From assembly GCA_964016885.1 (NCBI GenBank), contig OZ024740.1, positions 222,766,001 through 222,830,000 of the forward strand: DNA of 64,000 bases. The letters run 5' to 3'. Both the position numbers and the translations under genes were made by a program. Shown one piece after another: positions 1 through 64,000 of this stretch. The stretch's first letter is position 1, and each line of letters opens with the position of its first letter. The notes under the pieces are model-generated. The model searched no databases, was not told the origin of the DNA, and worked only from the letters and a program-made list of their open reading frames with translations. Origin of the DNA: Eledone cirrhosa (lineage: Eukaryota).

Positions 1-2003
1 AGACAGTGCATGTTGTTAGAAATATGGTAACAAAAGAATTAAATTAAAAATTTGCTCGATTTTAGTAAAATATGTAACGTTTTCATGATTAAGTTGATAT
101 GTGGAACGTTACTAAACACAAATTTAAAAAATAAAATTAAGATGAAATATTTTGATATAAGTATGAATACTTTAAAAAGGGCAATATCGTATGATAGAAC
201 CAGGAGTGGTTTCATGCTGGTTGATGTCAAAAAAGATGCAGGCATGACTATACGGTTAAGAAGTCCAAATTTAAAACAGCATGATTCCTGGTTTCATCCC
301 ACCACACCAGTAACCTAAATATGTTTTACACAGAAGGCATTAGTTAGCCTCAGACTCTGACACTCTTTTAACATGGATTCAGTCTAATCAATGCATTGAA
401 CATGAAATTTGATAGGTCTTTTCAGTCACATCATGTATGCTACAATAACTCAAGAGCTGGTGCCACAATAAAATGGACTCTGTACAGTATGCAAAGTGTT
501 TGACATTAGAAAAGACATCCTGTCATAGAAACCTTGCTACGCAAAGAACTTAAAGGTTTCTTCAGTTGTGTCAAGAACAAAACTGCCCCCACGTGTCATG
601 CTGATGGCACTCAACATGCTCTATAGCTTCTAGCTACAGAAACACGCCAAAGCCAGAATGTATGTAAGTAAGATATAGCCTCCTAGCCTGTTTGTGAGAA
701 CAGTAACTCTGATTCAGTATTCACTTCGTCTGTGATGTTCCCACCTAATCAAGATGGTATAATGAATGTTAAATGTTAAATAGCCAGATACACTTTCTGA
801 GAACAGCCCATAGTATAATCATTTCTTAAGTATGGCCTTCTCTGTTCTGTCTGCCAGGACCATGGAGAGGGCAGTGCATGGGACTCCATTTGCTCATAAT
901 AGTGAGAGATGGGGAGGATGAAAGAGACGGAGTCGATGTCAGTGGGACATCTGTCATTCAGGCCTGGTGTACATGTGTGTGTATTTTTACACAATCAAAC
1001 CTTTCATCTCCTTTTCATGTAGTTCATTTATTGTTTCTTTTTAAAATTAATCTCCCAACTGCTGCTCCACCCTTTCATAGAACGATATATGTTAGTTTAC
1101 AAGGTTGACTAAATTGAGGAATTTCGATATTATTTAAATAAGCTGATGCAATACTTTCTTCATAATTCGCATTTTTAGAGGAAAACTAAACTTTGCACAG
1201 AAATATTTTAGATAACTATTGCATCGATGAAATCAATAATAAAATATCTAGTAAAGTATTGTATATATCACTGGTATCTGTCACAATTACTAAGGTGTGA
1301 GATGTGTTGTTTATGAAGGATATAAAAACAAATATAATAACTTGTTTTCAATATAGATATGCATGCAGCAATTGACACACATGCATGCACACATACCACC
1401 AATCCACTGCCCTCTGGATTACTACTTTATTTTATTGACCCCAAGAAGATGAAAGGTAAAGTAGACCTCAGTGGGATTTGAACTCAGAGTACAGTGAACC
1501 AGAACAAATCTGATGCTTTAATTACTTTACCAGCAATAACTTATACTTTTTTTTATTGAAGATTGTGTATGCAATTTGCAAGGGAAATACATGCCATACT
1601 CTCTTAACATTTCAATACACTCTTGTAACGATATCCTGTTATATAAGAAATATATCCAACAGTTCATTAGATATTCTGTCAAAATATTATGAGGTGTTCT
1701 GCCTACACTACAATAGAGAAAAGATTAGTACAAAACAATATAGAAACAAAAATTATTAGGAACCAATATTTTTTGATAAATTCCATAAATTCGAAAAATG
1801 AGATCTTTAGATGATTCCATGCTGAATTTTGTAAGTCTTTCATTCACAATCACACCCTCTCTCAACTTCTGCTTCCTCTCTCCCCTTCTCACCCCCTCTC
1901 ACACTATTAATTTATCTACCTCACCTTCCCCATATCTCACAAAGAGACTCATTTTATCTTTCTGATTTTCTATATATTTATATATTTATATATATATATA
2001 TAT

Positions 2004-2338
2004 ATCATCATCATCATCATCATCAACGTTTAACGTCCGTGTTCCACGCTTGCATGGGTTTGGACGGGGGTAGTCCCACTTGAGGCAAGAGTGATTGTCT
2101 TGCTCGCATAGGACTGTCTGGCAGGTTTTCTACAGTTGGATGCCCTTCCTAACACCAACCACATTTACAGTGTGGGTCTGGGAGGTTTTTACCGTGTTGC
2201 CTACACGGCCACATTACAGCGTGGACTGTGTGTTTTTTTTGTCGTGACACCTACACGATCTCATTTGTTTCAGCCTGGATGGCGCGGCACCAACATAACT
2301 TTACATAGAACGGGGTGGTGTGGATGGGGTGGGGGTGG
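2004..2338 (-). mobile_element. 5'-truncated copy (3' UTR only) of the same young RTE
   Basis: Near-identical to 16441-16774 (3 differences seen by eye). (ATC)n abuts (TA)n. Confidence 0.95.
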
Positions 2339-3939
2339 TGGTGGTGGATATATATGTATGCATGTATGTATCCTCCACTCTATACCTCACAGGCACATTT
2401 TATCATACCAGCTTCCCAAAATATTATTTTCTAAGTTTCTCCTTCTCTCGCTCCCCTCTATCTCTCATCTTCTTTCCCTATCTTTCACATCCTCCACTTC
2501 CCATATCTCTCAAATACACACACTCTATTACTCCCTCACTCCGTTTTTGCTACATATTATTGATAAATACATGAAATGTCACAGTCTTTAAATTCATTGT
2601 GAAGGAAATTTCATTATGTAACAATAGCATAATTAACAACAAGGCATGAATCTTTCATTGGTGAGCACTAATTACTATCAGTAGTGCTAATTGTATTCAG
2701 GACTACCTTTTGTCTCATTCTTTCACTTCATTATAGCATTGAACCACAATTTAAGGTTAGCTTGTAGTAATGATAATTCTTTCTATCGTATGGTCTTACC
2801 TCACATGAACTACACCTAAACAATTATAATGACTACCAATACCACCACAACAAACAATACATCCTGCTCTGCCACTACCATTGTCAATTTCATCAACACC
2901 ACCATCAATATCAACACCATCACACCCACTACCACCACCATTAGCATCAAGACCACATCAATTGCAACTAAACCATCCCAATGACAACCAATAACCCCAC
3001 CACTGACATTCACAAACAACACCACCACCTCCATTAATATCAGACCATCAACAACTAAACCATCACAATGTGTATCAACAGCATCACAACAAACACCATA
3101 ACAAGCTCCATCAACGTGATCTTTTCAATAACTAAACCATCACAATGAATACCGACACCACCACAATCACCACCATCAACTATCACCACCATCATTACCC
3201 ACCATCACTCCCACCATCACCACCATCATCAGCATCACACCAACTAGACTATCAGAGTGACTTCAAATATCTCTACAATCCCTTCCTTCTAGCTATCAGA
3301 GTCATCAGCACTACCTTCATCATCATCACCCCCACCACCACCAGTATTGTGGCTATCAACATCACATCAACACTATGACTGTGAATAACACCACCACAGC
3401 AAACAACACACCACCCACCACAGCCTCCACCATCATCAATGTCATCATCATCATCATCATCACCATCAGCATCAGACCATCTGCAACTAAACCATCACAA
3501 TGACCATGAACACCATCACCACCGCCACAACCATGAATATCCCATCAACTAGACCAACAGAATGACTTCGAATATCGATACATCCCTCCACAGCCACCAC
3601 TGTCACAAGCACTACCCTCTACAACATCACCAACACCATCACAATGGCTATGGGCATCACATCAACTACAACTAAACCAACACAATAACTATGAATAACA
3701 CCACAACAAAAAGACACACCAGCCAGTTCTGTCACCACTATTGACAACATCATCTTCATGACACTAGATATCAAAACCAACAAAATAAATCCCTGTCACC
3801 ACCACCATCAAAATTATATCATCCACAACAAGACCATCACATTGATTACCACCGCACACCACCGCACACTAATACAACAACTAACAATACAGCAAAGACC
3901 AACAAAACAACAAAACAACACAACAGTCAACAGCACAAA

Positions 3940-6900
3940 TATCAACACCACAACAGCCAAAGCCACAACCAACTACACATAAGAACCAACACCACAACAG
4001 CCAATGCCACAACACCAAAACAGACTATGCCACAACATCACAACAGTCAATGCCACAACACCACACCAGCAAATGCCACAACACCAAAACACCACAACAG
4101 CCAAAGCCACAACATCACAACACCACAACAGCCAATACCACAACACCACAACAGCCAATGCCACAACTCCACATCAGTCAACACCACAACACTACAACCA
4201 CCAATACCACAACACCACAAAATCCAATACCACAATATCACAACAGTCAATGCAACAACACCATAATAGACAATGCCACAACACCACAACAGCCAATACC
4301 ACAACACCACAATAGAGAATGCAGCAACACCACAAAGGCCAATGCCACAACACCACAACACCACAACAGCCAATGACACAACATCACAACACCACATCAG
4401 CCAATGCCACAACACCACAACACCACAACAGCCAATGACACAACATCACAACACCACATCAGCCAATGCCACAACACCACAACACCACAACAGCCAATGC
4501 CACAACACCACAATAGTAAATGCCACTACATCACAACATTCAATCCCACATTACCACAACAGCCAATGCCACAACACCACAACAGCCCAAGCCACAACAC
4601 CACAACAGTCAATGCCACAACACCACATCAGTCAATACCTCAACACCACAACAGCCAATGCCACAACACCACAATAGACAATGCCACAACACCACAACAA
4701 CCAAAGCCCTAACACTACAACAGCGAATGCCTTAACACCACAAAAGGCAATGCCACAAGACACAAGACCATAAGACCACAACACCACAACAACCAAAGCC
4801 CTAACACTACAACAGCCAATGCCCTAACACCACAACAGACAATACCACAACATCACAACAGCCAATGCCACAACAGCCAATGCATCAAGAGCTCAACTTC
4901 ATAACGGCCAATGCCACAACACCACAACAACCAATGCCACAAATCCACAACAGTCAACACCACAACAGCTAATGCCACAACATCACAACACTGAATACCA
5001 CAACATCAGTCATTTCCACAACATGACAACAATCAATCCCACAACACCACAACAGCCAGGGTCACAACACCACACAGCCAATGCCATAACACCACAACAG
5101 CTAATGCCACAACATCACACAGTCAATCCCACAACACCACAACAGTCAATGCCACCACATCACAACAGTCAATGCCACAACCCCACAACAGCCAATGCGA
5201 CACCATCACAACCGTCAATGCCACAACACCACAACAGCCAATGCCACAACATCACAACAGTCAATGCCACAACACCATAACAGCCAAGGCCACAACACCA
5301 CACAGCCAATGCCACAACACCAAAACAGCTAATGCCACAACCTCACACCATTCAATGCCACAACCCCACAACAGCCAATGCCACAACCCCACAACAGCCA
5401 ATGCCACAACACTAAAACAGCTAATTCCACAACATCACAAGAGTCAATGCCACAACCTCACAACAGTCAATGCCACAACACCACAACAGCCAATGCCACA
5501 ACACCACAACAGCCAATGCCAAAACAACACAACGGCCTATGCCACAACACCACAATGGTGAATGCCACATCACCAAAACAGCCAATGCCACAACACCACA
5601 ACAGCCAATACCACAACAGCACAACAGTAAATGCCACAAAACCACAACAGCCAATGCCACAACACCTCAACAGCCAATGCAACAACACCTCAGCAACTAA
5701 TGTCACAACATGACAACAGCCAATTTCACACATCACAACAGCCAATGCCACATCACCACAAAAGTCAAAGCCACAAAACCATAACAGCCAATGCCACAAC
5801 ACCACAACACCACAACAACCAATGCCCTAACACCACAACAGCCAATGCCCTAACACCACAATAGCCAATGCCATAACACCAAAACAATCAATGCCACAAA
5901 ACCACAACAGCTAATGTCACAACATAACAACAGCCAATGGCAAAATATCACAACAGCCACTGCCACAACACCACAACAGTCAATGCCACAACACAACAAC
6001 AGCCAATGCCACAACACAACAAGACCACAACACCACAACACCACAACAACCAATGACCTAACACCACAAGAGGGAATGCCACAACACCACAACAGTGAAT
6101 GCCACAACACTAGTAAAGCCAATGCCACAACATCACAACCGTCAATGCCATAACATCACAACATTCAATGCCATAACACCACAACAGCCAATGCCACAAC
6201 ACCTCAACTGTCAATGCCACAACACCACAACAGCCAAAGCAACAACATCATAACAGTCAGTGTCACAAACCACAACAGCCAATGCCACAACATCACAACA
6301 GTCAAAGCCACAACACCACAACAAGCAATTCCACAACACCACAACACCACAACCACCAATGCCCATACATCACAACAGCCAATGCCAGAACATCATAAAA
6401 GTCAATGTCACAAACCACAACAGCCAATGCCACAACATCACAACAGTCAATTCCACAACACCACAACAAGCAATGCCACAACACCACAACAGTCAATGTC
6501 ACAACACCCAGTGCCACAACACCACAACAGCCAATGACACACTACCTCAACTGTCAATGCCACATCATCACAACAGCCAGTGCCACAATATCATAACAGT
6601 CAGAGTCACAAACCACAACAGCCAATGCCACAACATCACAACAGTCAATGCCACAACACCACAACAAGCAATGCCACATCATTACAACAGTCAATGCCAC
6701 AAACAGCCAGTTCCACAACACGACAACATCCAATGGCACAACACAACAGCCAATACCACAACACCACAGCTGTCAATGCCACAACACAACAACAGTCAAT
6801 GCCGCAATACAACAGCCAATACCAGAACACCACAGCTTTCAATGCCTCATCACCACAACAGTTAACACTACAACAGCTACTGCCGCAACATTACAACAGT

Positions 6901-9900
6901 CAATGCCACAACAACATAACAGCCAATGCTACTACACCACAACAGTCAATGCCACAACACCACAACATACAATGCCACAATACCACAACAACCAATGCCA
7001 CAATACCTGAAAAGTCAATGCCACAACAGCCAGTGCCACAACGCCAGAACAGCCAATGCAACAACACCACAACAGTCAATGCCACGACAGCCAATACCAC
7101 AATACCACAACACCACAACAGTCAATGACACAGCATCACAAAATTCAATGCCACAACACCACAACACCTCAACTGGCAATGCAACAACACCACAACAGCC
7201 AATGCCACAACACATTTACAATAGTCAATGTCACAATCCACAACATCCTATGCCACAACATCACAACAGCCACTGTAACAAAACCACAATGGCCTATGTC
7301 ACAACACCACAAGAGTGAATGCCACATCACCACATCAGCCAATGCCAATGCCACAATACCACAACAGCCAATGCTACATCAGCAAAACATCACAACAGCC
7401 AATGCCACAACATGACAACAGCCAATATCACAACACCACAGCAGTCAACACCAGAACAGCTAATGCCACAACATCACAACAGTCAATGCCACAACATCAC
7501 AACAGTCAATGCCACATCATCACGACAGTCAATGCCCCAACACCATAACAGCCAATGCCACTAGACCACAACAGCCAAGGCCACAACACCACACAGCCAA
7601 TGCCATAACACCACAACAGCTAATGCCACAACCTCACAACAGTCAATGCGACAACACCACAACAGCCAATGTCACAACATCACAACGGCCTATGTCACAA
7701 CCCCACAAGATTGAATGCCACAACACCACATCAGCCAATGCAAATGCCAAAATAAGACAACTGCCAATGCTGCATCAGCAAAACATCACAACAGCCAATG
7801 CTACAACACCACAACAGTTAACACTACAACAGCTAATGCCACAACATCACAACAGTCAAAGCCACAACATCACAACAGTCAATGCCACAACATTACAACA
7901 GTCAATGCCACAACAACATAAAAGCCAATGCCACTACACCACAACGACCAAGGCCACAACACCACACAGCAAATGCCATAATACCACAACAGCTAATGCC
8001 AGAGCATCACAACAGTCAATGCCACAACACCACAACAGCTAATGCCACAACACCACAAAAGCCAATGCAACAACACCACAACAGCCAATGCAACAATGCC
8101 ACAATAGCTAATATCACAACATTCCATGCCACAACATAACCACAGCCAAAGCCACATCACCACAAAAACCAAACCACAACACCACAACAACCAATGCCCT
8201 AACACCACAACAGCCAATGCCCTAACACCACAATAGCCAATGCCATAACACCACAACAGTCAATGCCACAAAACCACAACAGCTAATGTCACAACATAAC
8301 AACAACCAATGGCACAACATCACAACAACCAATGCCACAGCACTACAACAGTCAATGTCATAAAATCACAACATTCAATGCCACAACACCACAACAGACA
8401 ATGCCACAAAACCACAACAGCCTATGCCACAACACCACAACAACCAATGCCACAAGACCACAACAGCCAATTCCACAACATGACAACAGTCAATGCCATA
8501 ACACCACAACACTGTATGCCACACCACCACAACTGCCAATGCCACAAAATCACAACAGCCAATGCCACCACATCTCAACAGTCAATGCCACAACACCACA
8601 ACAGCTAATGCCGCAACATCACAACAGTCAGTGCCACAATATCACAATATTCAATGCCACAACACCACAACAGCCAATGCCACAACACCACAACAGCCAA
8701 TGCCACAACACCATAACAGCCAATGCCACAACATCGGAACAGTCAATACCACAACACCACAACAGCTAATGCCACAACACCACAACAGTGAAATGCAACA
8801 GCACCACAAAAGCCAATGCGACAACGCCAAAATAACTAATATCACAACATTTCAACAGCCAATGCCACAACATAACAACAGCCAATGCCACATTACCACA
8901 AAAATCAAACCACAACACCACAACAACCAATGCCCTAACAAAACAACAGCTAATGCCCTAACACCACAATAGCCAATGCCATAACACCACAACAGTCAAT
9001 GCCACAAAACCACAACAGCTAATGTCACTACATAACAACAGCCAATGCCACCACACAACAACAGCCAATGCCACAACACCCCAATAGTCAATGCCAATGC
9101 CACAATACCGCAACAGCCAATGCTACATCATCACAACAACATAACAGCCAATGCCACAACATTACAACAGTGAATGTCACAACACCACAACAGCCAATGC
9201 CACAACACCACAACAGCCAATGCCACAACACCACAACAGCCAATGCCACAATAACACAAGTGTCAATGCCATAACACCACAACAGCCAATGCCACAACAA
9301 CACAAGTGTCAATGCCATAACACCACAACAGCCAAGGCCACAACATGACAACAGCCAATGCCATAACACCACAACACTGTATGCCACAACATCACAACTG
9401 CCAATGCCACAAAACCACAACAGCCAATGCCACCACATCTCAACAGTCAATGCCACAACAGCACAACAGCTAATGCCGCAACATAACAACAGTCAATGCA
9501 ACAATATCACAATATTCAAAGCCACAACACCACAACAGCCAATGCAACAACACCACAACAGCCAATGCCACAACACCACAACAGTGAATGCCACAATACA
9601 CAACAGCCAATGTCACAATACCACAACAGCCAATGCCACAACCGCACAACAGTGAATGCCACAAGACCATAATGGCCAATGCCACAACACCACAACAACC
9701 AATGCCACAACAACACAACAGTCAATGCCACAGCTCCACAATAGCCAATGCCACAGCATCACAACAGCCAATGCCATAACACCACAACAGTGTATGCCAC
9801 AACATCACAACAGCCAATGCCACAACACCACAACAGCCTATGCCACAACACCACAAAGGAGAATGCCACAACACCACAACAACCAATGCCACAACACCAC

Positions 9901-12900
9901 AACAGCCAATGCCACAACAACACAAGTGTCAATGCCATAACACCACAACAGCCAATGCCACGCCATGACAACAGCCAATGCCATAACACCACAAAACTGT
10001 ATGCCACAACACCACAACTGCCAATGCCACAAAACCACAACAGCCAATGCCACCACATCTCAACAGTCAATGCCACAACACCACAACAGCTAATGCCGCA
10101 ACATGACAACAGCCAATGCCATAACACCACAAAACTGTATGCCACAACACCACAACTGCCAATGCCACAAAACCACAACAGCCAATGCCACCACATCTCA
10201 ACAGTCAATGCCACAACACCACAACAGCTAATGCCGCAACATCACAACAGTCAATGCGAAAATATCACAATATTCAATGCCACAACACCACAACAGCCAA
10301 TGCCACAACACCATAACAGCCAATGCCACAACATAAGAACAGTCAATACCCCAACACCACAACAGCTAATGCCACAACACCACAACAGCCAATGCCACAA
10401 CACCATCACAGCCAATGCCACAACACCATAACAGCCAATGCCACAACATAAGAACAGTCAATACCACAACATCACAACAGTCAATGCCACAATATCACAA
10501 TATTCAATGCCACAACACCACAACAGCCAATGCCACAACACCATAACAGCCAATGCCACAACATAAGAACAGTCAATACCACAACACCACAACAGCTAAT
10601 GCCACAACACCACAACAGCCAATGCAACATCACCACAACAGCCAATGCAACAACACCACAACATAACAACAGCCCATGCCACATCACCACAAAAACCAAA
10701 CCACAACACCACAACAACCAATGCCCTAACACCACAATAGCCAATGCCATAACACCACAACAGTCAATGCCACAACACAACAACAATGAATGTCACACCA
10801 CCACAAAAGCCAATGTCACAACATCTCAATAGCCAATGCCACAACATCACAACAGTCAATGTCACAAGCCACAACAGCTACTGCAACAACAACACAACAT
10901 TCAATGCCACAACACCACAACAGCCAATGTCACAACATCATAACAGTGAATATCACAAGCCACTACAGCCAATGCCACAACATCACAAGTGTCAATGCCA
11001 CAACACCACAACAAGCAATGCCACAACACAACAACAGTCAATACAACAACAGCCAATGCCACCACACAACAACAGCCAATGCCACCACACAACAACAGCC
11101 AATGCCACAACACCACAACAGCCAATGCTACAACATTACAACAGTCAATTCCACAACATCACAACAGCCAATGCTACAATATCACAACGGTGAATGTCAC
11201 AACACCACAACAACCAATGCCACAACATCACAACAGTCAATATCACAAGCCACAACAGCCAATGCCACAACATCACAAGTGTCAATGCCACAACACCACA
11301 ACAAGCAATGCCACAACACCAAAACAGTCAATACAACAACAGCCAATGCCACCACACAATAACAGCCAATGCCACAACACAACAACAGACAATGCCACAC
11401 CATCAAAACAGCCAATGGCACAATATCACAACATTGAATGTCACAACACCACAACAACCAATGCCACAACACCACAAGAGTCAATACAACAACAGCCAAT
11501 GCCACCACACAACAACAACCAATGCCACAACACCCCAATATTCAATGCCAATGCCACAATACCACAGCAGCCAATGCTACATCATCACAACACCACAACA
11601 GCCAATGCCACAAGATTACAACAGTCAATTCCACAACATCACAAAAGACAATGCCACACCATAAACAACAGCCAATGCCACAATATCGCAACAGTGAATG
11701 TCACAACACCACAACAACCAATGCCACAACACCACAACAGCCAATGCCACAACAACACAAGAGCCAATGCCACAACACCACAACAGTCAAAGCCACCACA
11801 TGACAACAGCCAATGCCATAACACCACAATACTGTATGCCACAACATCACAACTGCCAATGCCACAAAACCACAACAGCCAATGCCACAATATCACAATA
11901 TTCAAAGCCACAACACCACAACAGCCAATGCCACAACACCACAACAGTGAATGCCACAATACACAAAGGCCTATGCCACAAAACCACAACAGCCAATGCC
12001 ACAACCGCACAACAGTGAATGCCACAACACCACGGCAGCCAATGCCACAACACCACAATAGCCAATGCCACAGCATCACAACAGCCAATGCCATAACACC
12101 ACAAAAGTGTATGCCACAACATCACAACAGTCAATGCCATAATACCACAACAGCTAATGCCACAACATCACAACAGACAATGCCACAACACCACAACAGC
12201 CAATGCCACAACATTACAACAGTCAATGCCACAACACCAGAACAGACAATGCCACACAATCACAACAGCCAATGTCAAAACACCACAACAGACAATGCCA
12301 CAACACCACAACAGAGAATGCCACAATACCACAACAGCCGATGCCACAACACCACAACAATACAAGAGCCAATGCCATAACACCGCAACAATCAAACCCA
12401 CAACACCACAACAGCCAACGCCATAACACCATAACAGTCAATGGCACAGCATCACAACAGTCAATGCCACAAGACCACAACAGCCAATGTCACAAAATGA
12501 CAACACTGAATGCCACAACACCACAACAACCAATGCCATAACACTACAACAGCCAATGCCCTAATACCACAACAGCCAATGCCACAACACTACAACAGCC
12601 ACTGCCACAACACCACAACAGCCAATGCCACAACAGCACAAGAGTGAATGACACAACACCACAACAGCTAATGCCACAACACCATAACGACCAATGCCAC
12701 AGCAGCACAATAGAAAATGCCACAACACCACAACAGCCAATTCCACAACACCATAACAGCTAATGTCACAACATCACAACAGTCAACACCACAACACCAC
12801 AACAGCAATGCCACAGCACACAACAGCCAATGCCACAACACCACAACAGTCAATACCATAACCCCACAACAGCCAATGCCACAACATCACAATAGTCTAT

Positions 12901-14720
12901 GCCACAGCACCACAGCAGCCAATGCTACACCAGCACAACTGCCAAAGCCACAACACCACAACAGCTAATGTTACAATATAACAACAGCCAAAGCCACACC
13001 ACCACAACATCCAATGCCACAACTCCACATCAGTCAACACCACAACACTACAACCACCAATACCACAACACCACAACAGCCAATGTTACAATATCACAAC
13101 AGCCAAAGCCACAACACCACAACAGCCACTGCCACAACACCACAACAGTCAATACCACAGCACCAACACCACAACACCACAACAGGCACTGCCACAATCC
13201 CACAGCAGTGCCACAACACCACAACACTCAATGCCTCCACACCAACACAGCCAATGCCGCAACATCACAACAGTCAATGCCTCACATTCATAACGGCCAA
13301 TGACACCAGAGCACAACAACCAATACCACAACATCACAACAGCCGATGCCACAACACCACAATGGTGAATGCCATAACACCACAATAGCCAATTCCACAA
13401 CACCACAACAGCCAATGCCACAACATCACAACATTCATTGCCACAACATCACAACAGTCAATGCCACAACACCACAGCAGCCAATGCCAAAACACCACAA
13501 CAGCCAATGCCATAACACTACAACAGTCAATGCCCCAACACCAGAACAGCCAATCCCACAACACCACAACAGCCAATGCCACAACACCACAACAGCCAAT
13601 GCCACAACATCACAACAGTCATTGCCACAACATCACAGCAGTCAATGCCACAACACCACAACAGCCAATGCCACAACACCACACCAGCCAATGCCATAAC
13701 ACTACAACAGTCAATGCCACAACACCAGAACAGCCAATCCCACAACATCATAACAGCCAATACCATAACACCACAACAGTGAATGCCACAATATCACAAC
13801 AGTCAACACCACAACAGCTAATGCCACAACACCAAACACTCAATGCCATAACATCACAACACTCAATCCCACAACATCACAACACTCAACACCACAACAG
13901 CCAAAGCCACAACACCATAACAGCCAATGTTACAATATCACAACAGCCAAAGCCACAACACCACAACACCACAACAGCCACTGCCACAACACCACAACAC
14001 CACAACAGGCACTGCCACAATCCCACAGCAGCCAGTGCCACAACACCACAACACTCAATGCCACAACACCACCACAGCCAATGCCGCAACATCACAACAG
14101 TCATTGCCACAACATCACAACAGTCAATGCCACAACACCACATCAGCCAATGCCACAACACCACAACAGCCAATGCCATAACACCAGAACAGCCAATCCC
14201 ACAACATCACAACAGCCAATACCATAACACCACAACAGTGAATGCCACAACATCACAACAGTCAACACCACAACAGCTAATGCCACAACACCAAACACTC
14301 AATGCCATAACATCACAACACTCAATCCCACAACACCTCAACAGCCAATGCCACAACACCACAACAGCCACTGCCACAACACCTCAACAGCCAAAGTCAC
14401 AGCATCTCACCAGCCAAAGCCACAACACCACAACAGCCAAAGCCACACCACCACAACAGCCACTGCCACAACACCACAACAGTCAATGCGACAGCACCAC
14501 AACAGTCAATGCTACAATAACCAACACAACAACACCACAACAGGCACTGCCACAACACCACAGCAGTCAGTTAAACAACACCACAACAGTCAATGCCACA
14601 ACCACCTACACCACAACCACCAACACCACAACCACCAATGCCACAACCACTAAACCACAAGCTCAAACATCACACCAGTCAATGCCCCAACACCACAACA
14701 GCCAATGCCACCACCACCAA
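3940..14720. repeat. Large degenerate minisatellite, 23-bp consensus ACAACAGCCAATGCCACAACACC, with higher-order duplications
   Basis: The unit is visible throughout. The 23-nt period gives the recurring MPQHHNSQCHNTTTANATTPQQP pseudo-peptide in all + frames. Boundaries are approximate because the array fades into CAC/CAA/CAT low-complexity DNA (about 2820-3940 and 14720-15480). Confidence 0.95.
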
Positions 14721-14867
14721 CATTACAACCATTAAAGCAACCACCCATACAACAACCACCATCATCACAACAACTACCACCACCACTACCACTAATGCCA
14801 CCACAATCAACAGAACATCCTCGCCTATGACTGTCACTAACACCATCATCATTATTATATCTACCAA

Positions 14868-15062
14868 GGGTGGTGGATTGGCAGTATAGGTAGAAGATCG
14901 GATGCCATGCTTTCTAGCATGGAGTTACGGCCCTTTATGGTCATAGTTCAAATCCTGCCGAGGTTAACTTTGCCTTTCATCCTTACGGGGTTGATAAAAT
15001 AAAATACCAGTAATGCACTGGGATAACTGCCGTCCTTGTATCAAACGTAGAAACAATTATTA
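14868..15062 (+). mobile_element. Meta-type SINE, full length
   Basis: Aligns along its whole length with 30437-30620. Confidence 0.9.
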
Positions 15063-15873
15063 TATCTACCACCATCATTACCACCATATTTGATGTCACC
15101 ACCACCACTGCCATCACTATCATCATCACCTTCTCTGTTGGCATGAGAATGATGATGATGATGATGACCACCTAGACAACTCTATCAATACTACATCCTT
15201 TACAATGATTAGTACCAACACCACTACAAACTTCAATATAGCACACACTGCAACTGCAACTACAACCACCACCACCACCACCACCTTTCTCGCTATTACC
15301 ATCATCACCATTTGTGTAATCATGACCACCACTGCCTCTACCACCACCACCGCCACCACGGCCACCACCACCACCACCACTATCATCATCATTGTGATCA
15401 TCACTATCATGATCATAAATATCATTGTGATCACCATCATCATCAACACCACTAACATTACTACTACAATCAAGGATTAAAAAAAAAAGGACAATTTCCC
15501 TGTAATTCGATCACCTGTGATGTTTGCCATTTAATTTATCATTATTATTATTATTATCATTATTATTATTATTATTGTTGTTGTTATTATTATTTCATTT
15601 TTGACTGCTTTCACAAGGTGTTACTTATTGCAAAAAAAAAAAAAATTCTAATAAATAGATAAATAAATGAATCATAAGTAATGAGGCCTATTGAATATTG
15701 GATAATGTTTCAGCCTTCATAGCAGCTAATGATTAGATGACTAGTCTAAGGAAAGACAAAATGGAAGATGAGGTAGAATTTGTTGGACAAAAATACATAT
15801 ATGTATATCATATTATCATACAATATATATATCATCATCATCGTTTAATGTCTATTTTCCATGCTAGCATTGC

Positions 15874-15925
<52 letters not shown>

Positions 15926-15969
15926 TCACACACACACACACATACATGCATACATATATAGATAGATAG

Positions 15970-16014
<45 letters not shown>

Positions 16015-16029
16015 CACACATATATATAT

Positions 16030-16416
16030 GTAGGCACCTTTTAACCACTGTATCCCCAACAACCCACTTCTGTCCATACCACCCTTACACTGTGAACAAA
16101 ATATATCCAACTCACACTGTAAAGTGGTGATGTAGGTATCACAGCAAAAAGCACACAGCCCACTCTGTAAATTGACCATGTAGGTGTCACAACAAAAAGC
16201 TCACAGTCCACTCTGTAAAGTGGTCGTGTAGATGTCACAACAAAAAGAACCTAGCAGACACAGTAAATGTAGTTTGCATTAGAAAGGGCATCCATAGAAA
16301 CCTAGAGAAAAACAGTCCTATATGAGTAAGAAATGGTCACATAACCCAAATTACCTCAAATGGGATAGCATGTCTAATCTATGCTAGGGTGGAGATTGGA
16401 CAATGATGATGATGAT
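16030..16416 (+). mobile_element. Older RTE 3' UTR fragment, tail-to-tail with the young RTE
   Basis: About four ~50-bp subrepeats (cacactgtaaagtgg...acaacaaaaagc), then ttagaaagggcatcc and a (GAT)n tail. Confidence 0.85.
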
Positions 16417-16440
16417 CATCATATATATATATATATATAT

Positions 16441-19400
16441 ATCATCATCATCATCATCATCAACGTTTAACGTCCGTGTTCCACGCTTGCATGGGTTTGG
16501 ACGGGGGTAGTCCCACTTGAGGCAAGAGTGATTGTCTTGCTCACATAGGACTGTCTGGCAGGTTTTCTACAGTTGGATGCCCTTCCTAACACCAACCACA
16601 TTTACAGTGTGGGTCTGGGAGGTTTTTACCGTGTTGCCTACACGGCCACATTACAGCGTGGACTGTGTGTTTTTTTGTCGTGACACCTACACGATCTCAT
16701 TTGTTTCGGCCTGGATGGCGCGGCACCAACATAACTTTACATAGAACGGGGTGGTGTGGATGGGGTGGGGGTGGCGGCGGGAGGGGTGTATTTTGTTAGA
16801 GATGCCTACTGGCAAGGCGGGTCTTCTCTGTTACTGAGTACCGCCAAAGGTCACGGTCCAGTGACATTGTCTTGGAGAGGTGTAAGTGTGTGAGGTCGGA
16901 GTTTATCAGCTCATCCCATGTTTTTCTAGGTCTGCCTATTCCGTGGCTACCGTCTATCTTTATTGCCCTGCACTTTGTAATACAGCTATCGACTTTCATG
17001 CGCATCACGTGTCCATACCAACGCAGCCTTCTCTCGAGTAAACAACATCTGATCCCTCTTATCTCTAATTTTTTCCTTAGTTCGTTTATGCTTTGCCGTT
17101 CACGTATATTACTGTTACACATCCAGCGGAGCATGCAAGCTTCGTTCCTCTCTAGTCTGCGTATATCCTCTGCACACAATGCCCAGGTCTCACTACCATG
17201 CAACATTGCTGTTCGTATGCAGGCATCGTACAACCTGCCTTTCATTTTTAGGGAGAACCCTTTAGCAGCTAATAGTGGTATAAGCTCTCTGAACTTTTTC
17301 CAACCAGTTCTGACTCTAGCTACAGTACTTTCAGAGCACCCTCCCCCACTGCTGATTTTATCGCCCAGGTAACGGAAGCTGTCCACTATTTCTATAAAAC
17401 CCTCTGCGCAATTGAAAGAGCTAGTATTTTGTGGGCACTTGCTGCTACTTATTGCACCAGAACACCGGCCACATGTAAAGTCTATGTTCTTAGTTAGCTT
17501 ACCTGTGATCCCACTACATCTTTTATGCACCCATACTTGGCATTTAGGACATAAGATGGAGTTTCTACCTACGCCTTTCCTACATACCGAGCACGACCAT
17601 TTCCCAGAAGGGACCGCCGCCTTGTTTTCTTTCCTACAAACTAGAACTTTGGTCTTAGCCAGGTTAATTTTAAGTCCTTTTGACTCTAGGCCGTGCTTCC
17701 ATGTTTGGAATTTCTTCTCTAGCTCGGCCATTGATTCCGCTATGAGTGTCAGGTCGTCTGCGTATAGGAGTTCCCATGGGCAGCCTGTCTTGAACTCCTC
17801 TGTTATAGCCTGAAGGGCAATAATAAATAGTAGGGGGCTGAGAACAGAGCCCTGATGGACGCCAACTTTTACGCTAAACTCTTCACTATATTCGTTGTTA
17901 ATTCTAACCTTGCTGACTGTTTCTTTATACATGGCTTGTATAGCCCTCACAAGCCATTCGTCAACGCCTAGTTTTCTAAGAGCCCACCAGATAATGGAGC
18001 GGGGGACTCTGTCGAAGGCTTTCTCCAGGTCGACAAAAGCTAAGTAGAGGGGTTTACCTTTAGCTAGGTACTTCTCCTGTAGTTGTCGTACTATGAAAAG
18101 AGCGTCTGTGGTGCTTTTGCCTGACACAAACCCGAACTGCATTTCATCTAGATCAATTCTCTCTCTGATTAGTTGCGCTATTACTTTTTCCGTGACCTTC
18201 ATGACCTGGTCGATTAATTTAATGCCTCTATAGTTACTCCTATCTAGGGCGTCTCCTTTACCCTTATAACAGTTAACGATGATGCTGCTATGCCAGTCCT
18301 TCGGAACAACCCCATTCTGTACGACTTGGTTAACTATGCGGGTGACCATGGTGTGTCCCACCGTGCCAGATGCCTTCAGCATCTCAGCAACTATTTCCGA
18401 AGGCCCAGCCGCCTTACCAGTCTTCATATCCTTGATTGCCTTACTTATTATACTCCCCTCGACTAACACTGCTGGTCCCTCTATCGGGTCGATATGGGGG
18501 AGACTGTCTTTCTCCCATTTATTCTCCTCATTTAGTAGCCTTTCATAGTGACACTTCCAAGCTACCTTCTTATCAGTGTCGGTGATGGCAAGTATGCCAT
18601 CATCGTTAAGTACACACTTCTCCCCGACAATATCACGGTTTTCCTTGACGCATTGCCTGGCAATCCTGAACACCTCACGTTTTTGGTCATCGCGTTGTAG
18701 AACATGCTTGAACTTTCTTTCCTCAGCTTCCCTTCTTGCTAAGTACACTTCTCTCCTAGCTTCCCTCCTGGCCACTTGATAGTCTACTCTACTTCCCCCA
18801 TCCCGCCATACTTTCCAAGCCTGCTTTTTGGCCTTAATTGACCCCTCCACCTTACTGTTCCACCACCATGTTACTCTCCTCCTGCCTACAGGCCTGCTCC
18901 AGCCACAGACTTCGTCTGTCGCCAACAGCAGGTTAGCTTTCAGAAATTTCCACTGTCCCTCTATATTGTCCGATTCTAGATGCTCTTCCTTACTGTCGAA
19001 AGCATCAAGTAATATGCTTTGAAATTTATTTCTGGCTGTGGGGTCTTTTAGTTTCCATATTTTCCTCCTGAGGATAGTCCTCTTCTGCTGTCGGGTGTGT
19101 CTCGTCCTGACTATGAGGTCGCTAATTATCAGTCTATGTTGGGAGGTGCATTCTTCATGGGGGAGGGATTTAGTGTTTACAACAGACACTCTGTCACGTC
19201 TTCTGGTAAGGATATAATCTACCTGGCTTGTGTGTTCCCCGGATCTATAGGTAATCAGGTGATTGTCACGTTTTTTGAAGTTAGTGTTACAGATAGTTAG
19301 GTTATTTGCATCACAGTATTCCAGAATTCTGGAGCCTTCCTCATTTCTAGTACCAAACCCATAGCCTCCATGGATTTCGTCATAGCCGTCACAATGTTGT

Positions 19401-19808
19401 CCAACGTGACCATTTAGGTCGCCTGCAATAATTATATAGTCACTGTCAGATATTTGGGAGGTAGTTAGCAACAGTGTCTCATAGAATCTGTCTTTTATAG
19501 TGCCGGGCAGTCCGGATTGGGGTGCGTACGCAGATATTACTGTCACCGTAGTTCTATTGAGGACAAGTCTTATTTTAATTATTCTGTCGTTCACTCTATT
19601 TACGTCTATTATCTTATCTGCCCACTTTTCTGCTACCATGATTCCTACTCCACCCAGCCCATCGTCGTTTCCCACCCAGAAAAGCTTATAACATCGTTTT
19701 TTACCCTCAATGAATCTAGCAGACCCACCCCTCCACCTGGTCTCTTGAATACAACAAACATCGACCTCCTTACGTTCAAGCATTTCTACAACCTCGTTAG
19801 CGCGACCC
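16441..19808 (-). mobile_element. RTE-clade non-LTR retrotransposon, near full length, 5'-truncated, with (GAT)n tail
   Basis: Single APE+RT ORF and a ~350 bp 3' UTR ending in (GAT)n (ATC repeats on + at 16441). Flanked by (TA)n on the left and TATATA at 19809. Confidence 0.95.
16796..19783 (-). CDS. RTE ORF: AP-like endonuclease + reverse transcriptase + PHD finger + C-terminal domain (995 aa, no stops)
   Basis: APE motifs CIQETRW, SAYAPQ, GDLNGH, QVDYIL, SQHRL. RT motifs YRGIKL, QFGF, FVDLEKAFD, GVHQGSVLSP, LLYADD. C-terminal FRYLG, RLRWYGHVMR, GRPRKTW. The frame stays open 8 codons upstream of the ATG (GRANEVVE) before a TAG at the flank junction. Confidence 0.95.
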   Translation of the reverse strand: MLERKEVDVCCIQETRWRGGSARFIEGKKRCYKLFWVGNDDGLGGVGIMVAEKWADKIIDVNRVNDRIIKIRLVLNRTTVTVISAYAPQSGLPGTIKDRFYETLLLTTSQISDSDYIIIAGDLNGHVGQHCDGYDEIHGGYGFGTRNEEGSRILEYCDANNLTICNTNFKKRDNHLITYRSGEHTSQVDYILTRRRDRVSVVNTKSLPHEECTSQHRLIISDLIVRTRHTRQQKRTILRRKIWKLKDPTARNKFQSILLDAFDSKEEHLESDNIEGQWKFLKANLLLATDEVCGWSRPVGRRRVTWWWNSKVEGSIKAKKQAWKVWRDGGSRVDYQVARREARREVYLARREAEERKFKHVLQRDDQKREVFRIARQCVKENRDIVGEKCVLNDDGILAITDTDKKVAWKCHYERLLNEENKWEKDSLPHIDPIEGPAVLVEGSIISKAIKDMKTGKAAGPSEIVAEMLKASGTVGHTMVTRIVNQVVQNGVVPKDWHSSIIVNCYKGKGDALDRSNYRGIKLIDQVMKVTEKVIAQLIRERIDLDEMQFGFVSGKSTTDALFIVRQLQEKYLAKGKPLYLAFVDLEKAFDRVPRSIIWWALRKLGVDEWLVRAIQAMYKETVSKVRINNEYSEEFSVKVGVHQGSVLSPLLFIIALQAITEEFKTGCPWELLYADDLTLIAESMAELEKKFQTWKHGLESKGLKINLAKTKVLVCRKENKAAVPSGKWSCSVCRKGVGRNSILCPKCQVWVHKRCSGITGKLTKNIDFTCGRCSGAISSSKCPQNTSSFNCAEGFIEIVDSFRYLGDKISSGGGCSESTVARVRTGWKKFRELIPLLAAKGFSLKMKGRLYDACIRTAMLHGSETWALCAEDIRRLERNEACMLRWMCNSNIRERQSINELRKKLEIRGIRCCLLERRLRWYGHVMRMKVDSCITKCRAIKIDGSHGIGRPRKTWDELINSDLTHLHLSKTMSLDRDLWRYSVTEKTRLASRHL

Positions 19809-20527
<719 letters not shown>

Positions 20528-21216
20528 TATATATATCATATATATATCATATATATTCAAACTTTATTGACATGTTACAATTGTTTTGTTTCGATATCCA
20601 TCAACTCAGAATACAATCAAAATGACGAGGCCCAACTCTTTTTTGACATCTTGTAGGATATGAGAATTTATATGTGCAATTTCACATCTAAGTTGTTAGA
20701 CAAAGGTCCCAAGATCTTTTTATATACACTTATTATTGGGTGTTAGATGGTGGGAGTAACGGTAGGTTTACGTTTAAAGGGTGAAGGATAAAGAATGTAA
20801 ACTTACTGTTACTCCCTCCCGCACCCTCACTCAACAGTGATCTGATATAACATATATATAACTTATATATTCATAAATACACACACACATACATATATAT
20901 ATCCACTCACACACACACATACGCATTGATAAATTTTTATTGAAAAGAAATTTGTTGAATATGAATTGGGTACAATAAGTTTATGAGGCTAAAATTGTAT
21001 GTTTATTTAAAAAAAAGGTGTATCTTACATTTCATATTATCCCAAGACACTGTGCAATATGCTCTGAATTAATTAATCTACCTTCCCAGCACATGCACTG
21101 TTAGAATGGTTTGGAATGCCTTACCTGAACGTTACAACAGCAATGAATTAGCATCGAATAGAAGATAACCTGCCATGGAATTAGCTTGATACATGACAGC
21201 ACTAAGCTTAGATGAA

Positions 21217-21519
21217 CACAATGGTAGCATGATAAGATGGGGTTCTAATGGAAATCTAAATCAACTTAACTAACTCGAGTTTTTTGGAGAATCAGATTCT
21301 GAATTATATCAAATTTGATGGATTCTTAAGTGATAAACTCGTTTTATAAACAATTACCTTTTAAAATCGTGTTAATATCTTTTAAGCAAACGATGAAATC
21401 AAACCAGTTTTAGCATTCTTGTTTTAGATTTTGTATTTTATGAATTCAGATATTTGCATTGATGTTATTGTAATGGATTTTTAAAAAATGTAATTGATTT
21501 AATTTTACATATATATATA

Positions 21520-21568
<49 letters not shown>

Positions 21569-22955
21569 CTGTATATATATATCTATGACAGCAATGACTT
21601 TGTTTTGCAAGGTTTTTTATATGAAATCGTGTGTTGAAATTGATATTGTTATATTTGGGGAGCGTCATATTGTTATATTGCCAGAAATATATATATATTT
21701 TTTTTTTTTTTACTCAATTATGGTAGGACATAACCCTATGAGACTCAATGTAGTGTAGATATGAATATCCCATCGAAAAAGAGAAAATTTGTTTTGTAGA
21801 AAAACGGTTTCTTATTATATGTCATTGATTACAATGTGTGTACCTCATCACGTTTCAAATACCAGCATCAGTCTGCCATCATTTTCATGTCCCACCTCAC
21901 TTGATACCTTTCTTCCATCACCTTGATGTCTTAGTAAAATCCTTCCCCTTGCTCATCACTAACATGTCCTAAATTTTAGGAAAATGATTTAAATGGCAGT
22001 ACAAAAAATGTATTTTTATATTCATCTTCACACCAAGCTCTTTGAATTTACCTACCATGTTCTCCATTCTTTCTTTCTAATTGTCAGCTCTATGGCTTCC
22101 CAAACAGCTTTTTACAACTTCAAGAAATGCAAACCTTGCTGCTAACTTGTCCAATGTCATAAAACCTACAAACTTTTCATCTTTCATGAGTTTTCTGATT
22201 TGTGGACCATCAAAAATGTTATTTTTTAATTTTACATACTGAGACCAGGGAATCATTGACTAATGTATTGGAAACAGTCACCATCCTTGTTCAAAGCTTT
22301 TACAAACTGCTTTGTTAAGCCCAGCTTGATATGCAAAGGAGGAAAAATAAACTTTTCCCTGGGCACCAAAGATTCATTTATCACATTCCTGTTGCCACAA
22401 GTCAATTGTTCTCTTGTTTGCCAGTCTCTTTTGATCCAAAGGTTCTCCCTGTCACTGCTGTCCCAACAGATAAAACATGGGTACTTAGTAAAGCCTGACT
22501 ACTGTCCTAGCAGAAAATCGGCCATCTTTAAGTCAACACATATCACCCAGTTATGCTCGTAGTACTTAATCATATTGAAAACTTTCTTAAAAGCATCATA
22601 TCTCTCTTTGTGTGTCACTGAATGTCCAATTGGAATGGAAGTGTATACGTTGGAGATAAGCAGCAAGATGTATGTCAAACTTCATTTAGCGCTATCAATA
22701 AATAGCCTCCAGTTCTCAGGAAAACACTTTTCAATTTCCAACTTAGAAAGAATACCTGCTCTATTTTTGCAAAATACCAGCTCATCCCTCTTTTTAAAAG
22801 ATGGAACACATTCTGCATTTTGCATATAACAAAACATTATTTTTGTCCCCAGTAAGAGGAGGTTTTTATCTGTTAGTCGAGAAGCTAGGAATTCAGATGA
22901 TTCATTTGACAAGTTTAAGTATCTGACCGAGTCACTAAGTTGTTCTTGTGAATGA
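21217..22955 (-). mobile_element. Decayed DNA transposon with transposase pseudogene, most like Chapaev3 (CMC)
   Basis: Minus-strand motifs over about 21850-22955: LNLSNESSEFLASRL, ENWRLFIDS, WVICVDLKM, GFTKYPCFICWDS, PPLHIKLGLTKQFVKAL, IFDGPQIRKL, SDEQGEGF, MEERYQ, MMAD; several stops. Candidate CAC terminus at 21217. Superfamily is recalled from motifs, not searched. Confidence 0.8.
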
Positions 22956-23462
22956 CCAGGGGATTTGCACATAGAAAGTCCCCACCTCTGAGGGACAAGT
23001 CTGGCCAAGTTCTTTTGTGGAAGAGCAGCAGCTTCCCATGCAGTCTCTCCTTTCCATGCCACTAATGTTGTCCTAGGCAAGGCTTGATACAGCCTAGCAC
23101 CAGTGATGGAACAATTCATTTTTACAGGTGAGTGAACGGGTGCAGTGTGAAATAAAGTGACTTGCTCAAGGACACAACACAGCTTCCAATCTGAGAATCA
23201 AACTCACAATCTCAGGATTAACCACTAAACCATGTGACTATATATATATATATATTATGCAAAAGAATGGGTTTGAGCTTGTTTTGGCCTTAGCTGTGAA
23301 GGGTAAAACAAAATATAAAATAAGAAACTAAAAGTCTATAGACCTAAAACAGAGTTTCACCATAATGTCTGTTCTGGTTACTCCATGGGAACGTTTTGAA
23401 AGTAAAGTTTTCCCCACCCTGATTTATGCAATAACCTGAGTTTAAATCTTTATCTCATATAT

Positions 23463-23610
23463 ATCATCATCATCATCACCGTTTTACGTCCGTTCTTCCA
23501 CGCTAGTATGGGTTAGATGGGTTGTCCTGTTGTGGGCAGTGTCTGGTCGGCTGACCATGCCTTGCTCATATAGGAACTGATTTGGCTTGATTTCTAACAC
23601 CAACCAATAT
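23463..23610 (-). mobile_element. Short RTE 3' tail fragment
   Basis: Closely matches the reverse complement of about 45240-45370; (ATC)n next to TA. Confidence 0.85.
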
Positions 23611-23824
23611 GTTTAACTGATGATGAACATATATAAATACTAGGGCCAAATAAAATCTATTAACATAAACACATTGATACAAGAGACTTGTTTTTATTTC
23701 TATCTATGAATTTGGAGATTCTTGGTATAGTTTCAAATTCAAATTGTTTTTAATTATAACTAAATACTAATGCAGAATCATCAAATTCACTCAATGGGTA
23801 TGCAAAATGTGCTCAATCTGGGAA

Positions 23825-24236
23825 CAGAGGCATAGCAAAGAGGGTGTGAAGGTGGTCAATGATCCTTAGATGCAAGTGTGAAGGGGTACTACATTTTCTC
23901 AGCCCTATCAGGTCTTTCAACTCTTTGATATCAAACAGTTAGAAAACACCTCTGGTTCTATGACAAAAACTGTTTATTTGTCTAAAATATACCATCATAA
24001 TTCTATGCAAGAAAGAAACTTTGTTAAATTATGTTCCAAACACCAGCTTAATAATGAAATGAATTTTTATATTACTAAATTCGTCCGAAGTCTTGATTAT
24101 ATTCAAAATTATTTGGAAAATAAAGGCAGCATCTTACATTAGAAATATGGCTAGGTTGAAAATGATTAAATGATGTGGAAGGGGCACTAAAAGTGACTTA
24201 TCCCTCTGAATGCTGAGATCCCTTACTATGCCACTG
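23825..24236. mobile_element. Old hAT-like MITE
   Basis: Termini cagaggcatagcaaag / cttactatgccactg; the 8-bp flanks match only 5/8. Confidence 0.55.
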
Positions 24237-25479
24237 TTTGGTAGCCACCGACCTAAAATATAATCTAATTGATATTCCCAACATTTGAATGTAAAGCATT
24301 AAAAATTCAACTACTTCACAACTCTTCTGCCAAACATTTTGGCTAAATTGGTGAGAAGGAAATAAAATAACACATTAAAATTAAATGTAAATAATCAATT
24401 GGAAAGCTTATTAATTGAAGACATTGATGTAAGTTGTAGGCAGTTGTTTTGGTAAGAAATAGATTTCAAATGCTATTTTAAAATATTGCTAAGGAAAAAA
24501 TTACATTAATTTTGTCTGAAAACAATTTAATTAATTTTGTTTTCTTTCTTTATTTTATATATTATTATTATTATTATTAGTATTATGAAAAATAAACAAA
24601 TAAATGTTTCTTTTCCATTTGTTTTTGTAAAACGGTAAAATTAATTTCAAATGAATTTCTATGAAATAGAAAATACTTTATAAACCATTACAATGGAGTT
24701 AAAATTTATCAAGAGTAAATGCCAGAAATATATTTGATAAAACGTTTCCTTTTATAGTTAGTATAACTTGTTTATACATAAGATGTATGTATGCTCAAAG
24801 TCTTTTAGCTTGACTGTAACTATAATAATGATATTGCTGATGATGGCTGTGCTTATGATGATTATGATGATACAGAAAAGAGAAGTGTAGAGGAGAGAAT
24901 AATTTTTGTGAAAACAACTATTATTGTTAAAAGGGAAGTAATCATATTTTTTATGCCTATATAAAAGAGAGGTGGTCAATGAAAACAAATTTGAGAAAAA
25001 ATAAATGCACCAAATAACTTCAAAGCAACCAAAATTTTAGTTTATTACATACTTCAAGTTAAAATTGGCTGTAATAAATACATTGCTTTGAATATACTGT
25101 TGTCACCATTGTTAGTCATAATCATAGGTTTTACATACTTTAAAATGAGGGCAAGGATTAGACAAGACGTTTTGAGACAGATACCTGGATGCACACCATG
25201 ATATCAAACTAAACTTTTTCTAAAGAGAATTTTATGGATCCATGCATGTCTAACTGTTGAGCAATGGGGCTTCCATTTATGTGGGTCTTATATAAATTTC
25301 ATCACCTGTGCTAGGGACATTAAATGTGAAAAGAAGAGAAAAAGAGAAAGAAATATAGAGACACACAGGCATATATATATATGTGTGTGTGTGTGTGTGT
25401 TTTCCAAGAGATGGCAACATGAATGGACCTATTATTTTTCTCTAAATATTTTTTTATATTTCCGCCCTGCCTGTCTCCT

Positions 25480-25510
<31 letters not shown>

Positions 25511-25956
25511 CGTTATTCCGGGTTGAATCGGAGGTAACCACAGTAAGTAAGGTACTCAATACATTCCAGAGTATAAAAGTTTTAATAAAAGAATCTCATC
25601 TATATATATATATATATAAAGAGAGAGAGAGGTGATGAGGAGGTGAGATAGAGAGAGAGATACATACAAATATATGATGGGCTGCATACAGTTTTCATCA
25701 ACCAAATTCTCTCATAATTATTGATCAAAGAAGATATGCCCAAGGTGCCATGCATATGCAGTTGGATGAGATTCAGGGCCATTTGGTTTCAAAGCAAATG
25801 TCTAAAACAAAGTCATACTGATATGTGGCTCAATGCCGAGATCAGGACAAGCAATAGGTTTACCAAGCAAGGAATTTAGACACAATTGATGTACTGAAGT
25901 AGCTGGAAGCTGGTGCAATATAAAATGCATGAGCCAATATGATAGCCTATATGTGG

Positions 25957-26131
25957 TCACTTGAACTTTTTGAAATAGCAATCAAATCTTCCTCAAATCA
26001 TACTACTGTCTTTTAAAAGAATATATTAGATACTATTGGGGACTATATTGTCGACTGTAATTTTATTTAATACAATAGAGTGTAATTTGAATGAAAGATG
26101 TTTGGATGCTATTTCTTGCAAGTTCAGTGAC
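25957..26131. mobile_element. Old palindromic MITE
   Basis: gtcacttgaactttttgaaatagc...gctatttcttgcaagttcagtgac. Half-copies near 35990-36180, 57690-57845 and 61330-61530. Confidence 0.55.
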
Positions 26132-28652
26132 AATGAAGTGTCTTTATGCTTATGTTAAATCGACAAATGATATAAGCTGATGTTGTATGCTGTGGGAAAA
26201 TCTGATATAAATTGTCAAATGATTCTTATGTCAGAGATAGTCTTAAGTAGACTTAAGAAGCAATTAGGATAGGTCTAATAACATTCATCTGCAATTTAGA
26301 AATGACACTAATAAGGCAGAAACATTAATTGAGTGGGTTGGTTAGATCTGCAAATTCAACCGATGAAGGCCATCAATGGGAAAACAAACATAAATCTAAT
26401 GATGAGGATGATAATGACGACTTATATGTAAATATTTTTAATCTCTCAGTGAAGGAATTTCTGAACTATAGCCAAGAGGAAATTGTCATGCCCTATAGCA
26501 TGATCAGCAAATAGTTTACTATGTAAAAGCATAGCTAATGTTTAAAACATATTTAATTTGGCTTCCCAAGATCTTTCAGAAAATAGTATGATTGATAATA
26601 TAGCAACTAGCTGTGGGATATAATGGTTAGTCTTTAGGCAGACTCACATTGCTATATAAACATAATTTAGAACTACTGCTGCTTGTATAGATTTGAAAAA
26701 TGTACAAAATATGATTATTTGAAAGGCTTTATCCATAATGAGCAAATAATTCAACATAGGAAAACATTTATAACGGTTTCTGATATAGGCACAAGGCAAA
26801 CAATTTTGGATGAGAGGAAAGTCTATTAAATTGACTCTAGTGCATTACTGGTACTTTATGTTATCGATCCCTGTAAGGATGAAAGGCAAAGCAAACCTTG
26901 GCAGGATTTTAACTCAGAATGTAGAGGGCTCTAACTGTATGCCACAAAGCATACTGATACTGCCAATCCACATAGGAGAACATTTATAATATTAAAAAGA
27001 ATGACCATATATAATCATGAATAAGTCACACATTTTTACTAAAATATATATGTAATAAACCCACATTTGATCTATCTACTCTACCTACAGAACCACATTT
27101 CAAATTATATAAAACATTGTAAATGCTGTATGTAAAATGGTGTGAAACTTATACAAGCATATATACTGCATATGTTTAAAACATACTGAGACTTGCTGTA
27201 TAAATAATACTGGAGCTATAACCATGCATTGATCTCTCCTACTAATAAACAATTTGTTGAGTACAGTGTGTTTGTTAACAGATCTATACTATATATAAGG
27301 GATCATGTAACAGGCATTAGCCTGAAGAGGGGACAATGTAGGGTAAAGAGGACACATTATGTATACTTTGTAATGAGATTGGTATTAAATATGGCTTTCA
27401 AAATGGCCTGTAAAAAATTGAAATATATGAGCAACACAGACTTCTGACTCTCTCATGAGGGCAGTAACTCTCAATAATATAACTGTAATGATATGTCTAA
27501 TGCATGACAATATGGAAACATGTATTATGATGATTGGGTGTAAGAGGAAAATATTGTCTCACAATTAATTATGGCATTATCAGTTACATGGCTTTATAAT
27601 ATTTATTCTTTTTTCTCTTATGAAAACAAATATATATGAGTCTATATAGAATCAAATCAATTAACAAAATCCAAGACCTCGTTCAATATGTTCCACTGAG
27701 TGAGATGGAACTTGTCAAATCGAAACAAGGAAACAATGTTTCAATTGGTCTTTCCATTGTTGATACTATCTACAGGTTGCAACTTTTGTAGGAAGAGTAA
27801 TGCGAAATATAATGTCTTGCTTAAGGACTAAGTGATTTACCTGGTTTGGAAATTAAACTCACAACCTCATAATTGTGAATCCAATTCTCTAACCACCATC
27901 ACATATATAAAATTTTAATTTCATAAACATGAAAAAAAATGTTTTCCATATTGTTACTATTTTAGTATATTACTATTTTATGGCATATTTGCTAAAAACT
28001 AAGAATGAATTTCTATTTGATTTGTCCAAAATAATCAACAGGAAATTATAGTTAAATTTCATCAAACAGCAAATGGCTAAAATAACTATGAAAAAATCAG
28101 TCCAACCTATTTTGTCTTCATTCATATTTTTGAATGTTCAAATTATAACTTATATATATTACTGATGTTTTATTTTGTCATTTGGGAGTGATTTCTTTAT
28201 ATTGATATATCTAAAGGAAAAGTATCATAAAATGATGAAAAATAACTTTTATTTGTGTTTCTGACATTGGTAGGATAAATGAATTTAGATAGATATGCAT
28301 GGCTGAATTGTTCTGGTATTTGATTTTGAGAAAGATTTGTCTTGGAATTTTTACACAACAAACTTGCTGCAGTCTCTTTAATAATTTCAATGACAAAAGG
28401 AAGTACATAGACTTTTATTTGGGGGTTTATTGCATATTTCTTTGCGTGGGATGGTCAAAATAGTGTGTGTAATATTTTGTAATGTTTGAAGTAATTAATC
28501 ACTAAAAGGCATTTGAAGAGGAAGCATGTGAAGTTTGTAAAAATAAAAATTTGTTTGAAAAAAAAGAGGAATTTACTAAATGATAATGATTGGGTAGTCA
28601 AACAATAGTCTGCATAAAGAACACAACAACAGGGACAGACTATGTTTCGCAG

Positions 28653-29385
28653 TCATCATCATCATCACCATCATGTTTATGTCAGCTTTTCCATGCTTGC
28701 ATGAGTTTGATGGGTTTTTATCAGTACAGAATCTTTCCAATCTGACACGTTCCTTTATCATCTCCTCTGTGTTTGAACAATTTTAGATCAGTTCTCACCA
28801 CCTCCACCCAGGTATTTCATTACTGCACTTTCCTTCAACTGGGATTTCCTGGCACTTCTTTACCCAGTGATCATCATCCATGCACATCACATGCCCATAC
28901 CAATGCAATCCTCCCTCTTATACACTACTTCTAATACCTCTTAAAAACAGGTTTTCTCTTTGTTCATTCATGCTTTGTAGTTCTCTCATATTAACATTAT
29001 ACATCCAGTGAAGCACACTTGCATCATTTCTCTCCAGTTATTGCTCATGTTTCACTTCCATGCAATATTGCATTTCACACACAACTGTCATACAGCTATC
29101 CATTCAGTTGTAGGGAGAAACATTTTATTGTCAATAGAAGGAGTAGCTCTCTCATACTTCGTTTCATCCTATACTTATTCTAGCTACTATGCCCTTGGAG
29201 CACCCTCCCCCACTGCTAATTAGATCACCTAGGTATCAGAAACTATCAACTGCTTCTATGGATCCTTCAAGTGATAAGAGAAGGATTATATCTCTGCCCT
29301 TCTTACAACCAATTACCCCTGTGCATCTATTATATATGAAGACGTATTTTCCTTTTAGTCTGCCTACTATCCCACTACACATAAG
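28653..29385 (-). pseudogene. Decayed RTE 3' fragment, including the second half of the PHD finger
   Basis: Translates to CSGIVGRLKGKYVFIYNRCTG...EGSIEAVDSF*YLGDLISSGGGCS, homologous to the intact ORF; (CAT)n tail at 28653. Confidence 0.9.
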
Positions 29386-29613
29386 GAATAACAAAATCAA
29401 AGAAGCACAATACAAATGGAGAACTTTGTAAAACCAGCAGCTAAAGAACAATTGATTTCCGCAGCAAAATTTAGTGGAGTATTTAGTATTCAGTTAGTGG
29501 AAATAATTGGTGTGAATAAAGATGCACAACCTGTGCTTTATGTGTGATGCACACATGGTTCAATAACTTCTGAGCCCAATCCTCTCCAAGTCTGAATACA
29601 GCAGATTTCTTCC

Positions 29614-29695
<82 letters not shown>

Positions 29696-30436
29696 GAAGT
29701 GTGAAAAAGATATACAAAAAGAATCAACCTCAGTACTTAAGAGGTACTTTCTTTATCAACCTCAAATGGCAGGATTTGAAATCAGAGAGCGGTGAGCCCA
29801 AACCAATGCCACAAAGCATTCTATTTGATGTTCTAGCAACTCTGCCAATATGCTTCTTATTTATGTGTAATATCCCTATGGGGGAAAAACATGGAAAATA
29901 CCATTTTATTTTGAAAAATATATTCTACTTCAACATCTGAACAGTAGATTGTTTACCATAACTAATGTTTACTATTTCCTTGAAATTCATTTCCACCTAA
30001 CTTTCTTAATAATGCTTATTTTTAATGAAATTTTGCAATGATAGATTTTCAAATGAGATAGAATATGATCACATTGATGAAATAATTTCATAATGCAGAG
30101 TTGTAGAAATGATATTACATTCCAGTATAAAATATCTATGACATTAATACAATTTATTATCAACATGAAACTGAATGGCATGATGAAATGGATCTCAACA
30201 AAATCCCATTAACGAAATATGCATCAGGAACGAAAGCTATGAGGAAACAAAGTTGAGGGGTACTAAACTGTAGTTATACCCATTCTTTGTTAATAAAAAA
30301 TTAAACTATTCCGATCTGGTGATTGGTGCCTTTCCCTTTCTTTTTGTAAATAATCACTGTCACCTTTCAAATTGTAAACTTTATAACGACAAACACCTTC
30401 AATAACAGTTTTCTCAGTAATATTTGTTCTTCACTC

Positions 30437-30620
30437 GGCGGTGGATTGGCAGTATCGGTAGAGGGTCGGACGCCATGCTTTCCAGTATAGTTACGTCCCT
30501 TTACAATCTGAGTTCAAATCCCGCCGAGGTTGACTTTGCCTTTCATCCTTACGGGGTCGATAAAATAAAGTACCAGTAATGAACTGGATAATTGCTGGCG
30601 TTGTGCCTAAAGTAGACACA
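30437..30620 (+). mobile_element. tRNA-derived SINE with Meta-like central domain, full length, 18-bp TSD
   Basis: A box tggcagtatcgg, B box gttcaaatcc, then gactttgcctttcatccttacggggtcgataaaataaagtaccag. TSD aatatttgttcttcactc at 30419-30436 and 30621-30638. Confidence 0.9.
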
Positions 30621-30951
30621 AATATTTGTTCTTCACTCAAATATGAATGTATACATTTACTATATTTAACACATAACAAAAAATTGAAATTCAAATATTG
30701 TATTATATATATATAAAATTAAGTAATGAGAAAAGGGGGGGGGGGCAGATCTGGCTGTATAGGAAAGTAAAGGAAAGGACTATAAATGAGAAGAAAAGAA
30801 CTAAAAGGACTATTAGGTGATGGAAGAATGAGAGGGGCAGGTGACAGAATCTCCACCTAGGTTGGGGCAGTGTTTTGGTTGCACACCATGTACAAAACTG
30901 CAAAGGCATTTCCGCAGAAATATTTGTAGATGAGATGGTTACCTCACTCTG

Positions 30952-31292
30952 TCATCATCATCATCATTTCATTTTACGTCCGCTTTTTCCCTGCTTGCAA
31001 GGGTGGGACGGGAACTGATGCTGGCCTGATTTCTACAGCTGGATGCCCTTCCTAACACCAACCTCATTTACAGTGAGTGCTGGGTGCTTTTTTGGCGTGG
31101 CACCTCCACGACCACTTTGCAGTGGAATGATAGGGACTCCAGTCCTATCATCTCATTTCTACAGCTGAATAAACTGGAGCAATGTGAAATAAAGTGTCTT
31201 GCTCAAGGAAACAGCACATCACCCGGTCTGAGAATTGACTCACAACCTTTCGATTGCAAGGCCAATGCTCTAACCACTAAGCCATGTGCCTC
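30952..31292 (-). mobile_element. tRNA-CORE SINE with RTE-derived 3' tail
   Basis: Minus strand: gaggcacatggcttagtggttagagc (A box), CORE-like tccttgagcaagacactt...cagctgtagaaatgag, then a tail shared with the RTE 3' UTR and (GAT)n. Confidence 0.85.
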
Positions 31293-31746
31293 TGTAGTGA
31301 TGGATATTAATGAAGTAAAGTAAAAGATTTTAACTGGGGAAAATCTAGAGATTTTCTAATTCCAAGTGGATCCTCCTATTAGTTTATCATTCTGATATTT
31401 TATCTGAATTCAATCACTTGAATATCTCTCTACAATACCATGAATAAACAATTATTTTCTTAATGTAGAAAATAAATGTGTTTAAAAAAATTCTTAAATC
31501 GTAAAAAAGTAAAGTGCAACTAAGGAAAACTGCATCTCTCCCAGCATTCGTTCAACTGAAAGAAGATTACAGTAATAATTTTAATGATGGACGAAATATT
31601 ACCTTGATCCAGCTAGCAAAACAGAAAGCAGAATTTAATCACTAACACACGGTGAGAAATATAATTGGGTTCAAATTCCATTTAGTATTGACATTAAAAA
31701 TTTGCATGGGGATTTTGTCAAGTACAGCTTATATGTATGTATATAT

Positions 31747-32366
31747 ATATAGGAATGAAAAATGGCGTGCTGTGTTGTTGCGAATGTGAAACATATGAAG
31801 TAAAAATTAGAAATAGAAGCCGGGACTATCCATCATCAGTGATCTACTAGCCATCAGAGGTATTTCTTCGCATTACAGATCAGATACCTCCGGCTAGCGC
31901 AAACAATAACTAAAATAAGTTATTGGGATAAAAAGAATTGGTTGGAGAAAGAGAGACAGGTGAATAAACCAGAATGGTGAGGCAACGTAAAGAGAGGAAA
32001 AAATGAGAAAATCAAGTCAGTGATTCATTTGAACATAAGAACTTGCAAACATTGACGAGAAGACGAAAGACTGTCCGTACCGTGCGAAAAGTGAGCGAGA
32101 AAAGAATTTTGTACTGTGCCGGACGATGGAGGTAGTGAGAGAGAGGGTGAGTAGCAGAGAGGGAGTGAGTGAAAGTGTGAGGAAGAGGCTAGCCGAGAGA
32201 GGGTGACTAGCAGAGGGGGAGAATGAAAGTAAGAGGGAGAAGGAGTGAGAAGGGGAGAGAGAAAGAGGATATCAGTAAGGGAAGAGAAAAAGACAGGTCA
32301 CAGCGAAGGGGAAAGCATATAGGAATGAAAAATGGCGTGCTGTGTTGTTGCAAATGTGATACATAT
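31747..32366. mobile_element. 620-bp non-coding insertion with 50-bp terminal direct repeats, between TA tracts
   Basis: atataggaatgaaaaatggcgtgctgtgttgttgc(g/a)aatgtga(a/t)acatat at 31747-31796 and 32317-32366; period 570 bp. Confidence 0.75.
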
Positions 32367-32487
32367 CTCTCTATATATATATCCAATCAATTATAACAGG
32401 GACAATGGATGTTAAATGATGTATGTAAGTATGATGATTATGATGGTATGTGTGTGCACGTGTGTGTGTGTGTATATATATATATAT

Positions 32488-32719
32488 AAACGTTTGTATA
32501 TGTATAATAAAGCCAAAACAATGCAGGTATGGACATAGAATAAAGAATGCAAATGCAAAAGATATTGTTGACAATTAGTCTTTTACCTTAGATTTATTTA
32601 AATGTCCTTAATTTTCGAGATAATATCTCTTCTTCGGAGGGAAGTAAAGCGGTTAAACCAGTGTTCTAAATAGCTTCTAAATAGTTTGTTTTGTCTTTAT
32701 TATACATATACAAACATTT
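32488..32719 (-). mobile_element. Small fold-back element with hammerhead in the loop
   Basis: 33-bp inverted arms at 32488-32520 and 32687-32719; (TA)n on the left. Confidence 0.75.
32606..32640 (-). ncRNA. Minimal hammerhead variant (CCGAAGA core)
   Basis: Minus strand: CCT-CCGAAGA-A-GAGAT att ATCTC-GAAA-ATT-A-AGG, with AATAAA shortly downstream. U4C change; helix III reduced to the palindrome AATT. Confidence 0.65.
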
Positions 32720-32883
32720 ATACCTCATTACACAATGCTTCAAGTCAACTATAACTTCCTCCTATATATATATGTATACCAATAAATCAATGAGGGTGTT
32801 TCTTCCATTGGCCACAAATATGTGTATGAAAAAAGATTTAAAACATTAAAAGCTGCAAGTAAAAGGCCCTTAACTCATGATTC

Positions 32884-33034
32884 TTCTTCTTATTGTGTCC
32901 ACCCTTATAACTGTTGTTTGTGGTGGTGATAGGATTAGCAGTATCTTATCAATACTCTTAGGGCTGTGGTGTGGACACTTCACGTGATACACCATCACAA
33001 GCAACAGTTATAAGTATGGACACGATAAGAAGAA
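32884..33034. repeat. 45-bp inverted repeat, MITE-like
   Basis: ttcttcttattgtgtccacccttataactgttgtttgtggtggtg versus caccatcacaagcaacagttataagtatggacacgataagaagaa. Confidence 0.75.
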
Positions 33035-33957
33035 CTCATAATGCAGGTTAACCGTCCTCAGGCATGACCATTTTAAATCTACCACTCTCATGCAACTGAA
33101 GCTAGTAAATGATGAGTGATAGGTCTTACTATAATTGAATACAGAACATTTAAAAGGATGCCTTGATATTAGCTCTCGAAATAAGACAAAAAATCTTGCC
33201 TTATATGCCAGATTTATTGTATATATAAGTGAGGGTGAGGTTTGTTAGGGTAATGATTACGGAAATTATTTTGGTTAGGATAAAGGTTTCTTAGAGTTCA
33301 TTAAGGTTAGAGTTAACCTTAAAATTAGAGTTCCTTAGTTTGGGTGTTCACTTTTTGGCTCATGTGTGTGAGTGTTTGTGTGTGCAGAGCAGGCAAAATG
33401 TATTTGAATTATACAATAAAATAGCTTCATTTTCTCATTTCAAAATCTATTGTTAATGACACTTAATTCAAACCATTTTCATGGGGTTTTATCAAAATGT
33501 TTCTATAAAACGAATAAGCTCAAAAATAAATTTAGTAATTCGCCATAATTGCAAAAGTAATTGACTATTCTCAGTTGCAGATTCAATTTTCATTCAATAA
33601 AATTCATTTTCAATATTTGGCTAGAGTTACAGAAGAAACCGAGCAAAATCATTAGCCCTTTTCTTATTTTGTGATACTAAATTAGCCTATATTCCTCAGC
33701 TGTACATCAAATTACTGCTCACCATGAACATAGCATGGCTAAATGGTTAAGAAATTTGTTTTGTAATCATTGTGTCCTGGATTTAATACCACTTCATAAC
33801 ATTTTGGGCTGATATCATAGCATCAGTTCGACTTCTGACATGAGAGTGAAAATGGTTAGAAATAAACTGCTTTGAAGCCCATCGAATTGGCAGTACCTGT
33901 AATTCAATGAGCCAGTTTTGTCACACACTGCACCAGACTGAATCTCCTTGAGAATTA

Positions 33958-34127
33958 TCGTATTTCCCAGCATCGAAGACGCTAGTTTTTTCCCTAAATT
34001 AAGTCTTAAAAATCTACCCTGTGTCCTGGAGGCCGAAGGTTGTTTATTAATGTTTTTTCAAAATTTTGATTGTCAAAATTAGGGTGTGTCCTCAAGGACG
34101 AAGATTCTTCGGTGTCGGGAAATACGG
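33958..34127. mobile_element. Tc1/mariner (Tc2/pogo-type) MITE nested in an old SINE
   Basis: TIRs tcgtatttcccagcatcgaaga / tcttcggtgtcgggaaatacgg with TA on both sides. Confidence 0.8.
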
Positions 34128-34814
34128 TAAATCAAGAGTAATGTGTATGTGGAATACTCAATCACATACTGTTGATCAAACAACTGGAACACTCATTGTT
34201 GAAACCAACAGACATCCATTTCACTCTTCAACACTGTTCCACTTAAGTTGAGCATATGTGAACAAGTAAACGTTTTGCAACCAATAAACAAAAGTTTAGT
34301 TTCCTCCTATAAAGTAGTAATTATTAATTATGTTGATAATGTGTTGTTTCAAAGGTGGAATAAGAAATATTTTTTTTCATCATCAAACTTTAACAAGTTA
34401 AATATATATAGAGAGACCAGGATTATATCATGATGAAACTGCTTATTCACAGCAGCAGAGAGATAAATATACAATCTGAAATCTTCTGTGGAAATGGCAA
34501 GAGCTCAGTCATCATGCCCTGACTCTCTACTATATATATATGTATATATATATACACACACACATATATGTATGCACACACAGATAGAGTAGGGAGAGAA
34601 AGACAGAAAGGTGGGAGGAGATAGTGACAGTATCCCCAACAGAGAACATTAGTTTCTAGTATGACTGAAGACATTTTAGTAATGTTAGAACTCCCACCTC
34701 TACCACATGGTCTTACAATTGTGTTACATGAATACTAAAAAGGAATATTATATTGTTTTTGACAAATTGTAATATTCATGTGAGTGACAGACAGAAATAT
34801 TGTACAGTTATTAT

Positions 34815-35003
34815 AATTCTTTCTACTTTTGGCACAAGACCAGCTGTTAACCCAGTGCATTACTGGTGCTTTATTTTATCAACTCGGTAAGGATGAAAAG
34901 CAAAGTTAACCTCAGGGGGATTTGAACTCAGAACATAAAATGCCATAACTCAATGCTGCAAAGAATGGTGTCTGATGCTCTACTGATACTGCCAATCCTC
35001 CAC
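34815..35003 (-). mobile_element. Meta-type SINE
   Basis: ggatgaaaagcaaagttaacctcagggggatttgaactc. Older copies lie near 1415-1510, 26775-26972, 29725-29850, 40388-40545 and 62900-63050. Confidence 0.85.
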
Positions 35004-37369
35004 AGTTATAATGTAGATCATGTATTCTGTGTACATATACTTTTGTTTTAGGATACAAATTTAGCAAAATTGAAAAGGTGACATAATTAAAAACGCAATC
35101 AATTATAATAGGAAATGAAAAAAAATAATAATCTGGCTTTCCTGCATTATCGACACAATCAGGTTTCATTTTTCTTTTCATGTGTTGCCATTTATTACAA
35201 ATGCAAAAATATGTATATACAAAAAAGTACTACAGTAAAAAATCCTCAAACCCTAATTAATTACCAATTAAAATAAAATACATTTGAAATCATTAGCTGT
35301 TTCACTTTCTCAAAATTTTCCTCAATGTCTCAGTTTCAATTTAATAAGGATGAAAAATTCCTTAAAATGCAAACATTTATTCAAAAGAAAAGTGAAAGGA
35401 GTTTTTAAAATCCATGATTATATATAAATCCAGTTCAGGCTGGGTGTTTTTAAAAACATAATCCTCTCTAAAATGAAATTAAAGTTATACATTTCAGTTG
35501 CGTTTTTACATTCCCCAGTATTACTGATTTCCTTTTGAATTATATTGCTATTTATAAATGTTACCAAATGTTTATACAACATAATATTTTTGTATGCACT
35601 GACTACTAAAAATTAGGAGGAACATTGCTTCTCTCTATATTTACTCTTATATTACATATAAAAGAAATTACAAAAATAAAATAATCTTTGGTAGACAGGA
35701 GGAAATGAAAAAAAGAATGAAATTTACAGCTTGCACCCATGCAAAAACTTTACAGTTCTGAGTGTAATTACAAAAATATGCTGTTATTATAATACAGACA
35801 GACTTCATAGATAGCTAAATGACAGAATGTTGAATTTCAAATGACATTCTTTATAGGTTCAGTAACAGCAAAATATATCTATATCAGAAGATGTAACACA
35901 TGAGGATGAAGAATACATTTGGTCATTTAATCATTTTGGGCTGTTGAGGTACAGACACATCTCCGACTATCTAGCACTCTTCTCTACATGTTCACTTGTC
36001 TTGCTAGAAATAGTGCCAAATCTCTCGCAAATTACACTCTTCCATCATGGAAGATGAAAGCAACATTTGATAATATTGTCTTATATGTACTGTGCCTAAC
36101 AAATAAGCAGGATGGTTATGGCTGGAATGTCTTTCATCATAGGTCTGTTTGATCAGAGCTGACATGGGAATTAACAACAAAGGCAACAACCTCAATGTTA
36201 TATTACAGCTAGAGTAATCATTTAGGCATTTGCTATAAAACTGTTTGTAACATATATTTTAAACATTAAATCTGCTTTCAAATCAAAACACACAAAACAG
36301 AATTGATTATCTTCTACAGTTCTGAAATATTCAATCTCAATTTAGTTTGTTGACTTTTTTGCTGTAATACTAGAAGTCTGCCAAAATACTCTTGACTCTT
36401 TTTATGCAAAACTATCAGAAACCACCCAAAACTGTCATATATTTTAGCTAAAAACCTTCCATCATAATTGTTTTATACAAGAAGCTTTGTTAATTAATGC
36501 TCCAAACAATGAAGAAGTTAGTAATATTATTAAATCCATTTAAACACTTATTTATTTTAAAAATTTTCCATCATAAGCAATATTTTTCATAAAAAATCTA
36601 GTAATGAAGGTTAATTGGTCAACCATTTGGCTATATTGTAGAATACTTAAGTAAACTGTTTTCAAGATGGAATAAATAAAAGTGGACTATTGCTGTAGTA
36701 AATTTTCTTTTTATTTTGAAAATACAGGCTCTTTCCAATTTGTGAGTTTAAGTAGAACACAAATGACATCTATCTCTCAAGATGATGTCAGTAGGAAAGA
36801 CATGAGCAAGTTCAGAATTAAAGACTGTAGTGGTTATTGTAAGGCTGATAGTTTGGACAAAACATGGGTAATGAGAGGAGGAAAGACAGGTAGGTAAAGA
36901 GTACCTGAGGAGGGATTAATATGAATGAAATTGGGAAAGGCTCTAGCCCAGTGGCCCCCATGGACTTTAACTTTAAACCATAGAAACGCTGCATGAGCAG
37001 CCAATTCATTCAATTGACATTATGTAAATAAGAGATTCTAAAAAAAACTAGTGGCGATCACTCTCAGTCAAAATCATATAATAAATCTTATCAGTTTAAT
37101 AAGTGTGTCTGTCATAAGGAGACAAGATTTCTGCTGTTTCAAGCAAAATAGAATATATTCTTAACACTAATATAAATAGGCTTAACAGTTTCTGTGTCTA
37201 AGGAAAGGTTTTGCTTGTAATGTCAGAATTCTTTTCTCAACAGAACACAAACTCATTGAATTCTGTGAACTGTATCATTAACAAATTAATAATGAAATAC
37301 ATTGACAATGATTTTCCAAAAATTTTGAAAATTATCAAGAATGTTAAGCTGATGTTTGGAACATAACAT

Positions 37370-37745
37370 AATCTTCTTCTTTTTCCTCACCTACTTATTC
37401 CAGAGAGGGTCATGGGAGAAGAGTCCTCAAATACTCCTTCCTTCAGAAGAAACCATCTCCAACTGATCCAGCTGGATCCCTAAGCAAGACCAGCTGAGCT
37501 CATGGATTTTATCCAATCATTTTGCTTGGGTTTAAACCTGAGTCTCCTGCTTGTTGGTTTTGCCTGTAAAATCTGACCAGCGATCCCATAGTATCAGAGC
37601 TATGATTTTTCAATTCAGAGAAGTAGCATCTCTATTCGGAGCAACTTTCTGATCTCCAAGTTATGCTCTCTATTGAGTAACAATACTCCAAGACCCTTCA
37701 GAGAAAGACCATTTTGGTCACTTATATTCACGATCATATTCTTAT
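37370..37745 (-). pseudogene. Decayed fragment of the second RTE family
   Basis: Minus strand gives RVLGVLLLNREHNLEIRKLLRIEMLLL*IEKS*L*YYG, matching 54500-54861. Confidence 0.7.
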
Positions 37746-39411
37746 GTTACTACATAAAATTATGATGAAAGATTTTTAGATAAAAAGTAACACTTGAAAA
37801 CAAACAGTTTGAATTGTAGAATGGGAGCAGTTTCTAGTGGCCTTGCATTGAAAGAGTTAACCATTTTGATACTTAACACACCTGAAACCACTAACAGTGT
37901 TTTCTACAATAAAACAACAGTTTTAAATTAAAGTTTTCATGTTTCAATTTAAATCTTCTTTTATAAGTTGTTCTAAAGAAACCTTTTCTTGATTGTAACA
38001 GATAACTGGTAGCCAGAGGTTGTGAATTGTGTCTGAAGCTAGTACTACAATTTTAGATGTGTTGCTTTCCTTTATCAATGATCTTCAGCTCTAGATAATG
38101 ATAAAACTGTTCAGAACTATAATTGGTAGGCCAATTGAAGCTGAATAATAGGTTTGAAATGTTAATGGTAGAAATCATGTTCTCTAATATGTCCAAAACA
38201 CTAACTTAATAATGAGATATTTGCGTATTTTAATAAATCCCTCTAAATAGTTTATTACTTAAAATTAATTGAAAATGATAAGCAGTGTTCATCATTACAA
38301 ATATAGCAAGGAAAGGGTTAAACAAAGTTCAAAAATATTGTGATACTAGTGCATGGAATGTAAGTACTAATAACAAAATGGAATTATGATAATAATAAAC
38401 TATATTGTAATATATACCATTAAGGTGAACTGGGTTTCGTCAGATTACAATAATTTCAACATTAAATATTTAACGGTCACCTCATGAGTAGTAATTATTG
38501 TTGAAATAGCAAGGAGATGTAAAAGTTGAAATATTAAGTTCAATACAGAATGTTACTATGAAACTGATATCATATCATGTATTAATTAGATACATTATAT
38601 ATAAACAAGTTGTTTGAATTGAAACTTTGAATAATACAGCACTTTATATATGTCGAATAAATATTGTTCTCTATGTACTTTGATTCCTATATCTATCTAT
38701 CTATCTATCCATCACCCCCTCTTTCTCTCTCTCCCTCCCCCCTCTCTCTCTATATATATATATCATTCACACCAATCCCATAACACAAACACACACATAT
38801 ATATGGTGTGTGTGGAGGGGAGGGGGAGAAGTATGGGTGCACAAACACATTAAAGAAGCCAGTTCCTATATAGACACATAAATAAATCTTTAGCAGCATA
38901 GATTTATACATAAAAATTTGTGCAAGCGAAGCATATCAGACCAGGAGATATTGATTGATTTATTTTGATTAAATGACTAAACCAGATTTCAAGGTGGCCC
39001 ATATACATTTAAGCATGAATGATTTATTTGGCAAACAGAGTGCTTCTCTTTAGAGGATAGATTCCCTTTGTTTATGGCCAAGAGATGTAGATGACTCATA
39101 CAACTTGAAATACCTTTGGGGGAAAAAGTAGACCTTTATAGTATTATTATCTCCCTTGGTAGATAGTGTTTATGGTATAGTGAGTTACTTAGAAAAACAG
39201 AGAGAGAGAGTGAGAGGGAGGATAGGGAGGGTAGAGGAGAGAGAGAGACAGATATACATAACGATAGTGACAGGGATACATAATGGCAGAGAGACAGATG
39301 CAAGAGCAATTTCGACTTGCTTACAGGAATTAATGGGCAATAACGGAGTTCAAAGCTTACAAAAGCACCAGACACACTTTTATACAAATATATATATGAG
39401 TATATATATAT

Positions 39412-39413
<2 letters not shown>

Positions 39414-39492
<79 letters not shown>

Positions 39493-39714
39493 CCATGTAT
39501 GTATGTATAGGTTTTGGTACATGTATATATATACACATATTTTAAAGCATAAATAAGTATTTGTCCTTGTTAGCAAGTAAAATAGACATTAAATGATTAT
39601 ATATATATATATATATAATCATTTAAAGTCTATTTTCCTTGTTAACACATATATATATACACATATATATACATACACATATATATATATACACATATAT
39701 ATATATACATATAC

Positions 39715-39745
<31 letters not shown>

Positions 39746-39945
39746 TATATACATATATATATACATATATATATATATATACATATATATGCATACATAT
39801 ATATATACACATATATATATGCATACATATTTACATATATATATACACATATATGTGCATACACACACACGCACACACACACACATATATATATATATAT
39901 GCAAACATATATATATCCATATACACATATATATATACTGTATAT
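39414..39945. repeat. (TA)n and (TATACA)-type microsatellite cluster
   Basis: Seen directly. Similar tracts at 20408-20553, 42590-42860, 44880-45050 and 55830-56180. Confidence 0.95.
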
Positions 39946-42772
39946 ATTGAATAAGAGAAAGAGACATAAGTATCAAAACGGTAATTAATTATGAAATCTC
40001 AGGTGTTTTACTATATGTTCTATGTCTACAACTGGCTTTGATTTACTGGATCTTATTACTTTTGATAGATCAATATTTCATTAATCCACTTCAAAGCAGC
40101 AATATTAGAGTTGTTTTCCAAAATTTGATTTTAGATGTGTTAAACTATATTTATGTAATGAAAAGTATGGACTTGGTTTATGGTATTACTAAATATTTCA
40201 TGATTTCAAACTATATGGTAATTCCATGGAATAGTGGTAAGGTACGAATGAACTATCCAGACATTTCTATGAACAGACAATTATTTTCAATTGTAGCTAT
40301 TGCACTTTATGTCATTAACATTTTTGTTGCCATATTTCTAATAAAAGACTATGTATAATATTCAAATCACTTTGAAAATAATGATTTTTACTATAGGCAC
40401 AAGGCCAGAAATTTGGGGAAAGGGGAAAGTCGATTAAATCGACTCCATTACTGGTGCTTTATATATGTATTATATATGCATTAGTAGTGTTTTATTTTAT
40501 CGGCCCATTAGGAGGAAAGGCAAAGCTAACCTCAGCGGGATTTAAAAATAATAAAACACATTTCTCAGTATCAATCCGGTAATTCTAATGTAGCTTTACA
40601 AATGTTCTTACATATAAATATAATGGAATGTTTTTAATGTTTTGTTTTGTATAGCCAAGGGCACTTAAGCTGGTTTAGTATCAAAATTCTGTGATTTAGT
40701 AGGATAAGTTTCCATTTTCAAAACTTTACTTGGATGTTTACTTTCATTAAGAAAAGAATATAAAACATTTAATTTTAAACTTATACAAGTCTTCAGTTTT
40801 TATTTTAGCTATCAGAATTAGTGGCATACCTAATTGGTAACTAAACAGATTGTACTATAGAGATTATTACAATTTTTTTATTTATTTATTTTTATTTTTG
40901 TGTTTACATTTTAGTTTCTAGAGAAGGCACAGTGCTCACAGACTTTGAAAGCTTTATCAGTCTGGTGAGACAGATGCAATTTATGTTCAGCTGAAATTTC
41001 TGCAGGTTGCTGTTTGTAAAGCAAAACACAGCCAGTTCTGAGTATAATAATTTGGGCAAATTGTTTTGAATAAACCCTTCAGCATTTAAATCAGTTGTAT
41101 CTGGCCAGAATTCCCTCATCTTTTTCTGTCCAAACCAACCATAACCTGCCATTCATACTAATGTTAAGGTATTATTCTTAAAATAAATAACATCAACATT
41201 TCATAGCTTTGATATTATAAGGGATAATTATGTGAGATAAGCCTTTACCATGAAAATACAATAGTAAAAACAGAGTAGTGTATATGCTAAAGGGTTAAGA
41301 AACAGACATTTCAAATAATAATTGTTTGTAAACATCAATGGGTTCAGTAGAGGGTAAAGAAATTTCTTCTCTTTGGCCAAGCATATGAAAACCTTTTCAG
41401 TACTTTAGCCATGTAAAGTTCTTGGCATTAGAAAGGGCATACATTTATAAACATGCCAGAACATGAGCAAGATGTAGTGATTTGACCATAGAAAACAGAT
41501 ATAAGATAATAATATTCTTGAACACATAGACATATATTCATCCAACTATTTTAGTTTGAGTGAATGAATAAATTATGTATTTATGTAACTTTTGTTGTGA
41601 ATTCAAATAGAAAATACCCACTAGGTATATGAGATTGGAAACAGTCTTATATTAATGCAAGTAAAAATCCGAGTAAAGTTTTGAAAATGAAAACTTATCC
41701 GACTAAATCACATAAATTGTCCAAATAATCATTCCTACAAAAGCTATGTTTTGCTATAGTGTGTATTTAATATTATATAATACATCCAGAGCATAAAATA
41801 TTGATTTATTCAAATGCAACTAGTTATGTAAGCCTGTTAATGCATTGAAATGTAAACTTGTACTAAGAAATATTCCTATGAAAAGCATGAAGAAAGTCAA
41901 TACTGCAAATTGTTTTGCTCATGCTGAGTAAAAGAAAAGCGTTTAGAAAAGAAAAGTTATTTTCATAATCTAGGTGAGTTAAAACTTCTTTTAGCAGCTT
42001 AATAGCAATATAAAAGATGTCTTTTTAATCTATGGTGCTTTGTTCAAAGCCATTTAATAACCCATTTCAGCAAACAAAATCCTGAGGGGAAAAAAGATTT
42101 TAGGAAACAAATTATCTCATTTATGATTATTTTGACTTCATTCTTTTAAAGTCAATTATTTATCATTAAAATATATTTAGGAAGGAATATATTATACAAT
42201 GTTCATAAAGTATTGAGAAATCCAATGGATTATTAAAATGATAAAATGATATTTAATGGAAAATGAAGGTTTATGATGTAAATATATCTAAGAATAGAGT
42301 GGAAGTTGTAGAAGAAATTATGAAGTATACACTTAATTCCTGGCTTTATAAATGTTATCTTTTAAAGTACAAAGTATCCGGAATCAATATGAATTATTGA
42401 AATAATGCAGTGCGTTTACTTCTCTTAAATATTGTATAGCTTTGTAGAAAATAAAATTATCATATATATTAATATATATAATTGTTTCTACTTTTGGCAC
42501 AAGGCCAGCAATTATCTTGTGCATTACTGGTACTTTATTGCTCAGGGTAATTGGTGGCCTTGTGACAAAAGTAGAAACAATTATATATATAAATATATAT
42601 GATAATATATATATATAATACATAGCAGATACATATATATATTATATATATATTATATATATGTGTGTGTGTATATATACATGTATAATACATAGTATAT
42701 ATTTATGTATATATATATATATATATATAAATAAATGTATAATACATAGTATATATATATGTATAATACATA

Positions 42773-42820
<48 letters not shown>

Positions 42821-43204
42821 GTATAATACATAGTAGATATATATATATACATATATATAACAAATGATGCCAGTTTTGACATGGAAAAATATACTACATA
42901 TCATACTACAAAATGAAAACCTATGTAGACTAAATTATATGGAACAGTAATAATCTTCAAACTTTACTCATATAATTTCTTTACCTAAACTCTAATTTTC
43001 CACTTTTCATTTAATTTCATTTTCATTTCATTTTCTCTGACTTATCAGAATACTTATCTTAAGACAAAATATGAAAAAATATAAAAAGAGCACCTTACAT
43101 TTACATATGATATGAATGTCATGAAAGATATTTCACACTTGTAAAAATGTATAATGAGAGTTTATAAGTACTTAAACACACACGTGCACACACACGTGTG
43201 TGTG

Positions 43205-43262
<58 letters not shown>

Positions 43263-43864
43263 CAATATATATACAGAAACAAGCACACATATATATATAA
43301 ATATTAACTACTTGAAAATATATTCTTCTTATTTCTGTTACATTTTTTTTCTATAGACAATCTAAAGAATATTGCATTGATTAGTAATCCTAAGTGCCTT
43401 TGTATCAAATTAACAACCTCTAAATAAATGTCTACAGATTCATTTACCATTTTGTATTCTTAGTGAAGAACAAAAAGAGACAGAGACAATTCACTTTAAC
43501 TTCTACACTCAAACTAGATTTTAAAATAAGAATAATCTCTTCAACCCCTGAAGACTCTAACTGAAAATATGTTTCCTGAAACTTAAAGCTAAAAAAAAAA
43601 GATAAATTGATTATTATAAGCCTGTCTGGTTTCTATATAAGCATATAAGTAAGCTAAACAGAAAAAAATGAAACTAAGTCATGAATTTCGATTATATATA
43701 TATGTGTGTATGTGTGTATTTGAGTCCCTATTTCTATATTTATTTTATAATATTATTAGGTATATACATAGACACGCATACATAAATATATGTATGTATG
43801 TATGTAACTATATATTCACGCACACACAAATATATATACCTATAACTATTTATCTATATATCTA

Positions 43865-43949
<85 letters not shown>

Positions 43950-44920
43950 CATAAATGTGTGTGTCTGTATATATATATATATGTGTGTGTGATGTTGTCA
44001 ATCCATCAGTCTATCTAACACAACATATCACAACAGACATAGAATATATGAGAAAACATATTGACTGTACACACCTCAATTTTGCTCACATGAGTAAAGT
44101 AGGAAGGAAACAAGAAAATAGACATAATATTCATCAATAGTTCTCCTGTTCAAGTCATTGGCTCCCTATTTCAGAAGAGGAGAGAAGTAAAAAGTAAAAT
44201 TTTTATCTTCCTTTCTTCACTATTGAGTAAATGTCAATCATGCAAGCCCTTGAAACAAACAAGTTGCAGACATATTCAGATACCTGCCAATACGATGATC
44301 ACATTTGATAATTGTTCTCTGTCAGAGGCAGTCTTCTTTATAAACTGATGCTCTCAATCATCAATGTCTCTATTATATATTGTGAATGGTACACCTCTGT
44401 GAAAACAGAGCCACTCAAAATTATGCAGAATGTAAAGACATCATTACGAGAAGAGCTTATATCTCAATGATATTCTTTTTCTTCAATTTTATTCACAATG
44501 TGAACTAGCCTCTAACAATAAGGAGCTACTCACTTTTTCAATGGCTACCAATAACTCGTTCTCTATTTTCTTTATTTCCTTCTCTATCTCTTCACCTTTC
44601 TATCTTCCTACCTCTCTATCTCTCTCTCCATACACACACATATATATGCATAATCCTTTTTCTAAATATAATGATTTAATTATGTTTTAATTCAACACAA
44701 ACAGATTTAACTAAAATGCATATTTGCACACACATCATAAATAATTGTGTATAAATCACACCTTCGTTCTATGTACAACTTTTACAACATATCATATATT
44801 TTAAATTTGGGTTTTGTAGGTCCTGTATATAAGTTACATACTTACTTTCAAATCCTATTTTCATGGAAAATGGTGCAACTTATATATTAGTATATATATT
44901 AGTATATATATATCTATCTA

Positions 44921-45050
<130 letters not shown>

Positions 45051-45369
45051 CGACCTCCCATGGGTACATGCTGAAGCATATAAACAATATGCCCCCCCCC
45101 CCACCGCAAGGTGGTCGTGGAGGTGCCACGGCAAAAAAGCACCCAGCCCACACTGTAAAGTGGACGTGTAGGCGCCACGAAAAAGCACCCAGCACTCACT
45201 GTAAATGAGGTTGGTGTTAGGAAGGGCATCCAGCTGTAGAAATCAAGCCAGATCAGTTCCTGTATGAGCAAGGCATGGTCAGCCGACCAGACACTGCCCA
45301 CAACAGGACAACCCGTCTAACCCATGCTAGCGTGGAAGAACGGACGTAAAACGGTGATGATGATGATGA

Positions 45370-45373
<4 letters not shown>
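45051..45373 (+). mobile_element. RTE-family 3' UTR fragment inserted in (TA)n
   Basis: gttggtgttaggaagggcatccagctgtagaaa ... cccatgctagcgtggaagaacggacgtaaaacgg(tga)n, with long TA tracts on both sides. Confidence 0.9.
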
Positions 45374-45416
<43 letters not shown>

Positions 45417-45922
45417 CTACATTCACATAACAGAAACATTAATTTATGCAACATATGGATATATATGTGACATTTATTCTATAAATGTATGTATAATATA
45501 TATGATAATATTTTACAATTTTATAACATTCGTTTAATCATGCTGGGACAATGTGCAGGGTTGAGACAATTACATTCATCCTATTGATCACAAAACTTAT
45601 ATTATTCTAGTATTTAATTATCAGTTTCTGCTTGTCAGAAAATAGTGAGGCCAAATATAAATGACACTACATCATAGACACATGTAAATAAATGCATTAT
45701 CATCATCGTTTAACGACCATTTTATATACTAGCATGGGTTAGAAGAATTGCCCCATTGTGAGACAAGCTAGCTCACAGGACCAAGTCTTACTCATACATA
45801 ACTATTTCTGGCTTGGTTTGTAAGGCTTAGGCAATGTTTGCAGCAGGATGGTGTTGTGAGTATCTGTATATGATATGAAAATAATTTTGAAGCTTCTTAT
45901 AAATAAATAAATAAATAAATAA

Positions 45923-45966
<44 letters not shown>

Positions 45967-46096
45967 TTATTAAATAAATAAATATATATATATATATATA
46001 TCATCATCATCATCATCATCATCATCTTCGGTTAACGTCCATTTTTCCACGGTAGCATGGGTTATATATTTATTTATTAAATAAATAAATATATAT

Positions 46097-46131
<35 letters not shown>

Positions 46132-46388
46132 TAAGAAGCTTTCAACCATTTATATTTTTATATATTTTTATATCTGTATATCTGCTTGACCCGAAATAGG
46201 CGATCGAATTTTCGCTGTGTGGATGATTATTTTAACCACCATCTCAGTGTGTTTGGCCTTTAACGTAAGTTGTAAGCTCTAATTCATATGAATTATCGAG
46301 CGCTTGCCACACAACTCGGAAGTGATTTTCGTTAATTCCTGAGCTGAAATTTGATTCTCGCTAATTTTTACTTATATATATATATATA

Positions 46389-46992
46389 TATAAGTATGTA
46401 CACGCACATAAATATATGTATACAGACGTACAGTAGTATGTATATATATATATACATATATGTACGTATGGATTCACCGAACGTTTATTATAATACTCGG
46501 TGTGTTTGTAAACAAACATCCCGTATTAAGCCGTAGTGTCCAGCAACCATCGTTGCTCGTTTGTTCAACACTGACAAAGGAACGATTAACCCGGCCGATT
46601 TACCCACTCGATATTCAAATTGGGTTACTCAGCCGTTAATATGCATAAGGTAAGTATATACGTTCAACAATCTGGCAGGAAGGTATACGTTGCTGATGAT
46701 AGCTAATAAGCTTGAAACTAGTAAAGCGTTCCTTTGTCAGTGTTGAACAAACGAGCAACGATGGTTGCTGGACATTACGGCTTAATACGGGATGTTTGTT
46801 TACAAACACACCGAGCATTATAATAAATGTTCAGTGAATCCATACGTACATATATGTATGTGTTCATGTATGTATATATATATATACATACTACTGTACG
46901 TCTGTATGCATATATTTATGTGCATGTACATACTTATATTTAAGTAACAGCCCTACTAAGAGTGGGAAATTGAATTTCGTTTCATTTTTTCA

Positions 46993-46993
<1 letters not shown>
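46389..46993 (+). mobile_element. Second fold-back element with hammerhead in the loop
   Basis: Arms 46389-46584 and 46727-46938; the tail ends TTTTTTCAG followed by (TA)n. Confidence 0.85.
46687..46729 (+). ncRNA. Minimal type I hammerhead ribozyme, slightly degenerate
   Basis: ACGTTG-CTGATGA-TAGCT aata AGCTT-GAAA-CTAG-T-A-AAGCGT. Helix III is ACTAGT, site GUA, with one mismatch closing helix I. Confidence 0.8.
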
Positions 46994-47027
<34 letters not shown>

Positions 47028-49786
47028 TCAACACTTTACAGCTTGTGACCAAATCTGACAAGGGGTATTCATTTAATATGTGATGTATACAAATATTCTT
47101 TGTTTTCCTCCACAATATTTTCTTAATACATGACCAGCAAACATGATAGGGGCAGTTATGGATAACAACAAGCTTTAACACATTAAGTATTATGATTTTT
47201 GGTTAACCACCAATTTTGTTTCAATAAAATGAAATCTATTAAATATCAGTATTTTTACATCACACACACTATTCCATGTACAAGAACTATGTTTAACTCT
47301 AATGATACCAACCTGTCTGAAACTGCTCCGGGTTTTATGATACAAAACTGACTTTAATGTGTTCATATGGAAATAAAAAATGTCTAACAATTTTATGTAA
47401 ATATTTATGGGAATTAATGTTCCAGACATCAGCTCATTAATGAAAAGTTTATTTTACTAAATCCCACTAAATTCTAGATTATGTTCAAAATTAATTTAAA
47501 CTTATTAGAAATATAGTAATAAAAGGAATGCATTTTATTTATTTTAGCTCTTTGCATTCTGCATTCAATTCTTGCTGTAATATGATTATATAGAAGCCTT
47601 AATCTGTTATCTGGCTCTTTGATGCCTTTAGTCAATTCTTTGTTGCAAGCATTTGGATTACATCATTTTTTCAAAGGCACCTTCTCCAATCTCTTTCAAC
47701 ATAACCCTAGGCTCTGAAAAATATCATGAACACTGCTATTCTCTCCTTCACTAACCAGTAAAAATAAAAATAAAAATAAATAAATTAGCAAAATTACTTA
47801 ATCTTATCTAATGTGTATTGATGGATTATCATTCCTCTATAGAGTAGAAAAAAATGAATAATATCAAATTTACATCACTTTCTATCCAAAAAAGGACAGC
47901 TTATCAGCTAAGTCATCTCCCTTGTTCAAAGTATTGTTAATGTTTAATGTAGCCCAGCAAATGTGCTGTCCTGCCATTAAGACAACACTGTTCTATAAGA
48001 AACAATGTAACAGGCTTTCTCCATCTATAATGAGACAGAGAGAGGATGGGGGAAGGAGAAGAAAATAGGAGACATTAATAATTGCCTCTATTAAACTGGA
48101 AATTATGATTGTGATGCAACAATTATTTGTGAAGCTCTAAATGTATTTCTTTGAAGATATAATAATAGCAATGCAATTCTTGCACATTAACAGATTTATG
48201 TAACTTTATATGATTTATATAACTTTACATATTGTATAGACATGGAGCTAGTTGAGAGAAAAAAAGCATCTGATAGTTGGAATTACAGTGTAAATGACAG
48301 GACCTTTAAACTAATTATGGTTATGGTCTATTAAATTGAGTGATTGGGGAATTTAAACAATGATATTATTAACAGAGTTATTAATTTGCATCAACTAATA
48401 TTTACTTAGTGAAGTGACAGCATATTAATAGTAGAGCTACTTCTCACATAGAAAACTAAACTGCATTATTGTATATAAAAGCTTCTCACTCTGTTACCTA
48501 ATACCAAATGATTTTGAGAATACAAAACAGTGTATATTAACCTTTCTAATACTAACCAACCTTGAAACACAAAGCTGCTTAAGTTAAGGTATTCATATTT
48601 AAATTTAAACCTTTCATCATAAATTTATGTAATAACATTTATGTTTCACACATCAAAATTAATTATATAGTTATACAAACCCCTCCAAATTCTTTATTAT
48701 TTTCAAAATATTTTGAAAATCATAGACTGTGTATTTCATCTGATATATGGTAATGAAAGGATTTAGACATGAGGGAAGAATGTGGTTCTGGTCTGGGTTG
48801 AATGGATGAACAGCAGTGAAGAAAATGTTAATAGTGTAAATGTTTCTTTTACATAAAATTATTGATGATGATGATTTATGCATATTTAGTGCATTTGCTA
48901 ACCAATAGTATATATGTATTGCTTCTATTATAACTGTTTCTATAACAGTTGTTCGTATATCAAAAGCAGCAGCTTTAGACCAGCCTGGATGTTGTCTTGA
49001 CATCTCTTTGGTGGTCACCCTCTTTGTCTTGGGCTTTTGAAATCTTTAACTCTTAACACATTTTACCACAAGAAACTCCATCAATGGGACATTCTGGAAA
49101 AGTACAACACAGCATTATGGATACTCTAAAATTGCAAATTTTCACAATGATCTGTCAAATTATAAAGATACTATAGACATTTGACTTAACAGCCCCTGTT
49201 TTGTTTTTAGATATTTTCTTCTAAATCATTATAAGATATTAAGATTTAAATCCTCATAAATCCCTCCACTTGGTGAATTATGTGGCCAAACCATTGGTGA
49301 TTTAGAAATGTAGTTGAGCACAAAAGAACCTCTTAGATTTTTTATTACAATCAAAAGTCTAAGAGGTTCTTTTCAATAATTATTGGTCAGATTTATTTAA
49401 AAAGTTATGAATCATGATTTTGGACACAAATCTATGCTTATGCCATGTTTTAACAAAATTGAAGCAATGATGATGTTTCCAATTAGGTGTTATTTTCTGG
49501 AATCACTTAATAATATTATCATTGATGTCAAGTCCTGTCTTGAGTTCTTTAACTCAGAGTGGCTTCAAGACCATAACTAGCTTCTCAAACACACTCATAT
49601 ACCCATGTAACCAGATATGTACAATGATGAAAATTAGTTTCATGAAGCGCATGCTAAAGTCAATGAAGCTCAAGTTGGGCAGGAATGGGAGTGGTTGTTC
49701 ATTTCAATGGATTGAAATGTAGAGAAACACTATCTCCTCCTTTACAAACGTTTCCTCTATTTCTCTCCCTCTCTCTCTCCCTCCCC

Positions 49787-49842
<56 letters not shown>

Positions 49843-50748
49843 TAAAGTATAGAAATTATTGTGAGCATGAAGCCAACAGTATTTCATAATATATAAGTGA
49901 CTATAACGTCAAAATGGAAAAATAGTTAACGTAAGATGTGGGAAAATAATTCAAACTCAATTAAAAACAAGTCAAGACAGATTAATCCATAGAATTTTGT
50001 GAAATCCAGGGAAAAATCAATAGAGCCTTAACTCAGAATAAAATAAAGCCTAAATACTCATCCTTCAATTTGGAAAAACTACAAATGCTCTGTAAAGTCT
50101 TAAAAAGACTATTTCGTTAAACTTTCAGTGGGGATGGTCAAACATTATAACCCTAAATCCACTGTAGAATATGCCAAAAGGGGAATTTATATATATATAT
50201 ATATATGAGAATGTAAGTTGCTGTTGGTTCACCAAAGTGAGCACATGTGTAGTCTCCAGTATGTACTTTGGGGTTGTACTAAGCAGAGTGTGTGTATGTA
50301 TGGATATATATATACATACACACATGACACCGACTGGGTGTGTAGTGGTCATTTAAACAAACCTTTACATTCATTGAGGCTACCATCCACTGAGAAAGTA
50401 TTCCAAAGCCAAATTTAATAATTACATAAAGTTTGCAAGTATTACCTAACTACTATTATTGATACACTGGAGTAAAGAAACTGATGCATCCTTTTGGGTG
50501 TATTTGATATACTAATATCAATAAATACACATAGCCATATTGATTAATGTATATTGATTAATATTGATTAATGTATGTGTGTTCTCTGAGTAATGCGTTT
50601 GTATTTCTAACAATACAAATCTTATATCACTGAGTGGGTAAGAAACAGCTGAAGCTGATTAGCTTTGAGCTTTGTAAACCTCTCTCTCTCTCTCTGTCTC
50701 ATATATATATATATATGACTGTAGTGTGACCCTTATGCTGACTTTTCT

Positions 50749-50840
<92 letters not shown>

Positions 50841-51027
50841 TTTATTCTCTGAGGAGAGGTGGTAGTACATTAAAAGCCTTCGCCCCCTTACCAGATGGTC
50901 ATTAGTAGACCGAGTTGCCATCACTTGAAGGCAACTGACCAAGGTGAAAGCAGCTAGTTGGTCAGTCGTCCTCTCTGTCTCTGATTTTGGACTCATGGAT
51001 TTTATATATTCCTTTGTTATATTTCAA

Positions 51028-51085
51028 ATACCTGATGATATCATCAGATTCATACGGAACCCGGTCATTGAAATGATCATAGTAT
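51028..51085 (+). ncRNA. Type I hammerhead ribozyme in the 5' repeat
   Basis: ATAC-CTGATGA-helix II-GAAA-TGATCA-T-A-GTAT then AATAAA. Helix III is the palindrome ATGATCAT; helix II is weakened by CCGG>TCAG. Confidence 0.8.
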
Positions 51086-53009
51086 AATAAACTTTTCAAG
51101 GATTTACACCAGTCCAGCCTCCTGTTATTTTATTTATAATAATTAACTCCGTATTAGCACCACCAACTACACAAACGAAGACGGGTGAACTGCACTACGT
51201 TGAGTACACTCCATAATATTACATCAAGATTGACCATACGGAATGACCAATTCTACCCAGTGGTGAACCAACAAACCTAAATAAATAATGCTCCAATAAT
51301 GTTGAGCACTTCCAGATGTAATATTGAACAGCGGCACTGAATTCAGTGTACAGCTATTGCCAGCATGGGATTAACTGATCTACTTACCATTCGGATTTTG
51401 GCTACTCTGTGCTTTATCTACCACCCACCCTATCCAATGCTGCTTCCTTGTCATGAATATTCAGATTTTGACAAAATTCTACGTATTATACTTAAGCATG
51501 TACTGTATTGACTGAATTCTCTACTCTATACCTAAGGATCTTTTTGTGGCTCACTGAATTCGGAGATCTGAACTTTACACTAGGTACCACTTGATACTAT
51601 TCCATCTCTTCCATCCTCTATATCTATATGTACAACCTTCAATTATCTTACTGCAACTTGATCTATTTTGTATTTCCCCTTTGCCTTGAATCCTCCGATA
51701 TGTTCTTATATATTTCCGTCTTACTACATCACTACCCTAGGTATGACAGCGTTTTATTCATGTATTTTACTTTTTTACTTTTTACCTTATTAATGTATTT
51801 TTATTAATGTATTTTTTATATATTTTTTTATTTCTTATCTTTGTATTTTTACCTTTGTATCCTGCTTTTATTTATTTGGGATTTTCTGCTTATTATTCCT
51901 TACTCAGGGCATTATGCACCATTCATAGCTCCCTACCCACCAAAGAACCACACTACTTATAACCTGGAATAACTGGGACATAAAAATAATTATAGTCTAT
52001 TGGCACTTTTCATTGGGTTTTACCACTTTTGACTGATGTGGTGGTTTTCCCGGCTGTGCACTGGGCGCTAGGGGGTTCAGCCTTCCTTGAGTGCTTGGAA
52101 AAATAAATTTTCCCCCACTTTCGGTAAACGTAACTACTCGGAGTGGCTCCATTTGCCCCGGGGCCCACCGCATCGCCTGTTTTAACTGCCACATTATACT
52201 CATACCTATAAACTCTAGGCTTAGGCATAACTGTTAGCTGTATCATGCCTCCCTGTGCTGGCATGTAAATAAACCCTTCATGTGTGAATTAATAGTATTC
52301 GTTTGGTATAGACGATGGCCTGTAGAAGCTGGTTGACTTCCCACTAGCACACTTGGGGCCTATCGCAGCTACGTTCCTAGAGTACTCTGAAAAATTAATT
52401 TCCATTTATTTCGCTAGCCGATACCACTCGAAACTGGCTGACACGTGGTTAGGAGGTGCTGGCTGGGATTTACAATCGAAGGCTTTTATCTTTACTCTAT
52501 ATCCCACCTTGATAACTTATCGAGATTCCCTATAATACACTTAAACTTTTTCATATAAGACTCTCTCTGTAATTTCATTAAATAATTCTCGCAACACAAA
52601 CCTTTAATTTTCTATTAATCTTCTAATAATTTAATTTCATCCTATAATTCTTAACATAAGTTAACGTTCCAATTTTCTGTTCACACATTAGACCATACAG
52701 ACATGCATATATATGCCTTTGTTAAAATATGGGTTCTGTGGAATAACATTTTTCGCGGCGTCTTCTAGCATGACTGTAGTGTGACCCTTACGCTGACTTT
52801 TCTTCTTTCTTTCTTTCTTTCTTTTTATTCTCTGACGAAGAGGTGGTAGTACATTATAAGCCTTCACCCCCTTACCAGATGGTCATTAGTAGACCGAGTT
52901 GCCATCACTTGAAGGCGACTGACCGAGGTGAAAGCAGCTAGTTGGTCAGTCGTCCTCTCTGTCTCTGATTTCGGACCCATGGATTTTATATTCCTTTGTT
53001 ATATTTCAA

Positions 53010-53067
53010 ATACCTGATGATATCACCGGATTCATACGGAACCCGGTCATTGAAATGATCATAGTAT
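53010..53067 (+). ncRNA. Type I hammerhead ribozyme in the 3' repeat
   Basis: Same core; helix II ACCGGaTTC atacg GAAcCCGGT; site AUA at 53063. Confidence 0.85.
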
Positions 53068-53834
53068 AATAAACTTTTCAAGGATTTACACCAATCCAGC
53101 CTCCTGTTATTTTATTTATAATAATAAACTCCGTATTAGCACCACCAACTACACAAACGAAGACGGGTGAACTGCACTACGTTGAGTACTCTCCATAATA
53201 TTACATCAAGATTGACCATACGGAATGACCAATTCTATCCAGTGGTGAACCAATAAACCTAAATATATATATATATATATATGTAATTAAGAGTGGCTTA
53301 TATATAGCCAAATACAGTGTATTAGATAGACATGATCACCTAACCTGGCTAGACTTACAACAGGACAACTTGTTTAGCCCTAGCAGGCCAGAAGTTGAAT
53401 ATTAAACAGGGATTATGATAATGATTATATATGCATAAACATATACATGAACACACGCACATATACATATATAAAGAGAGATAACAGAAAAATAATGTTA
53501 TTAGTGGCCCATTGCTCCAGTCCATTTATCTGGCAAAATGGCTTGTATCAGTAATTCAATGAGGCAGCCATTTCATAAAGTGTGTCATGCAAAATGTCCT
53601 TAGGAATTACAATAACAGTACAGGTTTCTGTGGAATGCTGAAGCACTTGTGTGTTAATACTTCAAGTTAATTCTTCCATTGGTCAGACAACTGGTCTATA
53701 ATTGTGATGTAATAATTTTCACCAGTCAAGTTTGCACTATATGCAAATGAGCTTCTCCAACAGCCAATGTTTCTAAATTTTAATCTATTTTATTTCAGTA
53801 GCTAGTGAGTAAATATTAGTGATGACAGATAAAA

Positions 53835-54483
53835 CCTAGAAGTAACTATCTGGTGTTCTAACCACTAGTGAGATAGCTGTGGCATGAGAACCACGACCTC
53901 TGGTGCTATGCATTACTCTAGAAGACCCGTCCTCCCTTTTGCTTGACCTGAGGGATATATTTACTAGGCAACACCTTCCTCTCCCATACACCTCCTTTGC
54001 TCTAACCACTCCTCCCCTATTGCCTACGTCCTCAAGTTCTCCTAGTTTCTTTCCCCATCGTCCCAAGTTCCCATCATACACTATGAAGTGATCCCACTGG
54101 AGCCATGACAAAAGTGCCCAGCCCACCCTGTATAGTGGTCATGTATGTGTCAAGAAAAAAGCGCCCAGTCCACACTGTAACGTGGTCATGTAGGAGTCAT
54201 GATAAAAAGTACACAGAATACACTGTAAATTGGTTGTGTTGGCGACACAAAATAGTGTCCAGTCCATGCTGCAAAGTGGTTATGTAGGTGTAATGACAAA
54301 AATCACCTAGCACACACTGTAAATGTGGTTGGCCTTAGGAAGGGCATCCAGCTATAGAGACGAAGCCAAAATCAGCCCCAGGTGAGTGAAACACAGTCCT
54401 CCGACCTGATTCTCTCCCAAAAGAACAGCTCATCCAACACATGCTAGCATGGAAAATGGACATTAAAAGATGATGATGATGAT
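53835..54483 (+). mobile_element. RTE-family 3' region with ~5 subrepeats and (GAT)n tail
   Basis: Same subrepeat and terminal motifs as the other copies; left boundary approximate. Confidence 0.8.
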
Positions 54484-54499
54484 CACAACATTTAAAATA

Positions 54500-54861
54500 T
54501 TTATAGTAAGATTCTCCTTTGGAGTAATGTTATTTGATAGATTGCTTAGCTTGGAGATCAGCAATTCACTCCAGGTAGAACTGCCATTTCTCCGAATTGT
54601 GAAATTTCAGCTCCGATACTAGGTGCATGTGACTAGAATGTCTCAGCAAAGAATAGATGGACAGCTTTTACAGGCAAAACCAACTGGCAGGAGACCCAGG
54701 GATAGACCCTGAGTAAGATGATTGGATAACATCCAACTTGTCTCACTTGGGCATGCAAGTGATTAGCCAGATTTGTTGATGGCCGCCATTGATAGACTAT
54801 TTGGAGTGTGTGCTGCTTCTGCAGTAAGTTCCCTACAGAAATCAAGGGACTGATGATGATG
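54500..54861 (+). pseudogene. 3' fragment of a second RTE family (Rex3/Expander-like C-terminus)
   Basis: Translates to GVMLFDRLLSLEISNSLQVELPFLRIVKFQLRY*VHVTRM...PTGRRPRDRP; (GAT)n tail. Confidence 0.75.
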
Positions 54862-54954
54862 AAACACCTCTATGAAAGATATATATATATATATTATAAA
54901 GTGAAATGACAGGAGGCAAAATATGTTGATTTCCTTAATTTTTTATTACTGTAA

Positions 54955-55012
54955 ACACTATGCACATTTCAGTGGCCAGGTTGCATAAAAACCCAGTGAC
55001 CTCATCAGGTGT
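54955..55012 (-). ncRNA. Type I hammerhead ribozyme in a solo pLTR-like fragment
   Basis: Minus strand: ACAC-CTGATGA-GGTcaCTGGGTT tttatgc AACCTGGccACT-GAAA-TGTGCA-T-A-GTGT, then AATAAA; (TA)n about 60 bp downstream. Confidence 0.75.
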
Positions 55013-55525
55013 AAATTGCGTGATAGATGTATACCAACTGTATACATGATAGTAAGCTTTAAGGAAAGAAGCAAAGAAAAGCGAAGAGGAAAAAGTGTGT
55101 GCTATGCTTTAGACCCAGATATGGACATAGTAGTATGTTGCCACACTGCTCGCCCGCCGCTGAGTATATCTATCTATCTATGAAGAGAGAGGTGCTACAC
55201 CCCAGTAAATTCGATGAAAGGTGGGTGAATGTGGCAAAAATGGCCCGAGTGAATGGGCCTTCTCTGTATATAAACCTGTATGTTGAGGAAGATAAACAGA
55301 GGGAAGACAGGAATACCTACAAAACGTGTTTCTGGTGCTGTTCTATCCACAGGGTGTAAAACAACTCTGCAATAACATTCCCTCCTATTGGGGATTTCAA
55401 TTGTTATTTTATTATATATAGTTTATTGTTATTTATTAATGTTAAAGTTATATGATTTTTATATAAAACCCCTGCTGTCACGTCTTGTAATGTCCCATTT
55501 TTGTACGCCCCTGTGGCAAATAAAG

Positions 55526-55609
<84 letters not shown>

Positions 55610-55824
55610 AACAATATCTATGGACTCAAATTTCTTAGTTTCAGTTTATGAGTGAACTATCTGTATATATGAAATGTTTCCAATAGTTTGTTTTGAAATT
55701 ACTCTCTCTATTGGGTTTAGCAAATAAAATACCTTTCATCCATGTGAGAACAGTTTTGGGTTGTAAACATGATAAATGACATCATGAACATACTTTTCTG
55801 TATGTAAATATAAATTATTCTTTA

Positions 55825-55915
<91 letters not shown>

Positions 55916-57024
55916 GCATATACATACATATATGAATACTAATATACACATGTATATACCTATATATTCATATAACTATGGAAATAGAGTGTATATATAT
56001 ATATATATATATACACACTTGTATATATACATGATATATGCATACATTATATATGTAGGCAAATGTATGTGTGTGCATACATTCATACATACACACATCG
56101 ATACAAATACATACACTCCTATACATACACACATACATGCATACACATACATACATATATAGATACATACATATACATACATGTAGTTTTCTCGATTCAG
56201 ATATTGTAATTGCAATGGCTGAAGTTTTGCTGCAAGATAAATAAGTGTTGATTGGCAATGCAGGAAGTATTCCGATTAAAGCAACACCAAAAATGGTAGG
56301 ACGGAAATTTAAAGGAAATGAAAGGTACACATTTCATTGAGTTTTTGCCGTGTATTTGTGAGAAAATAGTTACATCCAGGTAGAGATTTTGAAAGGGAAA
56401 AAACGTAAGATGGAAGCAGGATGTATTAGTCTATGGTGATCTGAAATGGGGAAATTGGAAAAATATGTCACTGACTCAGAAATCGCCCTTGCTTAAACTT
56501 TCTAGCATTTTCTATGCATATGTTAATGAGTTTTCTTTTTCTGTAAGGGGAAGTTTTACTGCTGTAAATCTCTTTCCTTCTAAAAGAAATATTCAATTCC
56601 TTTTATATCATATGCATTTAAAATGGAATTCCTAGAATATTAGATATTCTTCTGCAAAGTGTTTGCAATGACCATTCTCTCTGAAAATTGTGGATTCTAT
56701 GGAGATCTATATGGCAATTTTGTACAGTTATTTGACTCTCATCTTAAGTTACACTATTATTAAAATGTCTCCTTCAACCATATTAGTGTGATTATTCAGA
56801 AATCAGACTAATGCATCTTGTACAACCACTATCTTTTAATAAAAACATCAACAGGCTTCTTAAGGCCATTTTACCTGAGAGAGCAGGCGTTAGCCATTAT
56901 CTTTCAAGATCAGACATCACCAACCTAAAGCATCAGCATATCTACTATCTGAATCATTTCTTTGAATTTTTGGATATTTACTGATATAGATATATCTATT
57001 GATACAATCACTTTAGATTAATAT

Positions 57025-57195
57025 AACTGTTTCTACTTTTGGCACAAGGCTCAGTGCATTACTGGTACTTTATTTTATCTACCCCATCAGGATGAAAGGC
57101 AAAGTTAGCCTCGGCGGGATTTGAACTCTGAATGGCAAGAGCCATAACTCTATGCATCAAAGCATGGCGCCCGACCCTCTACCGATACTGCCAAA
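57025..57195 (-). mobile_element. Meta-type SINE
   Basis: ggatgaaaggcaaagttagcctcggcgggatttgaactc. Confidence 0.85.
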
Positions 57196-57279
57196 CTAAG
57201 AAGAAAGGATAGAAATGAGTCCTTTAAGATGTGTAAAGTTTTGTAACACTAATGAGTTGAGATAAACAAAGAAGAAGAA

Positions 57280-57560
57280 TCAGATGTGTGCAAGAGAGGG
57301 GATTATGCTAGTATGAAAATATAATGCATATGGTGGTGCTGACCTTTGGCTGAAGAAATCTGAAGACTTCAAAGTGGAAGGAGATATGATAAACATAGGC
57401 CGAAGAAGACTTTGAGTACACCTCATGATGATAAAGATTACCCAAAAAAACAAATAAAAAATGACTAAGGAATGATACAATTAGAAAGGTCCTATGTTGG
57501 AGGGGATTTATCTAGCCTATGCAAGTATAAAAAAATAATGGGGTAAAAATGATGATGATA
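57280..57560 (+). pseudogene. Highly decayed RTE C-terminal fragment
   Basis: RCVQER-like start, GRP-K-like stretch, terminal ctatgcaagtat...gatgatgat. Confidence 0.6.
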
Positions 57561-58032
57561 TGTAGCAAGTTGAGGCAGAAGTGAGAGACAAGCTCACTGA
57601 TGGGACTAGATGTATTGGTGACTGCATTACTTATTACATATCAGAGTAGCTAATTCATAACTTCTATAGTTGATGATGATGATATATGGCTTTAGCTCTG
57701 TCTTGACTGAGCAGATTTAAGATCAAAGATATTCCAGTCATTAATAACCTGCTTTTAGTATGCCATTGACAGAGGTGTCTTTTATTTAAGATGCTTGGGT
57801 GTAATGATGTACAGTTGACTGCTATTTTCAATAGGTCAAGTGACTGTTTAAAATATTATAAATCACATGAAGTATGTTATTAATTTTTTGTGGTTTTTGA
57901 AGAAGGGACAGTTACTCTGGCATTCAGAGGCCCCCTCTAAAACTGAAGAGATTAATTCCAATGATGATCCATTTATACTGCTGTAGGTTCCCACTTTTTG
58001 GTAAGTCATGAGTGGGCATAGTGTTTAATAAT

Positions 58033-58220
58033 TATTTCTACTTTTGGCACAAGGCCAGCAATTATCCCAGTGGATTACTGGTACTTTATTTTATCGACCT
58101 TGTATGGATGAAAGGCAAAGTTAACCTCACCAGGATTTGAACTCAGAATGTAAAGGGCCATAATTCCATGCTGCAAAGCATGGTGTCTGATGCTCTACCG
58201 ACACTGCCAATCCATCGCCC
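58033..58220 (-). mobile_element. Meta-type SINE, full length
   Basis: Reverse complement of the same family; probable TSD tagtgttta(a/g)taat. Confidence 0.9.
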
Positions 58221-61200
58221 GTTTGTTGTTATTAGTGTTTAGTAATGCAGGCATTTGAGGGATACATGCAACATGGATGATGAGAGGAAGAGAGATGGGT
58301 GAATCCACATGGAGGTAATATGAGAGCAGAATGTTATTGATTAGTTTTGGCATAGTTTGTTGATTGTAAAGATTCCAAATTATGTTTATATTTAAATCCA
58401 TTTGTTAGAGTCAAAACAAAAGCTAAGCATTTAACCATCCTATTAACATATTTTCTAGTGCATAATTTGAGAAATTTTGAACTAATATTAAGAGCAAAAA
58501 AGGGGTGTGGCTCTTGTAAATGAGTAAAGCTTTTGAAATCTTTACAGTGTTGTTTCCATTCCTGAAGAATATTTTGTAGTTAATATTGACAGTTCACCAG
58601 TTTGACATCTGGTTTTCCATGTTAGCATGGGGTACATGAAACATTTTGAAGCAGAATTCTATAGCCAGATAACCATCCTATCATTGGTGTTTTTAAATAA
58701 AGTACACATAGTTACACATTTAAGCACTGAACAGGATTTTGTTTATGTGGAATGTAAACAAATATCTCCCCCTATGATGTCAAATGCAAAGTAGAGAAGC
58801 AAACAAACACACATACTGATACATGCACACAAACACATGTGATAATCTTCATTATAGTACATGTGTACTAAATTTACTCACAAGGCATTAGTTTCCCCTA
58901 GGCTATAGTATAAGAAACCAACTGAAGTTGTCATGCAGTAGGTTAGAACACAAGACTACATTGTATCAAAACAAATTTCTTAAGCACCCAACCATATCTG
59001 TACAAAAACTGCTTATCTAGTGTTTACACTTCAGCTAGGTAGACAGAGTCAGAGAACAATGCCTCTTCCTTGTGGAAATAATTGAATGTCATTTTTAGTA
59101 TGGCTTCAATGATTTAAATATATTCAATTTATATATTTTGTTGACATAGTTATCTATTAAGGAATTCATAGGTAAAAATGTTAGTTTTGCGAACTGAAGC
59201 AAAAATATGTGTTTAATTGCAGCATGATTTTACACAGCATTATTTGTTCAATATCTACAGTGTCAGCATCAATAGAAAGAAAATATCAGCTTTCAATAGC
59301 ACTAGGTTTATTCATTAATCTTGTTGACTTTCAATATAAAGAATTTCTCAATATTTGTATCAAATTGTTAAAATAGAAAGCATAAATAAATAAACAAATA
59401 AATAAATTAAAATACAATAAAAAAGTAATAAAAAAAAAAGGAAACAAAGTTATACTTAAACTTCATGCCAAGACATTTTATATTTGAATAAGAGAATAAG
59501 AGATAGCTAAGAATTGGTGAACTCTACTGAAAGATCAATGTTAATATTCATTGTTCGAAATTCAATACTCAATATTCATGTTCTTCGGTAATGTTGATAT
59601 AAAGCAAAAACTGCACACAAAGTCAATATGGTCTGCAGAAAAGGCTTTTATAAGTCAATATGCAATCGTAATGTTGGTCCAGCAACACAAGATTGTCACT
59701 CAAGAAATCTGTGTTTATATGTAAACATTAATCCCAGAATTAAGTAGAAAAGTAAGATTCAATATTAATTTTATTGCTTCTTAGTCATACAAAAATGTCA
59801 AGTTCTTAATCACAGCTAGAATGGATCTCTGCTAGATACGATTGAATTATTAATTTCTATTTAGAATTTATTCCTAGCAATCTTTTCTGTAGCAACAGAT
59901 CTTTTGCTAATTAGTTATAAATTTTCAATAATATTTTCGAAAGTGTAGGGAAATATCCTCTAATGCATGGCTATATGATTAAGGATTTTGCTTCACTATC
60001 ACATGATTTCAGGTTTGGACCCACTATGAAGGGATTTGAATAAGTGTTTTGTATTGCAGTCTTCAGGCTGATCAATACCTTGTGTGTGAAATTTAGTGTA
60101 GGGAAACTGTGCAGAAGCCTGTTGTAAATATATATATCCTCATCAACATGTAATATCTCTTCTTTTTTTTTGTTAGCAAGGGTTAAATATGTTATTGCAG
60201 ATCAAGTCAGTATTTAGTCAGAGCCACTCACGTCACAGGTAGGCAGAAGGCTACATCTCAATTATATACATTTCCACATTCTCGAGAGTGTGCTAAATGT
60301 GCTTTATAATGGCACCAGCACTAGGGAGATTAGCCTATCTTTGACACAACTGAAGAGGTTCTCGTGACCCTTTTTTGCCATGTTTTCTACTGATAATTAC
60401 CAATTGCTTTACAGAAATTGCAAACATTGTCATGCTCTCCACCCTTTTTGAACATAGTTTCTACAGCTGGATGCCCTTCCAAAAACCAGAACTAGAGAGA
60501 TTGTTGTATTTATGTATATGGTGGTAAGTCTACAATTATGTCTACAATGATTAATAACCAGTGTTTTTTGTTTAAATTCTGGAAATTATTAGTTTGAAAT
60601 ATAGAGATTAATTAAATAATTACCAGACATAAAACATAACTACTGGGTTGATATGATCAACTACAGCCTAGAAGATTGTGCCTCACCATGGCCACAATCC
60701 AATGATAGAAACCAGTAAAAGGTGAAAAGAGCAATCATTTCTGAAGCTAAATATATTTTTTATGATGATGCTCATCATCATTTTATTTCCATACTAGCAT
60801 GTATTTAATAGGTTGTCATGGCCAAGGTCAGTTCTATGGCTATGTGTATTAAAGAACTCCATCACACCCATATGTTCCACATTTTTGCATGGGTTTCTTG
60901 GCTAGATGTCCTTTCTAATATTAACCACTTTACAATGGATACAGGGTATATTTTATCATAGTATCAGCACTACAGGGGTTATCTATCTTATGTCTCTATT
61001 CAATTGTCATCCTAGATACACATTTTCAATAATATTTCCAAGTCTTTAATAAAATGTTCTCTATAACTATAGCTGTCAACCATATAATAAAGTTTAAATC
61101 TCCTGCAAACCCATTAAATATTCAGATCCACGTTTTCCTGATTTCTATTTGGAAAGTGAATACCAAATAAGATTACAAGCACAAAGGTTAAACAAAGCTA

Positions 61201-62104
61201 TGAGACAATAAAATCTCATGGTAATTGCTAAAGTCAGATATAGCAAATATAGACAATAAGAGATACTAACAATAAACTAAGAATCTTAATATTCTTGTCA
61301 CATATTATTCCTACATCATGAGGTAACCTCTACATGGTTGACTGATCTACTAAAAATACCAGCCACATATCCATCATAAAGAAGGACATATTGGCTAATT
61401 GGCTAATTAATCTCCAGATATACCAGACCTGAAAACAGCAGATGGGATGGTCATGGAAGGAATGTCTTTCATTGTAGATTCGCTGGGTCAGGGCTGACAT
61501 GGTCAGGGTTATCTAGGGGCTAAACGACATCTTTGTTTTGCTGTATGTGTATGTTCATGAAGATTCTGTGTAAAGTTTGATATCTAAGTATTTGATTTCC
61601 TATTTAGTACTTATTCTCATACAATAATTATTGTTCATTTTAACCTTTTTATAACCCTTGAATACCACTTTGTCTTACATAATATTCAATAAGAGCTCTT
61701 TCATTTTTCTTTCAGTATTCATCATAAAAATCCTCATTTTATTCCTGTGTTTCATGTTAGTGTTGGTTGGACCAATTTAGAGAATGCACTGTGTTTATTT
61801 TATGATAGCCACATAACTAAAGAGATTGTCATATCCTGTAAAAAGTACAGCCATCTCTTTAGATTACGTTATCAGCTTTCAATCATCAACTACATAATAG
61901 AGTTTCCAGGGGGAATTTCATCATGGTAACAACATGAGAAAAGTGTCCTTGCCCTTACATACCAAAACAGCCTTCTCTCGTCGACATCATTTCCATTCTT
62001 TTGTAATTTGAAGGAGAGTGATGACCAAGATGTTATATAAGTAGAGAAAACTGATAGGATGGTAGTGGAAGAAGAGAGAGACAATGGTATTATATAATCC
62101 AAAT

Positions 62105-62261
62105 CAGGTATGGGAAACCTTTTTAAGGCAGTAGACTGTATAGAATATGGCTCTTCATAAGGTAGGCCACACTACTAAAAAATTCAATGCAATTTTGAAA
62201 TTAGGTGTGACATTCAGAAAGCCAAACAGGCTGCATGTGTCTAGCAGTTTGCTCATGAATG
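62105..62261. mobile_element. Old hAT (Charlie-like) MITE
   Basis: Termini caggtatgggaaacct / agtttgctcatgaatg, degenerate. Confidence 0.4.
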
Positions 62262-62350
62262 ATCAAATATGTTCACATTTTACAATACAAATATAATTAT
62301 AATTATATTATTGATAAACATTTCTATATACCAAAATGTCCAAAGTCAAG

Positions 62351-62692
62351 ATCATCATCATCATCATCATCATTTTACGTCTGTTTTTCCTTGCTTGCAA
62401 GGGTGGGAGGGAACTGATTCTGGCTTGATTTCTACAGCTGGATGCCCTTCCTAACACCAACCTCATTTACAGTGCGTGCTGGGTGCTTTTTGCCGTGGCA
62501 CCTCCATGACCACTTTGCAGTGGAATGATAGGGACTCCAGTCCCTATCATCTCATTTCTACAGCTGAGTAAACTGGAGCAATGTGAAATAAAGTGTCTTG
62601 CTCAAGGAAACAACACATCACCCTGTCTGAGAATAGAACTCACAACGTTTCGATTGCAAGCCCAATGCTCTAACCACAAAGCCATGTGCCTC
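62351..62692 (-). mobile_element. Second full copy of the tRNA-CORE-RTE-tail SINE
   Basis: Aligns end to end with 30952-31292. A related head lies at about 23110-23238. Confidence 0.85.
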
Positions 62693-63061
62693 CATATAAT
62701 GAATAAAGATAATGAATGAAGATAATGAATCAAGATAATGAATGAAAAGCTATGGATAATCATTTGAAGATAAAATACTTTTCCATTTTTATATCTTGCA
62801 ATATATATGGACTAAGCCTACCATTCAATTAAGTCAGAATGGGATTTTAACTCAAAACACCAAAAGTTTAAACAAATAGCACAGAAAATTGGTGCCAATC
62901 TACTGCACTGGATAGGTATTTCAATTTATCAACCCCAAAAGGATTAAAAAAATAAAGAATGTTGTCCTTGGCAGAATTTGAATTCAGAGCACAGAGACCT
63001 AGAAAAATACTGTAAGGCATTTTATCCTACATTCTAACAATTTTGCCTATATGCTGCTTAT

Positions 63062-63316
63062 TTAACCCCTTCATTGCCATTCTTTTAATGAAAAAACACA
63101 GCCTATGATATTCAATTAATTTTCAAAATAATCAGCAATGTGAAAGAATTTAATAATATAACTAACTATTTCATCATTATGTTCATGTTTGGAGCATAAC
63201 TTAACAAAGCTTCTTACATGAATTTATGATGGAAGGTTTTGGGATAAATATATATACTTTAAATCAAACAAATTTGTATCATAGGTCCAGGGGCAGTTTA
63301 GTATCTAAAGTGTTAA
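63062..63316. mobile_element. TTAA-bounded MITE (piggyBac-like ends)
   Basis: ttaaccccttc...ctaaagtgttaa. Related copies at about 37857-38320 and 48537-48765. Confidence 0.5.
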
Positions 63317-63429
63317 AGCACATAGGTTTCTCATGTGGTCACCCATTTAAGTATTAAACCAGGCTCAACGTTGCTTAAATTCAGAGACCAGATGAGAACT
63401 GTTGCTTTCAGTGTGATATGGCCATAAAC
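63317..63429 (-). pseudogene. 5S rRNA pseudogene
   Basis: Minus strand gtttatggccatatcacactgaaagcaacagttctcatctggtctctgaatttaagcaacgttgagcctggtttaatacttaaatgggtgaccacatgagaaacctatgtgct follows the animal 5S consensus. Many CpG-type transitions; 3' end missing. Confidence 0.88.
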
Positions 63430-63529
63430 CTACTGATGCAAGCTAGAAAATCCTTTGGCAGTTATAAACTATCATTATTGTTGATAAAGCATTAGTCAAT
63501 CTAAAATCTGCTTGCTACTGATATAAGCC

Positions 63530-63571
<42 letters not shown>

Positions 63572-64000
63572 TGTCTGTCCCCATGCATGTCTATGTTTAT
63601 ATGATTGTGAGATACCTTAATAAATCAATGATTCATTAATTCATGTGAGGTAGGGGTTAAATCTCATTCAGATTTTTGTGACATCTATTTAATAATGTTA
63701 GATATGGCCAGCCCATCCCATTCTAAGAATCAATAATGTTCCTTTAGGGTTATGTAGATGGGCACGTCAAATGACCAGCTGTAACTTATTGAAATAAAGT
63801 CAGTTTTTCTCTACTCATCTCTCTATCTATCTATCAATATATCTATCATCCTCTATCTCCTCTTCAGTCTCTCATCTTTATAGATACTTCCAGATCTAAA
63901 TCAGAACATACTACTACTGTAACAATATAACCATCAAAATCATCATTATTCTATTAAATTATAACTACCATTGGTATAAATTATTAATAATTATTAATGG

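Follow-up and report, generated by a model that had tools for sequence, protein, structure and literature searches.

The stretch between positions 50715 and 53265 of the window (the whole 64,000-nucleotide piece of Eledone cirrhosa contig OZ024740.1 that was analyzed) consists of 1.25 units of a dispersed non-coding family, which is very probably a non-autonomous Penelope-like element (PLE). This identity is common to the two accounts of its copying discussed below, from an RNA circle or from uncut read-through transcripts. We tentatively take the window copy to be a 5′-truncated, 1.25-unit insertion of a 2-kb family with Penelope-like ends, moved by a PLE enzyme and copied from a hammerhead-cut, rejoined RNA circle, a reading with not quite an even chance of being right.

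The original prediction had placed two direct repeats here, and both are present: 50715-51283 and 52770-53265 align over 471 bases at 96% identity, with an additional 55-nt block at 98%, the (TTTC)n tract being longer in the upstream repeat than in the downstream one. The left edge turned out to be the 5′ truncation point of the window copy and not a fixed repeat end. The TA tracts noticed at both flanks are also there, as (TA)n. The features of the locus, in window coordinates, are as follows:

50701..50716, no strand: left-flank (TA)n target tract; an AT is common to the tract and the 5′ junction of the element
50715..51283, plus strand: upstream pseudo-LTR (pLTR), the extra 0.25 unit, 5′-truncated
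50744-50841, plus strand: expanded (TTTC)n within the upstream pseudo-LTR
51028..51085, plus strand: hammerhead motif 1, minimal type I; cut predicted after 51081; two rare substitutions (51044 and 51046), predicted to be disabling
51284..52769, plus strand: unit interior, non-coding
52084..52142, plus strand: conserved interior block 1 (GAGTRCT-GGAAA...TTTCC...ACTC), common to the 2.9-kb and 70%-identical families
52375..52433, plus strand: conserved interior block 2, an old internal duplicate of block 1
52770..53265, plus strand: downstream pseudo-LTR, terminating at the second preferred 3′ end
52793..52840, plus strand: CTGAC, pyrimidine tract and AG, a putative candidate 3′ splice site
52911..52957, plus strand: GC-rich hairpin; the 2.9-kb family forms one too, with a different sequence
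53010..53067, plus strand: hammerhead motif 2, minimal type I, equal to the family majority at 58/58 positions; predicted cut after 53063
53120..53126, plus strand: preferred 3′ end 1 (44/76 copies), a probable start of reverse transcription
53127..53265, plus strand: PLE-type 'tail' of ~140 nt, terminating at preferred 3′ end 2 (31/76 copies)
53264..53282, no strand: right-flank (TA)n target tract

The CTGAC, pyrimidine tract and AG presumably resemble a spliceosomal 3′ splice site, and sister families likewise have pyrimidine tracts upstream of the hammerhead motif. The GC-rich hairpin and its counterpart in the 2.9-kb family have energies of -24 and -28 kcal/mol. A 48-codon frame (MGL...) lies 3′ of the tail; its reading frame is lost in the 2.9-kb family. 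Elsewhere in the window, a 1003-aa ORF belongs to an APE-RT LINE that is unrelated to the element.

The host genome is 3.0 Gb in size and of animal type. A search with the element returned 4824 first-look candidates, 40 of which were scored, and the main matches were 87-95% identical. A single 30-mer had 1506 exact matches in the genome, as compared to 0 for its reversed control; with ~3% divergence per copy, this would imply roughly 4000 copies of the 30-mer segment. The unit is therefore multicopy, and the concern that it might exist only once falls away.

We then compared 76 copies, those whose positions on one contig were listed first, so that the choice was by position and not by length. 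Their 3′ ends lie at two fixed points in 75 cases (44 at end 1 and 31 at end 2, with one elsewhere), ~60 nt and ~200 nt 3′ of the predicted cut, respectively, and TA follows directly after the 3′ end in 70/76. Contigs from two sequencing runs of one sample have the same two TA-joined ends; the runs are not independent and have no bearing on expression. At the other side, 5′ ends occur throughout a span of more than 1.7 kb, with truncation points denser around the GC-rich hairpin (25/76 at 101-220 nt upstream of the cut). There is no pile-up 8-12 nt upstream of the hammerhead core (0/76). Because truncation points vary in this way, the left repeat of the window copy is simply as much of a second unit as had been copied when truncation occurred. 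Most copies hold one partial repeat, and an inverted partner accompanies 42/76, some pairs being counted twice. No 4-bp repeat was discernible at the ends, which merge into (TA)n, so that no target-site duplication is readable.

These ends bear on the architecture, for which the original prediction had named two options, an LTR-retrozyme and a tandem-pLTR PLE. A TRIM-like element or LTR-retrozyme moved by Ty3/gypsy machinery is highly improbable. It would share with plant retrozymes the hammerhead-bearing direct repeats around a non-coding center (PMC4918200, in the portion available), but the 5′ boundary differs from copy to copy and fixed LTR ends are absent, which refutes it. The prevalence of single partial repeats, the inverted orientation of the partners, the type I hammerhead, the ends running into (TA)n without a discernible 4-bp duplication, and an interior continuous with both repeats, which have no fixed inner boundary on their 5′ side, all speak against it as well. 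The tandem-pLTR PLE option, in contrast, is supported. The accessible text of PMC8557442 gives 5′ truncation, pLTR tandems, inverted partners, and AT-rich or microsatellite targets as PLE features, and that of PMC11167929 defines the PLE 'tail' by two reverse-transcription starts. The family combines fixed 3′ ends and 5′ truncation with pLTR-forming partial tandems (14) and inverted 5′ partners, an optional tail between two 3′ ends, an AT-rich microsatellite target, and a minimal type I hammerhead in the pLTR, recognized by motif and paired changes with no Rfam match. It has no RT or endonuclease ORF, as expected of a non-autonomous PLE; the single RT plus GIY-YIG ORF of an autonomous EN+ PLE is absent here.

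The unit measures 1863-2055 bp in 14 tandem insertions, all with overlapping repeats; this comparison leaves out L025, a duplicate of L024, and tandems with less than 40 nt of overlap, and the 29-copy majority used below likewise leaves out L025. An 87%-identical sister family has a 2905-bp unit enlarged by internal duplications, and further sister units are 2230, 2414, and 2618 bp long (in alignment A2, the family-B row is without its 5′ part). The hammerhead-tail module is common to the sister families, and the same two 3′ ends recur in three families, including one that is only ~70% identical. One locus (L300) is a full dimer of ~2.1 units, 97.7% identical over 2128 bp, while no array longer than about 2.1 units was found among the loci examined. 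With units of 1.9-2.9 kb, as compared to RNAs of 170-400 nt, the family bears out the remark that the unit is far longer than animal retrozyme monomers.

Both repeats carry the predicted hammerhead, at 51028-51085 and 53010-53067. Each matches the minimal type I pattern (ATAC, CTGATGA, helix II, GAA-ATGATCAT, A, GTAT), which reads ATAC-CTGATGA-helix II-GAAATGATCATA-GTAT when written through. The NUH rule places the cuts, as originally predicted, after 51081 and 53063, 1982 nt apart; 5 nt past each of them lies the AATAAA reported for both repeats (51086 and 53068), which is invariant in 12/12 aligned relatives. Rfam hammerhead models matched neither motif (E<=1 on the whole window; E<=10 on 50600-53400), and Rfam gave no other ribozyme match within the element. 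We therefore base the call on the sequence pattern, together with compensatory changes seen in relatives. In 12 sequences, 87% of helix cells are paired, as compared to 26-37% in slid controls, and 0/500 shuffles reach this value, a score from related sequences with few independent events that is not to be read as a probability. Among the same 12 sequences, helix I changes from T-A to C-G and the base of helix II from A-U to G-C. The 8-nt palindrome of helix III changes its center from AU to UG with pairing kept across subfamilies, and families that are ~70% identical differ by paired changes in each of the three helices. The catalytic core is conserved while the interior drifts. Thus, the predicted hammerhead fold is kept across subfamilies via compensatory changes. 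The missing Rfam match is what would favor a chance hammerhead-like motif in a local tandem duplication that exists only once; this idea is refuted by the 1506 exact matches and the paired motif changes, and its probability is negligible.

The window copy itself departs from the family in its upstream motif. Two rare substitutions (51044 and 51046) replace bases that the family retains in 111/117 and 113/117 copies, in a count of 117 copies where some columns are fixed by the search pattern. Together they shift the predicted energy of helix II from -8.2 to +0.6 kcal/mol and create a 16-nt palindrome over the core, which is buried in the MFE fold. Therefore, the window copy is unlikely to release its 1982-nt RNA. 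Of the proposed double hammerhead, the pairing of the helix III palindrome is kept across subfamilies, but the upstream motif of the window is predicted to misfold; release by this route is doubtful on these folding models, and the window copy is likely a dead source. The family-majority motif, folded as a monomer, also has an inactive MFE structure (-13.9 kcal/mol, as compared to -3.0 kcal/mol for the active fold). It contains an extra U before GAAA and an A-U instead of a G-C pair at the base of helix II; the extra U is found as well in hammerheads of coding PLEs of the same genome.

The interior had been described as non-coding, and this holds across the family, with no decayed ORF. In the 29-copy majority, the longest stop-free stretch is 92 aa (shuffled median, 97), and 41/248 indels are multiples of 3. 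Translation of the family consensus had been suggested as a check for RT or GIY-YIG remnants; tblastn with seven PLE proteins of the same genome found no match in the copies at E<=1. We also examined 30 of the 169 loci carrying a post-tail 30-mer: a PLE ORF followed the tail in 0/30, all 30 running into sequence related to the non-coding families. These results weigh on the possibility that the family represents truncated remnants of an autonomous PLE, with an interior derived from a decayed ORF or 3′ UTR. The coding PLEs of this genome do have 3′ regions of more than 1 kb, but copies only ~3% from the majority form complete tail-to-tail units without an ORF, no protein match was found, and the interior DNA matches none of 80 GIY-YIG loci. 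This reading is largely refuted and very unlikely. What the interior does contain is a block of ~60 nt, kept in all three family groups and duplicated in the window unit. A three-way junction considered for this block was rejected: 90.7% of its cells are pairing-compatible (33-55% when slid), but 498/500 shuffles are as high, and there is no covariation.

Subsequently, we searched the genome for a coding partner. At least 150 GIY-YIG matches were listed, of 10598 candidates, and a coding PLE has a 938-aa RT plus GIY-YIG ORF with a CX4CXXC linker of the Neptune/Nematis type. Copies of coding PLEs in this genome likewise terminate in (TA)n. However, in none of 80 loci from among the 150 matches listed is the hammerhead-tail module contiguous with a coding PLE. 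Therefore, we infer mobilization by Neptune-type PLE machinery from the shared anatomy and target. The module lies next to an ORF in 11 pairings among 304 loci, with a TA tract between them in 11/11; at L086, L100, and L299, the apparent neighbors inserted separately and TA tracts lie in between. A coding partner was equally absent from the 87%-identical family, the 70%-identical family, and the 30 post-tail loci. That no coding element with the same hammerhead-tail module was found among the 304 loci counts against our preferred explanation. The tail bears a weak likeness to that of one other hammerhead family (1-11/300 shuffles, 27 comparisons), which is not linked to an ORF.

The copies also carry information on their template. 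Of the 76, 71 extend more than 10 nt upstream past the predicted cut, and only 3 have a 5′ end within 10 nt of it, where ~1-4 would be expected from neighboring densities. Thus, copying does not usually proceed from a linear monomer that has been cut. Reverse transcription of a linear 1982-nt monomer, with the enzyme jumping from the 5′ end to the 3′ end without ligation, would also be expected to give seamless units and shared variants, and the 5′ ends of L013 and L300 are ~20 nt or less from the cut; failed jumps, however, would be expected to leave an excess of 5′ ends at the cut, and the 3 observed are no such excess; we regard this route as improbable.

The tandem junctions are seamless. 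In 26/30 post-tail loci, the tail runs to end 2, and 4/30 start at the end-2 junction, while a junction at end 1 occurs in 0/30, although end 1 is the commoner start. Across the 14 tandems, repeats diverge by 4.45% within an insertion, as compared to 6.51% between insertions. Repeats of the same insertion share non-majority bases at 0.0125 per site, as compared to 0.0041 when permuted (0/2000 permutations), and no fixed difference distinguishes upstream from downstream repeats. Shared variants cluster in L001 and L010, and inverted partners share variants too. Together, these observations suggest that the template runs uninterrupted through the cut site and that the repeats are rebuilt from a single unit.

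A circle is the simple explanation for such a template and is narrowly preferred; a tandem transcript that stays uncut, combined with jumps or gene conversion, is nearly as good. Under the latter, the family is a non-autonomous PLE whose templates are read-through transcripts of tandem copies that are never cut; the hammerhead would bind protein or act late, and the similarity of the repeats would be maintained by template jumps, by unequal crossover, or by gene conversion. We consider this a substantial possibility, although clearly short of an even one. According to the available part of PMC11167929, an anole PLE uses mainly uncleaved RNA in vitro; the lack of a pile-up at the cut, the existence of the full dimer L300, the unstructured monomer, and the loci that begin at the end-2 junction agree with this account. 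It fits less well with the repeats of each insertion sharing their own rare variants, a sign of rebuilding across many source lineages, with the absence of longer arrays among the loci examined, or with a catalytic core that is kept while the interior drifts.

Several observations speak against a circle. Insertion in vitro did not need hammerhead cleavage in the accessible portion of PMC11167929, where no reads ended at the cut. Minimal hammerheads cut poorly in vitro: excerpts of PMC4209133 describe low activity for those of PLEs, and those of a 2026 preprint (Li, Clavereau and Pollet, bioRxiv 10.64898/2026.07.22.740005) report cleavage in 1/9 dimers. The circular 1982-mer (-411.5 kcal/mol) folds no better than shuffles, 5/16 of which fold better in this test of one decayed copy, unlike the highly self-paired retrozyme circles. 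The inactive MFE fold of the family-majority motif, its extra U, and its A-U helix II base count here too, and the shared variants are explicable by gene conversion or homogenized source arrays.

In the circle reading, which we nonetheless prefer and which has a forerunner in a model proposing circles for PLEs (PMC4209133, in part), a transcript spanning two hammerheads would be cut once the palindromic halves of helix III paired as a dimer, and the unit would be closed by a host ligase. A borrowed PLE protein (RT plus GIY-YIG nuclease) would then nick (TA)n and start reverse transcription at end 1 or end 2, ~60 or ~200 nt 3′ of the cut, running back across the cut and usually falling off early. 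Sometimes the enzyme would pass the circle once, and the terminal repeat would thereby be rebuilt.

We compared the family with known systems, on the basis of the available portions of the sources cited here. EN+ Neptune-type PLEs have the same 5′ truncation, pLTR tandems, inverted 5′ partner, two-end tail, and (TA)n (PMC8557442; PMC11167929; PMC4209133), and the hammerheads of EN+ PLEs are similarly minimal, with a long helix II, a short helix I, and a palindromic helix III (PMC4209133). They differ in having an RT/GIY-YIG ORF, in a tail of 30-40 bp instead of ~140 nt, and in lacking the extra U before GAAA that the family shares with coding PLEs of its own genome. Animal non-LTR retrozymes (Cervera and de la Pena 2020, PMC7229834; bioRxiv 10.64898/2026.07.22.740005) resemble the family in their non-coding head-to-tail units, type I hammerhead, low GC (38%), proposed dependence on PLEs, and dimer-type helix III, and tandem units occur here in the window copy (1.25 units) and L300. 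In contrast, they yield RNAs of 170-400 nt, with units up to 972 bp, whereas the units here reach 1.9-2.9 kb. They also form arrays in place of mostly truncated single copies, have a canonical and not a minimal hammerhead, and combine a highly self-paired monomer with abundant circular RNA, while the present family shows no excess self-pairing.

Non-coding parasites with pLTRs and head-to-tail insertions occur among the Chlamys PLEs, such as MRC1 of Chlamydomonas, which were first mistaken for LTR elements; their 3′ ends are generally common with an autonomous family, whereas no such partner was found here, and most Chlamys elements have no hammerhead, which is kept here (PMC8557442, in part). 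In Adineta vaga, pLTRs are enough for unrelated DNA, including non-coding DNA, to be mobilized in trans, but those captures are isolated events, whereas the present family has radiated to thousands of copies in which interior blocks are conserved (PMC3846280, in part). Plant LTR-retrozymes, similar in their two hammerhead direct repeats around a non-coding center, have type III hammerheads, fixed LTRs, PBS/PPT, and 4-bp TSDs, in contrast to the type I hammerhead and variable 5′ boundary found here (PMC4918200, in part). The family is very probably an unusually long non-autonomous PLE that overlaps with non-LTR retrozymes, non-coding PLE parasites being known as such. The literature covered describes no hammerhead-bearing non-coding PLE family of 2-3 kb; unpublished entries of repeat libraries or the tables of the 2026 preprint may hold such families. 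The available part of a repeat annotation (PMC13282606) contains neither a hammerhead nor a non-autonomous term.

The family bears on how PLEs rebuild tandem pseudo-LTRs and on whether their hammerheads cut in the cycle. Because a non-coding family is free of the constraint of overlapping ORFs, the hammerhead, the tail, the two interior blocks, and the hairpin are candidate cis-acting parts, and its thousands of copies permit a genome-wide test of the points where reverse transcription starts and stops. Retrozyme surveys limited to 1-kb repeat periods may miss a longer class; the survey in the 2026 preprint, as far as its available text goes, capped the repeat period at 1000 and obtained consensus lengths of 51-972 bp. 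We cautiously propose a radiation of 2-3 kb 'macro-retrozymes', possible but distinctly uncertain, in which non-coding PLE parasites would be self-cut, circularized, and copied round the circle, the terminal repeat being rebuilt with each jump. If this is true, their circles would be several times larger than the animal retrozyme circles described, and macro-retrozymes would reveal by what route Penelope elements regenerate their pseudo-LTRs and for what reason they retain the hammerhead.

Features inside the main element were located as follows:
52911-52957, GC-rich hairpin, also kept in the 2.9-kb sister family
52749-52759, TTTTTCGCGGC
52089-52096, 52380-52387 and 53184-53191, GAGTRCTY word, with one copy in each interior block and one in the tail

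In 25 of the 76 copies of our position-chosen sample, the 5' truncation point falls in the region of the GC-rich hairpin, between 101 and 220 nt upstream of the cut; the hairpin could act as an RT stall or as an RNA start. The word TTTTTCGCGGC resembles an E2F site and is presented as a candidate; comparable words lie 5' of the hammerhead both in the 2.9-kb family and in L081, a locus elsewhere in the genome. The GAGTRCTY word is self-complementary as RNA.

Further elements were identified in the window and at L081:
window 54889-55021, minus strand, hammerhead-bearing fragment of the sister family at 70% identity
L081 2452-7431, minus strand, coding PLE, apparently full-length
window 16796-19807, minus strand, uninterrupted 1003-aa LINE ORF (APE endonuclease, RT, PHD finger)

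The sister-family fragment extends to end 1, and its terminus lies in a TA tract. The coding PLE carries a 938-aa ORF, and its hammerheads, spaced 4979 bp apart, show a U3-A8 core variant. The LINE ORF is unrelated to the main element.

The window also contains a 23-bp CA-rich unit arrayed over 10.8 kb (3943-14719), two short arrays with 48-bp units related to each other (16095-16247 and 54110-54329), a 150-nt inverted repeat (arms 46441-46590 and 46721-46870; 130-nt spacer, 93% complementarity), and a diverged 5S rRNA match (62 bits, 63310-63429, minus strand), probably a pseudogene.

A hammerhead other than that of the main element was detected:
window 20131-20202, plus strand, matched to Rfam HH9 at 38.6 bits (E 3e-6), short of the gathering score

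It is enclosed by inverted arms (19881-20060 and 20233-20412) and ends in a TA tract. Another locus, L172, has two copies of this motif, separated by 466 bp. The window motif and the L172 pair represent a second, short family, either retrozyme-like or a PLE tail.
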